IMG/VR virus record: IMGVR_UViG_3300048878_000408
Location: 1 to 50,196 of that record
From: a virus
Taxonomy: Duplodnaviria > Caudoviricetes
Reading direction: 5' to 3' (one strand)
DNA length: 50,196 nucleotides
The notes beneath the pieces were generated by a model. That model ran no database searches and was not told where the DNA came from. It saw only the letters and a program-made list of their open reading frames with translations. A program made the translations under genes and the position numbers. The stretch's first letter is position 1, and every line of letters starts with the position of its first letter. This document shows positions 1-50,196 of the stretch, one piece after another.

Positions 1-738
1 ATGATAGATGTCTATTGGTCGCAATATTATTGCGATGGAGAGACGGGGGGTACACATCTTTTGTCAGAACCCCCAGAACTTGTGGCAAAAGATTTGATTA
101 AGGGTAATCACATCAAAGGCGCTGGGTTTAAAATGTACTCAAAATGTAATGCGTATATTAAATTTTTCCAAAATACATATGTGATAAAATCGAATTTCGA
201 TCTGGATTTGCAGCATACTGTTGATAGTAATGGTAATGTTGGGATATCTTCAATAAATAAAACTCAAAAGTTTTTTGATGAAAAATTAAGTATTTTGTTT
301 TATGAGAAGGAACAACAATTAATACAACCTTCCATATATACTATATTCTTTTCTGAGTCCGACATAAGCATTAGCCAATCACCCGCATTTTTTCATAATA
401 ATGACTTCACAAATAACACTGTATTAGCAGTAGGGGAAATGAATATATCTAAGTGGTATAGACCCCTACAACCAGCGTTCTTTATGAAAAATGATACAGT
501 TGATATTAAAGTTGGAGATGCATTGTACTATGTAAAATTTAATACTGATGAGAAGATTAGATTTAGACATTATGATACTAACGATAAACTTAATAGATAC
601 CATCAAGAATGTACTTTTTTGAAAGAGTTTAAGAGTAATATTGGGTTGAAGAAACTATATAGTATGTTCACCAAAAGAAACTATAATAAGAAGATATTAA
701 CTGAAATTAAAAAGAATTTAACAGGAGATTTTGAATGA
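1..738 (+). CDS. Hypothetical phage protein (family related to 8742..9530)
   Basis: 245-aa ORF with KC..Y..F.NTYVIKS.FD and IKVGDALYY motifs resembling those of ORF 8742..9530; start at window edge so RBS not visible. Confidence 0.75.
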   Translation: MIDVYWSQYYCDGETGGTHLLSEPPELVAKDLIKGNHIKGAGFKMYSKCNAYIKFFQNTYVIKSNFDLDLQHTVDSNGNVGISSINKTQKFFDEKLSILFYEKEQQLIQPSIYTIFFSESDISISQSPAFFHNNDFTNNTVLAVGEMNISKWYRPLQPAFFMKNDTVDIKVGDALYYVKFNTDEKIRFRHYDTNDKLNRYHQECTFLKEFKSNIGLKKLYSMFTKRNYNKKILTEIKKNLTGDFE

Positions 739-890
739 TAACACCTAATGAAAAACACTTAGAAGATAAATACCGCAAACTTCAAATAGAACACTCTGAA
801 TTAAAGGATAAGTATGATTTATTATGTGGCAGATTAAAGAGAACCGCTAATGAATGTAGGAACGAAGAGGATAGATTATCGTGGAAATAG
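735..890 (+). CDS. Small hypothetical protein, 51 aa (MITPNEKHLEDKYRKLQ...), coiled-coil-like
   Basis: Read manually; ATGA overlap with upstream stop, AGGAGA RBS at 723-728, stop TAG 888-890. Confidence 0.65.
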   Translation: MITPNEKHLEDKYRKLQIEHSELKDKYDLLCGRLKRTANECRNEEDRLSWK

Positions 891-1051
891 ATATATTTGA
901 AATTCTAATGGGTGGAGCACTATTATGGGTAGCTTGGCTTGTAAGTATGATATGGGAGACAGAGTACGATGAAGATGCACACAGACGAACAATGCGCGAC
1001 AAAGTTAAAAGGAATAAAGATGTTGAGCGAACAACTACAACAGAGACATAA
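881..1051 (+). CDS. Small membrane protein, 56 aa (MEIDIFEILMGGALLWVAWLVSMIW...)
   Basis: Read manually; GTG start with GAGG upstream, one hydrophobic segment then charged tail. Confidence 0.6.
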   Translation: MEIDIFEILMGGALLWVAWLVSMIWETEYDEDAHRRTMRDKVKRNKDVERTTTTET

Positions 1052-1125
1052 AGGGGACATGGATAATTTCGCACTATCCGAATCAATTACTATTATGTGC
1101 GAGGAGTTATTAAGGGAATTTGATA

Positions 1126-1299
1126 ATGAGCCTAAGAGCTAAACAAAACGCAGAAGTATACGAAGAAATGATCGGTAGTGGTAAGTCACTACTAGAGCTA
1201 TACCTAGAACTTAAACAGAAGTATGCTAATATGAACAAATTACCAGCAATTCACGGGTACGACCAGCATTTTCCAACCCGCGCCGACCAAACAGAATAA
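1126..1299 (+). CDS. Small hypothetical protein, 57 aa (MSLRAKQNAEVYEEMIGSGKS...)
   Basis: Read manually; AAGGGA upstream, fills the gap on the coding strand up to the next promoter. Confidence 0.55.
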   Translation: MSLRAKQNAEVYEEMIGSGKSLLELYLELKQKYANMNKLPAIHGYDQHFPTRADQTE

Positions 1300-1329
1300 T
1301 AAACAAATGAAATACTACATACTAGCATT

Positions 1330-1371
1330 AAAAAAATAATACTTGACATTTTACCAAAATTTAAGTATAAT
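1330..1371 (+). promoter_or_regulatory. Sigma70 consensus early promoter with A-tract UP element
   Basis: TTGACA 1343-1348, 17-nt spacer, TATAAT 1366-1371. Confidence 0.9.
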
Positions 1372-1414
1372 ATACATATTAAGAAATTGAAAAACTAACG
1401 GAGAACCGCATAAG

Positions 1415-1684
1415 ATGAAAAATATACACTTCCAATACCGCAAAACACCCGAAAACCTTACAACTAGAGAAGCCATTGTGCTATCAGAACCCAGTAATAA
1501 CTACTTCACTTTAGATGTCACTAAAATTGACACTGCTGAACGTGAGAAACTAGAAGCTAGCTTAGCTATATTACAAGAGGAAATTGATACGGCATTCTCA
1601 CTTAGAGCAAAGTGGTTACGTGATAATGGATTTGGTTCCTGCTTTAGAAACTTTAACAAGGACAAAATGTCCCTTATTGTTTAG
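1415..1684 (+). CDS. Hypothetical protein
   Basis: 89-aa ORF with GGAGA upstream, directly after a promoter and before a terminator. Confidence 0.75.
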   Translation: MKNIHFQYRKTPENLTTREAIVLSEPSNNYFTLDVTKIDTAEREKLEASLAILQEEIDTAFSLRAKWLRDNGFGSCFRNFNKDKMSLIV

Positions 1685-1700
1685 CAGGTCAAAAGGAACT

Positions 1701-1725
1701 GGCCCCACCTAAAATGGGGCTTTTT
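1701..1725 (+). terminator. Rho-independent terminator
   Basis: GCCCCA-cctaaaa-TGGGGC followed by TTTTT. Confidence 0.75.
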
Positions 1726-1749
1726 AAACTCTAAATTAAAGGAATAAAA

Positions 1750-1923
1750 ATGGCAACATTAAGCGATGATTTACTACAACAGAGAGCTCAGCTGTCGCAC
1801 TTATATGAGCAGCAAGAAAGCGTTACAAATAACATTACAGGTTTAAAGCAGATTATAGCTACATTAGAGTATGCTATTCAGAAAGAACAGTCCGCAGAGG
1901 CTACTTCTTTAGAAACTGAATAA
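1750..1923 (+). CDS. Small coiled-coil hypothetical protein, 57 aa (MATLSDDLLQQRAQLSHLYEQQ...)
   Basis: Read manually; AAGGA RBS, heptad-like Leu/Ile spacing, TAA 1921-1923. Confidence 0.7.
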   Translation: MATLSDDLLQQRAQLSHLYEQQESVTNNITGLKQIIATLEYAIQKEQSAEATSLETE

Positions 1924-1943
1924 CAGCAGAGGCTAAAAACTTC

Positions 1944-1972
1944 TTGACAAACTGCTTAAAACAAAGTATAAT
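1944..1972 (+). promoter_or_regulatory. Sigma70 consensus early promoter
   Basis: TTGACA 1944-1949, 17-nt spacer, TATAAT 1967-1972. Confidence 0.9.
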
Positions 1973-2038
1973 ATACATTAGAAAATCGAAAGATTAAGTA
2001 AGATAAATTTAATTTAATAACATATAGGAACGAATAAG

Positions 2039-2395
2039 ATGGCATGGGATGACGAAAAGAAAGCATTAGCAGTATCAATGTACGAGAATGCAGAACCAAC
2101 TCCAGAGAACTCAATGGAGATTGTAAAAGACTTAGCAGATGAATTAGAGGAGTCACCAAATGGTGTACGAATGATTCTATCTAAAGCGGGTGTTTATATT
2201 AAGAAGGTGGCAGTAAGTAAGTCTGCTTCCGGAGGTACTGCTAGTAAGCGGGTATCTAAGCAGGATTGTCAAGATGAGATGACTGCGGCTATTACAGACG
2301 CTGGACAAGAGGCTGATGACGATATCATTAGTAAATTGTCTGGTAAAGCGGCTAAGTATGTTGCTGATGTAATTAACGCTATTAATAAGGGTTAA
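2039..2395 (+). CDS. D3: T5 D3-like DNA-binding protein
   Basis: AEPTPENSMEIVK..A.ELEESPNGVRMIL..AGVY.KK and RVSK...LSGKAA motifs as I recall them from T5 D3. Confidence 0.8.
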   Translation: MAWDDEKKALAVSMYENAEPTPENSMEIVKDLADELEESPNGVRMILSKAGVYIKKVAVSKSASGGTASKRVSKQDCQDEMTAAITDAGQEADDDIISKLSGKAAKYVADVINAINKG

Positions 2396-2403
2396 TTACT
2401 ACT

Positions 2404-2428
2404 AGGGGCTGTTGATTCAGTCCCTTTA
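2404..2428 (+). terminator. Probable terminator after D3
   Basis: AGGGGCTG-ttgatt-CAGTCCCT then T-rich tail. Confidence 0.6.
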
Positions 2429-2451
2429 TTATTTTCTAATAGGGAGGTTAC

Positions 2452-3087
2452 ATGGCTATAAGAGTTAAAGTTAAAGACAGCGAGAAGCTCGATGATAATA
2501 ACGTAAAGTATGTAACCGAGCTATTGGAAAGTGATAAACCAATTACTAAGAAGGAGGCGTGTGGTATTCTTAGAATATCTTATAACACTACCCGACTTGG
2601 TAATATTATTGCTGGCTACAAAGAGCGTGCAGCAACTGACTCAAGACTCCGAGCTAAAAATAGAGGAAAGTCCGCCACAGATACTGAAGTAGTGAGAGCT
2701 ATTGAAGAGTATCTTAATGGAGACTCTATTTCGGAGATTGCTAAGTTTATGTATCGTTCTAGTAGTTTCATAAAAGGAATTATTAGAAGGTTTAACGTCC
2801 CCGTTCGTTCCACCTCTAGTAGTTACTTCTCACCAGAGTTACTCCCCGATGAAGTCCTATCTAAGGACTTTAAACCCGGTGAATTAGTGTGGTCTGCCCG
2901 GTACAATAACACTGCTACAATAGATAAATTGGTTCAAACCCAAGAAGAACACGGTAATATTTACCGTATTTGGGTACATGGTAAGAATCGAAGATTTGCA
3001 AGTCAGCCGTGGTATGAACTAGGTAAACTGGAACATTTACAAAACCTAGGAGTAAAATTACATGGTCAAGGATCTTTTCCTAACTAA
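2452..3087 (+). CDS. D2: T5 D2-like protein (HTH-containing)
   Basis: TKKEAC..L, YL.GDSI.EIA...YRS, F..GELVW...Y, YRIW, YELG.L.HL..LGV motifs as recalled from T5 D2. Confidence 0.8.
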   Translation: MAIRVKVKDSEKLDDNNVKYVTELLESDKPITKKEACGILRISYNTTRLGNIIAGYKERAATDSRLRAKNRGKSATDTEVVRAIEEYLNGDSISEIAKFMYRSSSFIKGIIRRFNVPVRSTSSSYFSPELLPDEVLSKDFKPGELVWSARYNNTATIDKLVQTQEEHGNIYRIWVHGKNRRFASQPWYELGKLEHLQNLGVKLHGQGSFPN

Positions 3088-3334
3088 AATGGAGATAGCG
3101 GGAGATGCTATAATAACTTATAGAAGCCCCGTATCCAAAAAGTTAAAATATAACGTGTGTACTTTAGAGTTTGACTCTTGTGCATACATCAAAGAAAAGA
3201 ATAAGAAAAACATAAATATAAAAGACGGACATATGCTAATGTTCTGTTGGGACACAGATTCCTTCAGGCAACTAAACATAGAGTCTGTTACTAATGTCCA
3301 ACCTCTTGGTACTATACTGAGAAATCGGAAATAG
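3062..3334 (+). CDS. Hypothetical protein, WYL/Sm-like SH3 barrel
   Basis: ITY....K....CTL and FCWDTDSFRQL....V pattern; position matches T5 gene order. Confidence 0.6.
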   Translation: MVKDLFLTKMEIAGDAIITYRSPVSKKLKYNVCTLEFDSCAYIKEKNKKNINIKDGHMLMFCWDTDSFRQLNIESVTNVQPLGTILRNRK

Positions 3335-3354
3335 TACTAAGATTAGGATAATAA

Positions 3355-3654
3355 ATGACAGACGCAGAAGATGATATTTATGAGAGAATTATACTAGAAC
3401 AAGAGAATAAAGAGATACAGTGGAGGCTTGTCGTTTCTAAATTTAGAGACATTGAGTACCTCCACCTTAGAAAATACTATTTAGACTTTGAAGGAATATA
3501 TATGCCAACTAAAGAAGGCGCATGTATCCCTTTTGAGCTTAATAGCTTATCTAACTTATTTGAGGCATTAGTAGAAATACTAAGTTTAGCAGAAAGTAAG
3601 GGGTCTATAGAAACTCATTTTAAAGGACTTATAAAGGACTTATATGAACAATAA
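3355..3654 (+). CDS. PC4/p15-like ssDNA-binding protein
   Basis: VSKFRDIEYLHLRKYYLDFEG.YMPTKEG PC4 signature; upstream of ligase as in T5. Confidence 0.85.
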   Translation: MTDAEDDIYERIILEQENKEIQWRLVVSKFRDIEYLHLRKYYLDFEGIYMPTKEGACIPFELNSLSNLFEALVEILSLAESKGSIETHFKGLIKDLYEQ

Positions 3655-4579
3655 AGATTTATTGGATAAGGCATCAAAGGCTTACTATGAAGGTAAGCCT
3701 TTGTTGTCTGACGAAGAGTTTGACAGATTAGCAGAGCGAGAAGGGTATGAGCCTGTTGGCTATAACCCTGACGCTAAACGAAAACATCTGTTTCCACTAT
3801 ACTCACTTCAGAAAGTTTTTGTAGGTGAGGATAAGAACCCACTTCTAGGATTAGATATAGTTGAAACCCTTAAATTAGATGGAGCAGCTATTGCTATTCA
3901 GTATAAAGAAGGGAAGTTACATAAAGTAACTACACGTGGGGACGGTACTGCAGGTGTTGATGTTACCGATAAGTTTATATATGATAACATTATACCTTAT
4001 AGTATTAATAACTACGGTACTATACAAATAACCGGAGAGATAGTAGCTCCTAAAGAGATACCTAATGCTAGGAATTATGCGGCAGGTGCTTTAAATCTAA
4101 AAGATATTAAAGAGTTTTTAAGTAGAGACCTTACCTTTATCTCGTACAACGTTCAACCTTGCTTTAGCGAATCTTATACTAATGATATGTATTTATTAGA
4201 GGCTATAGGATTTAATACTGTAACTAAAGGAGATTGGAGTCAATTCCCCGAAGATGGTAGAGTATTCAGAGTAAACTCTAATACAGTATTTGAGGATATG
4301 GGTAATACATCACACCACCCTAGAGGGGCATACGCTCTAAAAACTAGAGAGAAGGGAGTAGTAACCACCCTACTTGATGTAATTTGGCAAACAGGAAAAT
4401 CTGGAAAGGTTACCCCTGTTGCTATATTAGACGAGATAATTATTGATGACGCTAAAATTTCTAGAGCTACGTTGAATAACATGGCATACATTGAAAGTTT
4501 AGACCTAGAAATAGGTTGTCAGGTTGAAGTAATTCGAGCTGGTAAGATCATCCCTTGTGTTATAGGAAGAGTTGGTTAA
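3644..4579 (+). CDS. ligA: NAD-dependent DNA ligase subunit A (adenylation + OB domains)
   Basis: YY.G.P.LSDEEFD, KLDG active site, TRGDG, RNYAAG, G.VTPVA, RATLNN, RAG.IIP. Confidence 0.95.
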   Translation: MNNKDLLDKASKAYYEGKPLLSDEEFDRLAEREGYEPVGYNPDAKRKHLFPLYSLQKVFVGEDKNPLLGLDIVETLKLDGAAIAIQYKEGKLHKVTTRGDGTAGVDVTDKFIYDNIIPYSINNYGTIQITGEIVAPKEIPNARNYAAGALNLKDIKEFLSRDLTFISYNVQPCFSESYTNDMYLLEAIGFNTVTKGDWSQFPEDGRVFRVNSNTVFEDMGNTSHHPRGAYALKTREKGVVTTLLDVIWQTGKSGKVTPVAILDEIIIDDAKISRATLNNMAYIESLDLEIGCQVEVIRAGKIIPCVIGRVG

Positions 4580-4599
4580 TACATCAAGAAAAACAACTC

Positions 4600-4628
4600 T
4601 TGACTTTTAGTTGAAAGTTAAGTATAAT
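4600..4628 (+). promoter_or_regulatory. Sigma70 promoter between the two ligase genes
   Basis: TTGACT 4600-4605, 17-nt spacer, TATAAT 4623-4628. Confidence 0.85.
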
Positions 4629-4660
4629 ATATTATATAGAAAATTGAGAAAACGAATAAG

Positions 4661-5419
4661 ATGATAAGAATAGAACCACCTACCCAATGTCCCAGTTGTG
4701 GGTCGAAGTTAGAATTAGTAAAAGACCAATTATTTTGTCGCAATCCCGATTGCGAAGCTACATCGAGTAAGAAGTTAGAACATTTTGCTAAAACACTAAA
4801 AATAAAAGGATTAGGTCCTAAGACTATCGAAAAGTTACCTCTTACCTCTATACCAGACATCTATTCGATGTCTAAAAAAGAAATAGTTGATGAAATAGGA
4901 GATAAGTTAGGAGACAAGTTGTTTAATCAGATTGAGTTAAGTAAATCAGTTGATTTGACAGTGTTACTCCCTGCTTTCTCAATATCATTAATTGGTTCCT
5001 CCGCTTCTAAAAAACTAACTAAACAGATATCTAGCATACGCGATATAACCCACGAGAGATGTTTAGAAGCAGGCTTAGGACCTAAATCTTGTACAAACTT
5101 ACTTAATTGGTATCATAATGAATTTTGTGATAACCTTGAGTATTTACCATTCTCATTTGAGTCGGAGGTACAAGAAGTAACTACTAAAAGTATCGGTAAA
5201 TCCGTCTGTATTACAGGCAAATTAAATGATTTCAAAAATAGAAACCTCGCAAAGAACTATTTAGAATCATTTGGCTTTACTGTTACAACTTCTATCACTA
5301 AAAAGACTGATTATCTTGTAGATGAAGAAGGAAGAAAATCAAGTAAGAGTGCCAAAGCAGATAGCTTAGGTATTCCAATTTTAACAATCAAAGATATTTT
5401 AAAGGATAACAAATTATGA
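4661..5419 (+). CDS. ligB: NAD-dependent DNA ligase subunit B (Zn finger, HhH, BRCT)
   Basis: PTQCPSCGS...CRNPDC, IKGLGPK, BRCT-like VCITGKL...SITKKTDYLV. Confidence 0.93.
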   Translation: MIRIEPPTQCPSCGSKLELVKDQLFCRNPDCEATSSKKLEHFAKTLKIKGLGPKTIEKLPLTSIPDIYSMSKKEIVDEIGDKLGDKLFNQIELSKSVDLTVLLPAFSISLIGSSASKKLTKQISSIRDITHERCLEAGLGPKSCTNLLNWYHNEFCDNLEYLPFSFESEVQEVTTKSIGKSVCITGKLNDFKNRNLAKNYLESFGFTVTTSITKKTDYLVDEEGRKSSKSAKADSLGIPILTIKDILKDNKL

Positions 5420-6150
5420 GTACAACTCCAAAATGGACAGACGACCGCACACGAATTCTAACAGCAATGGTAGAGAACATGGGCACAATTACACAAGACA
5501 CAGTAGCATCAGCATCAGTTGAATTAGACACTACTACTCGTTCTATTAGCTCTAAGCTACGTAAAATGGGTTACGATGTAGAATTAGCTGCATCAGCACA
5601 TAAAAAAGCATTTACAGATGAGCAAGCAGCTTCTTTATCTTCATTTGTTACAGATAACAGTGGTGCGTACACATACGCTGATATCGCAACAGCGTATGAA
5701 GGCGGTGCATTTACTGCTAAGCAAGTACAAGGTAAAATCCTTTCTATGGAATTAACTTCACACGTTAAACCAGCTGAGAAAGTAGAAGTTGCTCGTACTT
5801 ACTCTACAGACGAAGAAGCCACATTCTTAGACTTAGTTTCTAAAGAGGCTTTTGTTGAAGAAATCGCTGAAGCATTAGGTAAGTCAATTAACTCAGTTCG
5901 TGGTAAAGCATTGTCTTTCTTACGCTCTGGTGAGATTACTTCAATCCCTAAGCAAAAAGAGTCACGCGCTAAAGCTAATGTAGATGCTTTAGGTGAGTTA
6001 GGTGATATCTCTGCTATGACTGTTGAGCAAATTGCTGAGTCTATCGACAAGACTGTACGTGGTGTAAAAACTATGTTAACTCGTCGTGGTATCACATGTG
6101 CTAATCATGATGGTGCTAAAAAAGCAGCTAAGAACGCAGCAGCAGCTTAA
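5416..6150 (+). CDS. D5: T5 D5-like DNA-binding transcription regulator
   Basis: KWTD, RSISSKLRKMG, KQVQGKILSMELT, SVRGKALS, KTVRGVKTMLTRRG repeated HTH motifs; highly biased codons. Confidence 0.9.
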   Translation: MSTTPKWTDDRTRILTAMVENMGTITQDTVASASVELDTTTRSISSKLRKMGYDVELAASAHKKAFTDEQAASLSSFVTDNSGAYTYADIATAYEGGAFTAKQVQGKILSMELTSHVKPAEKVEVARTYSTDEEATFLDLVSKEAFVEEIAEALGKSINSVRGKALSFLRSGEITSIPKQKESRAKANVDALGELGDISAMTVEQIAESIDKTVRGVKTMLTRRGITCANHDGAKKAAKNAAAA

Positions 6151-6168
6151 GTAACTAAATAAGTTAAT

Positions 6169-6203
6169 AAGGGGTAACAATATTCCAATGTTACCCCTTT
6201 TTT
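6169..6203 (+). terminator. Rho-independent terminator after D5
   Basis: AAGGGGTAACA...TGTTACCCCTT followed by T tract. Confidence 0.85.
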
Positions 6204-6519
6204 GTCGCAGGAGAAACGTATCAAGATTATAGCAAAATTCCACGACGTGGACAGCTTTACAAGTGCCGAGGCAATTAGAAGAGCAAAAGACGTATTAGGT
6301 GAGTTTACAGATATCAAGGCTTATCCTAGCACAAACGATCCTTGGGATGGTATATACTTTTCCCTACAACAACTAATAACTGATGAGCAGCTAAACTTTT
6401 TATTCGATTCCGGGGCACTTTACCCCGATAAGATGAGAGAGTTTCGCTCCAACATCTTATCTAGACTAGAGCAAGAGTTGGACGAAGTTATACAGGATAA
6501 CGAACATAAGGCGAAATAA
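6202..6519 (+). CDS. Hypothetical protein (start uncertain; see findings)
   Basis: Open frame coupled by TAATG to the helicase; annotated TTG lies in the terminator U-tract. Confidence 0.65.
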   Translation: MSQEKRIKIIAKFHDVDSFTSAEAIRRAKDVLGEFTDIKAYPSTNDPWDGIYFSLQQLITDEQLNFLFDSGALYPDKMREFRSNILSRLEQELDEVIQDNEHKAK

Positions 6520-7916
6520 TGGATATTGGGGCAGTAGTTCTACACATGTTAATGGAGGAACGGAGTCTCGACGGTTGGGCAAGAGTTAAAAAAGACTTCT
6601 TCGAGGAGTCATTTAACTCCTTGTATACAGCAATGAATAAGTTCTATCAAGAGTACAACTCTATCCCTTCTTTTGAAGAGTTAGAAACTGTAACCAGAGA
6701 AATAAAAACTCAAAAAGACTTAGCTGCTATCCAACTTCTTGAAGTTCCAGATATTGAATTAGATTTAGCGATTGACGCTTTAATCGATCAATATTCACAA
6801 AATGAATCCCTAAAGTTATTAGATGACTACGTGGGGCGTATTACTTTAATGGATAGTCTTGAAGTAAAAGAAGGACTATCGGGTATAGTATTAAAATTAG
6901 ATGAGAAAACTCATACAGATGAGTCAGTATCTAATATGAGTGATCTCCTCTTATTTCAAGAGGAAGGTGTAGAAGAGCATACATGTATACCTCTAGGTAT
7001 TAATAATGACTTTGATAGCAAGGTCGGAGGAGCCTATAGAGAAGAGCTAATAATGCTCGGTGGAAAGAGAGGCTCTGGAAAATCTTTAGTAAGTGCTAAT
7101 ATGGTTGCCAATCAATATGCGATGGGTAATACAGCTATATATTTTACTATTGAGATGACTGCAATGGAAACCTTCCAGCGTATTACAAGTATGCTATCGG
7201 GGGTTTCTTATGCTAACATTCGTAAGAATAACTTAGATGCCCAAGAAATGAACGCCCTAGCTAAGACGAGGGCCGGTATGTTCCAGGGCAGTGACCTAAT
7301 ATACGAGAACTTCTTAGATAATAGAGATGCTTTATCTTTTGAGCGTAAATTAACCTCAGAGTGTGCACTAAAGAAGGATAATCAGATAATAATTGTAGAT
7401 GATAGGTCACTATCCTTAACTAGTATTGATTTACAACTGCAGAAAGCGAAAGCGCAATTCGGAGATAAATTAGGTCTAGTAGTAGTTGACTATGTTAACC
7501 AGATTGAGACAGGTATAGGCAAAGACTTATATGATTGGCAGAGTCAGATATTTGCTAGTAAGAAATTGAAAGAATTTGCTAGAAAGTACGATTTAGCCAT
7601 GATTAGCCCCTATCAGATTGATGAAGGTGGGGGTACTAGATTTGCTAAAGGACTACTAGATAGTCCAGACTCTGCTTTCTTAATTGAGCCGCATGCCAAA
7701 GAGGATGGTGCTATGACCTTTACTTCTACTAAGGTTAGGAGTGGGCCTGATATAGAGTTTACCAGTACAATGAACTGGGATACTTTGAAACTTGGACCTA
7801 CTACTAAGCAGAAACCTTCTGGTCAAAATGAGGAAGATGAAGAAACGGTATCAGTTAAAAACATAGGCAAGAAGCAGAAGACTCCTAAGAAGGAAGGGAG
7901 TGATATGCCATGGTAG
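6519..7916 (+). CDS. DnaB-like replicative helicase
   Basis: Walker A GGKRGSGKS, FTIEM, VVVDYVNQ, PYQID. Confidence 0.92.
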   Translation: MDIGAVVLHMLMEERSLDGWARVKKDFFEESFNSLYTAMNKFYQEYNSIPSFEELETVTREIKTQKDLAAIQLLEVPDIELDLAIDALIDQYSQNESLKLLDDYVGRITLMDSLEVKEGLSGIVLKLDEKTHTDESVSNMSDLLLFQEEGVEEHTCIPLGINNDFDSKVGGAYREELIMLGGKRGSGKSLVSANMVANQYAMGNTAIYFTIEMTAMETFQRITSMLSGVSYANIRKNNLDAQEMNALAKTRAGMFQGSDLIYENFLDNRDALSFERKLTSECALKKDNQIIIVDDRSLSLTSIDLQLQKAKAQFGDKLGLVVVDYVNQIETGIGKDLYDWQSQIFASKKLKEFARKYDLAMISPYQIDEGGGTRFAKGLLDSPDSAFLIEPHAKEDGAMTFTSTKVRSGPDIEFTSTMNWDTLKLGPTTKQKPSGQNEEDEETVSVKNIGKKQKTPKKEGSDMPW

Positions 7917-8758
7917 TAACAGAAATATTAGATAAACATAATATACCTTTCACTGTTAAAGGGCAAGACTATGTAGTAAGTTGCTTAAACCCTGAGCATG
8001 AGGACAACAACCCCTCTATGCATATTGACCAACAAGAAGGGGCGTTCCACTGCTTTAGTTGTGGATTTAAAGGTAATGTATTCAAGTTCTTTAACGTAGA
8101 TAAAAATTGGCAAGATGTTAGAGTATCTAAACTAAGGAATAAGATTGCAGGTATTAAAGCTGCTTCTACGGGCCTTAAACTACCTCCAGGTGCAGTGCCT
8201 TACAATAGGCACTTCAGAGATATAGATAAGAGAACTTTAGCAGAGTTCGGAGCGTTTACTCAAGATAAGGATTTCAACGGTAGAATAGTATTTCCTCTAC
8301 CAGATATTACTGGTAAGATACGTGCCTTTATTGGACGATATACCGATAGTAATGCTCATCCTAAATATATGATTAAACCTTCTGGTGCTGAACTACCGTT
8401 ATTCCCTGCAGTTGTATCTCCTATCAATGGAAGTATAATTTTAGTTGAAGGAATATTCGATGCTTTAAATCTAATAGATAAAGGGCTGAAGAATGCAGTG
8501 GCAGTACTTGGAGCTAATAACCTTCAGTTAGAGGTGCTCAAAGCACTGAAACTACAAGGAGTTCATACAATCTATACTATGTTTGATGAAGATGAGGCAG
8601 GTAGAAAAGCATCCCTAACAGCCCAAAGGTTACTAGAAGAGGAATTTATAATAAGTGAGGATACTAGACTAGAATTACCAGATGGTTTAGACCCAGGAGA
8701 CCTGTCCGCAACGGACATAAAATACATAAAGGAGAATTTATATGATGAGAAGAACTAG
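7910..8758 (+). CDS. DNA primase (CHC2 Zn finger + TOPRIM)
   Basis: CLNPEHED..PS....FHCFSCG, GRIVFP, PKY, VEGIFD, FDEDEAG. Confidence 0.93.
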   Translation: MVVTEILDKHNIPFTVKGQDYVVSCLNPEHEDNNPSMHIDQQEGAFHCFSCGFKGNVFKFFNVDKNWQDVRVSKLRNKIAGIKAASTGLKLPPGAVPYNRHFRDIDKRTLAEFGAFTQDKDFNGRIVFPLPDITGKIRAFIGRYTDSNAHPKYMIKPSGAELPLFPAVVSPINGSIILVEGIFDALNLIDKGLKNAVAVLGANNLQLEVLKALKLQGVHTIYTMFDEDEAGRKASLTAQRLLEEEFIISEDTRLELPDGLDPGDLSATDIKYIKENLYDEKN

Positions 8759-9530
8759 CACTATAGAAGCTACATTTACGGAAGACTATCTAAGGAACTG
8801 CAAGCTCGAAGATTATATAGAAGAGGGTACTCGGTCTAAATCTTGCTGGTTTAAGGCATTGCCCTCAAATATAAGTTACTGGTTATACGGTAAAGTAATA
8901 CCTTCTATTAGGGATTTAATATCTACTCTAAATCGTGAAGCTAAGTACAATCAGGAGGAATATGCCTCTTCCTGGCAGGGTACAGGAGATACACTAGTAA
9001 CTGCTAAATTTTGTCCGGGAATACAAAGCATACTAGACAATAGTCTATTAATTAAAGCTCCTGCAGATGTACATATAACCGTTTTTAGGGATGGAACCTG
9101 GACCTCAAATTCAGCTGAAGCTAGTTTAATAAAACTATCAGACGATCACCCAGTATCACAAGTACTTACTCCTTCTACTAGTACTAGTATATTTAAAGAC
9201 AGAGTATTTATAAAGTTTAAGCTACCTGTATACTTATCTTCAAACCTAACCTACGTATTCTTACAGCCACAGTACCACAATAACTATAAGGTAGAAGTTA
9301 TGAATGGAGTTATACATCCACCTCATAGCCAACAACACTATTTAAATATTATAGGTGCTGTAACCCCCGACCCTGAAAAAGACTACGATATTAGAATAAA
9401 TAAAGGGGATATATTAGCGTACCTATGGGCTCCTACTAAATTGAGACTAAAGTACGGGCATAGAGAGGTACTTGGATTACATAGAAGTACCTTTGCTAAT
9501 TCTATTGACATTTCAACTAAGGAGAAGTAA
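8742..9530 (+). CDS. Hypothetical protein inserted between primase and polymerase
   Basis: 262-aa ORF, AAGGAG RBS; TAKFCPG....L.N...IKAPAD and INKGDILAY motifs resembling ORF 1..738. Confidence 0.75.
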   Translation: MMRRTSTIEATFTEDYLRNCKLEDYIEEGTRSKSCWFKALPSNISYWLYGKVIPSIRDLISTLNREAKYNQEEYASSWQGTGDTLVTAKFCPGIQSILDNSLLIKAPADVHITVFRDGTWTSNSAEASLIKLSDDHPVSQVLTPSTSTSIFKDRVFIKFKLPVYLSSNLTYVFLQPQYHNNYKVEVMNGVIHPPHSQQHYLNIIGAVTPDPEKDYDIRINKGDILAYLWAPTKLRLKYGHREVLGLHRSTFANSIDISTKEK

Positions 9531-9531
9531 T

Positions 9532-11796
9532 ATGGCAACGATAGCGATAGTTGATAAAGCACCCAGTGCTGTTAATTATAGTAGATATTTTAATTTTGAA
9601 TTTGATAACTATCATTTATCCTCTAAGAAAGTCAAGAAGCTACTAAAGAAAGATGTGGACTTAGAGTTTGACTCTGATTCTTATGAGTATGTTATTTTGA
9701 TAGGCTCTGAGGCGGCTAAGTTTATTGGAGGGATTGGATCAGTTACAGAGTTTGCAGGTCATTTAGTAGATGATAAGTTTATACCTATGATTAACCCTGC
9801 CATGCTTAGTTTCAAACCAGAGGCAAAGCCTTTATTTGATAGAGCGTGTGAAAAGTTACATAATTATGTGTCGGGGGAGAAGCCACCGACAGTTACCGGA
9901 GATTTTGAGGGGATAGTAGATGAAGAAAGGGCTAATGAATATCTTAGATCAGTACTTGAGGATGATGCAGTTAAATTTATTGCGTGTGACACGGAAACAA
10001 CGGCTTTATACCCGAGAGACGGTCACATACTGGGCATTAGCATTTCACATAAGAGTAAACAAGGTGTTTACATATCTACCGAGTGTATTGGAGAAGACAC
10101 TGAAAGACTTATGCAAGATTTGTTCTCCAGTAGACTAGTAGTATTCCACAACGCTAAATTCGACTTAAAGATGCTTGAGTATCACTTTGATTTCAAGTTT
10201 CCAAATGTATCAGACACAATGCTAATGCATTATGTTTTGGATGAGACACAAGGATCTCACGGACTTAAACAACTTGCAATGAAGTACACAGACTACGGCG
10301 ACTACGATAGAGCTTTAGACGAGTTTAAAACTCAGTACTGTAGGGAACATAAGATATTAAAAGGAGATTTTAGTTACGATTTAATACCTTTTGATATCAT
10401 GTACCCATACGCTGCAATCGATACTGCAGTAACTTATGACTTATATCAGATGTTTGTAAAAAAGATTGTAAAAAATGTTCAACTAAAGAAGGTTTATAAG
10501 GAACTGATGGTTCCAGGTATGCTTTTCTTGAAAGATGTTGAAGAGAATGGAGTACCTTTTGACCTACCAAGGTTACAAAAGGTACAAGGCTTAATGGAGA
10601 CAGAAATCCAAGAAGCAAAAGAGAAATTATATGGATATAAAGAAGTACACACGTTTGAGGAAGAGCAGGGTAAAGTCTTCAACCCTAATAGTACGCAGCA
10701 GCTCAGGGTACTTTTGTTTGACTACCTTGGGCTTACTCCTACTGGGAAGCTCACTGGTACTGGGGCTGCTTCTACTGATGCGGAAGTTTTAAAGAAACTA
10801 GCAGAAGAGCACTCTATCCCCGGAGTAATCTTAGATATTAGGCAGAAGTCTAAAATTAAGAATACATACTTGGATAAAATTATACCTGCTTTAGATAAGG
10901 ATAGTAGAATTAGAACAGGTTTTAATCTAACTTCAACTACTTCGGGTAGACTATCTAGTTCTGGTAAGATTAATATGCAACAACTCCCTAGAGATAATGC
11001 AGCAGTTAAAGGGTGTATTAAAGCAAAACCAGGATACAAGATATTACAGCAAGATTTAGCGACTGCAGAAGTATATGTAGCGGCTATCCTAAGTGACGAC
11101 AAGAAGCTACAAGATGTATTTAAGAGTGGAGGAGACTTACACTCTACAGTGGCTAAAATGGTGTTTCAGCTACCTCACGATGTAGCCGATATTAAGAATG
11201 AAGCTCCTACACAGAGGCAGGCTGCTAAAGCTATTACATTCGGTATTATGTATGGGTCTGGCCCCGCTAAGGTGGCAGAAACTGTTACTAAAGAGAGTGG
11301 CAAGCCCTTCTCGGTACAACAAGCGAAAGATACAATCGCTAAGTACTTCAGAACTTTTCCTAGACTAAAGGATTGGTTACAAATGTCTAAGGAGGACATC
11401 GAAGCAAATGGATATATCTACAGTATTCTCGGACGTAAGCGTCGTCTTGGCAACGTATTTAGTAATGACAAGGGTGTTGCATCACACGAAGTGCGCAGCG
11501 GTATTAATTTCCTTATCCAGTCTGTGGCTAGTGACATTAATCTTCTCGCTGGAATAGAACTAAATCAATGGATTAAAGATAATGAGGTTGATGCTAAAAT
11601 CATAGCGCTAGTTCATGACTCTCTAGTATTAGAAGTAGCAGATAAGGATATTGAAGAAGTTTCTAAAGTTATGGCGGAGTTTACTCAGAAAGATAGAGGG
11701 TGCTCTATACCCGGGCAACCAATTGGAGTAGACCTAGATATTGGAGAAGACTATGCCTTCGGAAAATTTGACAAACAGTACCCAGAGTTTCTCTAG
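9532..11796 (+). CDS. Family A DNA polymerase with 3'-5' exonuclease (T5-like)
   Basis: AAGGAG RBS before ATG 9532 (MATIAIVDK); ExoI DTET, HNAKFD, YAAID; GRLSS, QDLATAE, RQAAKAITFGIMYG, VHDS. Confidence 0.97.
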   Translation: MATIAIVDKAPSAVNYSRYFNFEFDNYHLSSKKVKKLLKKDVDLEFDSDSYEYVILIGSEAAKFIGGIGSVTEFAGHLVDDKFIPMINPAMLSFKPEAKPLFDRACEKLHNYVSGEKPPTVTGDFEGIVDEERANEYLRSVLEDDAVKFIACDTETTALYPRDGHILGISISHKSKQGVYISTECIGEDTERLMQDLFSSRLVVFHNAKFDLKMLEYHFDFKFPNVSDTMLMHYVLDETQGSHGLKQLAMKYTDYGDYDRALDEFKTQYCREHKILKGDFSYDLIPFDIMYPYAAIDTAVTYDLYQMFVKKIVKNVQLKKVYKELMVPGMLFLKDVEENGVPFDLPRLQKVQGLMETEIQEAKEKLYGYKEVHTFEEEQGKVFNPNSTQQLRVLLFDYLGLTPTGKLTGTGAASTDAEVLKKLAEEHSIPGVILDIRQKSKIKNTYLDKIIPALDKDSRIRTGFNLTSTTSGRLSSSGKINMQQLPRDNAAVKGCIKAKPGYKILQQDLATAEVYVAAILSDDKKLQDVFKSGGDLHSTVAKMVFQLPHDVADIKNEAPTQRQAAKAITFGIMYGSGPAKVAETVTKESGKPFSVQQAKDTIAKYFRTFPRLKDWLQMSKEDIEANGYIYSILGRKRRLGNVFSNDKGVASHEVRSGINFLIQSVASDINLLAGIELNQWIKDNEVDAKIIALVHDSLVLEVADKDIEEVSKVMAEFTQKDRGCSIPGQPIGVDLDIGEDYAFGKFDKQYPEFL

Positions 11797-12268
11797 TATA
11801 CACTGGCCTGTTTGGATTATACGCCATCACGAGCATATAGGAGCAGGCTTAGTAACAGATAGATATGGTATAAGAAGGATAGACTTAGAAGATAAGACCC
11901 TATCCTTCCCTATGCGTAGAGTTGCTATTACGAAGTTAAAAGACTATAAAGTATACCCGCTAAGGAAAGCTATATGGAACTTTAAAGACTTACTAGCCTC
12001 TAAGATGTTGCACTTTATTGATTTCAAAGGTAGTATATACAACTATAAGAAAAGTGTGTTCCACCCATTAGTATATAGAAGAATTATATCTAAGAAGTAC
12101 ACAGACACAACCACGATCTTTAGGGTTAAAGGGGTGCCTGCTTTCTTTGAAGTAGCAGGTAAACTTAACCTAGAAGCTGAGTACGCGGGCCTTCTTTATA
12201 TTGATAGAGGTTATTTACTGTATGAAGTAACTACTGAGAAATTAAAAGACACTACGAGGAAGATATGA
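11741..12268 (+). CDS. Conserved T5-like hypothetical protein downstream of polymerase
   Basis: 175-aa ORF, I.WPV...R, FID.KG, YAGLL...GYLLYE......DT.RKI; start may be a few codons later. Confidence 0.7.
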   Translation: MEKTMPSENLTNSTQSFSSIHWPVWIIRHHEHIGAGLVTDRYGIRRIDLEDKTLSFPMRRVAITKLKDYKVYPLRKAIWNFKDLLASKMLHFIDFKGSIYNYKKSVFHPLVYRRIISKKYTDTTTIFRVKGVPAFFEVAGKLNLEAEYAGLLYIDRGYLLYEVTTEKLKDTTRKI

Positions 12269-12510
12269 GTGTATACGCTAAGGAAGAACGGTGGGTACAT
12301 ACACTAAAATATATTAGTGCTACTATTATAATAAGTGCTATGTTCTTACATGCTTTTGATCTGTTCCCCTATAATATAATAGTACATATTATAGGGGCTA
12401 TACTATGGACTATAGTAGGCTTTAAATGGAAGGAGCCTTCTATTCTATTAAACTTTCTTCCACAAATATTAATCTTAGGTGCTGGGTTAATTTACGAGTT
12501 TTTATTATGA
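12265..12510 (+). CDS. Small multi-pass membrane protein
   Basis: 81 aa, three hydrophobic segments, ATGA overlaps on both sides. Confidence 0.75.
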   Translation: MSVYAKEERWVHTLKYISATIIISAMFLHAFDLFPYNIIVHIIGAILWTIVGFKWKEPSILLNFLPQILILGAGLIYEFLL

Positions 12511-13808
12511 GCGGAAAAGCAATCTTATCAAACAGAATCTATATGTCCGCTGACGCTAAACGACAGAAGCTTATAGACCAGGAATTGACCTATTCAATTC
12601 CTTCTTATAACCCCATGGAGCCTCCTACTATAATTAAGAATATGGGCAGGATTAGTAGTAAGCTAATAACAGTTCCTATGGGTAGAATTGATTTAATACC
12701 TGAGGACTTTGAGATAATTGATAAAAGGACTTTAGTGCCGGTAACTTTTCCCGATTTCAAATTTGACCTTCGGGATAGTCAGGCTAAAGTTCATGCCGAG
12801 GTTAACGACAATGCAATTATTAATGCTTTTGTAAGTTGGGGTAAGACTTTTACAGCGATAGCAATTGCAGCCAAGTTAGGGCAGAAAACTCTAATTGTAG
12901 TTCATACATTGGCGTTAAGAAAGCAGTGGGAAGATGAGATAGAAAAGTGTTTGGGCATCGTACCCGGAGTCATTGGAAGTGGAAAGTTCGATACTGACCC
13001 AATAATTGTTGTATCTAATGTACAGACTCTTGGAAAGAAAATGTCAGAAATTCAAAAGATGTTTGGAACAATTATACTGGACGAAATGCATCACGTAAGC
13101 GCGCCTACCTTTTCTAAGATAATTGATAAGTGCAGCGCGAGGTATAAAATAGGACTAAGCGGTACACTTCAACGTAAGGACGGTAAACATATTATATTTA
13201 ATGATTACTTTGGATATGATGTTCACCAACCTCCTAAGGAGAACTATATAACTCCTAGAGTTGTGTTAGTTAAGTCGGAGACGCGTTTCCCCGATAGTGC
13301 AAAACTTCCCTGGGCTAAGAGAGTTAACCAGGTGGCATATGATGAGAACTACCAGAAGATGATTGCACAACTTGCTTCGGTATACGCAGCAAAAGGCCAT
13401 AAAGTATTGGTAGTAAGTGATAGGGTCCAATTTTTGAACAGGTGCGCCGACCTAACCGGAAATAATGCAATATGTATTACAGGAGAGCTACCACATGAAC
13501 AAAGAGATGAAGAGTTGAACAAGATTAGAAATGGAGAAGCAGATATCCTATACGGGTCACAAAGCATCTTTAGTGAGGGTATTTCAGTTAATGAGCTTAG
13601 TTGCCTCATTTTGGGTACTCCAATCAATAATGAGCCTCTATTAACCCAGCTAATAGGTAGAGTTATTAGGAAAATGGAAGGTAAGATACAACCCGTAGTA
13701 ATAGATATACACTTAAAGGGCAATACTGCTGCACGACAAGCTAAAGCGCGTTCAGCAGTATATATTAAACAAGGCTACGATATAAAAGTAGTAGCAGGAG
13801 GTAACTAA
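12507..13808 (+). CDS. D10: D10-like SF2 ATP-dependent helicase
   Basis: Start at ATGA overlap (MSGKAILSNR); WGKT, DEMH, GLSGT, SEGIS, QLIGRVIR. Confidence 0.93.
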   Translation: MSGKAILSNRIYMSADAKRQKLIDQELTYSIPSYNPMEPPTIIKNMGRISSKLITVPMGRIDLIPEDFEIIDKRTLVPVTFPDFKFDLRDSQAKVHAEVNDNAIINAFVSWGKTFTAIAIAAKLGQKTLIVVHTLALRKQWEDEIEKCLGIVPGVIGSGKFDTDPIIVVSNVQTLGKKMSEIQKMFGTIILDEMHHVSAPTFSKIIDKCSARYKIGLSGTLQRKDGKHIIFNDYFGYDVHQPPKENYITPRVVLVKSETRFPDSAKLPWAKRVNQVAYDENYQKMIAQLASVYAAKGHKVLVVSDRVQFLNRCADLTGNNAICITGELPHEQRDEELNKIRNGEADILYGSQSIFSEGISVNELSCLILGTPINNEPLLTQLIGRVIRKMEGKIQPVVIDIHLKGNTAARQAKARSAVYIKQGYDIKVVAGGN

Positions 13809-14434
13809 TGAAAGAAGTAACATTTAGCAACACTATCCTTCAAAATGTAGAAATATGGGAACATCCGGAGTTTAGATATATAAATATACATAAAAGTGGT
13901 AGTAGTACAGTACGTAAGTGTATAGAGTCCGACACTACTATAGATAGCATTGATGCTGATAGAGTTATCTGGACAGTACTACGAGATCCATATGATAGAT
14001 TTATAGACGCACTATCATATGATCTAAAGTACGTAGGATTGGATGTATCTGTCGCTACTATACTTAAAATTTTGAAAGGAAAGGGGTTAGAGGACTATAT
14101 ATTCGGACTATCAAACATCGAATTTAGGGGTAGAGGTACTGTAAGGCACTCCATGCTTCAGACAACCTACTTACTAGATCCAATGATAGATATATATGTA
14201 GACGTCAATGACCTGGATGCTTTCTGTGCTATACACTTCCCTAAGGTAGAAATATCCGAAGGGGGTGAGAATACTGGAGTTAGTGACCATCGGGGTATTT
14301 TAGCAGCTGTACTTGACAATCATCCTACCTTAAAAACCAGGATTATGGATATGTTACAGATTGACTACTATATGTTAAGAAGACTAGATGCATTAGATAA
14401 GCGATGGCACTGGGCTAATGGTAGAATATTTTAA
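13808..14434 (+). CDS. Sulfotransferase-family protein
   Basis: 5'-PSB motif YINIHKSGSSTVR and 3'-PB motif TVLRDPYDRF; H...Q..YL. Confidence 0.8.
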   Translation: MKEVTFSNTILQNVEIWEHPEFRYINIHKSGSSTVRKCIESDTTIDSIDADRVIWTVLRDPYDRFIDALSYDLKYVGLDVSVATILKILKGKGLEDYIFGLSNIEFRGRGTVRHSMLQTTYLLDPMIDIYVDVNDLDAFCAIHFPKVEISEGGENTGVSDHRGILAAVLDNHPTLKTRIMDMLQIDYYMLRRLDALDKRWHWANGRIF

Positions 14435-14451
14435 CTATGAAAAAATAATAC

Positions 14452-14480
14452 TTGACAAACTGGTTAAATATTGGTATAAT
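14452..14480 (+). promoter_or_regulatory. Sigma70 consensus promoter with UP element
   Basis: AAAAAATAATAC-TTGACA 14452-14457, 17-nt spacer, TATAAT 14475-14480. Confidence 0.9.
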
Positions 14481-14505
14481 ATATATTCTAAAATGGAGAT
14501 TTAAG

Positions 14506-14904
14506 TTGATATTTTACGACTGGGAAAAGGTGCTTAAACTTAGCAAGGGCAATACAAAAAATACAATAAGGTTTATGGTTATCTATACCTATAGTATTAA
14601 AATGCCTAAAAAGAATAAAAGTTTAAACAAGTTTTACGGACAAGATATAACCGGAGATAGTTTTTTACTAAATCCTAAAGCGATATTTAAGAATAAACTT
14701 CAAGTAACTCTAGAACAGATGGTTGCCTATATGGAACTAGCAAGTTATAGAAATTACTTAGATTATAAGTGGCAGGGGGTAACAACCCTACCATATAGAT
14801 ACACAGAGATAACTCGGAAAGATATAGAGGACAATCCTTTATTAGAACTTGATGAGCAAGATAATATAACATTTTATTACGAGGAAAAAGAATATGGCAA
14901 TTAA
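14506..14904 (+). CDS. Conserved T5-like hypothetical protein upstream of D11
   Basis: GGAGA RBS then TTG 14506 (MIFYDWEKV); G.SFLLNP, Y..LAS.RNY.DY, NPLL.......F.YE. Confidence 0.75.
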   Translation: MIFYDWEKVLKLSKGNTKNTIRFMVIYTYSIKMPKKNKSLNKFYGQDITGDSFLLNPKAIFKNKLQVTLEQMVAYMELASYRNYLDYKWQGVTTLPYRYTEITRKDIEDNPLLELDEQDNITFYYEEKEYGN

Positions 14905-15535
14905 ATTTGGCAATGTAACAGGTAAAGCAAAGAAGTCTTCAGTAGACGCATACACATATAAAGAAGGCAACAATGTTGTTCGCATAGTAGGAGATGTTCT
15001 TCCTAGATATGTTTATTGGGTAACAACAGCAGATGGTAAGCGCGTTCCTATGGAATGCTTAGGGTTTGATAGAGATAAAGAACAATTTACAAATATTGAG
15101 AAGGATTGGGTAAGACACTACCATACAGACATGAAATGCTCATGGGCGTACGCAGTACAGTGTATTGACCCAGACGATGGTAAGGTTAAAGTACTAAACC
15201 TTAAAAAGAAACTATTTGAAGCAGTAATGGTTGCAGCGGAAGATTTAGGTGACCCTACAGATACAACAACTGGTTGGGACTTAGCTTTCAAGAAGCAAAA
15301 GACCGGCCCACTACCGTTTAATGTAGAGTATACTTTACAAGTATTAAAGTGTAAAGTACGCGCTTTAGATGACTCTGAAATGGAAGCTATTAAAGAGCTA
15401 CCTAATATTGACGATGTTATTAGTCGCCCATCAGCAGACCAACAGAAGGAGTTCATTGAAACCAGAATTCTAGAGAATGTTAGTCCAACTAATATACCAG
15501 CGGAAGTTGCAGAAGAAGTTACTGAACTACTATAA
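14894..15535 (+). CDS. D11: D11-like ssDNA-binding protein
   Basis: G.NVVRIVG.VLPRYVYW, CSWAY....ID..DGKVK...LKKK, GDPTD...GWD, GP..FNVEY. Confidence 0.9.
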   Translation: MAIKFGNVTGKAKKSSVDAYTYKEGNNVVRIVGDVLPRYVYWVTTADGKRVPMECLGFDRDKEQFTNIEKDWVRHYHTDMKCSWAYAVQCIDPDDGKVKVLNLKKKLFEAVMVAAEDLGDPTDTTTGWDLAFKKQKTGPLPFNVEYTLQVLKCKVRALDDSEMEAIKELPNIDDVISRPSADQQKEFIETRILENVSPTNIPAEVAEEVTELL

Positions 15536-15552
15536 TTAAGTAGTAAAAGGAG

Positions 15553-15575
15553 AGCCCCGTAACTGGGGCTTTTTT
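15553..15575 (+). terminator. Rho-independent terminator after D11
   Basis: AGCCCC-gtaact-GGGGCT followed by T tract. Confidence 0.85.
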
Positions 15576-15595
15576 ATCGCATAAGGAAATAACCA

Positions 15596-16531
15596 ATGAA
15601 AATTTTATTTACAGCAGATTGGCACATCAAGTTAGGTCAGAAGAGTGTACCACGAGAGTGGGCGACTAATAGATATGAATTAATGTTCAGTGAACTGTAC
15701 AAGTTGGAGAAGACGGCAGACTTACACGTTATCGGTGGAGACCTATTTGATAGGATGCCTACTCTTGATGAGTTAAGCCTATACTTCAAGTACATTAGGG
15801 ATATCGGTATAAAAACTATTATCTACCCTGGCAACCATGAAGCATTAAAGAAAAACACTACCTTTTTAACAAACTTAAAGGATGTGACTAAATCCATCAA
15901 CCCTTTAGTGGAAATTATAGATGACTATTATAAACTAGAGGATATGGATTTTATCCCTTATAATAAGTTAAAAGAGTTCGACCCTAAGGATTTTAGTGGT
16001 AGAACTTTATTTACACATGTTAGAGGAGAAATACCACCGCACGTACAACCAGAGATAGATTTGAGAAAGTTAGACGAGTGGGAGCTAGTTATAGCAGGAG
16101 ACTTACATTCTCATACCAACTCTCAACGAAATATAGTATACCCTGGTAGTCCTGTCACCACCTCCTTTCATAGAAACCCTGTAGATACAGGAGTACTATT
16201 ATTCGATAGTAAGACTATGGACTGGTCTTGGATGAAACTAAAGTTACCTCAGCTTATTAGGCAAACTGTTAGTCACCCAGATCAAATGATTAAGACTAAC
16301 TATCATCATACAATATATGAATTAGAAGGAGATGTTAGTGACTTAGTAAAAGTAGATAAAGATAATGAGTTATTAGATAAAAAACTTATTAAAAGACATA
16401 ATGATTCAGCACTTATTTTAACCTCTGATATGACTTTAGAAGATGAATTATCAGAATACTTACAATATATTATGGGATTAAATGAAAAGAAAGTTAAAGA
16501 AGTTTTAGGAGTATTTCATGATTATACTTAA
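15596..16531 (+). CDS. D12: D12-like SbcD/Mre11 recombination nuclease
   Basis: Metallophosphoesterase motifs ADWH, GGDLFD, GNHE, GDLH, YPGSP. Confidence 0.93.
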   Translation: MKILFTADWHIKLGQKSVPREWATNRYELMFSELYKLEKTADLHVIGGDLFDRMPTLDELSLYFKYIRDIGIKTIIYPGNHEALKKNTTFLTNLKDVTKSINPLVEIIDDYYKLEDMDFIPYNKLKEFDPKDFSGRTLFTHVRGEIPPHVQPEIDLRKLDEWELVIAGDLHSHTNSQRNIVYPGSPVTTSFHRNPVDTGVLLFDSKTMDWSWMKLKLPQLIRQTVSHPDQMIKTNYHHTIYELEGDVSDLVKVDKDNELLDKKLIKRHNDSALILTSDMTLEDELSEYLQYIMGLNEKKVKEVLGVFHDYT

Positions 16532-18320
16532 AAGGTTGAAATGGTCTAATTGTTTTTCGTATGGAAATGATAATAGCCTGGACTTAGAAAAAGACCTAAT
16601 AGTACAGTTAGTAGGTACTAATGGTACGGGGAAGAGTTCTATTCCTTTACTAATTGAAGAGGCTCTTTTTAATAAGAACTCTAAAGGCATTAAGAAAGTA
16701 GATATTGTTAATAGAAATAGTGACTCCAAGGGGTACAGTATATCTCTAGACTTTAGCGTAGATGATAGAGAGTATAGTATATCAGTAGATAGAACTTCTA
16801 GTATTAAAGTAGTTTTAATATGTGATGGAGAAGATATATCATCACATACTGCTACTAATACTTTCAAATCTATACAGAATGTACTAGGTATGGATTTCAA
16901 AACCTTTAGTCAATTAGTATACCAAAGCACTACTAGTTCTCTACAGTTTTTAACTGCTACAGATACTAACAGAAAAAAATTCCTTATTGAACTACTGAAT
17001 TTAGATAACTACTTGACTTTATTTGATAACTTTAAAACTGCACATAAGGAAGCGTCTAATGAAGTATCTGAAACTAGGGGTAGTATAGAAACTATTAATA
17101 GTTGGATATCTACTAACCCTATAAAAAGTACTACGAAAAAACCTTTAATAGAAGTACCAGAAGCTCCAGAAAACATAATCTCAGAAAGAGCTCTAGTAAA
17201 GTCAAAACTTGATAACATACTAGAGATTAATAGTAAGATTAATATTAATAATCAATACAAAAGTCAATTATCTGAACTTAGCGCTAATGAATTAACTAGA
17301 GAAGTTGAGATGCCCGAAGGCATTGTAGAATTAAATGAGGAGTTTACGTCTTTAAAAACTATTATTGCTCAAGCAAACGCAGTATTACGTAAAATCGAAA
17401 GTTTGGGGGACAGTTGTCCTACTTGTTTGCAAGATATTGATTCTAATAAAACAGAAGAACTGGTAGACGAGCAAAGAAGTACAGTATCAATAAGTACTAA
17501 AAGGAAGGGCGAAGTAGAAAATCTTGTAATTAATCTAAAGAAACAACTTCAAGACTATACAAAACATCAATCAACTATTGAAAAATTTGAAAAGCTATCT
17601 ACTTTAATAGATAATAAGCTGCCCCGCACTACCGAAGATAAGTTAGAATTAGAAGAAGAAATTAATAAATTTACTATCGAAATTTCTAAAAAACAAACTG
17701 AGATTAGGGATATATCATCTCAAAATAATGAAATTACAAAATTTAATACTGAACTAGACTACTTAGTCAAACAAGTAAAAGAGTTTAAACTAAAGTTACT
17801 TACTGAAGAATCTAAACTAAGGAAAACCAATGATGTATATGCTAATTTAGAAGTATTAAAGAAAGCCTTTAGTACTAATGGTTTAGTAGCGTACAAAATT
17901 GAAAATTTAGTAAAGGATTTAGAAGATTTAGTTAACCAGTATCTTGCTGAACTATCTGACGGAAGATTCGGGCTAGAATTTGTTGTTAGTAATGATAAGT
18001 TAAATGTTGTTATATCCGATGAGGGTAGAGATATTGATATTCTTGCTCTAAGTAGTGGTGAATTAGCAAGAGTTAATACTTCGACACTATTAGCTATAAG
18101 AAAATTAATGAGTACCCTATCCAAGTCTAGAATAAATGTATTATTCTTAGATGAAGTAATCGGGGTTCTTGATGATGAAGGTAGGGAGAAGCTTATTGAA
18201 GTACTATTAAAGGAGCACGACCTTAATACTTTCTTAGTATCCCATGGTTGGTCCCACCCTTTACTTAGTAAGATAAATGTTATTAAAGAGAAAAAGACGT
18301 CGAGGTTAGAATGGCAGTAG
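16518..18320 (+). CDS. D13: D13-like SbcC/Rad50 ATPase
   Basis: Walker A GTNGTGKS, zinc hook CPTC, signature LSSGE, Walker B FLDE, H-loop VSH. Confidence 0.93.
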   Translation: MIILKRLKWSNCFSYGNDNSLDLEKDLIVQLVGTNGTGKSSIPLLIEEALFNKNSKGIKKVDIVNRNSDSKGYSISLDFSVDDREYSISVDRTSSIKVVLICDGEDISSHTATNTFKSIQNVLGMDFKTFSQLVYQSTTSSLQFLTATDTNRKKFLIELLNLDNYLTLFDNFKTAHKEASNEVSETRGSIETINSWISTNPIKSTTKKPLIEVPEAPENIISERALVKSKLDNILEINSKININNQYKSQLSELSANELTREVEMPEGIVELNEEFTSLKTIIAQANAVLRKIESLGDSCPTCLQDIDSNKTEELVDEQRSTVSISTKRKGEVENLVINLKKQLQDYTKHQSTIEKFEKLSTLIDNKLPRTTEDKLELEEEINKFTIEISKKQTEIRDISSQNNEITKFNTELDYLVKQVKEFKLKLLTEESKLRKTNDVYANLEVLKKAFSTNGLVAYKIENLVKDLEDLVNQYLAELSDGRFGLEFVVSNDKLNVVISDEGRDIDILALSSGELARVNTSTLLAIRKLMSTLSKSRINVLFLDEVIGVLDDEGREKLIEVLLKEHDLNTFLVSHGWSHPLLSKINVIKEKKTSRLEWQ

Positions 18321-18778
18321 CTAATAAGAGTAAAGCTAAAGGAAGCAGGGCCGAGTCGGCCTTGTGTGTAGTTTTAAGGAAGGAAACAGGTTGGAATTGG
18401 GAGAGAATTCCTCTATCTGGGGCACTTGATGCTAAGCACGGACTTAAGGGGGACGTTTACATCCCTAAGGAGCTTATGAAGTATAGTGTTGAAGTAAAGC
18501 ACTATAAAGATGACCACCTTAACAGTAGGTTACTAACCGGTAAAACTCCTCAAATAGTTGAATGGTGGGGGCAGACTGTAAGAGAGCAGAGAGAGAATGA
18601 AGCTGAACACCCTTTACTCGTTTTCAAGTTTGATAGGAGTAAGTGGTTCTGTGCATTTTTACAAGAACCAGTTAACGACTACAGACACCTTTACTACTCG
18701 GAAGGTTTCTATTTAGCCAAGCTTGATGATTGGCTTACTGATCGCTGTAAAGACGATTGGGTCTGGAAAAGAAGTTAA
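18311..18778 (+). CDS. D14: D14-like Holliday junction resolvase (PD-(D/E)XK)
   Basis: SKAKG.R.E, ERIPLSGA, KGD, EVKHY, WW.Q, PLL.FK.DRSKW. Confidence 0.9.
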   Translation: MAVANKSKAKGSRAESALCVVLRKETGWNWERIPLSGALDAKHGLKGDVYIPKELMKYSVEVKHYKDDHLNSRLLTGKTPQIVEWWGQTVREQRENEAEHPLLVFKFDRSKWFCAFLQEPVNDYRHLYYSEGFYLAKLDDWLTDRCKDDWVWKRS

Positions 18779-18834
18779 GACGATAAAAAACCCTAATACT
18801 TTATTAACGGTATTAGGGTTTTTTATCGTCTTAA
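18775..18834. terminator. Bidirectional terminator, perfect 25-bp inverted repeat between convergent modules
   Basis: TTAAGACGATAAAAAACCCTAATAC (18775-18799) / GTATTAGGGTTTTTTATCGTCTTAA (18810-18834), 10-nt loop. Confidence 0.9.
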
Positions 18835-19223
18835 GGTTTTACAGGGAAACTAGGACCGCCCGGTAAGGGGCTGTACTCAGTAGTAATGTCTCTTAAAGCG
18901 CCTCTATATGCTAACCACTCCGCATACTTTGCGTCTGTTAAAGTCTTTACAGACTCCTCTGAATGTCTTTGTACTATCCAATCTGTACCGGATAACTTCT
19001 CATTCCTACTATCGCGTAGCTCATCTATGCTCATATCAGGTTGAAGCCATTCGGATCCATCCCAAGTCCACCCTATAGTAGGTTGCGGATCCTCTACTAG
19101 AACACTCTCAGTGGGTGCGTCAGGTATTCCTACTAAAGATAATCCCTCTTTTAGAACAGAATCTATTGCCCATATACCAGATACGGCCAACCCTGTTTCG
19201 TTTATTGCTAAATAATTTGTCAT
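18831..19223 (-). CDS. Tail fibre assembly chaperone
   Basis: IGWTWDGS.W followed by LR..RN.KL..TDW...W..YR.ALRDI......FP.KP. Confidence 0.8.
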   Translation of the reverse strand: MTNYLAINETGLAVSGIWAIDSVLKEGLSLVGIPDAPTESVLVEDPQPTIGWTWDGSEWLQPDMSIDELRDSRNEKLSGTDWIVQRHSEESVKTLTDAKYAEWLAYRGALRDITTEYSPLPGGPSFPVKP

Positions 19224-19233
19224 AATATTTTCC

Positions 19234-19839
19234 TTAATAGGTTATAATAACCACTCCTTTCTTGCCTGCGCCGCCGGAAAAACCACCTTTACCCGGTCCA
19301 CCAAATCCTGATGTGCCGCCAGGAGTACCCGCTTTTCTGCCACTCTGTTTCCATGAAGGCGCGCCAGTCTCACCAGAGACACCTCCATTAGAGCTTCCGC
19401 CTCCTCCGCCGTTGAAAGCAGCGTTTGAATAGCAAGTGCCTTTAGTACCACCGCCTCCGCCATTAGATGTATTTCCACTGAAACTAGAAGATCCACCAGG
19501 TGTGCCGTCAGTTTGGTAAGGTGAATAACAACCGGTTCTAATATAACCGGAAGCTCCGCCGTTACCTACAGTTACAGCTTGATTTCCGTTTACGGTCTTC
19601 GTGCCCCATAGCTGTGCGCCTGCACCGCCACCACCAGCACCGCCGTAGTTACCTTGGCCTCCGCCGCCTCCGCCGCCTCCGCCTACTACTGTAGCGTATA
19701 CTGTTGTAACTCCTGAAGGTCTGGTCCATGTACCAGAGTTGTAAAAAGTATCTACTCCTCCCATTCCACCAGATGCCTGGGTATTCTGACTATTACCATC
19801 CGAAAATGTTATGCCCGTGCTTGTTAATGTTACTGCCAT
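19234..19839 (-). CDS. Glycine-rich fibre tip / adhesin-like protein
   Basis: GITFSDG..Q N-terminus, F..SGTWT.PSGVT.V....VGGGGGGG, VTVG.GG, C-terminal G..GVVII.Y. Confidence 0.75.
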   Translation of the reverse strand: MAVTLTSTGITFSDGNSQNTQASGGMGGVDTFYNSGTWTRPSGVTTVYATVVGGGGGGGGGQGNYGGAGGGGAGAQLWGTKTVNGNQAVTVGNGGASGYIRTGCYSPYQTDGTPGGSSSFSGNTSNGGGGGTKGTCYSNAAFNGGGGGSSNGGVSGETGAPSWKQSGRKAGTPGGTSGFGGPGKGGFSGGAGKKGVVIITY

Positions 19840-22800
19840 TATTTTTCTCCTTTAAGAATATTAACTTCTTCGCGAAGCTCTTTGATTGCTTCAATTAATA
19901 AAGCGTTTAGAGCATCGTACTCAACTACTTTAAATTTTCCTGTACCTTTTTCAAAAGGCATTTCCTTCTCGGTTACAGCACTTGGTAGTACTTTCTCAAC
20001 GTCTTGCGCTATAACACCAGCAGAACGTCTACCATCTTTCTTATACGTAAACTCTACGCCGTTAAGTTGAGCTACTTTATTTAAAGCATCTGTAACTGTA
20101 GTAATACCCGTCTTTAATTTCTGATCTGATACTGTACCAGAGTAAGCAACTACTTGGCCATCTACATGCAAGTCGCCATCGTTTTCAAGACGCATCTCTT
20201 CTGAACCAGCTGTCCACCATCTAATACCGTGAGAAGCGTCGTACATAACGTAGTCATGTGTGTTACCAGACCATACGTCTTCTCCAGTAGAGTTTCTACG
20301 TCTATCGTTCTCAAGACGGATAGTAGTGCCACTCAAGTACATACCGTAGTTTCCATCAGCAGAGTAAGTAGTGTTAGTATCCGTATACCCAGTAATGTAA
20401 CCCGCACCATTAGTCAACTGATTATTATTAGTAATGTAGTTAGCGTTTGTAGCACCTGTGTAACCTAAGTTAGCAAGTGTTAGTACTCTAGTGCCCATTG
20501 AAGTGATAACACCGTCTGTGACATAAATATTATCAACTATAGTAGAACCTGATGTATTAATATCAGAATCTGTACCGATAATAGTATTACCAGAAGATGT
20601 AACATACCCAGCACCATTAGTCAACTGATTATTATTAGTAATATAGTTAGCGTTTGTAGCACCTGTGTAACCTAAGTTAGCAAGTGTTAGTACTCTAGTA
20701 CCGTGCGAAGTAATAACACCATCAGTCATGTACATATTATCAATAATAGTAGCACCCGAAGTATTTACATCAGAATCTGTACCGATAATAGTATTACCAG
20801 AAGATGTAACATAACCTGCTCCGTTAGAGATTTGGTTGTTATTAGTTACATTAGTAGCACTAGAAGCAATGCTATCTAGTTTAGTGTTATCAGCTGTAGT
20901 AAAGTTAACTTGCGTTAATCCACCGTTGCCTACTGAGTAAGTAGTATTATTATCAGGAACTGTAACTGTATCAGTAGTACCATCACCACGCCCAAGCGTA
21001 ATAGTGTGTCCACTAATAGTCATTGCATTCGCAGCAGTACTTAGAGACTGACTAGATGTCTTAGCAGTTTTAGTTGCCAATGCAGTTGTAATTGTAGCTG
21101 CATAGTTAGCGTCATCGCCTAAAGCATCAGCTAACTCTTGGAGAGTGTTAAGTGCTGCAGGTGTAGCTGAACCTACTAAAGCAGCAATTTGACCATCTAC
21201 ATATCCTGGAGTTGTCTTAGCATCTAATGCTGTTTGCAATCCATCAACGTTACTAATAACGTGGTTATGTGAATCATCTGCAACTGTAACTGATAATGTA
21301 GCATTACCTAAGTTAGTAAACGTAGCAGAACCAGACGCATCACCACTTAATGTTAGAGTAGGATCAGACGTTACTGCAAAATCTAAAGTGCCATCAGTAT
21401 CTTGATACGTTACTGTAATACCAGATTCACTGTTTCCACTAACCATTGCACCAACAATATCTTGAATTTCTTCACTTGTTTGATCCGCTGTAGCACCTGC
21501 TTCGATACCATCTAGCTTAGTGTTGTCTGCTGAAGTAAAGTTCTTCTGCGTTAGTCCACCATCGCCTACTGAGTAAGTAGTATTAGTATCTGTAGAACTA
21601 ATAGTACCGTTGGCTGCTATAGCTACGTTAGTACCTGCTGTTAAAGAAGCTACAACATTTGTAGTATCTGTAACGTCTGCAGAAGCTTCAATACCGTCTA
21701 GCTTAGTATTATCCGCTGTAGTAAAGTTAATCTGCGTTAGACCACCGTTGCCTACTGAATAAGTAGTATCTGTAGAACTAATAGTACCGTTGGCTGCTAT
21801 AGCTACGTTAGTACCTGCTGTTAAAGAGTCCACAACATTTGCAGTATCTGTAACGTCTGCTGCAGCTTCAATACCCGCTAGCTTAGTTTGTTCTGCATCT
21901 GAGAATTCATTAGTGTCAGCGTTAGCTTCATATGCAGTCTTAATTTGTGCATTAGTTTGGTCTGCTGTAGCACCTGCTTCAATACCATCTAGCTTAGTAT
22001 TATCCGCTGTAGTAAAGTTCTTTTGTGATAACTGCCCGTCCTGAACTGAATAAGTAGTATTGTTATCAGGAACTGTAACTGTGTCAGTAGATCCGTCACC
22101 ACGATTTAACGTAATTGTATGCCCACTAATAGTCATTGCATTTGATGCAGTACTTAGAGACTGACTAGATGTCTTAGCAGTTTTAGTTGCTAGAGAAGTA
22201 GTTAATGTTGAAGCATAAGATGCATCATCATTAATTGCCTCCGCTAGTTCGTTGAGTGTATTCAACGTACCAGGAGCACCACCAATTAGATTAGTAATTT
22301 GTGTATCTACATATCCTGGAGTAGTCTTAGCATCTAAAGCCGTTTGTAAACCATCTACATTACTAATAACATGATTGTGTGAATCATCTGCTACAGTAGC
22401 AGTTAGTGTACCATTACTTAAATTTGTTAAAGTAACTGAACCACTTAAGTCGCCTGCTAGTGTAATAGTTGGATCAGAAGTTGTTGAAGCTACAATAGTT
22501 ACATCGCCTAAATTAGACATTGTTGCTGAACCAGTAACATCACCTGTTAAAGTAATAACAGGGTCATTGACATTTAAGTCTATAGTACCGTCCGAATCTA
22601 TATAAGTTGCTGTAACACCACTTTCAGTGTTGCCACTAAACATAGCACCTGCAATATCTTGTACATTCTCTGTAGTCGGTACAAATGTAGCAGGAGTACC
22701 AGTTAAGTTACTATAGGCATGAGTATGACTATCATTACCAACTGTAACTGCTAAGTTAGCATTACCTAAATTAGTAAACGTAGCAGAACCAGTTACGTCT

Positions 22801-23471
22801 CCACTTAATGTTAGCGTAGGGTCTGCTGTTGCTGTTGTAGTAATAGTTACATCACCTAAGTTAGTAAGTGTACCTACACCCGTTACAGCGCCTGCTAGAG
22901 TAATGGTAGGATCAGCAGTTGCTGTCGTTCCAATATATACGTTTCCTGAACCATCTACAGAAGCAGAGCCAGTTACAGCACCTGTTAACTCTAAAGTTCT
23001 GGCAGTTGCCCAAGCAGTTGCTGTAGCAGAGTTTCCTGTACAAGATCCTGCTGAACCCGAAGTATTACCGGTTACATTACCGGTTACATTACCGGTTACA
23101 TTACCAGCTAAATCACCTGTAAAGTCAGTTGCATGAATCTCAGCCCACTTCTTAGAAGAAGAACCTAGATCGTACGTATTAGTAACATCAGGGATAATAT
23201 CGGAGTTAAGTTCTCCCCCAATAGTTACGTTATCCGTACCAGCATCACCTAATGTAATTGTGCCGCCATTTGCGGTCATTGTGCCAGTGATAACTGCGTT
23301 ACCTCCGACATATAAATTTTCTTGTGTAGAAATACCACCAGTTACCTTTAAGGCACCAGTAGTAGTACTTGTTGAACTAGTAGCGCTAGCTACTAATATG
23401 TCAGCGGTACTGTCAAAAGTCAGTACACTGCCGGAGTGTGAATCTATAGTATTTACTTTTAAAGTAGACAT
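19839..23471 (-). CDS. Long tail fibre with internal repeats and C-terminal intramolecular chaperone (peptidase S74-like)
   Basis: 1210 aa Thr/Gly/Asn-rich; SD..LK..I......L.GV.F...GVIAQDVEKVLP..V...Y..L..LLIEAIKEL. Confidence 0.9.
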   Translation of the reverse strand: MSTLKVNTIDSHSGSVLTFDSTADILVASATSSTSTTTGALKVTGGISTQENLYVGGNAVITGTMTANGGTITLGDAGTDNVTIGGELNSDIIPDVTNTYDLGSSSKKWAEIHATDFTGDLAGNVTGNVTGNVTGNTSGSAGSCTGNSATATAWATARTLELTGAVTGSASVDGSGNVYIGTTATADPTITLAGAVTGVGTLTNLGDVTITTTATADPTLTLSGDVTGSATFTNLGNANLAVTVGNDSHTHAYSNLTGTPATFVPTTENVQDIAGAMFSGNTESGVTATYIDSDGTIDLNVNDPVITLTGDVTGSATMSNLGDVTIVASTTSDPTITLAGDLSGSVTLTNLSNGTLTATVADDSHNHVISNVDGLQTALDAKTTPGYVDTQITNLIGGAPGTLNTLNELAEAINDDASYASTLTTSLATKTAKTSSQSLSTASNAMTISGHTITLNRGDGSTDTVTVPDNNTTYSVQDGQLSQKNFTTADNTKLDGIEAGATADQTNAQIKTAYEANADTNEFSDAEQTKLAGIEAAADVTDTANVVDSLTAGTNVAIAANGTISSTDTTYSVGNGGLTQINFTTADNTKLDGIEASADVTDTTNVVASLTAGTNVAIAANGTISSTDTNTTYSVGDGGLTQKNFTSADNTKLDGIEAGATADQTSEEIQDIVGAMVSGNSESGITVTYQDTDGTLDFAVTSDPTLTLSGDASGSATFTNLGNATLSVTVADDSHNHVISNVDGLQTALDAKTTPGYVDGQIAALVGSATPAALNTLQELADALGDDANYAATITTALATKTAKTSSQSLSTAANAMTISGHTITLGRGDGTTDTVTVPDNNTTYSVGNGGLTQVNFTTADNTKLDSIASSATNVTNNNQISNGAGYVTSSGNTIIGTDSDVNTSGATIIDNMYMTDGVITSHGTRVLTLANLGYTGATNANYITNNNQLTNGAGYVTSSGNTIIGTDSDINTSGSTIVDNIYVTDGVITSMGTRVLTLANLGYTGATNANYITNNNQLTNGAGYITGYTDTNTTYSADGNYGMYLSGTTIRLENDRRRNSTGEDVWSGNTHDYVMYDASHGIRWWTAGSEEMRLENDGDLHVDGQVVAYSGTVSDQKLKTGITTVTDALNKVAQLNGVEFTYKKDGRRSAGVIAQDVEKVLPSAVTEKEMPFEKGTGKFKVVEYDALNALLIEAIKELREEVNILKGEK
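20404..20699. repeat. Near-identical direct repeat, 207-nt (69-aa) period, in fibre
   Basis: GCACCATTAGTCAACTGATTATTATTAGTAAT..TAGTTAGCGTTTGTAGCACCTGTGTAACCTAAGTTAGCAAGTGTTAGTACTCTAGT at ~20404 and ~20611. Confidence 0.9.
23064..23105. repeat. 12-nt tandem repeat (ATTACCGGTTAC x3.5) encoding GNVT
   Basis: Directly visible. Confidence 0.9.
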
Positions 23472-23484
23472 AATTTTTTATTCC

Positions 23485-24036
23485 TTATGATATTGATAAG
23501 TAAGCATCCGTGCCTACATTAACTGTTATTCCTGTTGCAACATCTACAGTGCCAGAAGAACTAGCATTGAAGTTATCAGCAACGGTGTAGTTTGCCGTAA
23601 TAATAGGTTGAGTAAGTAAAAATGGGGGATTACCTCCATCTACTTGTACTCCACCTACATATAGAGTAGTACAATTAACTGTACCGGCTACATCTAATTT
23701 ATAGTCTGTATTCGGTGTGTCTGTACCAATTCCAACGGTCGACGTATTATAAATAAAAGTACCACTATTAGACCAAACATTTGTAAGAGTTGTATTCTCC
23801 CACTGGCTGTTTGAGCTATTATACTGTAGTACTTGATTATTTGATAAACCAGTAACGTTAACATCGTCTAAGGAATTTACATTTCGAGTCGTTAATTCTA
23901 AAATATTATTAGAAGTATCTCGAACGAATAGTTTCTTGTCCGCTAAGTTAATAGCGATTTCACCTGCCTCTAGGTTAGCTGTACTAGGTACATTGCTAGA
24001 GGTGGTGGTTCTTTTCGGTTTAAATTTAATTGCCAT
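23485..24036 (-). CDS. Short tail fibre connector protein
   Basis: N-terminal KPKR...LEAGEIAINLADKKLF domain, LDDV...NQVLQYN....W repeat, C-terminal beta-helix-like ITANYTV...TVNV. Confidence 0.75.
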   Translation of the reverse strand: MAIKFKPKRTTTSSNVPSTANLEAGEIAINLADKKLFVRDTSNNILELTTRNVNSLDDVNVTGLSNNQVLQYNSSNSQWENTTLTNVWSNSGTFIYNTSTVGIGTDTPNTDYKLDVAGTVNCTTLYVGGVQVDGGNPPFLLTQPIITANYTVADNFNASSSGTVDVATGITVNVGTDAYLSIS

Positions 24037-24095
24037 TTGGCCCCCTTAATCTAATTTGCTATATAGCTGGGTTTATGAAGTGACCTATATAAGGT

Positions 24096-24683
24096 CTAGT
24101 CCGAAGTTATTAAGTCCGAAACTTTTAAGGTTGATCCTGTACATACTTTAACAACAACATCTACAGCAATAGCTGTATCTATTTGAGACTCTGCATTATA
24201 CGTGCAGGGGATATCGTAGCTCTCACTAACTAAAGATGCGGACTCATGGAACCATCCTGGTCCAACTTTCTCACCAGAGGCAAGAGTTATCTGTCCAGAT
24301 GCATTGAATATCCCGTCTACTTCTAAAGTATAAGCACCTGAATGAGTGCTTTTACCTATTGAAGTTTTGCTGGATGTTCCTGCATCTAGATAGTAAGTTC
24401 TACCTACGCTAGTGTTCCATTCGCCTAAATCTCTATTGAAGTTTTCCCATCTACTATTAGCACTGTTATAGTGCATAAGTTGATCGTTACTAATACCAGA
24501 GAAGTATACATCCTCTAAAGAGGTTATAGTCCTGGTTGTTAGTTCTAGTATGTTATTGGACGTATCTCTTACAAATAATTTCTTATCTGCTAGATTGATT
24601 GCGATCTCGCCCGCTTCTAAATTAGAAGTAGTAGGAACCGTTCCCGCACTAGTGGTACGTTTTGGTTTTATGATATGATACAT
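24096..24683 (-). CDS. Short tail fibre connector protein, paralogue of 23485..24036
   Basis: Same architecture; 31 aa identical to neighbour. Confidence 0.75.
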   Translation of the reverse strand: MYHIIKPKRTTSAGTVPTTSNLEAGEIAINLADKKLFVRDTSNNILELTTRTITSLEDVYFSGISNDQLMHYNSANSRWENFNRDLGEWNTSVGRTYYLDAGTSSKTSIGKSTHSGAYTLEVDGIFNASGQITLASGEKVGPGWFHESASLVSESYDIPCTYNAESQIDTAIAVDVVVKVCTGSTLKVSDLITSD

Positions 24684-24695
24684 AATTTTTCCTAT

Positions 24696-24724
24696 AATAA
24701 TAGGGCACTAAAGCCCCCTATTAT
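24696..24724 (-). terminator. Possible hairpin/terminator
   Basis: ATAATAGGG...CCCTATTAT inverted repeat; weak U-tract. Confidence 0.45.
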
Positions 24725-24729
24725 CCTAC

Positions 24730-24969
24730 TTAGAAGCTACCGCCATCTAAAACGCTAGAATTCAATGAAGCCTCTAGTGTTCCTGCAATGACAGCGTTAC
24801 CTCCAACATTTAAGTTTGTTTGAGTTGATACACCCCCAGCTACTCTTAAAGCACCTGAAGTGCTACTAGTAGATACGGTAGTTGCTTCGATATTAAAATC
24901 AGAAGTACTGTCCACATCAATTTTTGAGCCGGTGTATGAATCTAAGTTATTTACTTGTAAAGTTGACAT
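24730..24969 (-). CDS. 79-aa fibre adaptor-like protein
   Basis: GAGGA RBS; resembles the first ~65 aa of the 1210-aa fibre (MSTL.VN..DS..GS; STS.T.GAL.V.GG.STQ.NL.VGGNAVI.GT), ends LDGGSF. Confidence 0.8.
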   Translation of the reverse strand: MSTLQVNNLDSYTGSKIDVDSTSDFNIEATTVSTSSTSGALRVAGGVSTQTNLNVGGNAVIAGTLEASLNSSVLDGGSF

Positions 24970-25022
24970 AAGGTATCCTCTATTCTAAACTTTTTTGAAA
25001 AATTGACCAATCTAAGTATAAT

Positions 25023-25051
25023 ATTATACCTAAATTGGGGTTATTTGTCAA
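25023..25051 (-). promoter_or_regulatory. Sigma70 consensus promoter for distal fibre genes
   Basis: On - strand TTGACA (25051-25046), 17 nt, TATAAT (25028-25023). Confidence 0.85.
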
Positions 25052-25060
25052 GAAATAAAT

Positions 25061-27736
25061 TTAGAACGTACCTCCGTCTAATTCGTTAGACCATTCAGGA
25101 GCTGATGCACCAGAATTCATCTTCATAAATTGACCGCCTGTACCTTTACTAAGTTTAGAAAGTGTAGTTGAGCCTGTAGCATACATAATATCACCAGAAG
25201 AATAGCTAGAAATACCTGTTCCTCCGTAGTCAACGCCTACAGTATCCGCTTGCCATGCACCTGAAGCAATTGTACCTAAAGTAGTAATTGCAGATTGTCC
25301 GGCCCACGTAGTATTAATTTGTATTGAGTTAGCATTAGCTGTAATACCATTTCCAGCAACAACATCAATAGTGTTACCCGTCTTAGTCATACCAGTACCA
25401 GCAGTAATTTGTCCAGCACCTGAGAACTGAGCGAATGTTAGACCAGTTGTACCAATTGTAACATCTCCATTGTTTGTAACTACCCAACCAGAATCAGCAT
25501 TTGTAGTACCTTCTTCAACGAAAGTAAATGTTCCACCGCTTACTTCAGAACTTTCATCAAAGTCTACAGCTCTTGTAGGAGCGCCTGAAGCATTTACAGT
25601 ATAAATACCATTTTCTGAAGCAGTTCCCTGATTCTTAATGAAAATACGATCTTCAGTAACTAAAGTAACTCCGTCTACAGAACTTCCATTATCGAAAGCT
25701 GTAGCCATAGTACCTGAAACTGTAGTAGCTACACGAACTGAGTCTTTAACATCTAATCCAGTTTTAACTGCGTCTACATATGCTTTAGTAGCTGCATCTT
25801 GAGCCTGTGAAGGATCAGAAACATTAGTAATTCTGTTAGATCCCATTGAAACTGACTGTGAAGCTGCAATAGTTAGTCCATTTAAAGAACCTACTGAAGT
25901 AACATTTCCTTGAGCTGCAGTTTGCAATGTACCTGTTACGTTTGTAGCAGTTAAATCACCTGAACCTAGGTTAATGTCTTTATTAGCATCTACAACTAAA
26001 GCTTTAGAAGCAACTGCAGTACCTGCTGTTGAACCATCTAAAACATTAATTTCTGCTGCAGAAGTCGTTATTAATACGCCACCTAACTTAAGACCATTTG
26101 ATCCATCATGTGAAGCTATATCAAAGTCGTTAGAACCGTCAGCAATAGTCATATCGCCACCAACTGTTAGGCCTGTTAATGTGCCTAATGTAGTGATCAT
26201 ACCTTGCGAAGCAGTTTGAATTGAACCTGTAAGGTTAGTAGCAGTAATGTCACCAGTACCTAGGTTAATGTCCTTATTTGCGTCTACAACTAGTGCTTTA
26301 GAAGCAGTTGCCGTACCAGCAGTAACACCTAACTCAGTAGCAGCTACAACGTCTGCTTGAAGTTGTGCAGAACCTGTAACGTTTCCAGTGCCATCAAATG
26401 ATCCTGAAGTCCATACTACATCGCCAGTCATACCAACAGTTCGTCCTGTTGCCATAGCTGTAGCAGTATCTGCATTACCAGTTAAGTCACCAGTTACATC
26501 ACCAGTTACATCACCAGTTACACTACCTACAAAGTCGTCTGCTGTAACAGTTGTTGCTGTTAAATCACCAGTACCTAAGTTAATGTCCTTATTAGAGTCT
26601 ACAACTAACGCCTTAGAAGCCGATGCTAAACCTGCAGTAACACCTAACTCAGCTGCTGCAACAGTGTTAGCTTGAATAGATGCTGTACCTGTAACGTTTC
26701 CAGTGCCGTCCATTGCGCCAGATGTCCAAACAACATCTCCAGTCATTCCAACAGTACGAGCCGTTGCAAATGCTGTAGCAGTATCTGCATTACCAGTTAA
26801 GTCACCAGTTACGTTTCCTACTACATTACCTGTTACATTACCAGTTAAGTTACCAGCTACATTACCAGCTACGTCACCCGTTAAGTCACCAGTTACGTCT
26901 CCTACTACATTACCTGCTACATTACCAGTTAAGTTACCAGCTACATTACCTGTTACATTACCTGTAAGGGCTGCTGTAACAGTTGTTGCTGTTAAATCAC
27001 CTGCACCTAGGTTAATGTCATTACTAGAGTCTACAACTAATGCTCTAGAAGGAGTCGCTGTACCAGCAGTAACACCTAATTCAGCTGCCTGAACTTTATC
27101 AGCACCAATTGAAGCTACGCCTGAACCACTAATAGTGATATCGCCAGACATTGCAGTAGATTCCCAAGAATCTCCATCTGCTAACATCATATGACCTGCT
27201 GTTGCTACATCTGTACCTACGTTGTCTAGCTCTGCTAGAGAGTTAGAACCTAAGTACTTAGCTGCAATCTTCTTGTAAGAAGCTGCTGATGCATCATAGA
27301 TTAATACATAGTCGTTATTACCATCTGGGTTAGCTGCTAATGCAGTTTGACCTGTGATAAGGTCTGTGTTAACCATTGCTTTCTGTACTGCATTAACACC
27401 GATAGTTGCTGTAAGTGTAGCATCTGTAAGGTTAGTTAATGTTGCTGTACCTGATAAGTCTCCGCCTAAAGTGATCGTTGGATCAGCTGTAAGTGCGAAA
27501 TCTAAAGTGTTATCAGCGTCTTGATAAGTTACTGCAATACCTGTTTGAGTATTACCAGTTACCATTGCTCCTACTGCGTCTGCGATGCCTTCAGCACCAC
27601 CAATTACAGTTACGTTAGAGCCGCTTGTACCAATAAATAAATTATTGGAATTTTCCGAATAAGCTAATTCGCCTTCAGCCAAGCTGCCAGGGGTTGCAGT
27701 AGTAGTACTGCGTTTAATTTTGATTACGTTTGCCAT
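25061..27736 (-). CDS. Long tail fibre with repeats
   Basis: 891 aa; N-terminal IKIKRS...LAEGELAY, four KALVVD..KDINLG.GD.TAT-type repeats, GNV(T/A) runs, DAATKAYVD...GLDVKDSVRVAT domain, ends LDGGTF. Confidence 0.85.
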   Translation of the reverse strand: MANVIKIKRSTTTATPGSLAEGELAYSENSNNLFIGTSGSNVTVIGGAEGIADAVGAMVTGNTQTGIAVTYQDADNTLDFALTADPTITLGGDLSGTATLTNLTDATLTATIGVNAVQKAMVNTDLITGQTALAANPDGNNDYVLIYDASAASYKKIAAKYLGSNSLAELDNVGTDVATAGHMMLADGDSWESTAMSGDITISGSGVASIGADKVQAAELGVTAGTATPSRALVVDSSNDINLGAGDLTATTVTAALTGNVTGNVAGNLTGNVAGNVVGDVTGDLTGDVAGNVAGNLTGNVTGNVVGNVTGDLTGNADTATAFATARTVGMTGDVVWTSGAMDGTGNVTGTASIQANTVAAAELGVTAGLASASKALVVDSNKDINLGTGDLTATTVTADDFVGSVTGDVTGDVTGDLTGNADTATAMATGRTVGMTGDVVWTSGSFDGTGNVTGSAQLQADVVAATELGVTAGTATASKALVVDANKDINLGTGDITATNLTGSIQTASQGMITTLGTLTGLTVGGDMTIADGSNDFDIASHDGSNGLKLGGVLITTSAAEINVLDGSTAGTAVASKALVVDANKDINLGSGDLTATNVTGTLQTAAQGNVTSVGSLNGLTIAASQSVSMGSNRITNVSDPSQAQDAATKAYVDAVKTGLDVKDSVRVATTVSGTMATAFDNGSSVDGVTLVTEDRIFIKNQGTASENGIYTVNASGAPTRAVDFDESSEVSGGTFTFVEEGTTNADSGWVVTNNGDVTIGTTGLTFAQFSGAGQITAGTGMTKTGNTIDVVAGNGITANANSIQINTTWAGQSAITTLGTIASGAWQADTVGVDYGGTGISSYSSGDIMYATGSTTLSKLSKGTGGQFMKMNSGASAPEWSNELDGGTF

Positions 27737-28114
27737 TTAAAAATACCCTCCATTAAGAGTAACGTCAGAGTACTCTGCAGTATCTGAGCTTTCCGATAAT
27801 TGAGCAGCTAGGGTTATTTCTTCCCACGTGGTATTTCTATATACCATAAGCTTATTATCGGTTGTGTTGTACCACAAGTCCCCTTCCTCAAGATTATTAT
27901 CTGAGACTGCGGGAGCTGCAGCTTGTACGAATTGTTGATCCGCTATTTGATGCAAGGCATCCTGTATATTCGTAGCAGTAATATTTCCAACAGGAGTAAA
28001 AGGTATATCTCCTGCGGCGCCTACTGCTACCGAATTTGTTGTGATTACTACCTGATTAGTAGTAACCGTTATTTCATTTCCTGTAGTCTCTGTTACAGTA
28101 ACTATTACTGCCAT
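27737..28114 (-). CDS. Small fibre anchoring protein
   Basis: ATNIQDAL..., P.....EGDLWYNT....L.VY....W, ends LNGGYF. Confidence 0.7.
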   Translation of the reverse strand: MAVIVTVTETTGNEITVTTNQVVITTNSVAVGAAGDIPFTPVGNITATNIQDALHQIADQQFVQAAAPAVSDNNLEEGDLWYNTTDNKLMVYRNTTWEEITLAAQLSESSDTAEYSDVTLNGGYF

Positions 28115-28116
28115 GA

Positions 28117-28449
28117 CTATAACCCCGGACTAATAGTTGCTCTTCCTTCCATTAGTCTAGTAACTGTTCCAGCGGGGGAGGACATATCTATATCATAGAT
28201 ATATTCTATTGCTGCGTCCAGTGCTTTAGTTTGGGCAGGGCTTAGACTTAATTTAATAGAGCCACCCACTGCGCTAACTATAACTGTTGTAATTGATATA
28301 CAGTTATCATCGTAATACGATTTAGCTATTTTTGCATCAAAAGTATACCCTGTGATATCTAAGTTAGTACCCGCTGAAGAATCTATAGACAATTGAAGTT
28401 CCCAAGAGGAACCCTGCTCAATACTTAAATTATAAATACCTGCTGCCAT
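28117..28449 (-). CDS. BppU-N / T5 p132-like fibre collar protein
   Basis: YNL.IEQG.S, DITGYTF...I, G.I.LSLS..QT, YDI......V.RL.EG...I.PG. Confidence 0.75.
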   Translation of the reverse strand: MAAGIYNLSIEQGSSWELQLSIDSSAGTNLDITGYTFDAKIAKSYYDDNCISITTVIVSAVGGSIKLSLSPAQTKALDAAIEYIYDIDMSSPAGTVTRLMEGRATISPGL

Positions 28450-28558
28450 AATAAATTCCTTAGAAAAACTGTGCCTATTTCAATTTTTTATTGAAAGATG
28501 CTTTATACTTGTTAAAAGGTGTACACCAAATTATTTTAATGACCTTTTCTTACTAACT

Positions 28559-28587
28559 ATTATATCAAATTCCAACAGAAAAGTCAA
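28559..28587 (-). promoter_or_regulatory. Sigma70 promoter for side-fibre cluster
   Basis: On - strand TTGACT (28587-28582), 17 nt, TATAAT (28564-28559). Confidence 0.85.
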
Positions 28588-28599
28588 GAGTTAATTTTC

Positions 28600-29508
28600 T
28601 TATGCCCCTTGAAGATCTTTTATCTGTATTGCTTGTTTTTCCACCATATCTTTAAGTTCTTTAATAGCCTCAATATATAATGAATGCAACGCATCGTACT
28701 CTACAGTTTTAAAAACTTCATCAGTTCCTGTATGTAAAGGTAGACTTCTTTCAACTACTGCCTGAGGTAATACTTTCTCCACATCCTGAGCAATTACTCC
28801 TGCAGATCTTTTACCGCTATCCTTACGTGTAAACTCCACTCCATTAAGCTGTGAAACTTTATCTAAGGCCCCATCAACTGTGGAAATTGCAGTCTTTAGG
28901 TTCATATCAGACACTGTAGCTGAATAAGCTACTACGCTGCCATCAGCGTGCAGATCTCCATCACTCTCCATTCTGAATCTCTCTGTACCATTAAGGAAAA
29001 ATCCAAAATCTGCTGTATTAAATATAATATAGTCATTAGAGTCTCTACCTATATGAGTCATAGCGTCCCTAAGATCTGGCTGTACAGAGAATGTAGTTCC
29101 CGATAAATTAATTCCCGAGCCTGCTGAATAGGTAGTATTAGTATTAGTAGGGGTAACCCAAGAAAAAGTACCATCCCCATCAGACCTTAGAAACTGGGTA
29201 TTACTACCGTTGCCAGAGACTGCTAGTTTGTCAGCAGTAACGTTATCAGAAGCAATTTTAATAGTAGAGATAGCTCCCGAGGCTATATCCCCGCCTACTA
29301 TTGTACCAGAAATCACTTCTTCGAAAGAAGTGCCATTGTGAACTTTTAGTAAGTTGTTGGCAGAGTCATACCAGAGTTGCCCTGTAGTAGGGGATGAAGG
29401 TGCCGAAGCGTTACTATTAGTACTCTTAATAGCCGCTAAAGCATTATTTATATCCGAGCGGGTCGCTGGGAATGATTGATTAGAAATGTTGTAGTCATGT
29501 GTTGCCAT
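28600..29508 (-). CDS. Short tail fibre with C-terminal S74-like chaperone
   Basis: MATHDY.I.NQ.FP..R.DIN.AL N-terminus; SD..LK...GVIAQDVEKVLP chaperone similar to that of the 1210-aa fibre. Confidence 0.85.
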   Translation of the reverse strand: MATHDYNISNQSFPATRSDINNALAAIKSTNSNASAPSSPTTGQLWYDSANNLLKVHNGTSFEEVISGTIVGGDIASGAISTIKIASDNVTADKLAVSGNGSNTQFLRSDGDGTFSWVTPTNTNTTYSAGSGINLSGTTFSVQPDLRDAMTHIGRDSNDYIIFNTADFGFFLNGTERFRMESDGDLHADGSVVAYSATVSDMNLKTAISTVDGALDKVSQLNGVEFTRKDSGKRSAGVIAQDVEKVLPQAVVERSLPLHTGTDEVFKTVEYDALHSLYIEAIKELKDMVEKQAIQIKDLQGA

Positions 29509-29511
29509 AGT

Positions 29512-32500
29512 TTAATATCCTGTACTTATCCAATTGAAAGTTTTCTGGGTAGCAATACTGCTACTTGTATAAAAAGTTACTGTAAATCCGGTAGTAGTTG
29601 CACTAGTTATAGTATAATACTCCCCAGAATTAAAGTTCTGAACCGTAATACCCACCGTAGGTGTTGCCTTAAAAGGGGTACTATATGTTATTACTTCGGT
29701 ACCATTATTAGTACCAGAGCTGCTTATAATGTGTGTATCTCTTTTAATAGTATCCGGCATATCTATTGTAGCAGATAAAGCATCTAATCTAACGTTATGT
29801 GTAGTATTACTACTGGTTAGTTTTGATCTAAATCGTATACCTCTAGCTGTATAGTCTCCTACGAAGAAAGGTGCCCACGTAGACCAAGTAGGAGAAGCTC
29901 CAGAAGGGTCATCCGAAGTAATACTAACTTCCATAGAAGCATTGGTATCTGATATATCAGAACCATCAAACAAACCTTTTCCTGGCTCATCAAATAATCC
30001 AGAGGTAGCGTCAAATAAGCTAGTAGTAGAGAAAGAACTACTAGCGTATGATGCAGTAAGTCTATTGGTATATACTTCACCAAGATCATAGTCCTGAGCT
30101 GTAAAGTAATAGTACCCATAGGATAGTACATCTCCCTCTACCTTATAGTTTGACGAATTAGTTTGCCCAAATATATCTGCCTCTAGTATTAGAGTATTGC
30201 TATCTTGAACTGAGGAAATAGATGATAAGGCTCCTGTATCTAAATTTCGTATTAATCTATTATCATGAGTAGATGTGAAGGAGGCTCCTGTATCTCTTAG
30301 TACTGCATTTGGTACTTCTATACGGTACCCTTCCCCATCTTGATTATCAAAAATTGGAGAGGATAGTACTAACTCTGTACTGCTAGTTCTTGAAGATATT
30401 GTAGCTGTAGTATTATCAGTAGTATTACGTACTACCTTACCTACTACTTCAGTACTAAAAGAGGCTGTAGGATCGTATAATCTATCATATCCAGGCTCTA
30501 TTTGATAAGTATGGGTATCTTTATTATCAAAGATACCAGAAGACAAAGTTAGCTCATTACTATTCACAAAAGCTGAAACTGTAGCAGTAGTACTATCATT
30601 AGTATTTCGTACCGTTCTTCCTACTAGCGCAGAAGTAAAGCTTGCGCCGGTGTCTCTTAGATTATTTGGTCCAGCCTCTATCTCCCATATATCCCCACTC
30701 TGATCGTTAAAAATACCAGAAGATAAAGTAAGTTCATTACTACTGATAAAGCCAGATATTGTAGTAGTTGTATTATCTGTATTATTACGAATAGTTCTGC
30801 CTACATCACTAGAAGAGAACGAGGCTCCAGTATCTCTAACTCGCCCTGTTTCATTATGTACATTATACGTATGGCCATTTTTATTATCAAAAATACCCGA
30901 AGATAAAGTGAGCTCATTAGCGCTTACATAAGCACTAACTGTTGCAGTAGTGTTAGTATTCGTGTTTCTTACTAGATTTCCTACATGAGAAGATACGAAA
31001 CCTCCCCCTGTATTATATAGTTTATTAGGTCCTACTTCTACCTCATAATTATGTGCATTTTTATTGTCAAAAATACCAGAAGATAGGATTAATTCAGTAG
31101 AGCTAACATAAGTTGATACCGTAGCAGTAGTATTATCATTAGTATTACGTACAGTTCTACCTACTAGCGCAGAAGTAAAGCCTGCGCCGATATCCCTTAA
31201 GTACCTTGGTCCTGCTTCTAGTTCCCACGTATCTCCATGTGAATCATTAAAAATACCAGAAGATAAAGTAACTTCTGTGTTACTTAACCTACTAGCAATT
31301 GTAGTAGTTGTATTATCCGTAGTATTCCTAACAGTTCTTCCTATATCTGCAGTTGAGAAGCTTGCCGATAAGTCTCTTAGTCTGTTAAGTTCATTATTTA
31401 CGTTATAACTATCCCCTTCTTTATTGTCAAATATCCCAGAAGATAAAGTAAGCTCATTAGCACTTACATAAGCACTAACTGTAGTAGTTGTACTACGAGT
31501 AGTATTATATACTTTATTACCTACCATTCCTGATGAGAACCCACCACCAGTATTATAAAGCTTAGACGGGCCTGCCTCTACCTGGTATACGTGAGTATTT
31601 TTATTGTCAAAAATACCAGAAGATAGTACTAGTTCCGTAGTACTAGTAAAAGATGAAACTGTAGCGGTTGTGCCGGCGGATACATTTCTAACTGTCCTAC
31701 CTACTAGCGCAGAAGTAAAGCTGGCTCCGGTATCTCTTAGTACATTAGGACCTGCTTCTAATTCCCACGTATCTCCGTGGTCATTTTGAAATAAAGCGGA
31801 AGATAAAGTTACCAAACTAGAACTGTTAATAGTAGAAATAGTTGCAGTGCCTCCATCCGTATTATTTCGTATTGTTCTTCCTATATCTGCGGCTACAAAT
31901 GTTGCAGTAGTATCTCTTAATTGATTAGCTTTAGTTTCTAATCTGTAAGCATCTCCACTATACCCATCAAATATATCCGAACTTAAGATTAATCTAGTAC
32001 TACTAGTTACTGTATTTACTGTAGCCGTAGTATTATCTGTAGTATTGCGAATAATGTTATTTAACCAACTAGAGTCAAAAGAAGCGTTATCGTCTTCCAA
32101 CATGTTAGTAGTATGTGCGATGTCGTCAAAGTTACCTAATCTGCTGTCGAAGTTGCCAGAGGCGGTATCAAATATGTTGTTATTGTTTAATTCTGTGCTA
32201 CCTGAATTTAAAATAGCATTGTGTACTCCAGTAGCTCTAGCATCATCATGAGTACCTGTACCGAACCCATCATGAGTACCTGTAGCTATATATTCATTAT
32301 AAGTACCGGTATCTCTAGCGTCATCGTGCGTTCCAGTAGCTAAGTTATCATCATGAGTACCCGATACTAAGATATCATTGCTAGTGCCTGTAGATCTGGC
32401 GTCGTCGTGCGTTCCAGAAGATACTACATCATCCTCATGAGTTCCTGTATTGTAATAGGCATCATGAGTTCCAGAGGCTAGATTAATAGTATCTATCTGT

Positions 32501-32970
32501 ATACTTTGATTATTTGTATCATAAAATATATTAGTATTAGCAGGATTATTTATCCCTTCATCTGCAGTATTACTGCCATAGTTTGGATTTTGTACGCTAG
32601 TGTATACTGCATTCAACGATAATATGTCCGCCACATTGGAGGTGACTTTAGTAGCAGTACCTGATTCATTACCAGAAGAATCTAACGCTTTGATTAAATA
32701 GGTTCCTGACATTAAAGGCACTGAATAGCTCGTGGCATTACCCGGTATTGTTTTAGTAATATCTGAAGCAGCCGCCCAACTTGCACTAACCGCACTAGTA
32801 TACCTTACCCAGTAAGTTCCTCCATTTATAACATCTAAATCAGGTACTCCTGTCCAACTTAGATTAGCCTGGTCACCTTGAGATATCATGAAAAAATCTG
32901 TAACGTTGTTAGGGGGCGTTAATTTACCATATATTTCATCGGACCAAGTAGCAAAAGGTGAGTATAGCAT
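29512..32970 (-). CDS. Tail tip/straight-fibre protein (C-terminal half of a gpJ-like protein) with 11+11 repeat insertion
   Basis: N-terminal FN3 (LSW...Y.VRY...GTYLIKA.D.SGNES), 11 short GTHD repeats, 11 ~60-aa repeats, C-terminal W..W.PF..G.YT.R and F...P.VGIT domains; AAGGAG RBS. Confidence 0.85.
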   Translation of the reverse strand: MLYSPFATWSDEIYGKLTPPNNVTDFFMISQGDQANLSWTGVPDLDVINGGTYWVRYTSAVSASWAAASDITKTIPGNATSYSVPLMSGTYLIKALDSSGNESGTATKVTSNVADILSLNAVYTSVQNPNYGSNTADEGINNPANTNIFYDTNNQSIQIDTINLASGTHDAYYNTGTHEDDVVSSGTHDDARSTGTSNDILVSGTHDDNLATGTHDDARDTGTYNEYIATGTHDGFGTGTHDDARATGVHNAILNSGSTELNNNNIFDTASGNFDSRLGNFDDIAHTTNMLEDDNASFDSSWLNNIIRNTTDNTTATVNTVTSSTRLILSSDIFDGYSGDAYRLETKANQLRDTTATFVAADIGRTIRNNTDGGTATISTINSSSLVTLSSALFQNDHGDTWELEAGPNVLRDTGASFTSALVGRTVRNVSAGTTATVSSFTSTTELVLSSGIFDNKNTHVYQVEAGPSKLYNTGGGFSSGMVGNKVYNTTRSTTTTVSAYVSANELTLSSGIFDNKEGDSYNVNNELNRLRDLSASFSTADIGRTVRNTTDNTTTTIASRLSNTEVTLSSGIFNDSHGDTWELEAGPRYLRDIGAGFTSALVGRTVRNTNDNTTATVSTYVSSTELILSSGIFDNKNAHNYEVEVGPNKLYNTGGGFVSSHVGNLVRNTNTNTTATVSAYVSANELTLSSGIFDNKNGHTYNVHNETGRVRDTGASFSSSDVGRTIRNNTDNTTTTISGFISSNELTLSSGIFNDQSGDIWEIEAGPNNLRDTGASFTSALVGRTVRNTNDSTTATVSAFVNSNELTLSSGIFDNKDTHTYQIEPGYDRLYDPTASFSTEVVGKVVRNTTDNTTATISSRTSSTELVLSSPIFDNQDGEGYRIEVPNAVLRDTGASFTSTHDNRLIRNLDTGALSSISSVQDSNTLILEADIFGQTNSSNYKVEGDVLSYGYYYFTAQDYDLGEVYTNRLTASYASSSFSTTSLFDATSGLFDEPGKGLFDGSDISDTNASMEVSITSDDPSGASPTWSTWAPFFVGDYTARGIRFRSKLTSSNTTHNVRLDALSATIDMPDTIKRDTHIISSSGTNNGTEVITYSTPFKATPTVGITVQNFNSGEYYTITSATTTGFTVTFYTSSSIATQKTFNWISTGY
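30127..32103 (-). repeat. Eleven ~180-nt (60-aa) tandem repeats
   Basis: Consensus LRDTGASF....VGRTVRNT.DNTTAT.S...S..EL.LSSGIFD...G..Y.(V/I)E; period-3 subclasses. Confidence 0.92.
32191..32478 (-). repeat. Eleven 8-10-aa repeats x(S/T)GTH(D/E/N)
   Basis: ASGTHD, NTGTHE, SSGTHD, STGTSN, VSGTHD, ATGTHD, DTGTYN, ATGTHD, GTGTHD, ATGVHN, NSGSTE. Confidence 0.88.
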
Positions 32971-35372
32971 TAGAAAATTCTCCTTGTCTTAACTCGAAAC
33001 TCTAGCGTACCTGCTGGAGCATCATCAATAATAACACTTTGTGCTGAAGTTTCCCCTATAGAAACCCAGTTTGTAATAGCGGGAGCCTTTCTTCTCCATT
33101 CAACATAGTACGATGCAATATATGGGTAAGTAGTTGCGGTACCCGCAGTTTTTGGGGCATCCCAAGAAAATTCTGCTCTATTTTTAACATTACCCATTGA
33201 GTCAATATACAATTCCTCTGTAATAGTTAAGTTAGATGGAGACGGTATTGGGTCACTAGGGTTAGGTAAACTACTAGTGGACTTAGCAGAGAAGGCTATG
33301 TCCTCTTCTATCAAGTCATACTTCGCTCCATGATACTTCAATGCTGAAATTTCAACCATATTAGCACCAGACTCCCTAGTTATTAATACTCTAAAATCCT
33401 GAGCCTCTACGGACCCCATCTCCTCTAGTATCCACATATAGTTAGCTGTAGGAGTATTGGCGAATGCAGAAGTCACTGTAACTTCTGTTACTTCTTCTGT
33501 TACTGATACATAGTTAACATCTTTTGTTTCTACCCACACATAAGGTTTCCACTCATTATCTACGTGAGCATTTAAACAAGTCTCTTGAGTAGTCTCCGAT
33601 TGTTTAACTCCAGACTGTACACATGCCTCTTCTGTATTAATTAGAGATAACTTATAAGTTTTAAGTGCAGTAACAGAAGTAGGGGCATCTAATTTAATAG
33701 TAGTAGTTGTACTGCCTGCCGCAATTCTGCCTCCATAACGAATACCCGCTTTATGAGAGTCGGCTACTTTAATAATATCTCCAGGTCTAACTGCTGCACC
33801 TTCCATACCTGTTGTAAAGGTTACAGTTTCAGTTTCGTACCTTTCAGTATATAAAATCCACTTACCTACTCTTCTAGCCTGGCCTTGCGAAGTACAACCT
33901 ACAGCAATTACATCTGTAGAAAAAATCTGATTATTAGCATTAACTATGCCTGGAGCATCCTCTACATACTCGACATTTTGCCTATAGAAATCTTCTGGGT
34001 TATTCCAAGTAACGTGCGCTACGTTATGTCTCTGTTTCCTAGAAGTTCCTTCATACGTGAAAGAGCCTTCAATTACATTAGCGTCTGAAAAATTCATCAC
34101 TGGATCTTTAGGTGCATCCTGTACAGAACTAATCTGTCCTTGTTGCCAATATATCATACCTCTAAACGCTGAGGATATGTCATTTAGTACTTTAAAAGCT
34201 TCTTCTCTGCCTTGTAAGTACAGATTGCAAGCAAATCGTGCCTCTTTATTATCCCATCCGTCGTCTACTCCAATAAAGTTTCCCGAGTTATCTACTGAAT
34301 CACAATACTTTCCAATCTCATATAGAGACCACTTATCCATCTGACTAGCAGATAGCCACTTACCTAATCCGTACCTTTCATCAGTACATAAGTCGTATAA
34401 AATCCAAGCAGGATTACAAGTCCATGCAATATCAAACGTACCATCCCACGAGCCAGTGTACAAAGCATCTCCAGGCGAGGTACCTAACCAGGTTCCTCCC
34501 GCTTGTACACACCTATCTTTTCGTCTATAACCAGATAAAGAACAATGTCCAGGATCGTAAGGAGTGTAGTTACTAGGAACTTTTATCTTTACTCCTTTTA
34601 TTTCATATGCTCGTCTAGGAATAGAAGTAAACTGTCTAGCGTCTACCTGAGTAGCTATTAAAGCGCTATTAGGATACCTTAATTTATTATCTATAATTAT
34701 AGTATAAGAATTAAAATATATTTCATTCTGTATTTTTGTAGAAGTAGCGTCCTCACTAGTCCTTTCTACTTTAATAGCTATAGTAGTAAACCCAGCGGAC
34801 TTCCAAGTCGATGGTATATCTAGTCTATATGCTCTTTCATACTTTGCTGATGTCTTCCCTGTAAAAGAGTCTGCTTTTGCCTCGTACCAACCCCCGTCGT
34901 TGTCTTTTTCTAGCCAGATTTTGAAGGACACGGTGGAACCGTGTAAGTCCCCCTCATCATTGTCCCCATCTAAAAGTGCTGGAGTATGTATTATAACTCT
35001 TACTGCATCTACTGTAGTAGATGAAAATGTTTTGATTATGGCTCCGGGGGCTTCTTTAGTTACTGGAATGCCAACACCTACCCCAGATTCTGTCCCTGAA
35101 AACCCTGGTATGTAAGTCTGAGAATTTGTACCCTCTCTAGTAGAATAAGATACGTCGTCGAAGTTACTCCCACCCGCAGAGTCTTGTAGTGGAGTTTCAT
35201 TTAGGTAAATAGACTTTTCAGCATTTAATAACCCTACTATCTCTCCTTCAGATAATAAATCAATAACTCTAGCTTTAGATTCTGAAAATAATGTATCATC
35301 ATCTTCTTTAGGGGCACCACCGCTACCACCTTTTCCTCCACCTGCACCTCTAATCCAATCTTTATTACTCAT
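32970..35372 (-). CDS. Lambda gpJ-like tail tip (baseplate hub) protein, N-terminal part
   Basis: Start at ATGA overlap (MSNKDWIRGAGGGKGG); DL.SEGEI.GL, YPNSAL, W..NPAW.LYD.....RYGLG, GCTS.GQARR.GKW.L. Confidence 0.93.
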   Translation of the reverse strand: MSNKDWIRGAGGGKGGSGGAPKEDDDTLFSESKARVIDLLSEGEIVGLLNAEKSIYLNETPLQDSAGGSNFDDVSYSTREGTNSQTYIPGFSGTESGVGVGIPVTKEAPGAIIKTFSSTTVDAVRVIIHTPALLDGDNDEGDLHGSTVSFKIWLEKDNDGGWYEAKADSFTGKTSAKYERAYRLDIPSTWKSAGFTTIAIKVERTSEDATSTKIQNEIYFNSYTIIIDNKLRYPNSALIATQVDARQFTSIPRRAYEIKGVKIKVPSNYTPYDPGHCSLSGYRRKDRCVQAGGTWLGTSPGDALYTGSWDGTFDIAWTCNPAWILYDLCTDERYGLGKWLSASQMDKWSLYEIGKYCDSVDNSGNFIGVDDGWDNKEARFACNLYLQGREEAFKVLNDISSAFRGMIYWQQGQISSVQDAPKDPVMNFSDANVIEGSFTYEGTSRKQRHNVAHVTWNNPEDFYRQNVEYVEDAPGIVNANNQIFSTDVIAVGCTSQGQARRVGKWILYTERYETETVTFTTGMEGAAVRPGDIIKVADSHKAGIRYGGRIAAGSTTTTIKLDAPTSVTALKTYKLSLINTEEACVQSGVKQSETTQETCLNAHVDNEWKPYVWVETKDVNYVSVTEEVTEVTVTSAFANTPTANYMWILEEMGSVEAQDFRVLITRESGANMVEISALKYHGAKYDLIEEDIAFSAKSTSSLPNPSDPIPSPSNLTITEELYIDSMGNVKNRAEFSWDAPKTAGTATTYPYIASYYVEWRRKAPAITNWVSIGETSAQSVIIDDAPAGTLEFRVKTRRIF

Positions 35373-36022
35373 GCTACATCCTCTGGTATATAATCCTCTG
35401 GCATAACTCCAGAACTGATAACGGCTCCTCCTACTAACAATTGCCCGTAACATACAGGAATAGCGAAACCTTGTCTAGCTGTATTAGCTGCCCCATCAAA
35501 TCCATAGTTTGTAGGCCTATCAGCTGTAGATGGAAGCTCCGGTGTTGGTGCTAACATAGAAGCCACCCCTCCTAGTATTAAGGCTCCTGCAAACTTTAAT
35601 GCCATAGTACCCATTGAGCCCGCTAAAGTTACTCCGTGAGTTATAGTACCCATAGCTCCTAATTCTCCGGCTGCTAAAGAACCTATCGATTGAAGCCCGT
35701 ACGCATAAAAGCCACCGATAATAAGTGCTCCTAAAAGAATCATGCCTAGACCTTTACTTTTTGCTCCAAGAACTACAGGAATTATCTTAATTTCTTGACG
35801 GCCAGAAGGGTCTCCTAATTCAGGATAGTCATTAATATAAGACTTCCCTACCATTATTTTGTACCCTACACCTCGTTCTTCTGAAGAAGCAACAAACTGT
35901 CTAAATCCTATATTATTAACGTCAAGTGCTTTAAAAGCCTCCCCAGGGGAGTCTACGTCTAAGGACCACTCCTTTCCGAACTTTTCAGCTAACTCTCCAT
36001 AAAGTATTATTTTCTTTAACAT
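35369..36022 (-). CDS. Lambda gpI-like tail assembly protein
   Basis: MLKKIILYGEL...FG, I.IIPVV.GA, Y.F.G..NT..QG..IPV.YG...VG..VIS. Confidence 0.9.
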   Translation of the reverse strand: MLKKIILYGELAEKFGKEWSLDVDSPGEAFKALDVNNIGFRQFVASSEERGVGYKIMVGKSYINDYPELGDPSGRQEIKIIPVVLGAKSKGLGMILLGALIIGGFYAYGLQSIGSLAAGELGAMGTITHGVTLAGSMGTMALKFAGALILGGVASMLAPTPELPSTADRPTNYGFDGAANTARQGFAIPVCYGQLLVGGAVISSGVMPEDYIPEDVA

Positions 36023-36729
36023 AATGATTTGTGCCTTAAATGGTGCGTGGTATGTTTTCTCCAATATCCGCCATAGATTTCTCTATTGGATAGTCTACCG
36101 TATACGTGATGTAAAATTCTATCGTTCCCAATAAAAACTGCGGCATGGTTTGGTACAGGTGAAACTAATTTTATTAAAAATACATCGTATTTTTTAATGT
36201 CATTTTCATCAAGTATCTTAACAAAACCCTGCTCTTCATAGTTTTCTAAATATCGATTCTCTCCTTTATCCCACCAGCCGTCTTGACCACTATAACATTC
36301 AAAATCGATATTTAGCTCTTTTTTGTAATAATCTCTAAGTAATGTACAACAATCTAAAACTCCATAACTGAATTGTCTACCCACTATTGGGGCTTCGTAC
36401 CCTGTGGGCTCCCAGCTATATAGTCTGTTACCTGGCCAACTTAAAATGTGCCAAGGCTTATTAGAAGTTTCGCAAGCAACTTTATCCGCTTCAGAAGGCG
36501 TACAGCCTTCATTAGGATGAGAATGACAAATACCTATAATAACTCCTGTATCTTCTGCATCCGCATAACTTACTGGATCTATTATAAAATACTCTTCTGC
36601 GCGACCTGCTATATTTTTTGCTGGGAAGTACCTTTCTTTCTTGCCTACCCCTATTATAAACCCGCAGGCTTCTTTAGGGTATTCCGCTTCTACATGCTTT
36701 CTAAAATCATCTAGAGTTTTATCATTCAT
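36016..36729 (-). CDS. Lambda gpK-like tail protein (JAB + NlpC/P60)
   Basis: YP.EACG, HSHP.....PS.AD; GR.F..GV.DC, NHAAV.IG...ILHH...RLS. Confidence 0.93.
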   Translation of the reverse strand: MNDKTLDDFRKHVEAEYPKEACGFIIGVGKKERYFPAKNIAGRAEEYFIIDPVSYADAEDTGVIIGICHSHPNEGCTPSEADKVACETSNKPWHILSWPGNRLYSWEPTGYEAPIVGRQFSYGVLDCCTLLRDYYKKELNIDFECYSGQDGWWDKGENRYLENYEEQGFVKILDENDIKKYDVFLIKLVSPVPNHAAVFIGNDRILHHVYGRLSNREIYGGYWRKHTTHHLRHKSLC

Positions 36730-37607
36730 CGTACCGAGCCCATATTAATACCAGCTCCTGGGAACCCCCCAAAAGGGCTTTCTAAAGGCTCAGGGAACCT
36801 CAGTTCACAAGAGGTAAAAGTTTTTGAACATACATCATCAGAAGATGATCCCACTACATTATTACTAATATCCCAATAACTACTACCAGAATACCCACAC
36901 TCCACTCCTCTATATACCCAAGGGCACGAGTTAGCTACTACCGTTCTAGAAGGTAGCTTAACTCCGTGTATGTCATGTGCGGCAGTTAATTCAAATTGAA
37001 TATGAGTATTAGTTTCTATAGCTTTTCTATCTACATACCAGATTTCATCTGGAAAATGTGCAGTATCATCTGCTATAGCGGAAGCGTACCATATACCCGG
37101 CCCTGCTGCTGCTTCACAAGTAGTCTGGTTGTATACTGTCCAAGTACCTACAGAACCGTTTTTATTAGTATCTAAACAGTCTGATTTACTCAGACTTGGA
37201 TCCGATCCTGATTCCCCGGTACACAGCCCAGCGGTTGGATATCCCCCAGTATAACAATAAGAATCTAAATACTTTGCGAAAGTTTTCTTTCTTACAACCT
37301 TTGCACCAACTAAATCATCGTAACTATTAATAACGCTAGATAAAATAGAAGTAATATTAGCTACAGTAATTACAGGTCTAGGTATCGCCCCCTTGCCAGA
37401 AAACTCAAACCCTTCGGCTTCAATAGGCATAGCTGAATACCTATTACCCTGCCATACTATTTCTTGTAGATTTTCATTCTGACCGGCATGCCACCTAAGG
37501 ATAGGTTCTGAGTCTGGGGCAGTACCCACCGATAGGTCAAGTTCAAATAACTCAATAACTGCTCCTGGCTCAAAGCCGTGAATATCTGCTGTAATTTTAT
37601 CACTCAT
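36726..37607 (-). CDS. Lambda gpL-like minor tail protein (Fe-S cluster Cys motif)
   Basis: IELFELD, WQG..Y...PIEAEGFE, DL.GAKV.R..T.AKYLD, C.W.YRG.ECGY...D.C.K....C..RF, FGGFP. Confidence 0.93.
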   Translation of the reverse strand: MSDKITADIHGFEPGAVIELFELDLSVGTAPDSEPILRWHAGQNENLQEIVWQGNRYSAMPIEAEGFEFSGKGAIPRPVITVANITSILSSVINSYDDLVGAKVVRKKTFAKYLDSYCYTGGYPTAGLCTGESGSDPSLSKSDCLDTNKNGSVGTWTVYNQTTCEAAAGPGIWYASAIADDTAHFPDEIWYVDRKAIETNTHIQFELTAAHDIHGVKLPSRTVVANSCPWVYRGVECGYSGSSYWDISNNVVGSSSDDVCSKTFTSCELRFPEPLESPFGGFPGAGINMGSVR

Positions 37608-38146
37608 GGTTCAAATACCTTTGTAAATGTTGCTGTTATAGTTCTAATACCTGACAAAGTTTCTTGAGAACTCCACTTTCCACAAGTATATTTCTTATAT
37701 GGATTAATAGTATAAGTTTCTCCACTTGACATAATATCTACTGATAATGATAATTGCGTTGCGCTATCTACTGCCGTTACAGTAGAAGTCGCTCCGCCTG
37801 AATCTGTAACAGTAGTGTTTAAATATCTAGCAGTAAAATATTGACTAGTATCTATCAATTTCTTAGTAGAAATTGCGGTAGTAGTACTGGCTATCTCATA
37901 CCCAGTAGGGTACCAGTCAAATGCAGTTATGCCTGCTTGCTCTTCAAGAAAGCCTACAATCTTATTAGCTTCTGCCGAGGTTCTATTTTTCCAAGTTAAG
38001 TTCCATGATTCAGGTAAATTATTTATACCGGCAGCTACTCGCTGCTCGTACCCATCACCGTAAGTAGCTTTCAAAATTCTAGGCTGTTGTTCTGATTTGA
38101 GTCCTCTATCTGGATTTATATTTACTTCTGTATTAAAATTTGCCAT
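37604..38146 (-). CDS. Lambda gpM-like distal tail protein with inserted domain
   Basis: YGDGYEQR...GIN, FL....G..AF.W.P, I.ATF..VFEP. Confidence 0.9.
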   Translation of the reverse strand: MANFNTEVNINPDRGLKSEQQPRILKATYGDGYEQRVAAGINNLPESWNLTWKNRTSAEANKIVGFLEEQAGITAFDWYPTGYEIASTTTAISTKKLIDTSQYFTARYLNTTVTDSGGATSTVTAVDSATQLSLSVDIMSSGETYTINPYKKYTCGKWSSQETLSGIRTITATFTKVFEP

Positions 38147-38148
38147 AA

Positions 38149-41100
38149 TTAGTATTGACTAAGTAGTCCTCCAGGTCGCTTCTGCTCTACTAGTTCCATC
38201 TGTACTGCTTGTGAAACCATGTAACCAAGTTGTTTAGCTTTATCTCCATCCATTCCAGAACTAGTATCAGATTTAGCGTTTCCATCACTATCAATTGTAA
38301 CATTAACTGTAACGTTATTTTCCGTAGTTCCTGTTGCTCCTATTACTGGGATTGATCTTCCATCAGGTAGAGGTACTACCGCTTCGTTGTATCTACCTTC
38401 CCCTACTAATCCTAGTGTGGGCTTAGTAACGGTGCCGCCATTTGCGAAGGCTTTAAAGCCTCCTGAAAGAACACCACCATTTGCTAGACCAAATATACTG
38501 CCTAAAGCGCTAGTCATCAGATTAGTTCCTACTTGGCTTAATGTATTAGAAATCATAGCTCTAACATTAACATTATCATTCATTATAAGATTAGCAAATC
38601 CACTAGCTAATGAAGATTTTATTTGACTACCAGCGGCTACCATCGCATTTTCTGTTCCAACAGACGTTACTGCTACTGGCTGTCCAGACCCAGGCACTAC
38701 AGGAGCTACTTCTTTAACGCTAAGAGCTCCGGTTGCGTCTACATGAGGTTGAAGAGTATTTTCTGTTGAATTATTAAAGCTAGGAACAGCCATACTACTC
38801 CAAGGAGAAGGCGGTGTACTAGTTAATCCGAATAGATTATTTGCGGCTGTTGTTAAGGTAGTAAGTTCAATAACAAGAGGTTTCATCTGAGCATCAATAA
38901 AACTCATAAATGCCTCTAAACTTGATACTGCATCCTTGAGTGGAGTACCCATCTCTGATGCTGCTAATACCGACATAAATTCCTGTATTTGTAGTCTTTG
39001 AGTATCTATGAGTTGAGCTGTGAAGTTTAGTCCAGAAGTTGCAATATTATCTATATCTCTAGTAGCTGAACCAAATATCATACTATCTCCCACATTAGGA
39101 GTAGCCCCTTTATTTAAGTTACTAGTAGTAAGACTATTAGTAGTTAAATTTGAATAGGGATCGTAGTACTCTACACTAGATTTAGCCTTAAGTTTTTCTG
39201 CAAAAGCACCAGAATCTAATCCTAGGGCTTCATTTATTGCTTGCCCCATCCTTATACCGTAATTCCAGTATATCTTAAAAATATTTCCGTCTTCTAACGC
39301 CGCTCTGTCTGGCATTAGGGAACTAGTAGTGGAGTCTTTATATCCCCCTTGTGTCCATGCCTTGTATTCTTGGTATTCTTTATCCTGCTCTTTATACATG
39401 TCCGACTTTTTAGCATCTTGAACATTGTTCCACCCCTTTGTCAAAGCTGCTATTATACCGGTAATTACTCCTGCAGCTATCTTGTACTTTTTGAGTAACC
39501 CTACTAGAGCCTCTCCCGCCATGAATGCTTTGGCCTTTAGAGGATATTGTGCCTTTGTCTGGAACCTCATGTCTCCCATCATTTTTCTTTTAAAAGTACC
39601 AGGGTCCCCATGCAGTTTAGCTAATTTTTGTTGTCTTTCTTTTATGTCTTGAAGTTCCGCCCACCTTGCTAGTTGCTCGGGGGTACCTCCTTTTAAGGCA
39701 CTTGCTCTTAAATCACTAGCAGTAGAGTTATTGAAATTACTACTAGTCAATACTTCAAAAAATCCGCGCAAGGCGCCAACTACGTCTACTACACTAGTAT
39801 CGAAATCTTTAATAGTTTGAGGAGTGGAAAGCCTGTCCATCTCTTTTATTACCTCAGGCATTGCTTTTTGAATAAAACTTGGTACCCAATCAGACGGCTT
39901 AGACCCTTCCCCTCTTAAGGCATTCTGTGATATTCCTCGTACCAGGTACTCATCAATCACTCTCTCTGATTTTGCAGTTATAGCATTTAAAAGCTGATAT
40001 ACCTGTGTAGAAGTTTGAACATCTAAGGACTTGAACTCCTTCGATCCTAAGTACGCTTGTGACATATTAAGCATAGAAGTCTGTGTAACGTCCGAATACT
40101 TATCAAAATCTGTTGTATCTAAAGTAGTTAACGCCTCAACTAAAGGATGGACTGCTTCATGAATAATAGCACCTAATCCGCCCTTATCTCCCCACGCGAA
40201 AAGACCTTGGTCCGTACCATTAGATACCCCGCTTAAGCTTTTACCTATATCAGTTTGGCCATGTTTCATATATGAATACTCACCCGCTAGCTGTAAGAAA
40301 TAATCAGCGTTAAGTGCAAAGATACTATCCTTAGCAATTCTAAGGTGTTCTTTTACATTCTTATTTAACTCAGCTCTGCCCTCTGCTTCGCTTTCGAAAC
40401 CTGTAAAGCTATATTTATTCTTATTCATATCAGGAAATGCTTCTAATTCCTCACCCTCTTTAATAATATTAATATTACTTAATATTTTATTCAACGCAGG
40501 TATACCGGTATCTACAGTTGCTGGTAAGGTGTTTGATGTGCTTGCGGATAAGGTATTCGAAGTTAGGTCTTTATACGTCTTCTTCTTATCTTTTGTTTCC
40601 TGAACCTTCTTATTGTACGCGTCTAGTTTAGCCTGTAAATCTGACTCAGTGACGAACGTTTTAGTAGCTAAATCTAACTCTCCTTGAGAAACTACATGTC
40701 CTAAACTATCTTTTATTATACTACTAAACCGCTCTGCTATAGTTTTTCCTAACCCTCCGATGGCCCCAGTCATTACATCACTTAATTTTGCTAGACCTTC
40801 GCTTGACTCGGTAGTTCCGATTTTACCGGTACCAGATTTAATAGTATCACTAAGAGCCTTAGTATTCTCTTTAATGCCTTTAAGGTGAGCAACCATTGAG
40901 GCCGAGTATTTCCCTAAGTCTTCTAATTTCTGTACTAGTTTCTCAACGTCAGTAGGTGGGAATATCTTATCAGCAATACCTGAACCAAACAATCCCTCAG
41001 TCATCATCCCCGCTATCCCTGATCTTGAAAATAATAAGTCGTTAGCCATGGTGCCTATTATGTCACCTGCAGCATCTGCCAAACCCTGGGTTAAATCAGC

Positions 41101-44100
41101 CTGTAAATCTGCTGGATCAACGTCCTTTTGCATTAATAAATCAGATACTGCACTTGATATACTACTTTCAAAAGAAGACCCTATAGCTTCGAACGCCTCT
41201 CTAAAGAGGGTTGTCGTTTCATTTCTTCTTGCTACTATTAGCTCTGCTTGGGTCTTCTCCGTCTCTGCGGCTATTTCCCTTAACATTATTTCTTTCTTTA
41301 CTAGTTCTAGACCTTCTTCCTTCATATCGCGTTCATACGTAGCGATAGTCTTCCTAAGCTCTATTAGGTCCTCGTGCTCTGCCCAATGGGTCAGTTCTAT
41401 AGCACGGTCTGTTTTTTCCGCATTTAGTTGTTCAAATCTACTAGTTATTACTTTACCTTCAGCAGTTGTAGCTAACTTAATCCATTTATATGTCTTTTTA
41501 AATTCTTTCTCACTTGGGAAGGCTTTAGCAAACCTTTTAGCGAATCCCTCTGTTAGTCCCTTAGAGTTTAGTTCTCCATTTTTTTCTATAAGAGCACTTA
41601 CTATGCCGACAACTTGCTGGCCACTAGCAAAGGTTTCATCTAAAGAATTTCTGAAAGCGTTAAATTCCTTATTTATTTCATCACTCTTCCAGTTCATGAA
41701 CTCTGTTGCACCAAAAGGGTTATCTTGACTCATGGCAGATATTCTTTGAGTAATAGTTTGAGTAGTTCCTGCTATGTCGTGGAAATGCTCAGATAATTGA
41801 CGAGCTATTTTACCTGCTTGTACAATCTTTACATTTAAATTTACTATTTGTAATTCTGTATTACGTGCTTCTTCTTTAGTCTGCTTTGCAAAAACAAGTT
41901 TATTCTGTAGTCTCTGCTTTTCTATTCCTAGTACTTTCAGCTCGATGGTAGCTTTCTCTTTGAGTGCTGAGTTACCAAATTGCTCCATATGAACCTTATC
42001 AGAAGCATACTGTGCAAGTTTAACAGCCGCAGTTAGTTCTAAGTGGTACAGCTTTTGTGCATCCCCTCCAAATAGTTTGACAGCTATAGCTCTATCTGTC
42101 TTTGCTCTCATCAAGTCTTGCTCCGCTTTAGTAAGCGATCCCAAGTCCTTTTTCTCCTGTCTATTTACTTCACCATATGTAGAACTATATAGTTTGCTAT
42201 ATAGATCGCCTTGCATTTCTTCTATACTTCTTCTAGTGCTAGTTAACCTCTTAACTCCCTCCGCAACTAGTTCTTTTTTCTCATCCCCACTTACGTCTGT
42301 TCTTGCTCTTAAATCTGCAAGCGCTTTTACATGCTTTTCCTCAAGTTTTAATTGACTCTTTAATACCTTTGCGTAATAACCTGTAAATTCCCACCCCTCT
42401 TGCTTTAGAAGTTTATATTTTTCAGCTTGTGTTACTACAACATCGTCAAGACCCTTTATTACTGCTCCGAAAGAACCAGCGAAATCTTTAAGGCCTCCTC
42501 CTAGTAGTAATGAGTCTGAGATAGATTTTACACCTTCTGATACTTTTTTGAATTGGTTAGCTAGATTTTTTAAAGTTTCTGCCTGTTTTTTTGCTATGTC
42601 ATTATATGTCTTTGAAGCAGCAGTTAAATCTTCATAAAATTGAATAGCATTTTCTCTAGTCATATTAAACTTACCGGCTAATTTGTCTACTGCTAATGCT
42701 GGGGATATTATGCCTTCATTTACTGATCTTAAAGTGCCTACTATCCCTTCTGCTGCCTCTTTAGAGCTAGTAGTTAGTTTAGTGAAAGAATCTATAGCTA
42801 ACCACGCAGCTGCGCCCACTGCTGTTAGAGCTGCCGCACCCCAGCCTATTACTGGTACCATTGCCGCCATCGCTGAAGCACCACCCAACATTGATAGGGT
42901 CAAACCTGTGGTTGCGGCCGTAACAGTATGAGCTGCTAGCCCTACAGAAGCAATTCCTGCTGCAACTGACCCCGTGACTTCCCATCCTCCACCTGTAGCA
43001 ACAGTGCTTGCTAAGTTCTTTTGCAAGTTGATATCTTCTATGAACTTATCAAATTCAGATGAAGACATAGTCGAAGCTAGCCCTACTAACGCATTGGCAG
43101 TTGCATCCCCTATGGAGTCTGCTATACCTTGTCCAAATACAGCTGCGATTGAATCCATAATTTGGCCGCCCCAAGCTTCTGCAATTCTATCAGCATTCAA
43201 ACCCGCTGAGGCTCCTATTAATGCTTCGTTTACTCCTTCTGCTATATTGGCCTTGAACTCTCTTGAACGAATTGACCCAGCTATATCAGAACCTAAAGTT
43301 CCAAGTCTTCCACCTTTTTTGAAAAACTTTTCAGTGGTAGTTACAGTTTCCTTTAAGCTATTATTTAGACCATCTAACGATTCACCAGCCGCAGCAAATG
43401 CATCTGACATATCGAAAGCCATTTGAGCAATCCACTTAACCATCATCCAAGCACCCATAATACCTACTAAAGCATTAAGACCCTTTGATAAACCTGTTAT
43501 AGTTGCTCCTATACCAGCACCCATAACACCAAAAGCTTTGGTAATTTTACCCGTAGACGAATCAGCATTAACCTCAAGTTCGGTCAGATGGTTTATTATA
43601 CCCTCTAAATGTTTTTTAGCGGCCGTTTCTGACTCCCCCAACCCCATCAATTCTGTATTCAGTCTATCGATAGATTTAGTTCTAAAAGCTTTGCTGAAAA
43701 TTGCTCCGACTGTTTTGAATAGTCCTAATTCATGCGCTAAACTAGAACCTGCTCTACCCATAGCTAGGAAGTTTCCTGTGACCCCCGCTAACGTGACTCC
43801 CAGAGATACAAATCTTTTTGTCATGTCAGAGATATTACTCATAATATCTGAAGCCATGGTACCTTTAGTAGCCTTGGCTATAGAAGCTATAGTGCCTTGT
43901 AAACGAGCTAATGTTGCATCAAGCTTTTGCATCTCCGCAACAGATTTACCTGACATTCCTGGAGTAGTTGCAAAACCAGTCTCCACAGCACTACCCATAC
44001 CCATACGTACCGTCTGTCTTAGAGCCTTAATTAAACCTTTTTGGTCAAAAAGTGCTTTACCTCTAGTACCCTTTCTCCATTCTTCTGCAAATTTCTTTCC

Positions 44101-45207
44101 TCCAAATTTACCAGAGTCCGCACCCATTTTTGTAAGAGCATCTGTAGCTCGGTCTATTCGCATCCCTTTTACAAGGTCCCACTTAGCCATTTTAGAAGCC
44201 TGTTTCATTGTCTGTTGAGTTCGTATCAACTTATCTCTAAACAATGACATCTTCGAGGTCCAGGCGTCTATCTTCTCACCCATCTTGTCAAATACAGGAA
44301 ATACTGTTCTTATTAGGCTTCTACCAACTATAGCCATTATAGCTAGTAACAATTCTTTATTATCTGCTAAAGAACGCACTAAAGGTCCAAATACCTTATC
44401 GATTAAGGCTCCACCTTGATTTACCATATCTATAATAGAGGTACTTAACTGAGCGAAAGCATTCGCAGGTATAGTTGTAGCTATATCTCCAAACTTCCCT
44501 TCTAACTGCCCCATAATAGCGACATTACGTGCAGTTAACTTCTCCATTTCAGTTAATTCTGTAGTAGTCTTATCTATACTTTTAGCGAAGTCTTTATATA
44601 CTGTATCAAGTCTAATGATTACACCTAATTCGTCTAAGATTTCAGGTTCCGCCTTTACAATACCACGGGTTAAACGATCCATAGCATCGGCCATATTTCT
44701 ACCAAGAGCAACTGAAGCAGCTCGTGCACCCTTAGTCATTTTTTCAATTTGTTTTGCAGTTAGACCTGCAGTTGTAGCTAGTGCTGTACTAGTAGAAGCT
44801 TGTTGGAAATCAAGCATATATCCAGAAGCTTTTTGAACGCTTCTGGCGATCTGAGCCATATTCTTACCTGTAGAGGCTGCGAAGGCGGCTTGACCTTTTT
44901 GTAATATTGCAAAGTCAGCGGCTCTTTCTAAAGCGGTGTATAAAGCTGTTAACGCAAATACACGTGCTGCGACTTCTGCGTAGGCAGGAACTAGAACACC
45001 CTGCATACCTTGAGCTTGTTTAGAGAAGTTTTTAGAGGCGTTAGAAGACATTCTAGCATTACCCTTCATATTTCTATCAAGGTTACCAGATTTCTTACTA
45101 TTTCTGTCTACTGCTTTATTAAGTTTGTTAATGTCTTTGGTCTTCTGTTTCAGAGTACCATTATCACTTACCGTAATCTTAATATTTTTATCGTGCTTTC
45201 CTGCCAT
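38149..45207 (-). CDS. Tape measure protein, 2352 aa
   Basis: T5 pb2-like N-terminus (YA..AA.VFAL, GI.K.EPE.LDELG...RL), TM segments, HEAVH motif, lambda gpH-like C-terminus (FANGG....PT.GLVGEG...EAVVPL...RPGG.L). Confidence 0.93.
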   Translation of the reverse strand: MAGKHDKNIKITVSDNGTLKQKTKDINKLNKAVDRNSKKSGNLDRNMKGNARMSSNASKNFSKQAQGMQGVLVPAYAEVAARVFALTALYTALERAADFAILQKGQAAFAASTGKNMAQIARSVQKASGYMLDFQQASTSTALATTAGLTAKQIEKMTKGARAASVALGRNMADAMDRLTRGIVKAEPEILDELGVIIRLDTVYKDFAKSIDKTTTELTEMEKLTARNVAIMGQLEGKFGDIATTIPANAFAQLSTSIIDMVNQGGALIDKVFGPLVRSLADNKELLLAIMAIVGRSLIRTVFPVFDKMGEKIDAWTSKMSLFRDKLIRTQQTMKQASKMAKWDLVKGMRIDRATDALTKMGADSGKFGGKKFAEEWRKGTRGKALFDQKGLIKALRQTVRMGMGSAVETGFATTPGMSGKSVAEMQKLDATLARLQGTIASIAKATKGTMASDIMSNISDMTKRFVSLGVTLAGVTGNFLAMGRAGSSLAHELGLFKTVGAIFSKAFRTKSIDRLNTELMGLGESETAAKKHLEGIINHLTELEVNADSSTGKITKAFGVMGAGIGATITGLSKGLNALVGIMGAWMMVKWIAQMAFDMSDAFAAAGESLDGLNNSLKETVTTTEKFFKKGGRLGTLGSDIAGSIRSREFKANIAEGVNEALIGASAGLNADRIAEAWGGQIMDSIAAVFGQGIADSIGDATANALVGLASTMSSSEFDKFIEDINLQKNLASTVATGGGWEVTGSVAAGIASVGLAAHTVTAATTGLTLSMLGGASAMAAMVPVIGWGAAALTAVGAAAWLAIDSFTKLTTSSKEAAEGIVGTLRSVNEGIISPALAVDKLAGKFNMTRENAIQFYEDLTAASKTYNDIAKKQAETLKNLANQFKKVSEGVKSISDSLLLGGGLKDFAGSFGAVIKGLDDVVVTQAEKYKLLKQEGWEFTGYYAKVLKSQLKLEEKHVKALADLRARTDVSGDEKKELVAEGVKRLTSTRRSIEEMQGDLYSKLYSSTYGEVNRQEKKDLGSLTKAEQDLMRAKTDRAIAVKLFGGDAQKLYHLELTAAVKLAQYASDKVHMEQFGNSALKEKATIELKVLGIEKQRLQNKLVFAKQTKEEARNTELQIVNLNVKIVQAGKIARQLSEHFHDIAGTTQTITQRISAMSQDNPFGATEFMNWKSDEINKEFNAFRNSLDETFASGQQVVGIVSALIEKNGELNSKGLTEGFAKRFAKAFPSEKEFKKTYKWIKLATTAEGKVITSRFEQLNAEKTDRAIELTHWAEHEDLIELRKTIATYERDMKEEGLELVKKEIMLREIAAETEKTQAELIVARRNETTTLFREAFEAIGSSFESSISSAVSDLLMQKDVDPADLQADLTQGLADAAGDIIGTMANDLLFSRSGIAGMMTEGLFGSGIADKIFPPTDVEKLVQKLEDLGKYSASMVAHLKGIKENTKALSDTIKSGTGKIGTTESSEGLAKLSDVMTGAIGGLGKTIAERFSSIIKDSLGHVVSQGELDLATKTFVTESDLQAKLDAYNKKVQETKDKKKTYKDLTSNTLSASTSNTLPATVDTGIPALNKILSNINIIKEGEELEAFPDMNKNKYSFTGFESEAEGRAELNKNVKEHLRIAKDSIFALNADYFLQLAGEYSYMKHGQTDIGKSLSGVSNGTDQGLFAWGDKGGLGAIIHEAVHPLVEALTTLDTTDFDKYSDVTQTSMLNMSQAYLGSKEFKSLDVQTSTQVYQLLNAITAKSERVIDEYLVRGISQNALRGEGSKPSDWVPSFIQKAMPEVIKEMDRLSTPQTIKDFDTSVVDVVGALRGFFEVLTSSNFNNSTASDLRASALKGGTPEQLARWAELQDIKERQQKLAKLHGDPGTFKRKMMGDMRFQTKAQYPLKAKAFMAGEALVGLLKKYKIAAGVITGIIAALTKGWNNVQDAKKSDMYKEQDKEYQEYKAWTQGGYKDSTTSSLMPDRAALEDGNIFKIYWNYGIRMGQAINEALGLDSGAFAEKLKAKSSVEYYDPYSNLTTNSLTTSNLNKGATPNVGDSMIFGSATRDIDNIATSGLNFTAQLIDTQRLQIQEFMSVLAASEMGTPLKDAVSSLEAFMSFIDAQMKPLVIELTTLTTAANNLFGLTSTPPSPWSSMAVPSFNNSTENTLQPHVDATGALSVKEVAPVVPGSGQPVAVTSVGTENAMVAAGSQIKSSLASGFANLIMNDNVNVRAMISNTLSQVGTNLMTSALGSIFGLANGGVLSGGFKAFANGGTVTKPTLGLVGEGRYNEAVVPLPDGRSIPVIGATGTTENNVTVNVTIDSDGNAKSDTSSGMDGDKAKQLGYMVSQAVQMELVEQKRPGGLLSQY

Positions 45208-45222
45208 TTTATTATTCTCTCA

Positions 45223-45528
45223 CTAGGCCTTTTTAGGCCCCGTTTGCTGTTCCTTTTGCTTCTTATTGACATGTTTTGAATACTTTGTATCAATAATCTT
45301 TACCAGCTTGAATATTTCTTTCTTGTTACTTACTTCAAGTAACTCCATAACATCTTTTATTCCGGCAATTTGTTTACCGAAATATGTACCACTCATACCG
45401 TCCCACTGATCTGGCAAATAGTTCCAAACTTGAAAGGCCTCTTGGATTTCATAAGGGAAAACTACTTCATCCTCATCTAAAGCGGACCAATCCACTTCCA
45501 TCCCGTTCTCTTCCATTTGGATCATCAT
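45223..45528 (-). CDS. Tail assembly chaperone, downstream (gpT-like) frame
   Basis: FP.EIQ.A...W..LPD.WDGMSG.Y.GK; frame open upstream to the slippery site at 45618-45624. Confidence 0.85.
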   Translation of the reverse strand: MMIQMEENGMEVDWSALDEDEVVFPYEIQEAFQVWNYLPDQWDGMSGTYFGKQIAGIKDVMELLEVSNKKEIFKLVKIIDTKYSKHVNKKQKEQQTGPKKA

Positions 45529-45602
45529 ATCTACGCGTTTTTGTTTATCGAAACTCTCGCCAACGCCTGTAAAATGATTATCTATTTGTTTAGTCCAATA
45601 GA

Positions 45603-46049
45603 CTATTTGCTCTTCGTAAAATTTGCAAGGTCACCTACTGTTTCGGTGAGCCAAGAATCAAAGTCTCCTGAGTTTTGCATTAGTATTTCTGCGTTCTCAG
45701 TACTAAAAGGAAGTTCTGCATTCATATCTGCAATTTTATCCTCATCTACCGGAATAAGTTGTACTAGATAAGTCATTTTTAAACCTGTCCAGCCTTTAAT
45801 CACGGCTTTAATGTACTCTTTTAGGAATACTTCTTCATTTAATTCTTCTTCAGGCTGTCTAGTTCTACGATTAATCTTTGTAGTAACTGCCTTTTTACGT
45901 AGCTTTAGCATTTCATCTCGTGCTAAATAAGTAAGTTGTACTTCGAAACCTGGGTAACCCGGGAAGTCGACTGTCGCTGTTTTACTTGAAGTAAGTAAGT
46001 CAGATAAATTCTGAATACTTGTTGTTGCTGTTGTTGTTGCTGTTGTCAT
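45603..46049 (-). CDS. Tail assembly chaperone (gpG-like)
   Basis: AGGA RBS before ATG 46049; ends ...DLANFTKSK; lies between tail tube and TMP. Confidence 0.88.
   Translation of the reverse strand: MTTATTTATTSIQNLSDLLTSSKTATVDFPGYPGFEVQLTYLARDEMLKLRKKAVTTKINRRTRQPEEELNEEVFLKEYIKAVIKGWTGLKMTYLVQLIPVDEDKIADMNAELPFSTENAEILMQNSGDFDSWLTETVGDLANFTKSK
45618..45624 (-). other. -1 programmed ribosomal frameshift heptamer A AAT TTT
   Basis: X XXY YYZ in the correct phase; -1 frame reads YEEQIVYWTKQIDNHF... without stop into 45528 ORF. Confidence 0.8.
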
Positions 46050-46071
46050 TTTATATATCCTGTGTTTTAAA

Positions 46072-46103
46072 TAAAAAATAATGGTGCGCCGAAGCACACC
46101 ATT
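46072..46103 (-). terminator. Terminator with cUUCGg tetraloop after tail tube gene
   Basis: AATGGTGTGC-TTCG-GCGCACCATT then ATTTTT on - strand. Confidence 0.85.
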
Positions 46104-46117
46104 AAAGACATTAAATA

Positions 46118-47248
46118 TTAAGTACTAGTTAGTCCTTTATAGTTAACTGTCATTTCGTCTTCTCCACCGAAGTCTGTTTCCAGAGCAGTGAAGTTAACTG
46201 TAACACCCATAACATCTGCAGTATCAATAGACGGCAACTCTAAGTGAGCTGTAGGAATACTGAACTGTACAAATGGAGCACTTGCACCACCAATCTTAAG
46301 ATCAATGTTGAAAGAGTTTGTTACGTCTGGTGCGGCACTATTAATATCTGCTAAGATATCATCGTACATGACCTTCGAGCTAAGAGCTGATGAATCTAAG
46401 TAACATGTGAAGTTACCTGATATAGCTCTAGTGCCTGTTTGGTGATCAATTGGAGTATTAATCTTACCTAACTCTTCTGCTGTCACATAAGTAATACCAT
46501 TATCAATAGTAACATTACCACCTGTTAGTGGGAATGTGTATACTTTTGAACCACCAGAGATAGATGAAGTCAAAGTAACAGTACTAAGTCTGTTAAGAAT
46601 GAAGTCTGCATCTGTGTTAGCAGGTACAAATCCGTCTGTAGCATGTCCTGACTGATTAGGGTAGTTAGCGTCTACTTGTGTAACTGAAGCTGCATAGCCC
46701 GTCCAAGTGATCTGTGCAATACCATCAATATCAAAATCAACTGAAGCTGAAGTAACACACATCTTAGCTAACTCATATGTTAATGCTGAATCAGAAAAAG
46801 CGAACCAACCAGTAAACTTAATTAACTGACTGTGCTCTGAATCTTCAAAATCAATAGTCATATCTGTTGTATCACACGCAATACCACCAGTAGAGGCGTT
46901 ATTAGTCTGAGTATTAGATACCATAGCATTCCAAAGTAACTTCTCTGTTGCTGAATGCTTGTTTGAATCTGCACTATCTGTGAAAGGGCGCATGTAAGTA
47001 GTAAAACTCCAATCAACTGGCTCTAAAGATGTGTTAAAAATCTTTTGACCACGTTTAGGTGCTGAACCTGCTTCGCTTAGAGTTACATTCTGTGTACCAG
47101 TTGCCTGTGAGAATGAAAATCCGTCTAGAATTGGAATCTCGAAAGTATCCGCGTCTGATGGGTTAGTACCTGTACCGTCCCAAGTTGATGTTCCTGCTGC
47201 CACGTATGACGCATAGAACGTTGCATTTCTGCTTAAAGATAAAGCCAT
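46118..47248 (-). CDS. Major tail tube protein (T5 pb6-like, without C-terminal Ig domain)
   Basis: LSRN, EIPILDG.SFSQ, RG...FN..L.P..WSF.TY.RP, DFDIDGIA.I.W.G, GTR.ISG..TCYL, P.AHLE.P. Confidence 0.9.
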   Translation of the reverse strand: MALSLSRNATFYASYVAAGTSTWDGTGTNPSDADTFEIPILDGFSFSQATGTQNVTLSEAGSAPKRGQKIFNTSLEPVDWSFTTYMRPFTDSADSNKHSATEKLLWNAMVSNTQTNNASTGGIACDTTDMTIDFEDSEHSQLIKFTGWFAFSDSALTYELAKMCVTSASVDFDIDGIAQITWTGYAASVTQVDANYPNQSGHATDGFVPANTDADFILNRLSTVTLTSSISGGSKVYTFPLTGGNVTIDNGITYVTAEELGKINTPIDHQTGTRAISGNFTCYLDSSALSSKVMYDDILADINSAAPDVTNSFNIDLKIGGASAPFVQFSIPTAHLELPSIDTADVMGVTVNFTALETDFGGEDEMTVNYKGLTST

Positions 47249-47316
47249 TTTAGCTCTCCTGTATTTTAACTTGTCATTAACGGGTTATTCGACTATTGTC
47301 TATTTACCGTTGTAGA

Positions 47317-47751
47317 CTATATTTGATACCTTACTTCTAAGGTAATCTCACCTACTCCATAGGGAGCAAGTAATCCTTCGTCAGTTGCGATACTCAGTAT
47401 CGTCATCTGCTCAGTCTGCTTCCCAGTATCGTATGTTAATATATTATTAGCATCAATCTGGGTTTCAATATCATATAGAACCTGTTCAAGTACATCTAAT
47501 GGCTCTTCGCCATACACGTACATTCGTATGTTTAATCCTAACATTCCCCACTTGAACCCGCCAGGTAAATATTCTCGTACTTCGTTTCCTGCTACTACTG
47601 AAACATATGGAAAATCATTTACTTCATCCCAAAAAATCAGTTTATTAGTAATATTATTAGCTAAATCAATATTCCAAGAACCAGAGCCATCAATAAGTTT
47701 TAACTTAGTAATAAGTGCATTCACTATTGCTGAACGTGCTTTACCTGCCAT
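47317..47751 (-). CDS. Tail terminator (T5 p142-like)
   Basis: R..I..AL, FWDEV.DFP......G.E.REY, I.SI.TDEG.L.PYGVGE....VRY. Confidence 0.88.
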   Translation of the reverse strand: MAGKARSAIVNALITKLKLIDGSGSWNIDLANNITNKLIFWDEVNDFPYVSVVAGNEVREYLPGGFKWGMLGLNIRMYVYGEEPLDVLEQVLYDIETQIDANNILTYDTGKQTEQMTILSIATDEGLLAPYGVGEITLEVRYQI

Positions 47752-48935
47752 TATACTCTCCTTGTTTTAATATTTAGTTTACGATGAACTAACTTTATTG
47801 CTATATCTCTAATAGACTTATGTATCAATAATCGCGGATCTCTTCTTGTGGAACCTTGTTTAAAACCTCTTTCAAAAGTCTGGTAAGGATACTTCATATA
47901 ATTATAAAAAGCTGTTAATGTTCCTTGCCTAGACTGTGTAATATTTGTAATAGTAACCGATTCTGCAAATCGTCCTGTTCTATTTACTAGTGAGCCACCT
48001 TCTCCCATATTCTCTTTTACTTTTTCAGTTATCTGAGCTTGTATAAGTTGTTGAATGCCTGCTGCTGAAGTGAATCTCCCCCTAGGGTCCCTAAGTCGGG
48101 GTATAGGAGGTACTACTCCTTTTTTACCTTTTTTAGGGTTTTTATAAACTACTTTAGCTTTTGAAGTAGATTTAATATTTTTACTCTTCTTATTATTTAT
48201 AGCACTGTCTAAAGCTCTTTTTACTACCGTTATCGCAGGTGGGCTAGTATCTTCTTCTATTGCTATTCTTTGTAGTTCGTCTATTAGGTTCTTATTTGCT
48301 AGCTTTTCTACTATAGCCTGATCTAGGTTCTCATTTCCAGATTGTAGATGTAGTCTAACTGTATACTTTTTCTTAAAAGACCCTGACTTAGTTAAAGACG
48401 TTTTAGCTACGGCATCTACTGTAATACCATCAATCAAAGGAGTAGACCTTAGTACCGCTATAGCGGATTCAGCTCCTGCTCTTCCTGCCAAATACTGAGC
48501 TGCTCTAACGGCTCTATACCCTACTGCTGGTATAGCTGAGGTACCTCCCCCTCCATGTCCTAAATGAAACTTAGAACCAAAATCTTTCGTTCCGAATTCT
48601 TTTTCTAACTTATTACTTATACTAGTCTTCCAATCTTTTACTGCTGCAAACTTATTTTTTGCTTTGGATTTACCAGGGTAGAATATGTTAGGTTTACCCG
48701 CTACTCCGGTTTTCCGTACGAAAATACTCCTATTGGAAATATCATCTATTATAAAGTTAAAAGCTTTATCTGCGTCAGATTTACTTAAACTGTACTGTGA
48801 CATTAGTAATTTTGTGACATACTTTTTGTCTATTTCAAGCTCAGGCATAAGAGTATTTAACTCCTTCCTAAGGTCTTTCTTTAATATAGCTATTACTCTA
48901 TTTTGAATAACAGCCGATAATTTTGCAGAGCTCAT
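47751..48935 (-). CDS. Tail completion protein (T5 p143-like)
   Basis: RD.RGRF.S, L.NRTGRFA.SV, Y.YM..PY..FE, RDPR.LI..SIR.IA. Confidence 0.8.
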   Translation of the reverse strand: MSSAKLSAVIQNRVIAILKKDLRKELNTLMPELEIDKKYVTKLLMSQYSLSKSDADKAFNFIIDDISNRSIFVRKTGVAGKPNIFYPGKSKAKNKFAAVKDWKTSISNKLEKEFGTKDFGSKFHLGHGGGGTSAIPAVGYRAVRAAQYLAGRAGAESAIAVLRSTPLIDGITVDAVAKTSLTKSGSFKKKYTVRLHLQSGNENLDQAIVEKLANKNLIDELQRIAIEEDTSPPAITVVKRALDSAINNKKSKNIKSTSKAKVVYKNPKKGKKGVVPPIPRLRDPRGRFTSAAGIQQLIQAQITEKVKENMGEGGSLVNRTGRFAESVTITNITQSRQGTLTAFYNYMKYPYQTFERGFKQGSTRRDPRLLIHKSIRDIAIKLVHRKLNIKTRRV

Positions 48936-49954
48936 TAGCTAATATGCCTATAATGCTCCAAAATACGTTTTATGTGTGGGGGGAATTCTGAATGTAAAGA
49001 CTGACTGCGAGATATATTTTTAATATTCGAGCCTGGCATAGACTTAGCGGGAGTTGACTCTTTCTTTAAATAGTAAGTAGTCAAATCGTAGCAAGCTAGC
49101 TTCAATTCAGCTGGAGTAGAGGAGAATCCACCTTTATACACAAGTTTTACAGATTTAGAACCTTTAGGGAAACTAATAATATTTCTACTAATTTCTTGTC
49201 CTTCAGCATCTATTTCATATTGTCTGTCTACAGTCCAAAATTCTGCTGCTGACTCACAAGTTGCTTGTGTTGTATAAGATGTATTGCTACATTCACCGGT
49301 CCATCTCTCAGACGTAAATGCCCAAGCATTTCCGTTCGTATGTCCAGTGGTGGCTGCAAAAGTTACAGCTATGTCGCCCTCTAGCGTTTGACTAGAACCT
49401 GTTATTGCTACGCCTGTTTCTTTCCAGTTATTCCCTCCATCACGAGACCATGTAAACGTGTTTGGAGTTCCTGTACCATCAATTTGTACTTTATAGCTAC
49501 GTCCAATTTCACCTGACGACGTATTTGCGTTGTATCCAGTGATTGTTAGATCATTTAAGCCTGCACCAGTAAAGGTGTCATTATTAATACAAGTCGTTTC
49601 GGTAGTATTAGAAGAAATAGTACATTGTGCAGTACCTGATTCTAAGAGATAGTAATTGTTACTATCTGCGTGGTTGTTTTCGACGGTTGATTTATCCGTC
49701 TTTGAGTTTTTACGCTCAAGTAACTGTACTACTTCTACGATAGGTAGTTCAGTTGGGAAAACAGAAGTTTCGCCCCCTGTAAGGTCGAAGTATTCTGTCT
49801 TTGCTGTGCTGTAGTTATCTATGAAACTACGCCCACAGTAGGTTTTTATAAGTGCACTAATTTGGCCTCTTAATAGATTTATTTCTGCGTCACGAGTAAT
49901 ACTGTTAATACCTGCATATGCTTTGTACTCACTAACTGTATATAAATCTGCCAT
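48935..49954 (-). CDS. Head completion / head-tail adaptor (T5 p144-like) with insertions
   Basis: L.T..EYK.Y.GI, S..IK.YCGR.F, FP.G..SV...Y.GG....P.ELKLA..DL..YY.K.E, FP.HIKRIL..YR. Confidence 0.88.
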   Translation of the reverse strand: MADLYTVSEYKAYAGINSITRDAEINLLRGQISALIKTYCGRSFIDNYSTAKTEYFDLTGGETSVFPTELPIVEVVQLLERKNSKTDKSTVENNHADSNNYYLLESGTAQCTISSNTTETTCINNDTFTGAGLNDLTITGYNANTSSGEIGRSYKVQIDGTGTPNTFTWSRDGGNNWKETGVAITGSSQTLEGDIAVTFAATTGHTNGNAWAFTSERWTGECSNTSYTTQATCESAAEFWTVDRQYEIDAEGQEISRNIISFPKGSKSVKLVYKGGFSSTPAELKLACYDLTTYYLKKESTPAKSMPGSNIKNISRSQSLHSEFPPHIKRILEHYRHIS

Positions 49955-49974
49955 TTTAATTCCTTAATTCACTT

Positions 49975-50010
49975 ATAAAAACCGGCTAGGCATTACCCTA
50001 ACCAGTTTTA
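49975..50010 (-). terminator. Terminator after major capsid gene
   Basis: AAAACTGGTTAGG-gtaatg-CCTAGCCGGTTTTT on - strand (two G-U pairs). Confidence 0.8.
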
Positions 50011-50034
50011 TATCAACTATTAGTTAAGTCAGTA

Positions 50035-50196
50035 TTAACCGAACTTAATTAACGACATTGAAGCCTTACCAGCTGCTCCAGCCTCTTTAGCTATAAAGCC
50101 AAAGCGACGGGTTGCAACCATAGCCTTCTGTTGTGCAACTACATCTGTAGCTGTCTCAACTGTCATGTTGCGGTAGTTACCTACTAAGTAATTATT
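50035..50196 (-). CDS. Major capsid protein, C-terminal 53 aa (partial)
   Basis: Manual translation NNYLVGNYRNMTVETATDVVAQQKAMVATRRFGF...IKFG*; HK97-fold C-terminal pattern, upstream of p144-like gene. Confidence 0.85.
   Translation of the reverse strand, partial: NNYLVGNYRNMTVETATDVVAQQKAMVATRRFGFIAKEAGAAGKASMSLIKFG

Follow-up and report, generated by a model that had tools for sequence, protein, structure and literature searches.

Two matched repeat arrays in a phage tail-tip protein suggest a nested arm of eleven self-inserted beta domains

Introduction

The DNA analysed here, a 50,196-nt virus record that we refer to as a whole as the window, encodes T5-like replication genes and a siphophage tail operon with genes for the major tail protein, tape measure, gpM, gpL, gpK, gpI and gpJ. 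The product of one tail-tip gene, designated J2, contains a run of eleven short motifs (A1-A11), a spacer, and a run of eleven longer repeats (B1-B11), which raises the question of how the two arrays are related in the folded protein. The first-pass annotation proposed that each A motif is the missing first strand of a B domain and that pairing is nested, from A11-B1 to A1-B11. Our analysis indicates that the insert is very probably a nested arm formed within one chain, in which a beta domain of ~69 aa would have been inserted into itself eleven times.

The J2 gene and its neighbours

J2 lies between the gene for the hub and a fibre gene:

28600..29508, minus strand: tail fibre of 302 aa with an S74 chaperone (PF13884), the next gene after J2
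29512..32970, minus strand: J2, a 1152-aa tail-tip ORF and, from homology to gpJ C-termini, the split-off C-terminal part of gpJ
32970..35453, minus strand: N-terminal part of gpJ, the hub, 827 aa (phrog_31 central tail fibre J, E 9e-232; PF13550, PF24801)

Both ends of J2 are homologous to the C-terminal ~330 aa of fused gpJ proteins (E 1.7e-61 to 5.9e-23) and also match short tail proteins of Pelagibacter and Roseobacter phages, and its matches in BFVD carry the name tip attachment protein J; among PHROGs, 0 families matched the ORF. Its location after the hub (or fused to it), FN3 start and gpJ C-terminal homology identify J2 as a distal gpJ module. T5 pb4 has the same position after the hub and the same FN3 start, and T5 likewise splits hub and distal fibre in the sections of PMC10038345 on which we draw. 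J2 differs from pb4 in carrying the nested arm and in being split, as judged by eye, before the last FN3 strand, which the J2 N-terminus would supply in trans.

The hub, which ends in RVKTRRIF, has its stop codon overlapping the J2 start, with an AGGAG just upstream (window 32968-32990, minus strand). This split point is fixed in 27 of 28 loci (L001-L028), the remaining one, L004, being without that DNA. A programmed -1 frameshift at the split is disfavoured because the T run is not intact in four loci and every locus retains the AGGAG before J2. Wherever downstream DNA is present, a fibre gene with the same N-terminus directly follows J2 at every arm length, and among the loci scanned we found no link between arm length and the presence of this gene. 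Sequencing runs with the J2 gene were labelled hydrothermal vent metagenome in 24/24 rows.

Several other features of these loci were recorded. The J2 of L020 (5182-6969) has only 595 aa and stops inside the second acidic loop, through either a frameshift or an assembly error. The gpI position holds two tandem genes of ~200 aa in L007, L012, L022, L023 and L024, and one in the window. Short Cys-containing inserts occur in gpL (36726-37607) and gpJ (32970-35453, minus strand), and a similar one interrupts homologue P0137. Two tandem phrog_29752 paralogues (window 23485-24683, minus strand) are followed by a ~380-nt stretch without a long ORF and then by an 891-aa gene. The NAD-dependent DNA ligase is spread over two genes (window 3644-5419, plus strand), as it is in T5-like phages.

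Architecture of J2

Within J2, we distinguish the following parts:

32620..32928, minus strand: FN3 domain, residues ~15-117, recognised via 5jip_B (Z 13.4, rmsd 1.7, 86 aligned)
32491..32619, minus strand: first half of the host beta domain, residues ~118-160 (from arm-less homologues and the model)
32191..32478, minus strand: A1-A11, eleven motifs of 8-10 aa (from sequence), each a putative first strand plus outgoing loop leg
32104..32190, minus strand: spacer L261-N289, 29 aa, the putative arm tip, with three hydrophobic-Asp units at 32122-32172
30121..32100, minus strand: B1-B11, eleven beta domains of 60 aa without a first strand (from sequence and profile)
29755..30120, minus strand: remainder of the host beta domain (second half, residues ~951-1072), which includes another acidic-motif loop at 29962-30018
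29515..29754, minus strand: C-terminal domain, weakly H-type lectin / gp53-like (PF09458, E 0.0013, below cut-off)

The FN3 domain also aligned to lambda gpJ (8iyk_J; Z 10.2, rmsd 4.9, 94 aligned), and the C-terminal domain of an arm-less homologue matched PF21882 (E 0.0012, below cut-off). The arm begins after the last strand of the first half of the host domain, and arm-less homologues bridge the two halves with 7 residues. Phage 812 chain 9euf_0 gave an alignment to the host domain that spans the insert (model 117-1072; 170 aligned, Z 11.2, rmsd 4.4).

The motifs, spacer and repeats were all found as described in the first-pass annotation, including every period-3 subclass named for A and B. 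The A glycines are residues 167, 176, 186, 195, 204, 213, 222, 231, 239, 248 and 257, and the B array starts at residue 291 with an exact 60-aa period (B1, 31921-32100; B11, 30121-30300). The consensus given for A, (S/T)GTH(D/N), is exact in six of the eleven motifs; the other five deviate at one position at least (TGTHE, TGTSN, TGTYN, TGVHN, SGSTE). The His of GTHD (window 32191-32478) is conserved in the A units of the J2 family and absent from intact first strands and from the other nested families.

An assembly artefact or chance origin of the arrays was ruled out. At the DNA level, the B repeats share 39-77% identity and no exact run longer than 30 nt, and loci L001 and L003, as well as 10 contigs, contain the identical 1152-aa protein in full. 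A 1613-nt contig from a separate run, not flagged as a possible source, matched 31152-32764 with 0 differences; it covers all A motifs, the spacer and B1-B5, and none of the contigs in that check spans the whole array.

The B units lack a first strand

In the same genome, gpM carries the repeat domain in intact form, as the first-pass annotation had noted:

37703..37900, minus strand: single repeat domain inserted in gpM, intact with its first strand, covering positions 1-69 of a 70-position profile (E 3.9e-27; this copy itself belongs to the profile)

On the intact-domain profile of 72 positions, the B units aligned to 14-69 (98.4%), and a 70-position profile matched 10 of the 11, every match beginning at position 9-15. 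A search with a B-unit profile yielded 898 representatives at E <=0.001, and S-G-T-[A/T]-[T/D] occurred at -11 to -7 from the B start (237 domain hits, 146 new proteins among the matches listed), where the intact first strand has G in 73% and T in 54% (n=237). On a first-strand matrix built from 225 intact strands (training median 10.3), the slot before each of the eleven B units scored -11 to -27. The A units scored -8.4 to 5.0, seven of them at 0.2 to 5.0, about the top 5% of windows, and four were negative. The proposal that A supplies the missing strand is therefore supported at the sequence level, in that B is without the first ~13 positions of the domain and A resembles those positions, a likeness that appears real but weak.

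Because the first-strand slot is empty in 11/11 B units, and the period is 60 aa as against mostly 68-78 aa in head-to-tail arrays of this domain, the B array does not appear to be an ordinary tandem repeat with a whole domain per unit; 60 + 9 gives 69.

The domain itself matched no named family. Pfam returned scattered weak matches on 14 intact domains, with no SBHM/HABAS family, and a PucR match to the ORF, below cut-off, was dismissed as a repeat artefact. Sequence searches of the PDB found nothing beyond two haemagglutinin rows, which at E 0.13-0.15 are chance matches. The best ESM Atlas value for the insert was 0.75, and the gpM copy reached 0.83 with a cluster that is 19% End_beta_barrel, which we treat as no more than a lead; fold searches with both whole-protein models returned lists filled by FN3. 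In other proteins, the domain turns up in varied settings. The gpM copy of L013, L015 and L017 (gpM of 260 aa) has an 80-aa Gly-rich domain nested in another loop, the copy in P0178 hosts an E1_FCCH domain, and gpL of the arm-less relatives L150 and L185-L188 holds an intact inserted copy. P0187, a tail sheath, has six ordinary tandem copies, and P0160, a baseplate wedge, ends in the domain.

Matched counts in homologues

Apart from 27 distant gpJ proteins, which were kept out of the count from the start, there were 144 candidates. We removed 34 of these that lacked anchors, most of them truncated and some affected by start-codon parsing, and the remaining 110 complete proteins yielded 75 distinct inserts, counting that of the window. 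Equality of the A and B counts, a check proposed in the first-pass annotation, held in 72 of the 75 distinct inserts, which are close kin in 8 count classes rather than 75 independent trials. Automatic counting gave equality in 70, and hand correction of P0021 and P0070 brought this to 72. Eight inserts were 0/0, so that 64 of the 67 with an arm were balanced. Layer numbers were 0, 2, 4, 5, 7, 8, 9 and 11, and the A length followed 8.9 x nB + 9.4 (r 0.97).

The three unbalanced homologues, P0009 (8/7), P0033 (8/5) and P0028 (5/7), were each represented by one sequence on one contig, and may be assembly chimeras or real intermediates; P0009 and P0033 have a common A array and appear to be a single gene that has collapsed within B. 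Three further locus scans (126 new loci, 46 of them incomplete or unparsed, 47 distinct segments), kept out of the 75-insert counts, revealed no new layer number, and the arm was not found in 14 matching GenBank phage records (best coverage 34%).

Reverse-order pairing

We then compared the order of units in the two arrays by pairing each A tail with a B-B junction in six balanced architectures of at least five layers, leaving out the three unbalanced homologues, the unclassifiable P0072 and all 2- and 4-layer forms. With unit classes drawn by hand after seeing the data, one dictionary fitted 42/42 junctions when paired in nested order and 26/42 in colinear order. For internal units the figures were 24/24 and 17/24, and the best of 20,000 shuffles reached 20/24. 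Because the classes had been drawn in this way, we repeated the test class-free (five proteins, 23 pairs) and obtained a rank correlation of 0.63 nested and 0.24 colinear, with a maximum of 0.36 in 1,000 shuffles; without the window protein, the values were 0.55 and 0.11. This register agrees with the proposed anatomy: variation in the Ai tail accompanies variation in the junction immediately preceding B(n+1-i), the two being opposite legs of a single loop.

These comparisons bear directly on colinear completion, A1-B1 to A11-B11, by way of a ring or between chains. The period-3 classes of the window do permit it, and shifted by one it is the best alternative register, fitting 29/36; the ambiguity between nested and colinear pairing noted in the first-pass annotation holds for the window alone and is broken by the class order of the homologues. 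Colinear completion is extremely unlikely given the seven internal mismatches and a correlation inside the shuffle range, and the lineage origin of the units, described below, is crossed. The 34 residues from A11 to B1 would moreover span ~12-13 nm, as against up to ~30 nm of A chain.

The missing strand, matched counts, reversed order and register are evident at the level of the sequence and support nesting, and equal counts with reversed class order favour the pairing A11-B1 to A1-B11 of the first-pass annotation. The inserted domains would act as hosts themselves, their segments closing in reverse order. In the mechanism that we propose, a beta domain of ~69 aa was placed inside itself eleven times, each time in the loop that follows the first strand, with domain i composed of Ai and B(12-i). 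The Ai tail and the junction before B(12-i) would be the two legs of the loop holding the next domain, and the innermost loop would hold the spacer. The chain would run outward as a line of first strands and return as stacked domain bodies, giving a closed arm that buds from the host beta domain in distal gpJ. We infer this fold, with one arm per chain. The arm would be no longer than ~30 nm (30-32 nm), an upper bound equivalent to at most ~3 nm per layer.

Predicted structures

The AlphaFold2 model of the 1152-aa protein (36 rows) had a mean pLDDT of 72.7 and a pTM of 0.39. A1-A5 and A10-A11 were modelled as strands, and the most confident parts, A1-A3, A10-A11, B1-B2 and B9-B11, match what nesting from both ends would give; residues 211-237 (A6-A9) and 261-284 (the spacer) were below pLDDT 50. 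A five-layer homologue gave pLDDT 78.9 and pTM 0.57, with long strands only for A1, A2 and A5. The insert was beta in both models and not proline-rich, and neither displayed a pb4-like beta-helix spike.

The modelled strand pattern is uniform across the B units, whether or not an A strand is resolved. This uniformity, despite A6-A9 being unresolved, is what one would expect if B folded alone as a tandem string, A being an acidic or metal-binding repeat or a return tether that tracks string length. The three unbalanced homologues and the weak A profile score point the same way, and a tether would also give equal counts. We nevertheless regard independent folding of B as very unlikely, since a tether leaves the class-by-class reversed pairing unexplained and B would be without a strand that has G at 73% in intact domains.

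Pairing could instead occur between chains, with the A strands of one chain of a gpJ-type trimer completing a neighbour's B units and three arms braiding into a needle. In one variant, the A histidines, conserved in the J2 family and absent from intact first strands, would possibly meet on the axis as in the T4 gp37 needle; the histidines of that needle belong to an HxH motif, whereas A has a single His. Single-chain models make several A units confident strands, and the nested-looking arrays of other families have no His in A. Counts and reversed order fit pairing within and between chains equally, and T5 pb4, at the same gene position, is a trimer in the sections of PMC10038345 used here; a trimeric state of J2 in the virion is presumed by analogy with T5 pb3/pb4. 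On balance, braiding between chains is improbable, and we retain the nested arm formed within each chain.

The tip loop and its candidate ligand

The spacer consists of three hydrophobic-Asp units, 7 residues apart, with three Asp and two Gly invariant in 67/67 inserts. By a strict regex, the same acidic motif is present at the same site, without an arm, in 15 of the 27 distant gpJ homologues, and a second acidic loop is present in 25 of the 27 and in J2 (residues 985-1003). The eight arm-less close homologues are without the first acidic loop altogether. Given that the motif occupies this site in arm-less gpJ relatives too, the arm is probably an extension of a docking loop: the domain would have been inserted around a pre-existing loop, and then into itself, pushing the loop outward.

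The arm-scaffold of phage 812 offers a model for the three-unit spacer, by analogy only. Its 28- and 40-residue loops, with equivalent hydrophobic residues, fit a protein trimer in the excerpts of PMC13433997 that bear on this point, and since phage 812 docks trimers on triangular loops, a three-unit loop would suit a trimer. The acidic loop is a candidate docking site for a trimeric tail fibre, with the 302-aa S74 fibre as candidate ligand. The most likely job of the arm, to which we give roughly even chances, is that of a spacer arm moving the three-unit acidic loop off the tail axis, with the layer number tuning its length. In P0159 an unrelated segment of ~50 aa replaces the loop, which fits an arm with exchangeable cargo.

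Growth of the arm

The internal orders of units are R (5 layers), EFR (7), RILR and REFR (8), EFREF (9) and RILREFR (the window). In the window, B6-B8 are closest to IL-type genes (0.92, 0.98, 0.83) and B3 and B5 to EF-type genes (0.85, 0.83), with B4 a tie; A4-A5 track the B6-B8 lineage and A7-A8 the B3/B5 lineage, which is the nested order. The window gene looks like the inner cassette of one lineage inside the outer shell of another. Length change would most likely come from recombination at like units of both arrays, either because two phages exchange an inner cassette in a single swap or by two unequal crossovers via an unbalanced gene. The earlier supposition that growth needs matched duplications at two separate places is relaxed accordingly: two independent duplications are not required.

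By eye, unrelated proteins also have runs of first strands followed by equally many strand-less bodies. One family has a 4+4 layout in P0162, P0291, L029 and L030 and a 2+2 layout in P0210, P0292 and P0293, other members of the P0162 family having one intact domain or none. P0260 is likewise 4+4, and P0160 (3+3) and P0178 (2+2) are both split at a later point. We lean towards a class of self-insertion repeats, telescoping arms of a depth that varies among phage relatives (0-11 here), with exchangeable tip cargo and independent origins on one unnamed domain (the P0162 family, P0260 and P0160/P0178).

Discussion

The closest precedent lies outside phages. In Si3 of cyanobacterial RNA polymerase, as far as the relevant portions of two reports describe it, one small beta domain is self-inserted, several copies being composed of distant chain segments, the result being an extended arm (150 A) that grows out of a loop (PMC10895346, PMC11515920). 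An ECOD-wide survey of 2.7 million domains includes Si3 as a six-level case, and the J2 nest would be about twice as deep as that example, as presented in the part of the survey cited (PMC13114784). The J2 domain is different by sequence, and Si3 branches and mixes continuous with split domains, whereas the J2 nest would be unbranched, at one site, 11 deep, and 0-11 among close relatives.

A stalk of two repeat arrays that runs out and back is also known from the streptococcal antigen I/II protein SpaP, whose A-P stalk, according to the passages drawn from PMC7732690, lifts an intervening domain over 50 nm off the surface. There, the A region consists of helical heptads that lock into PxxP and no globular domain is split, whereas each J2 layer would be a beta domain; the pair of helical alanine-rich and proline-rich arrays that defines antigen I/II is not found in the J2 insert.

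In pili, donor-strand complementation provides a missing strand from elsewhere, between subunits, and T4 gp18 and RrgA contain domains inside domains that are few and unlike; none of these is a self-similar repeat of variable depth. The first-pass annotation knew of no phage protein with this architecture. For phages this stands, in that an unbranched, 11-deep nest of variable depth in a phage tail did not appear in the literature searched, whose scope took in few subscription papers. The principle of recursive self-insertion is already known, and what appears to be new is its linear, 11-deep and length-variable form.

Repeat proteins are assumed to grow head-to-tail and domain finders assume contiguity, and the layout of J2 would defeat both assumptions. 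Folding must close from the tip outward, with contacts between residues up to ~780 apart. The arrangement also suggests how stiff arms might be designed that keep both chain termini at the base. For the phages themselves, the length of the arm would change only if two distant parts of the gene change together, and the natural series of 0-11 layers makes it possible to test directly in what order folding proceeds, how well unbalanced intermediates are tolerated, and how arm length affects attachment to the host.
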